This document shows, one piece after another, positions 1 through 64,000 of a stretch of 64,000 bases of DNA (positions are counted from its first letter, which is position 1; each line of letters opens with the position of its first letter). The translations under genes and the position numbers were made by a program. This stretch comes from Candidatus Amphrikana amoebophyrae (GTDB taxonomy: Bacteria > Chlamydiota > Chlamydiia > Chlamydiales > JACRBE01): positions 76 to 64,075 of the forward strand of contig JAUHQG010000039.1 in the NCBI GenBank assembly GCA_030408475.1, read 5' to 3'. The notes beneath the pieces are model-generated. The model ran no database searches. It was not told the DNA's origin and was given only the letters and a program-made list of their open reading frames with translations.

Positions 1-29497: not shown

Positions 29498-31036
29498 CTA
29501 TTCAATTATTTTTTTCATCATTTTTTTTAGCGTTTTACTCGTCACAATTTCTTCCACTGTAGGGCGCAATCGGTAGGTCCAATTAGTAGGAAGAACCATG
29601 CCAGGTCGATTAATCCTCTCATCATCAGGACATTCCCAAACTAATTTTGGGAAAAGTGCTAAATACTCTTGGAGTAAGTTGATATGAAATCTCGAGTTCG
29701 TATGGTGAGCATCAGTTAATATTTTTTCTCGCATAGTTTTTGTTAGCTTTTTTTTATATGGCATATCAAAAGCTTTGCAAAAAGCTTTTGCTTCATCAGG
29801 AAAATCACGAAACCATTGAGTTAAAGTTTCTGAGTCGTGAGTAGATAGGGTGCAGTAACTTCCCTTTTTGTACTTATCATATGGGATAAATTCGCCTGTT
29901 GTTTTAAATATTTCCCACCGAACAACTATCGTTCGATCAATTCCTAGAGTGTCTAAACTTTTTGATACACTTGCAGGTGTTGGCATCGAACCTAAATCTT
30001 CACCAATGGGGTGCATATGTGTAAATTTTAACAGAGCTTTTAATGAGCAATGGCCCAATTTTGTGAATTTTTTTTCATCGCTTGGAATAAATTCCCCTTT
30101 AATAGCAAGTTGACGAGGAGGTATAGCCCAAATTCGATAAAATCCAATCACATGATCTATTCTAAATATGTCATAAAAATTTTCAGCATATTTTAATCTT
30201 CGATCCCACCAACGATAGTTATCAGCTTTTAACTCTTTCCAATCATAAATAGGGAATCCCCAATATTGTCCATCTTTGTTAAATTCATCAGGTGGTGCAC
30301 CTGCTGCATATTTCATATTGAAAAAGCGGCGATAAAACCATACATCGACACTTTCTGGACTAATTAAAATGGGAATATCACCCATTATCATAACCCCTTT
30401 GGAATGAGCATGCCTTTTAACGATGAGCAGTTGGTTATAGCAAATGTATTGAACAAAGAAATGAAACTCAATTTCATCATCATGCAATTCATAAAGTTCT
30501 TTTACAGTTGTTGGAGATGGGTTTTTAAGTTCATCAGGCCATTTTTTCCAAGAAGATAGATTTTGAGTTTCTTTCAATGTTTTAAATAGAGCGTATCTTT
30601 TAATCCAAGGATACTTGTTTTTATATGCTATGAATGATTCATCACTTTGATATAGCACCTTAGTTTGAGAATAATAGAGTCTTAAAAAGTCCATTTTCAT
30701 TCTTAACACATCGTCGTATTGAACTCGCTGCTCTTTATTATATGGTATAAACTCTGTTAGTTTCTCTTGAAGATTGGGATGATCGGAGAGCTGTTCAAGA
30801 GCGTGTAAAGAGATATATATGGGATGCAATGCAATAGAAGAGAGGGCATTATATGGGCTGGAGTCATAACCAGTGTCGTTGATAGGTAGAAGTTGGATAA
30901 TATCCATATTAATTTCTTTGACCCAATCTATCATGGGGATCAAGTCATAAAATTCACCCACCCCGCAGCTATTTATGGAGCGAAGGCTTGCAAGGGGCAG
31001 GTTAATACCGTTAAATCGATCTTTTTCAAAGTTCAT
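29498..31036 (-). CDS. malQ: 4-alpha-glucanotransferase (amylomaltase, GH77)
   Basis: GH77 motifs are GVGEFYDL, LPINDT, FRIDHVIGF, GEDLG and STHDS. Confidence 0.9.
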   Translation of the reverse strand: MNFEKDRFNGINLPLASLRSINSCGVGEFYDLIPMIDWVKEINMDIIQLLPINDTGYDSSPYNALSSIALHPIYISLHALEQLSDHPNLQEKLTEFIPYNKEQRVQYDDVLRMKMDFLRLYYSQTKVLYQSDESFIAYKNKYPWIKRYALFKTLKETQNLSSWKKWPDELKNPSPTTVKELYELHDDEIEFHFFVQYICYNQLLIVKRHAHSKGVMIMGDIPILISPESVDVWFYRRFFNMKYAAGAPPDEFNKDGQYWGFPIYDWKELKADNYRWWDRRLKYAENFYDIFRIDHVIGFYRIWAIPPRQLAIKGEFIPSDEKKFTKLGHCSLKALLKFTHMHPIGEDLGSMPTPASVSKSLDTLGIDRTIVVRWEIFKTTGEFIPYDKYKKGSYCTLSTHDSETLTQWFRDFPDEAKAFCKAFDMPYKKKLTKTMREKILTDAHHTNSRFHINLLQEYLALFPKLVWECPDDERINRPGMVLPTNWTYRLRPTVEEIVTSKTLKKMMKKIIE

Positions 31037-31503
31037 GTTTTAAGTCCCATTTCTATTGAGTGAGGTGAGTCATCAGTTGGCTCTGCCAAAGAGTCATCGG
31101 GGTGTGTTTTCCCCCCTTTGATTGATTGTCTCCAAAGGTAGGCTCTCTCAGAAAAGCGCTTGAGATATTCGACAAAATCAGTAGGACTATTTATGCTTGC
31201 GAGCAAGATTTTATCGTGCATTACAAGCATATTGATCTTAGGTAAATAGCTAAAAATCCCCACTTGCTTATTGAGGTAGTCATTTGCTCGCAAAATATCA
31301 AGGACAGCTTTTTCTCTAAATTTCCCAGGGGGCAGCTCAATCACTTGACAAGCGATAATTAAAAAAGTATCAGTGGAGTCCATTTCTAATTGTACTTCGA
31401 TAGTTTCGTTGATCTCTATGCGACAAACTCTCATTTCATCTGCATGAAGGGTGGTGTCGAGCTCATCACCGAGTTCTATAAGCATCTCTTCAAATCTGGC
31501 CAT
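31033..31503 (-). CDS. scc1: Type III secretion chaperone (CesT/SycE family, Scc1-like)
   Basis: The 156-aa acidic protein has a CesT-like pattern. It lies immediately downstream of copN and overlaps malQ by 4 nt, as in the chlamydial copN-scc1-malQ arrangement. Confidence 0.65.
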   Translation of the reverse strand: MARFEEMLIELGDELDTTLHADEMRVCRIEINETIEVQLEMDSTDTFLIIACQVIELPPGKFREKAVLDILRANDYLNKQVGIFSYLPKINMLVMHDKILLASINSPTDFVEYLKRFSERAYLWRQSIKGGKTHPDDSLAEPTDDSPHSIEMGLKT

Positions 31504-32681
31504 TAATCGTCATCCTCATCATCATCTTCATCTTCGTCAATCATATCTTCAAGCTCACTTAAAGTGTCTAAAAGAGCAAGCAACATATCATGTCGATGTT
31601 TTTCTGATTTAAATAGTCTTGGAGAAACGGCACGTATAGCATCACGATATTGAGTAAATATGATAATTTGAGCCAATTCTTCATCACTTATACCAAGCAT
31701 CACGCCAAGCTTTAAAATTTTGTCAGCTGAAGGGTATCGTTCCATGAGCATCTTTACAAATTGCTTAGAGAGCAGTTCGAAGGTAAGTCTAGGAGGGAGA
31801 TCGAGATCATTGCGACCAAACATTTGAACAATCATGGCCATTCTGGCGCTAAAAAAACTAAAAACACCTAAAATAGACTGCATAGTTCTAGCGCTGGCAA
31901 ATAGTCGTTGTAAAAGTTGAGGGGGAATGGAAGGCCCTTTAGCTTTCATGTCAGAGCCAAGAGAGTGGAGAATGAATTTGATGACAGTGGACATTTTTTC
32001 GAAGTTAAATTTTTTGGAAAGGTCATCAAAAAGATCGGCTGGCTCTTTAGGGTTTCCAGTTATTTCTCTATACAGATCACGCAATGCGGTAGGAGATCCC
32101 AGCCCTTTAGTTGAGAATTCACGAGCTTCAGTGGACATATTGCGTCCTGCTTTAATTTCTCTTTCATAAAGCGAGTTTAGTTGAGCTCGAGCTTCGTAGA
32201 GTTTTCGACCAATCGTGGAGTTTTGAGGGGTATTGTTGACGAGGTGATCGAGGGCATCATCGGCGAGATATTCATCAGGATAGGCAGATAACACTTTATT
32301 CATAATAGTATCGATATCGTCTTCAGGGTTAATGCTTCCCTTTAACATTTTTAAGACATTATCATTGAGCTCAGGGTGGCCATCGGTGAGAGTTTCAGAG
32401 GACTCAGTAACATCTTCGATGAGCATCATTTCGGGATCCTCTTTTTCCTCAGTTTTCTCTTTTTTGTAGTCCTTTTTGAGCTTTTCTTCGAGCTCTTTGA
32501 ACTTTTTCATCATTAAAGAGGGGGTAAAAGCGTAGGTGTCGACCCATTCAGAGAATTCACTTTTAGCTGCAACTTGTTGGGCAAGAAGAGTTTTGGATGT
32601 TTTTTGAGCATCCTTCATTTGGGCATGTAATTTAGATGCGTCTAAATTAACAGAGGAGATGGGGGCAATTTGATCATCCAT
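31503..32681 (-). CDS. copN: T3SS gatekeeper CopN (SctW/YopN-TyeA family)
   Basis: Several blocks match my recollection of C. trachomatis CopN. ALDHLVNNTPQNS matches ALDYLVQTTPPSQ. LRDLYREITGNP matches LRSLYLEVTGDT. KAKGPSIPPQLLQRL matches KRQGPYVPSAQLQVL. Synteny also supports the call. Confidence 0.8.
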   Translation of the reverse strand: MDDQIAPISSVNLDASKLHAQMKDAQKTSKTLLAQQVAAKSEFSEWVDTYAFTPSLMMKKFKELEEKLKKDYKKEKTEEKEDPEMMLIEDVTESSETLTDGHPELNDNVLKMLKGSINPEDDIDTIMNKVLSAYPDEYLADDALDHLVNNTPQNSTIGRKLYEARAQLNSLYEREIKAGRNMSTEAREFSTKGLGSPTALRDLYREITGNPKEPADLFDDLSKKFNFEKMSTVIKFILHSLGSDMKAKGPSIPPQLLQRLFASARTMQSILGVFSFFSARMAMIVQMFGRNDLDLPPRLTFELLSKQFVKMLMERYPSADKILKLGVMLGISDEELAQIIIFTQYRDAIRAVSPRLFKSEKHRHDMLLALLDTLSELEDMIDEDEDDDEDDD

Positions 32682-32741
32682 ATTCTCACTCTTGCCTTAT
32701 CCTCTATAAAAAGTAAATAGGGAGGTGTAGGAATAAGTCTA

Positions 32742-33932
32742 TTATTTAACAAGACTGATTTTGTTATCTTTTATAACATAGAAATAGTTTATGAAAAATG
32801 CTATATAACTACATAAAATTATTACAGTGGCCATAGGTAAACAATTAAATTTCATTAAATATACACCTACCCACCCCATAAATGCTCCAAATATCATTTT
32901 AGAGAAATACATTAATGAAAAAGCATGATTTATGCTCTGTTTTATATTTTGTATTGCTAGTATTTGACAAAACGAAAGCATAAGTCCTATTCCGAATAGT
33001 AAAATAAACATAGGTAGAATAAAAAGAAATATATTAGGGGCGTAAGACATAGAAAAAATAAACAATAGACTAGAACCTATGAGAGTGATTATGAGGCTAT
33101 AGTGGATAAGAATTTGAGGTGAGGTTTTTTTATTAAAAAATCTACCTAGAAGAGAACCAAGGACAAAACCAATCATTGCCAAAGAGTGAAAGAGCGAAAA
33201 ATTAGTCGTGGTGAGTGAGAAAAAATTGATACATATAAAAGATGTAGAGGATAAATAGGTAAAAAAACTAGCCCATCCTAAAGTAATAATTGAAGTGTAG
33301 ACTCTAAAGTTGTAATCACAGGCAATGTTAAAGTACTCTTTGATATTACTTTGGGTAGAAGATATTTCAGGAGTATGGTTTTGAATACACAAACAAATCA
33401 GAACAAATAATAATAAACAAAATAGCGCTAGAAATAGAAAATTAGCTCTCCAATCAAAATAAGATATAAAAAGACTTCCTAAAGGAGGTGCAATGATTGT
33501 TGTAAGCCCCATTCCTAAAAACATAGCTGATAATAAGTTCGATAACCGATGTGGTTTACTGTATGTTTGTTTTGCAATTACTCGACTAACAATACTACCG
33601 CAACAGCCACCAAAAGATTGCAAAATTCTTCCGATGATAAAAATAGTGAGATTTTGAGAAAAAAAACAAAGTAAAGATGCCATTATATAAAGAGAAAACC
33701 CAATGAGAATTAACTTTTTATTTCCCAATTTTTTTGCTAATGGTGCACAAAGTAACATTGAGAGAGCAAACCCTACAAAATATAAACTCAAGGTGAGCTG
33801 AATTTGTTCAGATCTAGATTCAAATGTCACCATTAGCTTTGGTAAAGCAGATAGGTATAAGTCAGAAGAAAATACAGAAAGACAAACACATAAAATAAGT
33901 ATGAAATCAAGGGTTTTAGTTTTTATACTCAT
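32742..33932 (-). CDS. MFS transporter (Bcr/CflA-like efflux type, 12 TM)
   Basis: The 396-aa protein has about 12 hydrophobic segments. The motif GRILQSFGGCCGSIVSRVI follows TM4, as in drug/metabolite:H+ antiporters. Confidence 0.8.
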   Translation of the reverse strand: MSIKTKTLDFILILCVCLSVFSSDLYLSALPKLMVTFESRSEQIQLTLSLYFVGFALSMLLCAPLAKKLGNKKLILIGFSLYIMASLLCFFSQNLTIFIIGRILQSFGGCCGSIVSRVIAKQTYSKPHRLSNLLSAMFLGMGLTTIIAPPLGSLFISYFDWRANFLFLALFCLLLFVLICLCIQNHTPEISSTQSNIKEYFNIACDYNFRVYTSIITLGWASFFTYLSSTSFICINFFSLTTTNFSLFHSLAMIGFVLGSLLGRFFNKKTSPQILIHYSLIITLIGSSLLFIFSMSYAPNIFLFILPMFILLFGIGLMLSFCQILAIQNIKQSINHAFSLMYFSKMIFGAFMGWVGVYLMKFNCLPMATVIILCSYIAFFINYFYVIKDNKISLVK

Positions 33933-33944
33933 GATTTTAGAAGG

Positions 33945-35291
33945 TTAGTATGCATCTTCTTTTAATATTGAAGAAATTATAGAATCATTGATTTGGCTAA
34001 TTTCAACTTGGGAATTTGATTTAAAGTACTTAAGAAGAATTTGATCTTCAAGTAAAATAAAGCAACAAGGAATTCCTTTTTTGTCTGCATAGCTGAGCTC
34101 TTTTTTCAGTTTGGTATTTTCGCCGGTATACAAATCAACTTTTAGACCGTGTTGTCTCAATTCTTCAGCTAATTTTATCGCTTTTGGGATATCCTCTTTT
34201 TTTTCATAAGCAACCATGCAATTAGCAATGCTTTTGCGTTTTAGTTCTTGATTACTTCTGGTTATCATAATATCAAACAATCTTGTTAGTCCGATCGATG
34301 CGCCAACTCCATTAATATCAAGGCAACTTTGATTGAATTCGCCAATTAAATTAGAATAGCGACCTCCACTTGCAATACTTCCAATAGACTCTTTTCCTAC
34401 TAAGTGAGATTCGAAAACAACTCCAGTATAGTAATTTAATCCCCTAATAATTCGAGGTTTAAATTGAAATAGATCAGGGTTTATTTTTGTTGAAATCAAT
34501 AGGTTATATAAATTTTTTAATTCAGTAACCCCTGCTTGTATAAGAGGGTGATGGTGAGCAAATTTGTTTGAGAATTCTTCAAGAGAACCTTCAAATAAGA
34601 ACGAATCGATTAGATTTTCAATTTGCTTTTTAGTAATCTGATACTCGTCTAATTTTTCTACAATATCTGTGACAATTTCAGAAGCGCTGCATTTATCAAG
34701 CTTATCGATAGAAATACAAACATCAGCAAATTTCTCTTTTGGTATTTCAAAACTATTAATCAATCCTGTAGCAATAGACATATGGTTAATAGAGAGAGTA
34801 AATGCGCCAACATTTAAACGGCTGAGTGTGTTGATAATGCATTTAATACATTCATAGTCGGATAGAATAGACATGTTACGATCTATAATATCGATATCAG
34901 CTTGAATAAACCCTCTAAATCGACCAGCTTGAGCCCTTTCTCCTCTGAACGAAAGTTCAAGATCGGATCTCTTTAATGGGAAGGTAATAGCGCCAACTCT
35001 TTGAGCTACCCATAAGGCAAAAGGAACTGTATGATCATAAGGAAGGCCTAATTTTATACTGCCTGTTCCATCAAATCTAGCAAGAGCATACACTTGATTT
35101 CCAATACCACCTTTCATAAGGTGTTCTTTTTTCTCTACAGGTCTAAGACTAAATCGAGTGAAGCCAAATTCTTCAAAAGTTGTGTTAACTATTGTTTTCC
35201 AGCGATTTATTTCAAAATGCTCTTGCTCACTATAGTCAGTAAACCCAGTAATAGAGGAAGGTTTTGGGAGTGGGTTTTCAGATTTAGTCAT
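33945..35291 (-). CDS. hisS: Histidine--tRNA ligase of archaeal/eukaryal sequence type, with anticodon-binding domain
   Basis: Class II motifs are FRGERAQAGRFRGFIQADIDII (motif 2), RGLNYYTGVVFE and SGGRYSNLIGEF...GVGASIGLTRL (motif 3). LPYDHTVPFALWV resembles LRYDLTVPFARY of eukaryal/archaeal HisRS rather than the bacterial LRPEGT. The C-terminal alpha/beta anticodon-binding domain is present. Confidence 0.8.
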   Translation of the reverse strand: MTKSENPLPKPSSITGFTDYSEQEHFEINRWKTIVNTTFEEFGFTRFSLRPVEKKEHLMKGGIGNQVYALARFDGTGSIKLGLPYDHTVPFALWVAQRVGAITFPLKRSDLELSFRGERAQAGRFRGFIQADIDIIDRNMSILSDYECIKCIINTLSRLNVGAFTLSINHMSIATGLINSFEIPKEKFADVCISIDKLDKCSASEIVTDIVEKLDEYQITKKQIENLIDSFLFEGSLEEFSNKFAHHHPLIQAGVTELKNLYNLLISTKINPDLFQFKPRIIRGLNYYTGVVFESHLVGKESIGSIASGGRYSNLIGEFNQSCLDINGVGASIGLTRLFDIMITRSNQELKRKSIANCMVAYEKKEDIPKAIKLAEELRQHGLKVDLYTGENTKLKKELSYADKKGIPCCFILLEDQILLKYFKSNSQVEISQINDSIISSILKEDAY

Positions 35292-35313
35292 AATATTGCC
35301 TTAAAAATAGAGT

Positions 35314-36933
35314 TCATACAAGTGAATTATATAACGAAATGCCACTAGTTGTATATAGGGATCCAGATTCTAATATTTTAGAATTGATTTCATATTTTTT
35401 AGCAAAATTTTCCTCCGAAGGGAATGGTGCATGACTATGTTGCTCTTGAACGCTTTGAAAAATAATTTCAGAAAGTAAAGAAGAAGGGATTGACTTACCT
35501 TTATTTAAGATTTGCCTTCTTGATAAGGAGTATGCTTGCATTGAAGTCGTTAAATAAATAGTAAGAAGTTGGTTCATGAGATCAATTTGATCTAAAAGTT
35601 TATGAGCAGCAGTAGCGCCATAACTAACTAAATCTTCAGATTCATTCGCACTTGTAATATTATAGGTAGATACTGGCTGTGCCATCATACAAATCTTTTG
35701 TGCTAAAGAATTAGCTGTGTATTGTGGGATCATGTAACCAGATAGTAATCCTTTTTTTTCCTCTTGGTGAATAAGGTAAGTGGGTAAGGTGTTTTTATTT
35801 CTAAATGGGTTTAGCATGTAAGTTAGGTGACGCTCCAATGTCAAAGCAATTTTAGCATTGGCTGCACATATTGTATCAGCTATTGTAGAAAGAATTTCCC
35901 CATGGAAGTTGCCTCCTGAAATGACTACCCAATCTTCATTTTGAAAAGATATTTTTCTTTTATTACTAACATCAGCAGATATTTCATTTTCTAAAAAGAG
36001 TAATGGGTTGTCAGTAATGGCATCTAGTTCAGCATTTACTTTTGCTTTTTGTTCTAAAATGATTTCAATTCGGGGACCAAAAATTTGAGGAAGACAACGA
36101 ACGCAATAATCATCTTGAACTCCTGTATGATTGATAAAAGGAGAGTTTTTAAATTGTCGTGATATTAAATCAGCTACAATTGTTTGCCCCGTTTGTTTAC
36201 GTGCAAGTTGTAAGCAGCTATAAAAAGAAGCGTCGATAGCTCCTATTGAATTTAGGAAAAGGCCAAGAACTGAAAATAAGTTATTTAGTAAATTGATTTG
36301 TCTTTGATATCCAATTGCTATCATTGATGCCATAAAGGCAGTGCCATTAGTCAGAGCTAGCCCTTCTTTGGCTTTTGGTGAAAACGGTTTTATACCAGCT
36401 CTCTGAAGAGCTAATTTGGCAGAAATTATTTCACCATTATATTCAACAGGCACATCATTTCCTTGCATAGCTTGTCCCAGTCTAGCTAAATTAGCTAAGT
36501 CCCCACTAGCTCCAAGTGAACCGGTTTCAGGAATAATAGGTATAACTCTTGCATTAATCATGTCAAGTAAGGTTTGCAAACTAGACGTCTGAAAGCCCGA
36601 ATTACCTTTTGATAGTGAGTTGGCTCTAATTATCATCGCACCCAAAACAACATCAGTTGGAAAAGGTTTTCCTATTCCTGCATCATGACTAGAAATAATA
36701 TTTATAGAGAGTTCTGCTGCTAAATGTGGGGCAACAGCACAATCTCTTAAGTCGGCAAATCCAGTAGTTAATCCATATACTTTAATATTATTATCCAAAA
36801 GGTGTTGGATGAAATATCTAGTTTTATCTAGTCTTTGAACACACTTATCAGATATTTTAATTTTCTCATCAGAATAGACAAGTTTTAGAAAATGTTTAAG
36901 GTCCAAGATATGTTCGTTTCCAAAAGTGGCCAT
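35314..36933 (-). CDS. hutH: MIO-dependent ammonia-lyase/aminomutase family protein, histidine ammonia-lyase-like
   Basis: The MIO triad sits in GSLGASGDL (Ala-Ser-Gly at nt 36502-36510). The substrate-selectivity position reads SSHDAG (Ser-His as in HAL, not FL/HL of PAL/TAL). I chose the start at MATFG (ATG 36933), preceded by AAGGA. The longer ORF overlaps the permease gene. Confidence 0.85.
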   Translation of the reverse strand: MATFGNEHILDLKHFLKLVYSDEKIKISDKCVQRLDKTRYFIQHLLDNNIKVYGLTTGFADLRDCAVAPHLAAELSINIISSHDAGIGKPFPTDVVLGAMIIRANSLSKGNSGFQTSSLQTLLDMINARVIPIIPETGSLGASGDLANLARLGQAMQGNDVPVEYNGEIISAKLALQRAGIKPFSPKAKEGLALTNGTAFMASMIAIGYQRQINLLNNLFSVLGLFLNSIGAIDASFYSCLQLARKQTGQTIVADLISRQFKNSPFINHTGVQDDYCVRCLPQIFGPRIEIILEQKAKVNAELDAITDNPLLFLENEISADVSNKRKISFQNEDWVVISGGNFHGEILSTIADTICAANAKIALTLERHLTYMLNPFRNKNTLPTYLIHQEEKKGLLSGYMIPQYTANSLAQKICMMAQPVSTYNITSANESEDLVSYGATAAHKLLDQIDLMNQLLTIYLTTSMQAYSLSRRQILNKGKSIPSSLLSEIIFQSVQEQHSHAPFPSEENFAKKYEINSKILESGSLYTTSGISLYNSLV

Positions 36934-36947
36934 TAATTTTTTCCTTT

Positions 36948-38171
36948 TTAATGTTTTATTAAATGTATGGTTTCTAAAACTATGCATAAGATAGCCATTA
37001 AACATAGGGAGGCAAGGACTATTTTATTTCGATAAAATTTGTTATCGCATTTTAATTTTAAAAAATAATATCCAGACCAAACGAGCAAAACAGGCAGTAT
37101 ACCATTTAAGTAAGCTTCGCCAAATCCACCAGCGATAGATAAAGCTTTCGAAAAAAGATTGGGGTTAATTAAAAAGCAAATAAAGGTAGGGATAAAAATA
37201 AGGGCAGATCTTAGTTCTTTTGAAATGTTTACGTTCAATATTTTAAATCCATCTTTTAAAAAATCCATCAAAGATAAGCTAACACCAAGTAAAGATGTTA
37301 ATAAAGCAAATAATGAAAAGTAATTAGTAAGGAGTAATAAGATTGGGCTTATATTATTGAATTTTAAAGCTTGCGTAGCAATTTCTCCATTATTACGAGC
37401 TTCTAATAATGACTCAACAGAAGTAGTTTTAATAAAGAAATATTGCCATGACACATATATAACTGTTACTATAATAGTTCCTGTAATAATCGAGAATCTC
37501 AAAGATTTTTTGTCTTTATCTAGGTACTCAACTAACGAAGGGATAACATTGTGAAAACCAAAGGCCCCAAATAAAATAGGAACAGCAAATGCGGCTGTTT
37601 TAAAGCTAGATGAGTGAAGTTGTTTCATGGGAATTGAATTTAATCCAAAGTAGATGACAAAAACAAATGTAACAGCCATTGCAATGGACAAAACTGCATT
37701 TACTCGGCTGATGGATTCAGCTCCTTTTGAAACAAGAATCCCAATGATTATTACAAAAATAAGTGAAGTGAAAAATGAGTTAATATCTATTTGCAGAAAT
37801 TCGAAAAAATGGGTTAGAAAGGGTATGCCTGCAGAAATATAGGCGATCACAAGACAGTAATATAAAAATATGAACATAAAACCTGAAAAGTAACAAGTTT
37901 TTCGGCCTATTAATTTTTCAGTGAGAGATAAAATATTAGATCCTCTGGGCATCCATAAACAAGCTTCTAGAAAAAGGAGACCAGATATCATCATAAAAAT
38001 AGCTACTGCAATAGTTATAAGACATGCTGGATAAAAACCAGATTCTCCTGTTACAAGTGGGATGCCTAGCATTCCAGCACCTACAGAAGTTCCAACTATC
38101 ATGAGTACACTCGCTCCTACTCTAAACCATTGGGATCGTATTGCTAAGGGGTAGGTTTTAGTAGAATTCAT
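36948..38171 (-). CDS. Hydroxy/aromatic amino acid permease (HAAAP; TyrP/Mtr/TnaB-like)
   Basis: The protein has 11-12 TM segments. The N-terminal signature is MIVGTSVGAGMLGIPLVTGESGF. Confidence 0.8.
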   Translation of the reverse strand: MNSTKTYPLAIRSQWFRVGASVLMIVGTSVGAGMLGIPLVTGESGFYPACLITIAVAIFMMISGLLFLEACLWMPRGSNILSLTEKLIGRKTCYFSGFMFIFLYYCLVIAYISAGIPFLTHFFEFLQIDINSFFTSLIFVIIIGILVSKGAESISRVNAVLSIAMAVTFVFVIYFGLNSIPMKQLHSSSFKTAAFAVPILFGAFGFHNVIPSLVEYLDKDKKSLRFSIITGTIIVTVIYVSWQYFFIKTTSVESLLEARNNGEIATQALKFNNISPILLLLTNYFSLFALLTSLLGVSLSLMDFLKDGFKILNVNISKELRSALIFIPTFICFLINPNLFSKALSIAGGFGEAYLNGILPVLLVWSGYYFLKLKCDNKFYRNKIVLASLCLMAILCIVLETIHLIKH

Positions 38172-38232
38172 TTAAACTTCCTTGATTTTTAGTAATAACG
38201 GGCTTCATGAAAGTATAGATGGTTATAGAAGC

Positions 38233-38261
38233 TTGACAGAATAATATTTTAGATGTATGTT
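38233..38261 (+). promoter_or_regulatory. Candidate sigma-66/70-type promoter for the 325-aa ORF + desulfurase pair
   Basis: TTGACA (38233-38238) is followed by a 17-nt spacer and TATGTT (38256-38261), about 110 nt upstream of the ATG at 38372. This is a pattern match only. Confidence 0.25.
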
Positions 38262-38371
38262 TTTTTGCTTTAAAATATTAGATGATGTTCTTGAATATAG
38301 TCTAGTAAAAAGATAGTTTGTCTTGTTTAAGTTAAAAAATCCATTCTGAAATAGTAACTTTTCAAAGGTGT

Positions 38372-46983: not shown

Positions 46984-48396
46984 ATGGAGAGAAGTATGGA
47001 TGGAGTAAGGCCTAGATCTTCTGCGCTTGCTGCTGTAGCACCTCGTAGAGTAGCAAGCCGAAGTATATTGCCTGAAGAGCTTTTATTAAAGATTTTGGCT
47101 TTTGCTGCAGATAGTCAAAGCTTAACAGCTATTTGCGGAGTGTCGCGATATTTTTATCAATTAGCTAAATTAGACAAGTTTTGGAAAGTGGCCATTTCTT
47201 CTATTTATTTTACTGCGGTCAGTAAGAATCATAGAGATGCTTATATTGTTTGGAAAAAAAGTTTATTGAAAAGATCCATGACAGTAGAACCTGTGGCAGA
47301 ATTAAGAAGGCCATTGTTTTCACCAGTAGAGCAGAGGAGACCAGGGGCAGTAACAGTTAGTGTTAATAGACCGCTTGTCCGGCTGGAATCTTACTATGAT
47401 TTGTCTGTATGTAATGACCTAGCCCTTTGCATTATTTCCCCTCATAAACGATTTAAAGGGTGTAGTTTAGCCCATTTAGGTAAAGAAGGTAAGCTAGATC
47501 GCATGGATGATTTATCTTCACATAAGCATATACAGCTCACTGAATCGGGAAAATGGCTTACTGAGCATGAGCGGAAAGTTAAAGTGTATGACTTATCCTA
47601 TGGAGATTTGGATCATTTCGTTCAATACGATTTAGAGGCAGGAAAATATTTCATAAATGGTCTTGGCCAACTTTTACTTTTAAGAGGTCGGTCTATTTGT
47701 TGCTTTACTTCAGGGCAAACGCAATCGCTCTCTTTGTTATATAAAGATATAAAAGTAATACCAACAGAAGATTCTTTTTTTCTATTTGGTGTAACAAGCG
47801 ATAAAAGTTGTTATTTGTTATCTCGATATGTTTCAGAAGAGAGTAAAGTTGTAATTGTGGCAAGCTTTCCCATTCCAAATTCAAGAGGGCACTATTTAAC
47901 AACATATAAGGGTAATATTTTATGGCTAGCAAATTCTAACATGAGCGAAAACAGCCTGTTTTCGTTAGATTTAGCTAAGATGTTAAAGCTAAAGCATAAC
48001 CTGATTCTAAATAGAGGGTTACGAGCAGAGTTAGATGGTTGTCAAATAACTAATATGAAATTTGACGGCAAGCATTTATCTTGTATTGCAGCGCATATGA
48101 GATTAAGATTAGCCTATACTATTTTAATTGATTATAAGAGTGGGTCAATGCAATTTGATCGTCATGTTTTAAAGACTCCATATCCTGAGCCTTTATTGCC
48201 ATGTGTTATTGCAGGCACAAAAGTGGTTTTAACCCACTTAAATAGAGTAATCGTTTTATCAGATATAACAGAGAAAGCAGATCTCTCGGTCAACTATCAT
48301 TTTGACTATGGAATGCAAGCTATTCAAGTGGTTAAAAATGTATTAGTGGCTGTTGATACTGCAGGTCGACTTCGTATTCATAGACTAGGAAGCTGA
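46984..48396 (+). CDS. F-box domain protein (eukaryote-like), C-terminal region possibly beta-propeller-like
   Basis: Residues ~28-68 (nt 47065-47187) read ILPEELLLKILAFAADSQSLTAICGVSRYFYQLAKLDKFW. This closely fits the F-box consensus LPdELLlkIl..L....L..l..VsK.w..l......W. Confidence 0.65.
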   Translation: MERSMDGVRPRSSALAAVAPRRVASRSILPEELLLKILAFAADSQSLTAICGVSRYFYQLAKLDKFWKVAISSIYFTAVSKNHRDAYIVWKKSLLKRSMTVEPVAELRRPLFSPVEQRRPGAVTVSVNRPLVRLESYYDLSVCNDLALCIISPHKRFKGCSLAHLGKEGKLDRMDDLSSHKHIQLTESGKWLTEHERKVKVYDLSYGDLDHFVQYDLEAGKYFINGLGQLLLLRGRSICCFTSGQTQSLSLLYKDIKVIPTEDSFFLFGVTSDKSCYLLSRYVSEESKVVIVASFPIPNSRGHYLTTYKGNILWLANSNMSENSLFSLDLAKMLKLKHNLILNRGLRAELDGCQITNMKFDGKHLSCIAAHMRLRLAYTILIDYKSGSMQFDRHVLKTPYPEPLLPCVIAGTKVVLTHLNRVIVLSDITEKADLSVNYHFDYGMQAIQVVKNVLVAVDTAGRLRIHRLGS

Positions 48397-48454
48397 AACC
48401 CAAGCTTTTTATTCATTTCTATCTCAAAGAAGTCCCCCTTTTTTTTGCTCACAT

Positions 48455-48487
48455 AACACAACTTGTTTAATATAAACAAGTTGTGTT
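48455..48487 (+). terminator. Perfect 15-bp hairpin (3-nt loop) after the F-box gene
   Basis: The arms aacacaacttgttta (48455-48469) and taaacaagttgtgtt (48473-48487) flank an ata loop, followed by tctttctttta. The arms resemble the ACACAACTTG core of the MITE termini. Confidence 0.5.
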
Positions 48488-48627
48488 TCTTTCTTTTATT
48501 AAAACTATTTCCTTTATTATAATAACAACTTAATTAAAAAACACAGTCTAATTTAATTAACTCTTTGTTTAAAAAAACAATTACATGTGTTATAATTGTT
48601 ATTATATAAACACTTTCTGAGGGGGAA

Positions 48628-49890
48628 ATGGCGTTTTTTAATGCAGAATTATCTACAAGGCAAAAAGCTTCAATTTGGCGATCTGAAGGGCCAAAAACAA
48701 GTCCAAAAGCGGCTAAGTTACAACATTTATTTGATGAAAATAAAGTCGTTGAATATGAAACACTTAGAGGTGATTTTGAGAGCAGAGGATCGAAATTTCG
48801 CTTAACAAAGGGAAAAATCTTTCAAATATTTCCATCTGAAGAAACCATGAATGTGCCTTTGAAGTTTCAAGTGAAGGGTGGATGTATGACTTGGTACATT
48901 GTAGCTCCCATGGATGAAACTCATCAATCATTTAGAGATGAGGTGTATCAAGCAGCAGCCTTAGGCCATCTTACCGTAAAAAATCATTGTGAAAAGTATT
49001 GGAGAGGCACCAATTCATTGCATGTAAAAAAAATGCATACAGATGAAAGTGAATCAATGTTGAATCATAATCACTATAGGGTTAGAGGAGATAGAGATGT
49101 TGGGCCAGAAGATGTACAAGAGCATTTATTTGGTTTTGTTAAAGCTCAATTAGATATGGGCCTTATCGATAGAAATGGTGAACCAAAGTATTTAGGTTTT
49201 AAAGAGGCTAAAGCTATTCTTCATGACTATAAAGTAAGATGGATAAAAGATACTCATGAAGGAGCAGCTACAGAAGTTATTATAGATGGTGAAGTTGTCG
49301 AATTGCCAGATAGAGAACATTCAATTATTTCAGAGTATAAAGCATCTCCCAAACAGAAACTTACTTTAGAAGATAGAGTAGAATGGGAAGAGAATAAGCA
49401 TCTAGAAAAGCCCTGTATTACTATTGGGGATTCTACAACATTAGATGAAAAACGTGTAGCCATTAAAGCAGGTATGCGTGGACTTGGATCACATTTAGCT
49501 CAAACGAGGCAAGTGAAATGGTCAGTTCATAGAAGTATAAATATCGTAGTTAAAAGTGATGATGTGGTTAAGAAAACCGAATTGGTAGCTAGTAGAATAT
49601 TTGATTCAACTTATTCTCAAGGAGACGGAACTGCTGATATGCTTAATGCTGATTTAGATCTAGAAGAAGAAAATTCTAGACTAGGAGCAGCAGCAGGAGG
49701 TGCAGGAGCAGGAGCAGGAGCAGGTTCAAACAGATTCAGTCCAGAAAGTAGACTAAGTAGTACAAGTCCAGAAAGTAGGCTAAGTAGTGCAAGTCCAGAA
49801 AGTAGGCTAAGTGTAGCAAGACCAGAAAAAGTAAAACTTAGTGGAGATGATTATAGTGTAGAAGAAAGTGTTATGAATGCTTCAACTTAA
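48628..49890 (+). CDS. Hypothetical protein with C-terminal Gly/Ala run and three 9-aa SPESRLS(S/V)x repeats
   Basis: The 420-aa ORF has an SD-like gaggggg upstream. No family recognised for the N-terminal ~330 aa. The C-terminus is low complexity. Confidence 0.5.
   Translation: MAFFNAELSTRQKASIWRSEGPKTSPKAAKLQHLFDENKVVEYETLRGDFESRGSKFRLTKGKIFQIFPSEETMNVPLKFQVKGGCMTWYIVAPMDETHQSFRDEVYQAAALGHLTVKNHCEKYWRGTNSLHVKKMHTDESESMLNHNHYRVRGDRDVGPEDVQEHLFGFVKAQLDMGLIDRNGEPKYLGFKEAKAILHDYKVRWIKDTHEGAATEVIIDGEVVELPDREHSIISEYKASPKQKLTLEDRVEWEENKHLEKPCITIGDSTTLDEKRVAIKAGMRGLGSHLAQTRQVKWSVHRSINIVVKSDDVVKKTELVASRIFDSTYSQGDGTADMLNADLDLEEENSRLGAAAGGAGAGAGAGSNRFSPESRLSSTSPESRLSSASPESRLSVARPEKVKLSGDDYSVEESVMNAST
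49738..49818 (+). repeat. 3 x 27-bp in-frame tandem repeat
   Basis: The units are agtccagaaagtagactaagtagtaca, agtccagaaagtaggctaagtagtgca and agtccagaaagtaggctaagtgtagca. They are preceded by a (GCAGGA)n-like Gly/Ala-coding run at about 49686-49724. Confidence 0.9.
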
Positions 49891-49903
49891 ATATGAACAG
49901 CAA

Positions 49904-49949
49904 AATCTTGCCTAATTTTTGAAATGACTGTTACACACAACTTGGGTTT
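49904..49949. repeat. Solo right half of the MITE-like element
   Basis: Its 46 nt are identical to 19660-19705 except for one position (aatcttgcctaatttttgaaatgRctgttacacacaacttgggttt). Confidence 0.65.
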
Positions 49950-50025
49950 TAATATTGAGAATACTGTATTATAAAAGGGTAAAAGGAGAGTCCTTTACCC
50001 TAAAACAATTTATAATCAAGGCTAT

Positions 50026-51129
50026 TTAGTTGTGGAAGAAAAGGATTACATCTCCATCAAGAACTTCGTATTCTTTTCCTTCCGCCCTGGCTACTCCTGC
50101 TTCTTTTGCTAGTGCTCTAGTTCTATGTTTTACTAGATCATTGAATTTCACAACTTCTGCTCGAATAAACCCTTTTTCAATATCAGAGTGAATTTTTCCA
50201 GCCGCTTGCGGCGCTAAACAATGCTTGGGTATGGTCCAGGCTCTTGTCTCTATTTCTCCCGTTGTTAAGAAAGTAATGAGCCCTAATGCATCAAAAGATA
50301 TTCGTATGAGTCGATGAAGACCTGTTTCTTTAACTCCTAGCGACTCTAAAAATTCTTTTGCCTCTTCTTCCTCTAACGAAGCAAGCTCTTCTTCTAGTTT
50401 TGCACACACTTGCACAACTTGCGCATTCGTTGATTGTGCATACTCTTTCACTTTGGCTACATAATCGTTTTCCATTTCAGGAAGAGAATCTTCTGCTACA
50501 TTGGCTAAGTAGATCATTTTCTTCATTGTGAGAAAGTTTAAATGCTTAACATCTTCACGCTCTTCTTTTGTTAATTCAATTGTTGATAGCATCTTGTTTT
50601 CATTAAGATGGGCCAGTAGCTTTTTTAAAGATTCAACAGCTTTAAGTAGCTCTTTGTTGGTTCGCGCTTGCTTCTCCATTTTAACTAAAGCGTTTTCTCC
50701 CATCTGAATATCGGCTAAAATAAGCTCTAAATTGATCACTTCTATATCTTCAATAGGGTTGATTTGTCCTGCGACATGAACTACATCATCGTCATCAAAG
50801 CAACGCACTACATGCACAATAAGATCTGTTTCGCGAATGTTAGAGAGGAATTTATTTCCAAGACCTTCTCCTCCAGATGCCCCTTTTACAAGTCCTGCAA
50901 TATCTACAAATGAAACTGAAGCTGGAACGATTTTTTTCGATTTAGTTAGATCTGATAATACTTGTAATCTTTCATCAGGTAGTTCAACGATACCAACGTT
51001 CGGATCAATAGTGCAGAATGGGTAGTTGGAAGCTGGTATTGATTGCTTAGTTAGCGCATTAAATAGGGTTGATTTACCCACGTTAGGTAAACCTACAAAT
51101 CCACATGATAGTCCAGATAATTTACTCAT
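50026..51129 (-). CDS. ychF: Ribosome-binding ATPase YchF
   Basis: It has [18 protein letters not shown], the G-domain, a TGS-like C-terminus and [10 protein letters not shown]. Confidence 0.93.
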
Positions 51130-52403
51130 AATTTCACTCCTAATGGTTGTATATATTCATCGACGGTTCTTCCATGAGAACCTACTGCTCTATAGCGGAT
51201 ATGATCTTCGCGGATTTCGACTAGCCAAAAGAAATTGATAAATCCAATTGTTTTAGCAAAATAGTCATTTATAAATGTTTGTATGGGGGTGTGTTGATAA
51301 CAAGGTCCTAAGGCGCCATCACCTAAATAGAGAGTGCCATTTTCATGGATAGCTCCATTTTTAATAAGCTTAGTTCTTTTTAAGCAATGTTCATGATGTT
51401 CAAAGCCGCATGTTAAGTTGTATTTATCAAATAATGGTGCCCAATGTTTTTTAGCAGCTCTAGTTTGTTTAGAAATAAGAATTTCACTTTTCCAGTCTTC
51501 TCCGGTCAATTGAAAAAAGAGATCGGCCGTTTTAAATAGCAATGTCTCTTTACTAAATCTAACGCTTGGATAAATGGGCACATGATAGACTGCAAGTTTG
51601 ATTCTTTTATCTTTATGTCGTTCTAACATTTTGGCGAGCCATTTAGTTTGCTCACCGCCATGTTCAGCTGTATGGCCACTGTCTAAAATAAATAAAACGA
51701 TGTCTTTGCCTAAAGTTTTGGCAAAGTAGTTACGTTTGTAACTGCTTTGTTTGAAGTAGTTGTTAAAAAATGGGGCATTCATTCGCGGTTGATCATAAGC
51801 GCCAAAAACATCGTGATTACCTATGGCTAAAATCATGGGAATACTGCATCCATCTTTCTTGATAATATGAGTTTCAATCATATCAAGCCATTCGTCCCAT
51901 TTTTGATAATCATGAATTGATTCAACAAATCTAGGATAATCACCCCCCATGATAAGGGCATGTGGATGTCGATAGGCTATGACTTTGGCAATTTGTTCTC
52001 CATTATCACAAGTTTCCCAATCGCCTCCAAAAGCGAGGCGCAAGCCTACCGAACTTTCGGGTAATGTTTTAAACTTTATTGTTTTAGTAGAGGTTGAATC
52101 AGGTATTCTAATTACAATTTTATACAAAGAATCAGGATCTAAGTTATGCACAGGTATATGGTGTAAATATCTTGGGGAGATTCCCTTTAAAAAGAGTTTG
52201 CCTTTGCTTTGAATATGATAAACTTGTGTCTCTTTATCGTATAAAGTGACACTAATAGTGTCTGATTGTAGCGAATGAATATTGATAGTAATCGATTTTG
52301 CTGTGTAATCTTTCCAAGTTAAATAGGCGTGCCTAATTGAAGGAGACTTGGAAAAAATAGGGGCTGAAAATATTAGAGCAAAAGATAAGATAATCCATTT
52401 CAT
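51126..52403 (-). CDS. Secreted metallophosphoesterase (purple acid phosphatase-like)
   Basis: It has a signal peptide, an N-terminal FN3-like PAP domain and metallophosphoesterase motifs (GGDWE, GGDYPR, GNHD, HVP, GFEHHEH). It overlaps both neighbours by 4 nt. Confidence 0.75.
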   Translation of the reverse strand: MKWIILSFALIFSAPIFSKSPSIRHAYLTWKDYTAKSITINIHSLQSDTISVTLYDKETQVYHIQSKGKLFLKGISPRYLHHIPVHNLDPDSLYKIVIRIPDSTSTKTIKFKTLPESSVGLRLAFGGDWETCDNGEQIAKVIAYRHPHALIMGGDYPRFVESIHDYQKWDEWLDMIETHIIKKDGCSIPMILAIGNHDVFGAYDQPRMNAPFFNNYFKQSSYKRNYFAKTLGKDIVLFILDSGHTAEHGGEQTKWLAKMLERHKDKRIKLAVYHVPIYPSVRFSKETLLFKTADLFFQLTGEDWKSEILISKQTRAAKKHWAPLFDKYNLTCGFEHHEHCLKRTKLIKNGAIHENGTLYLGDGALGPCYQHTPIQTFINDYFAKTIGFINFFWLVEIREDHIRYRAVGSHGRTVDEYIQPLGVKL

Positions 52404-53095
52404 AACTGCATCAAATGAGTTTGATAGTCAAAGCCTTCAGTGTTTATTTGATCTAGAGTAATACATTGACTTAGATTAAAATTTCCGCTTTTAGTTCGGA
52501 CGAGCTCTGAAAGATGCCCAAAAGAGCCAAGTTTTTCACCTAAATCATGAGCAATGGAGCGGATGTAAGTCCCTTTTGAACACTCTACATTTATTTTAAG
52601 ATAAGGATAGCTGTATTCAACTATTTGGATAGCCATTTGCACCTTAACAGGTTGACGCGCAATTTCTTCGCCTTTGCGGGCTAATTCATATAATTTTTTT
52701 CCATTTACTTTTTTCGCACTAAACATGGGAGGGACTTGATCAACCTCACCTTGGAAGTTTTCAAGTTCTTTTTCGATTGAAGTGAGTGAGGGGATAAGAG
52801 GTGATTCATTTGTGATGATACCATCAATATCGTATGAATCAGTGGATTGTCCTAATTTAATGGTAGCAGAATAAGTTTTATCCATATTCATGAATTCAGC
52901 GGAACGTCGAGTGTAGTTTTTACCTACTAACATGACCATAACACCAGTAGCAAAAGGATCGAGGGTACCGCAATGGCCAATTTTTTTGATCTTAGTAACC
53001 CGTCTCAATACGCTGACTAGAAAAAAAGAACTCTTTTTAGGAGGTTTGTCGATTAGAAAAACTCCTTCTTTTAAAAGCAAATTAGCTTCAATCAT
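52400..53095 (-). CDS. truB: tRNA pseudouridine(55) synthase
   Basis: The catalytic motif is GHCGTLDPFATGVM. Confidence 0.9.
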   Translation of the reverse strand: MIEANLLLKEGVFLIDKPPKKSSFFLVSVLRRVTKIKKIGHCGTLDPFATGVMVMLVGKNYTRRSAEFMNMDKTYSATIKLGQSTDSYDIDGIITNESPLIPSLTSIEKELENFQGEVDQVPPMFSAKKVNGKKLYELARKGEEIARQPVKVQMAIQIVEYSYPYLKINVECSKGTYIRSIAHDLGEKLGSFGHLSELVRTKSGNFNLSQCITLDQINTEGFDYQTHLMQL

Positions 53096-53098
53096 AAT

Positions 53099-53464
53099 TT
53101 AGCTTTCAGTATGTGTTCGAGATTCATCAATTTCTTTTAAAATGGAGTCAATCCGCATATGCTTATCAACAGACTCATCTAAAATAAATTTTAGATGAGG
53201 GAAAAAGCGCATTGTTACTTTCTTTGAAGAAGAAGAGCCTATAAATCCTGCTGCTTGATTAAGAGTAGTAAGAGTTAGTTTTTTCTCTTTTTCATCACCG
53301 ATCACACTTACATATACTTTTGCGTGGTGTAGATCTTTAGAAATGTCCACTTTAGTAATAGTAAGGAGTTCTGAGATGTTAGGGTTTTTCACATCGCGAA
53401 AAACCACTTCAGAAATCACTTCTTTTAAAAGAGAGTTGAGTCTATCACATCTTCTGGATGACAT
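53099..53464 (-). CDS. rbfA: Ribosome-binding factor A
   Basis: The 121-aa protein has an RbfA-like N-terminus (R..R...LLKEVISEV) and sits between infB and truB. Confidence 0.85.
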   Translation of the reverse strand: MSSRRCDRLNSLLKEVISEVVFRDVKNPNISELLTITKVDISKDLHHAKVYVSVIGDEKEKKLTLTTLNQAAGFIGSSSSKKVTMRFFPHLKFILDESVDKHMRIDSILKEIDESRTHTES

Positions 53465-53465
53465 A

Positions 53466-56048
53466 TTATAGCTCCTGATTTACATAAGCAACGCTATAAG
53501 CATCAATTTCATCATCGACTTGATAATCGGAGAATCCTTTTAATAGGATGCCGCACTCAATTCCTTTAGTTACTTCTTTCACATCATCTTGAACACGCTT
53601 CAATGAAGAGAAATTGCCTTCAAAAACTTGTTCCCCTTTTCGCATCAGCCTTGCATAGTTTGAGCGCTTAATAACTCCATCAGTTACGATGCAACCAGCA
53701 ATAACGCCGAGTTGTGAAGATTTAAAGGTTTGTTGCACTCTCGCAGAACCAACTTTAGTCTCTTCGCGCACTTTGTCAAGAAGAGCTGTTAGCCTATCTC
53801 TTACATTGTCAATGAGATGATAAATCACATCAAACAATTCAACTTCAACTTGAAGTTCCTTTAAAAGAGGTTCAGCATGCATTTCAGTAGAGACATGGAA
53901 ACCGATAAGGACAGCATTTGAAGCTGCAGCAAATTGGATATCAGACTCTGAGATATTACCGACATCACTTTTAAGAATATTAATTTCAGCTTTTTCAGAA
54001 TTGATTTTGTTATTTAGTGAGGTTTCTATCGCTTCGATTGAACCGTGAACATCAGTTTTCAAGATAATATTTAGAATCTTCTTCTGCTGTTTTTCAACTT
54101 GCGATTGAAGTAAGCTTTCTAAAGCTCCTTTAGATGAGCGTTTTAGTTTCATTCGAACAGAAACATCACTTCTTTCTTTAGAGAGTTTACGAGCTTCTTT
54201 TTCATTAGCAACAACTATAAAATCGGAACCAGCATCTGGCAAACCAGAAATACCTGTAACTTTTACAGGAACAGAAGGGCCAGCAGACTTAATGATTTTC
54301 CCTTTCTCATCATGTATGGTTTTAATACGTCCCCATACGTTTTCAATGACAAGAGAATCACCTGTTTTTAATGTTCCATTTTGAATAAGTAAGGTAGCCG
54401 TATCTCCTAAACCTTTTTGCATTTGAGATTCAATGACGATGCCACGAGCTCTGAAGCTAGGATTTGCTTTCAATTCTAAGATTTCAGCTTGAAGAAGAAC
54501 TAACTCTAATAGTTCATTTAAACCTTCTTTAGTAAGAGCTGAAACATTAGCTGTAACAATAGAGCCACCCCAAGCTTCTGGTAGAAGGTCGTGATCGGCC
54601 ATTTGACGATAGATTTCTTCAGGATTAAATCCTGGCTTATCGCTCTTGTTAATGGCTACAATCATAGGTGATCCCGCTTCTTTAGCGAGTTCAATAGCCT
54701 CAATAGTTTGTTGCTTAATTCCTTCATCACCAGCGACGACTAATATGATAATATCAGTAGCTGTGGCGCCTCTTTCTCTCATTGAAGTAAAAGCTTCGTG
54801 ACCAGGAGTATCTAATAAAGTGATAGATCCACCAGTTGGAGTTTTACATCTAAAAGCGCCAATATGTTGAGTAATCGCTCCTGCTTCGCCTGAAGCTAGG
54901 TTACTTTCTCTAAAAGCATCAATAAGTGAGGTTTTACCGTGGTCAACATGACCCATAAAAGTAATAATAGGTGATCTTTGTTTAAGCTCAGCTTCTGGAG
55001 ATTCACTAATTTCTTCTTGAATGGTTTTGCCCGTAATTTGAAGTCTTTCTTCTTCAGAAGTATCAATAGTGATAGCACATCCAAACTCATCGCCTAATAG
55101 CTGTACAGTTGTCTCATCATCTAAAAAGTCATTCAGCGTTAAGACAAGACCTTGCATAAAGAGCTTAGCAACCAGTTCAGCAGCTTTTCTCTTCATTTCT
55201 TGAGCTAAGTCTTTAAGAGTGATAGGTAGTTTTATGTGCAAAGCAGTTGGTCTAACAATATCTTCAGGATTGATAACTTTTTTGCGTTTAACTTGTTTGC
55301 GTCTTCTCCAACCACCTTCATCTGAAGATCTCAATCCTTGCCTGTCTCTTGAGTCAAAAGTACTAGATTGCTGAAATTTTTTAAGAGTAGAACTCTCTTT
55401 AAATTCTTTAAACTTAGAAGACTTGCGTTTAGTAGGGGAAGTTTCTTCTCCAGTAGTCTTAGTAGGAGATCTAAAAGCTTTTTGCTTCTTGTCATCTTCA
55501 GTTTTTTCTGAAACAGCAGGAGGATTAGCTTTCTTTTCAGTCTCTTCTTTTTTACGCTTTTCTTCTAATTCTTTGGCTTTTATGGCATCAGCTTGTCTTT
55601 GCTTAAGGCGAGCGGTTTTATCAGTACCAGGTCTAATATAGCCAATTTGGTCTTTAGAAGGAGAAAGGCGAATAGGTTCTCTTTTAGCTTTTGCTTCTTT
55701 ATCAGCTAAAGCTTTAGGCTCTGGCTTTAAAAGAGTAGGAGCATTGGTTGCCTTTTTTTGCATTTTCTTAGCAATCTCTTCAGAATTATCTGGATCTGAC
55801 TTTTTTTCATTGGTCAAGTCAGCAGAAGGAGTATTAGCAGGCTTTTGTGCAGCGACAGGAGCAGGCTCTTTTTTAGGAGCAGGCTTTTCACTTTTCGGGG
55901 CCTCATTTTTAACTTCAGCTTTTAGTGGTTCTTCCTCTTTTTTCTTAGGAGCGGGTTCATCCTTTTTCTTGGAATCTACCTTTTTCGTAAGATTGAGAGC
56001 CTTTGCAAGCTGAGTATTTTTTACTTTTAGTTTTAGGTTTTTAGCCAA
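53466..56048 (-). CDS. infB: Translation initiation factor IF-2
   Basis: The GTPase domain reads RSPIITFMGHVDHGKTSLID, DTPGHEAF and NKSD. The N-terminal region is Lys/Glu/Pro-rich and low complexity. Confidence 0.95.
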   Translation of the reverse strand: MAKNLKLKVKNTQLAKALNLTKKVDSKKKDEPAPKKKEEEPLKAEVKNEAPKSEKPAPKKEPAPVAAQKPANTPSADLTNEKKSDPDNSEEIAKKMQKKATNAPTLLKPEPKALADKEAKAKREPIRLSPSKDQIGYIRPGTDKTARLKQRQADAIKAKELEEKRKKEETEKKANPPAVSEKTEDDKKQKAFRSPTKTTGEETSPTKRKSSKFKEFKESSTLKKFQQSSTFDSRDRQGLRSSDEGGWRRRKQVKRKKVINPEDIVRPTALHIKLPITLKDLAQEMKRKAAELVAKLFMQGLVLTLNDFLDDETTVQLLGDEFGCAITIDTSEEERLQITGKTIQEEISESPEAELKQRSPIITFMGHVDHGKTSLIDAFRESNLASGEAGAITQHIGAFRCKTPTGGSITLLDTPGHEAFTSMRERGATATDIIILVVAGDEGIKQQTIEAIELAKEAGSPMIVAINKSDKPGFNPEEIYRQMADHDLLPEAWGGSIVTANVSALTKEGLNELLELVLLQAEILELKANPSFRARGIVIESQMQKGLGDTATLLIQNGTLKTGDSLVIENVWGRIKTIHDEKGKIIKSAGPSVPVKVTGISGLPDAGSDFIVVANEKEARKLSKERSDVSVRMKLKRSSKGALESLLQSQVEKQQKKILNIILKTDVHGSIEAIETSLNNKINSEKAEINILKSDVGNISESDIQFAAASNAVLIGFHVSTEMHAEPLLKELQVEVELFDVIYHLIDNVRDRLTALLDKVREETKVGSARVQQTFKSSQLGVIAGCIVTDGVIKRSNYARLMRKGEQVFEGNFSSLKRVQDDVKEVTKGIECGILLKGFSDYQVDDEIDAYSVAYVNQEL

Positions 56049-56049
56049 A

Positions 56050-64000: not shown

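Follow-up and report, generated by a model that had tools for sequence, protein, structure and literature searches.

A lyase of the histidine ammonia-lyase family and a histidyl-tRNA synthetase encoded between two transporters in Candidatus Amphrikana amoebophyrae and its uncultured relatives

Why encode an enzyme expected to destroy histidine next to the synthetase that charges histidine to its tRNA, with a putative importer on one side and a putative exporter on the other, all beside type III secretion genes? The question arises from a 64-kb stretch (the window) of a contig of Candidatus Amphrikana amoebophyrae, an environmental chlamydia. The initial annotation weighed two answers, a natural-product or self-resistance cassette built on a synthetase paralogue and a module that imports, charges, deaminates and exports host histidine.

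Layout of the locus

The four genes lie on the minus strand with gaps of 14, 22 and 12 nt, and the last ends 60 nt from copN. The ORF list and the sequence agree with the initial annotation on this arrangement, and profile matches agree with it on the four families (permease, HAL-like enzyme, HisRS and MFS transporter). The features discussed below are:

31503..32681, minus strand: copN (SctW gatekeeper), downstream neighbour outside the conserved module
32742..33932, minus strand: Bcr/CflA-type MFS transporter, 396 aa
33945..35291, minus strand: class IIa HisRS, full-length, eukaryal/archaeal-like, 448 aa
35314..36933, minus strand: MIO-dependent HAL-like enzyme, 539 aa
36948..38171, minus strand: HAAAP (TyrP/Mtr-family) amino-acid permease, 407 aa, first gene of the block
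38172..38371, no strand: divergent intergenic region between permease and orphan gene, 200 nt
38372..39349, plus strand: orphan protein gene, 325 aa, travels with the block
39336..40493, plus strand: NifS/IscS-like class V cysteine desulfurase, 385 aa
40975..43095, minus strand: sctV (FHIPEP), far border of a ~8.2-kb six-gene insert
43110-44243: sctU, next after sctV

Homologues and the database gene call back the ATG at 36933 as the start of the HAL-like gene; a start at 37005 would give a longer ORF that runs into the permease gene. No terminator-like hairpin was found on the coding strand at the 14-, 22- and 12-nt junctions, and the tight spacing and layout suggest that the four genes are co-transcribed. 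Both units probably have their promoters in the 200-nt divergent intergenic region. A sigma-70-like match lies upstream of the permease on the minus strand (38378-38351, TTGACA-16-TACTAT) and further minus-strand matches fall at 38274-38246 and 38239-38212; the region gave no match to an Rfam family, a T-box or a leader. The number of such matches is not above that in shuffled sequence, which, together with the gene density of chlamydial genomes, would fit genes that are mere neighbours, packed tightly in a compact genome and otherwise unconnected. The comparisons with relatives given below make that reading very improbable.

The four proteins

The HAL-like enzyme matches PF00221 (Lyase_aromatic) with 399 bits and the hutH model TIGR01225 with 359 bits, under the cut-off of 539. 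Both its Ala-Ser-Gly MIO triad (residues 142-144) and its Ser82-His83 selectivity pair are present, as first annotated, and Y53, S82-H83, A142-S143-G144, N196, Q273, Y276, R279, F343 and E433 correspond to the catalytic and substrate residues of P. putida HAL, including the histidine-specific His83 and Glu414 (H83 and E433 in the window). It belongs to a distinct clade centred on Chlamydiota and has more than 120 database relatives at 47% identity or above. Features particular to the clade are TGFADLR instead of TGFG and an insertion of about 17 residues (EIS.DV...W) ahead of SGGNFHGE (active-site segment SGGNFH). The scanned ORFs of the window include neither urocanase (hutU) nor imidazolonepropionase (hutI), which, with the low hutH score, upholds the earlier view that this is not an ordinary hut operon.

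Could the enzyme instead be a histidine 2,3-aminomutase, or a lyase of modified histidine, whose product the HisRS handles? The conserved departures from HutH and the low hutH score would suit such a role, aminomutase models also match (198-234 bits), and in relatives HAL adjoins methyltransferases (L127) or racemase-like genes (L007, L027, L030, L125). The precedent would be EpmA, a LysRS paralogue without an anticodon-binding domain, and EpmB, a radical-SAM lysine 2,3-aminomutase, which together beta-lysylate EF-P; here too, a relative of class II synthetases has as its partner a member of an enzyme family in which some act as amino-acid aminomutases. However, HAL models match best by far, although lyases and mutases are not separable by sequence alone, and the retention of every HAL substrate residue speaks for a lyase reaction with histidine as substrate. 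In the HisRS, the contacts to the alpha-amino group (Asp and Thr of LPYDHT, Gln of motif 2) show no change, an anticodon-binding domain is present, unlike in EpmA, and the partner is an MIO rather than a radical-SAM enzyme. An aminomutase or modified-histidine lyase seems improbable.

The HisRS matches PF13393 (tRNA-synt_His) and PF03129 (HGTP_anticodon), and scores 253 bits with TIGR00442, under the cut-off of 286.75. Motif 2 (FRGERAQAGRFRGFIQADID), HisA (RGLNYYTG), HisB (GGRY) and motif 3 (GVGASIGLTR) are all intact, and these motifs and the anticodon-binding domain are kept in every member of its lineage. Since the HisRS of Nostoc (3net, 196 bits) and human cytoplasmic HisRS (151 bits) match over the full length, whereas E. 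coli-type HisRS matches only in the C-terminal part (30-45 bits), the archaeal/eukaryal-type label first given to it is a fair one. Its nearest database relative is only 46% identical, and its lineage has members in Chlamydiota, Verrucomicrobiota, Planctomycetota, TM6 and further groups. TM6/Babeliales members score much like it with TIGR00442 (263-267 bits), so the low score is a lineage trait rather than the mark of a defunct paralogue.

The permease matches PF03222 (Trp_Tyr_perm, 266 bits) and, under the cut-off of 350, TIGR00837 (araaP, 245 bits); the MFS protein matches PF07690 (MFS_1, 130 bits) and, under the cut-off of 200.9, TIGR00710 (Bcr/CflA, 183 bits). We propose that the former is a histidine importer and the latter an exporter of urocanate or surplus histidine, substrates and transport direction being predictions.

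Recurrence in uncultured relatives

In 13 of 32 related loci, members of this HAL clade and of this HisRS lineage are encoded no more than 10 kb apart, whereas two single-copy genes without linkage in a 2 Mb genome would be expected so close in about 1% of cases. This clustering is far beyond chance, and the block is therefore not a chance arrangement. The pairing spans at least two phyla (many uncultured Chlamydiota, some Verrucomicrobiota), and the HAL distances covary with those of HisRS (Mantel p = 0.0005). All four genes recur together with the orphan/NifS-like pair in two chlamydial MAGs (L009, L010), which share no genes with the window beyond this six-gene set and have no T3SS genes nearby. 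We found no description in the literature of a conserved histidine-centred HAL/HisRS/transporter gene set, and the suggestion of a conserved, undescribed set thus holds. Counting against the histidine-handling reading proposed below, no HisRS lay near HAL in two of three HAL-anchored look-ups.

The transporters recur in a more varied form. Permease orthologues (44-46% identity) adjoin the HAL/HisRS pair in L007, L009 and L010, and MFS orthologues (31-37% identity) come after HisRS or HAL in L001, L006, L009, L010, L030 and L125. Elsewhere non-homologous parts take their place: a polar-amino-acid ABC importer (SBP_bac_3/BPD_transp_1/ABC_tran) replaces the HAAAP permease in loci of HisRS clade A, where EamA and the SBP_bac_3/permease/ATPase set stand directly upstream of HisRS with HAL adjacent, and EamA transporters replace the MFS role in L002, L023, L027, L032 and L036. 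Because unrelated transporters substitute for one another, the logic of importer, HAL, HisRS and exporter is kept. Together with the pairing across phyla, the six-gene set shared without further genes and the covarying distances, this effectively refutes the reading of the genes as mere neighbours.

The secretion genes do not belong to this pattern. The copN product matches PF07201 (HrpJ), PF22342 (T3SS_CopN_3rd) and TIGR02568, and that of sctV matches PF00771 (738 bits). In C. trachomatis, CopN is CT089. Scc1 is Ct088 and CdsV is Ct090 in that species (PMC2734247). The six genes shared with related loci form the ~8.2-kb insert between copN and sctV, and no related locus contains a copN homologue; the adjacency to copN is incidental, and the link once drawn between a metabolic operon and the T3SS gatekeeper is not conserved.

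The orphan and NifS-like genes share one mobile segment with the block. The orphan protein has no Pfam, NCBIfam or PDB sequence match, and its homologues are few (five in a search of 5.8 billion proteins; 45 representatives among 1.84 billion). Its AF2 model (pLDDT 75.7) suggests a Rossmann/HUP-like fold with no family assignment, its best fold matches being weak and not significant (cyclodipeptide synthases, CysRS, USP and MnmA; E >= 0.014, TM <= 0.37). The NifS-like gene overlaps it by 14 nt and always follows it, with orthologues (37-48% identity) paired in the same way in L009, L010, L128, L129 and L130; its product matches PF00266 (179 bits) and TIGR03402 NifS (249 bits, under the cut-off of 531), and a PLP-lysine motif (SGQK) and catalytic-cysteine loop (SGKSACSS) are readable in the translation. 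The orphan gene is beside a HisRS in the window, L009, L010, L128 and L129, and the pair appears tied to tRNA-His/HisRS and not to HAL. In L128 and L129 the orphan gene directly follows tRNA-His, then come the NifS-like gene and, in convergent orientation, a bona fide hisS (342-349 bits); in L009 and L010 the convergent neighbour of the pair is the HAL-linked HisRS. Because the pair faces a bona fide hisS in L128 and L129, the block HisRS holds the hisS position.

Housekeeping synthetase or specialised copy

The block HisRS is most likely the organism's working HisRS and is probably its only one. Several observations count against this. The farmington bin.36 MAG has two copies of the lineage (L011, L030), the HAL-linked one falling in clade A with 96% support; HisRS-like genes are multiplied in related loci, as a tandem pair (L028), extra fragments (L030, L007) or a 777-aa form (L125), one of these genes carrying an N-terminal extension, which is unusual for a plain housekeeping gene; HisRS diverges faster than HAL (p-distance 0.62 vs 0.45); and GlyRS, IF-2, S1 and GlgA on the same contig pass their own cut-offs, whereas HisRS falls under that of hisS. 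The second copy and the multiplied genes might point to a dedicated second synthetase, or a HisZ-like sensor of histidine or tRNA-His, in a specialised pathway, either supplying His-tRNA-His to an undescribed enzyme, such as the orphan HUP-fold protein with the cysteine desulfurase, or conferring resistance to a histidine analogue made by neighbouring enzymes and exported by the MFS protein. Divergent HisZ-like and HisD-like pairs, far under the hisZ and hisD cut-offs, adjoin the lineage in six loci; the orphan's fold matches include tRNA-using enzymes (cyclodipeptide synthases and a class I synthetase); and cultured Chlamydiae appeared neither with HisRS-lineage-specific patterns nor among the best 120 protein matches listed. 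We nevertheless consider a specialised synthetase rather unlikely: the active site is canonical, with no substitution hinting at altered substrate or inhibitor binding, the lineage takes in the HisRS of small-genome TM6 bacteria, the window HisRS lies outside clade A and in the hisS position, the fold matches are not significant, and none of the genes in the window encodes an NRPS, a PKS, an ATP-grasp enzyme or a recognised CDPS.

Comparison with known systems bears on the same choice. Antibiotic clusters with synthetase self-resistance genes (mupirocin IleRS, indolmycin TrpRS, borrelidin ThrRS, albomycin SerRS) likewise place a divergent synthetase beside a modifying enzyme and an efflux pump, but the block lacks core biosynthetic genes, none of its genes implies a natural HisRS-targeting product, and a sensitive housekeeping copy is only hypothetical here. 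Moreover, 5 of 80 canonical metagenomic HAL loci (L049, L100, L101, L105, L120), from several unrelated lineages, have a bona fide hutH (608-618 bits) with a bona fide hisS (391-396 bits) as its immediate neighbour. With a canonical HisRS from a lineage at the borderline of hisS, the cassette interpretation finds no footing. The hisS-hutH pairs, from free-living bacteria, have broadly the same HisRS type beside HAL in the same direction, and neither hutU nor hutI was found at the two with flanking genes scanned (L100, L120); they differ in that both genes pass their cut-offs, stand among housekeeping genes (pyrD, ppk2) and have no transporters attached. We found no description of this pairing in the literature. 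One further canonical HAL locus shows a sixth, weaker HisRS-like match.

The hut system comprises HutH with HutU, HutI, HutG/F, the importer HutT and the regulators HutC/HutP. The block resembles it in encoding an MIO lyase with HutH catalytic and substrate residues beside an amino-acid importer, but the 64-kb window has no hutU, hutI, hutG or hut regulators, the lyase forms a separate clade under the hutH cut-off, and the operon includes a tRNA synthetase and an efflux-type pump. Without hutU and hutI, urocanate would be an end product rather than an intermediate. Disposal of histidine has a precedent in Bacillus subtilis AzlCD, where export protects from histidine toxicity (bioRxiv 10.1101/2022.07.07.499250); its transporter family is unrelated and neither lyase nor synthetase is involved, so that the shared idea, an outlet for excess intracellular histidine, is relevant by analogy only.

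The comparative data favour the import, charge, deaminate and export module, and we give about even odds to the block being a histidine-handling operon around a working, probably only, HisRS. The HAAAP permease would take up host-derived histidine, the HisRS would charge it to tRNA-His, the clade-specific HAL would turn the surplus into urocanate and ammonium, and, given the absence of hutU and hutI, the MFS pump would send out the dead-end urocanate, or perhaps histidine. If transcribed together from the promoter region ahead of the permease, the four genes would hold histidine uptake, use and disposal in a fixed ratio. Where histidine is limiting, it makes little intuitive sense to co-express a catabolic lyase with the synthetase that uses the same amino acid, and this counts against the proposal; the purpose could be to avoid histidine toxicity, to make ammonium or to release urocanate to the host. 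Recurring as it does in many uncultured relatives, the layout has the look of an undescribed strategy for handling histidine from the host and not of an antibiotic-type cassette.

Layout and genomic setting of the block

Four minus-strand genes, encoding a HAAAP permease, a HAL-like MIO enzyme, a HisRS and a Bcr/CflA-type MFS transporter, lie packed with gaps of 14, 22 and 12 nt, with copN 60 nt further. The ORF list and the sequence bear out this arrangement as described in the initial annotation, and Pfam and NCBIfam each return the families it had assigned to the four proteins and to CopN. The genes of the block and its neighbours are:

31503-32681, minus strand, copN (HrpJ/CopN)
32742-33932, minus strand, MFS transporter (MFS_1; best model Bcr/CflA)
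33945-35291, minus strand, HisRS (tRNA-synt_His and HGTP_anticodon)
35314-36933, minus strand, HAL-like gene (ATG backed by homologues and the database gene call)
36948-38171, minus strand, HAAAP permease (ORF list and raw sequence, Pfam, NCBIfam)
38372-39349, divergent from the block, gene for a 325-aa protein without family (the orphan)
39336-40493, divergent from the block, NifS-like cysteine desulfurase

Three block proteins score below curated equivalog or subfamily cut-offs (hisS, hutH and Bcr/CflA models). The MFS protein is a member of MFS_1 (130 bits vs 33.4); among 43 MFS models its top match is TIGR00710, over the full length at 183.4 bits, below that model's cut-off of 200.9. The permease matches PF03222 Trp_Tyr_perm over its full length (265.9 bits vs a cut-off of 22, residues 20-397) and falls below the equivalog cut-offs of TyrP, Mtr and TnaB, so the family match alone assigns no substrate. 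A consensus scan found no terminator-like hairpin at the block's junctions on the coding strand and promoter-like matches no more numerous than in shuffled sequence, and Rfam gave no regulatory RNA, riboswitch, T-box or his leader upstream of or inside the block. We infer that the block genes are co-transcribed; the probable start lies in the 200 nt that separate the permease from the divergent pair.

The block interrupts a T3SS locus. In C. trachomatis, copN (CT089) abuts cdsV, whereas in the window the two are ~8.2 kb apart, a stretch occupied by the four-gene block and the divergent orphan/NifS-like pair. Around it the window (31033-44243) keeps the chlamydial order malQ, scc chaperone and copN, then sctV and sctU, and the inserted stretch has a GC content of 0.33 vs 0.36-0.38 in its flanks. 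Scc1 and CdsV of C. trachomatis are Ct088 and Ct090 (PMC2734247). The association of the block with copN and the T3SS, which had been considered unusual, is not conserved: T3SS genes are absent near every related locus, and we reject a functional link on that ground.

From this gene order, a contig GC of ~36%, a fused alpha-beta GlyRS of 1006 aa (1464-4484) and an F-box-like protein (46984-48396) typical of amoeba symbionts, we read the organism as an environmental chlamydia. Five large ORFs of 380-562 aa (44490-46904, 48628-49890, 60026-61714, 123-1448) have no Pfam match; the 562-aa ORF at 60026-61714, the one among them scanned against NCBIfam, has no match there either. They are possible lineage-specific proteins, or effectors encoded close to the T3SS genes.

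Recurrence of the block and exchange of its transporters

When one genome per GTDB species was scanned with patterns of the block's HisRS, 41 loci were recovered. This HisRS lineage (33-47% identity) spans uncultured Chlamydiota, Verrucomicrobiota, Phycisphaerae, Mariniblastus and TM6/Babeliales, with further members in Elusimicrobia, Sericytochromatia and Saprospiraceae; none of the 41 loci comes from a cultured chlamydia. Members of one HAL clade lie within 10 kb of the HisRS in 13 of 32 distinct loci of the lineage, and from locus to locus the distances of HAL track those of HisRS (Mantel p = 0.0005), which fits joint inheritance. No close plasmid relative of either protein was found, the best identities being 31-36%.

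When the conservation of the four-gene block was checked, permease, HAL, HisRS and MFS recurred together in Chlamydiae bacterium CG10_35_9 (locus L009) and JASFVE01 (L010), followed in both by a convergent pair of NifS-like gene and orphan. Nothing beyond these six genes is common to the window and the two loci; hence we take the unit to be six genes and copN to be an incidental neighbour.

Clustering the neighbouring ORFs of all loci showed that the transporters vary. Loci of a HisRS clade with 96% bootstrap (clade A) carry an EamA transporter, and in them an SBP_bac_3/BPD_transp_1/ABC_tran set, which is a polar-amino-acid ABC importer, lies directly upstream of HisRS, with HAL adjacent. The HAAAP permease stands in place of the ABC set in the window, L009, L010 and a third related locus, L007, and an MFS pump comes after HisRS or HAL both in the window and in loci L001, L006, L009, L010, L030 and L125. 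An assembly of importer, HAL, HisRS and exporter has thus been rebuilt with non-homologous transporters, and this replacement is the strongest evidence that the block genes act jointly on one substrate.

Four related loci also have an Asp/Glu/hydantoin-racemase-like gene beside the HAL/HisRS pair (L007 5979-6647, L027 13451-14099, L030 12018-13376, L125 5722-6522), which is absent from the window.

The lyase, the synthetase and the orphan pair

The HAL-like protein has the active site claimed for it. Its Ala-Ser-Gly MIO triad (A142-S143-G144, within GSLGASGDLA) is invariant in 21 clade members, Ser82-His83 is present, and the P. putida HAL residues Y53, H83, N195, Q277, Y280, R283, F329 and E414 are all identical in the window protein (Y53, H83, N196, Q273, Y276, R279, F343 and E433). 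The protein scores 399 bits against Lyase_aromatic and 359 bits against TIGR01225 (hutH), below the equivalog cut-off of 539, where canonical hutH of control loci reach 608-618 bits. Its clade comprises more than 120 database members at 47% identity or above, those with names being nearly all Chlamydiota; all members share TGFADLR where TGFG is usual and a conserved insertion of ~17 residues before SGGNFHGE. Ergothionases act without MIO; an ergothionase identity was rejected, since the match to PDB 6s7j is weak (101 bits vs 216 for HAL) and the MIO triad is present. The earlier observation that hutU and hutI are missing also stood: neither occurs among the window ORFs scanned, nor beside the HAL clade in loci L125-L127. 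One of these, L127 (9001-17069), carries a HAL-clade member with no HisRS nearby. Downstream of it lie a SAM-dependent methyltransferase, two MFS transporters, a second methyltransferase and a PLP-dependent aminotransferase/decarboxylase-like gene, and this neighbourhood adjoins RHS-repeat proteins and a transposase.

Is the HisRS of the block a specialised paralogue or the cell's ordinary enzyme? Its motifs are intact (motif 2 FRGERAQAGRFRGFIQADID, HisA RGLNYYTG, HisB GGRY, motif 3 GVGASIGLTR) and align with bona fide hisS and PDB HisRS; the anticodon-binding domain is present (PF03129, 31.3 bits vs a cut-off of 21, residues 367-413), and catalytic motifs and this domain are intact throughout the lineage. 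Against TIGR00442 (hisS) the protein scores 253 bits, below the equivalog cut-off of 286.75. The whole lineage scores 250-288 bits, however (TM6/Babeliales 263-267, one Phycisphaerae member 288), so the low score is a lineage trait rather than a peculiarity of this gene. Full-length resemblance is to HisRS of Nostoc, Elizabethkingia and the human cytoplasm, whereas resemblance to E. coli-type HisRS is limited to the C-terminal part; the archaeal/eukaryal-type label was therefore fair. The closest database relative is 46% identical, and the window has no tRNA-His gene.

Several observations point to specialisation. One related MAG holds two lineage copies, one HAL-linked and in clade A (L030), the other alone (L011); HisRS is present as a tandem pair in L028, HisRS-like fragments occur in addition in L030 and L007, and the HisRS gene of L125, which adjoins the racemase-like gene, encodes 777 aa, 320 of them as an N-terminal extension. 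HisRS has also diverged faster than HAL, and other housekeeping proteins on the window contig score above their cut-offs. The window HisRS falls outside clade A, with bootstrap below 25% for its placement in the lineage tree. The forms themselves are varied: two full-length copies in tandem and a 277-aa fragment (L028 7897-12917), a 207-aa fragment and a 563-aa protein keeping only the anticodon-binding domain (L030 9959-15054), a 326-aa relative (L007 6662-7642), and the 777-aa protein, whose extra 320 residues have no assigned family (L125 6548-8881).

Two comparisons bear on the ordinary reading. The first is positional. Loci L128 and L129 run from tRNA-His through the orphan and the NifS-like gene to a bona fide hisS (342-349 bits) that is convergent to them, and in L009 and L010 that place of hisS beside the orphan and NifS-like genes is taken exactly by the HAL-linked HisRS. 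The second comes from 80 canonical HAL loci, a control set from a metagenome scan with the HAL-clade alignment, which, its patterns being universal, returned canonical HALs only (30-37% identity). Five of the 80 have a bona fide hisS (391-396 bits) near a bona fide hutH (608-618 bits) in the same orientation (L100 5948-8834, L120 6867-9900, L101 7611-11470, L105 5748-8213, L049 1170-7560), directly adjacent in four; one further control locus has a weaker HisRS-like match. For L100 and L120, whose neighbours were scanned, these are housekeeping genes (pyrD and ppk2 among them), with neither hutU nor hutI adjacent. A synthetase thus recurs beside the lyase for the same amino acid, and no paralogue is needed to account for it. 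This pairing appears to be undescribed; the literature searched, mostly GCN2 matches, contained nothing relevant on hisS-hutH pairs, HisRS paralogues or chlamydial HAL. Motifs, lineage scores, the hisS position and the hisS-hutH pairs together favour, on sequence grounds, a working housekeeping enzyme, and we put the probability that it is the cell's only HisRS at roughly two in three.

The orphan family is rare, with 5 homologues in a search of 5.8 billion proteins and 45 representatives among 1.84 billion. D20, G22, H23, C71-F72-S73-D74, C227-P228 and Y248-S249-R250 are invariant, and the cysteine desulfurase gene always follows with a small overlap (window 38372-40493, L128 9928-12153, L129 2370-4586, L130 6672-9426, L009 6607-8779). 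HisRS adjoins the pair in five of six contexts, and in L128 and L129 the orphan lies directly 3' of a tRNA-His(GTG) gene; in L130 the pair follows a YhhQ-like (Vut_1) transporter, and in the window there is no tRNA-His gene or remnant beside the orphan. An AlphaFold model (pLDDT 75.7) predicts a Rossmann/HUP-like fold with invariant residues, including two cysteines, at strand ends; the model's matches to cyclodipeptide synthases, class I synthetases, USP and MnmA are weak and non-significant. The orphan could be a tRNA-His-related sulfur-transfer enzyme, and its partnership with the NifS-like protein by tRNA-His appears to be undescribed. We rejected a role as core chlamydial NifU partner, given the lack of a NifU domain and a family of only ~45 representatives.

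Six loci (L001 10758-13032, L002 2970-5205, L007 7764-9922, L008 12039-14728, L016 11280-13537, L029 11305-13484), which represent four phyla and belong to chlamydia-like contigs, Mariniblastus, Sericytochromatia and Saprospiraceae, carry a second pair beside the HisRS lineage. Its overlapping or adjacent genes encode a HisRS-catalytic-domain protein that lacks the anticodon-binding domain (HisZ-like, 80-106 bits vs a hisZ cut-off of 272) and a histidinol-dehydrogenase-like protein (HisD-like, 102-158 bits vs a hisD cut-off of 244). The HisZ-like protein keeps the arginines of motif 2, motif 3 and HisA and has GGGDF where GGRY is expected; in L002 the pair is directly beside an EamA exporter. 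One idea is that the pair might activate histidine and then reduce it towards histidinal or histidinol, a partnership that likewise appears undescribed.

A proposed module for histidine uptake, use and disposal

The module is, we conclude, genuinely conserved, and the literature searched contains no description of it. Most likely it has an ordinary role: to take up, use and dispose of histidine, with the cell's HisRS at its centre. The permease would import host histidine, HisRS would charge tRNA-His, HAL would convert the excess to urocanate and ammonium, and the MFS transporter would remove urocanate, or histidine itself; disposal of urocanate by the MFS protein is proposed because it would undergo no further metabolism without hutU. 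The transporter substrates and the physiological benefit are presumed in this scheme.

Known systems differ from the module. A hut operon would include hutU and hutI, which were not found with the window HAL among the scanned ORFs. The proposed natural-product or self-resistance layout was not borne out, as there is no core biosynthetic gene and no active-site change. Where an antibiotic cluster carrying an aaRS for self-resistance would also encode the enzymes that make the aaRS inhibitor, the genes here are those for transporters, HAL, a cysteine desulfurase and the orphan, and NRPS, PKS, ATP-grasp and recognised CDPS families were not found. An analogy to EpmA/EpmB was rejected, as an EpmA-like paralogue lacks the anticodon-binding domain that the window HisRS has.

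There is a minority chance that HisRS and the orphan/NifS-like pair mark something more unusual. In one such scheme, which we consider improbable, the six genes would form a single undescribed tRNA-His-centred pathway: HisRS would make His-tRNA-His or sense tRNA-His, the orphan and the cysteine desulfurase would thiolate tRNA-His or turn His-tRNA-His into a sulfur-containing histidine derivative, and HAL and the MFS transporter would process the product and export it into the host. It draws on the orphan's two invariant cysteines and on the weak matches of its predicted fold to cyclodipeptide synthases, class I aaRS and MnmA.

Two groups emerge from our analysis as distinct, a clade of MIO enzymes and a lineage of HisRS, and neither has a name in current annotation pipelines. 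The analysis also exposes two apparently undescribed HisRS-linked partnerships, that of orphan and cysteine desulfurase beside tRNA-His and that of the HisZ-like and HisD-like proteins. If the model of histidine uptake, use and disposal is true, obligate intracellular amino-acid scavengers would balance the use of an imported amino acid in translation against its disposal, with importer, synthetase, lyase and exporter hard-wired in one transcript, and these chlamydiae would be predicted to release urocanate and ammonium into their host.
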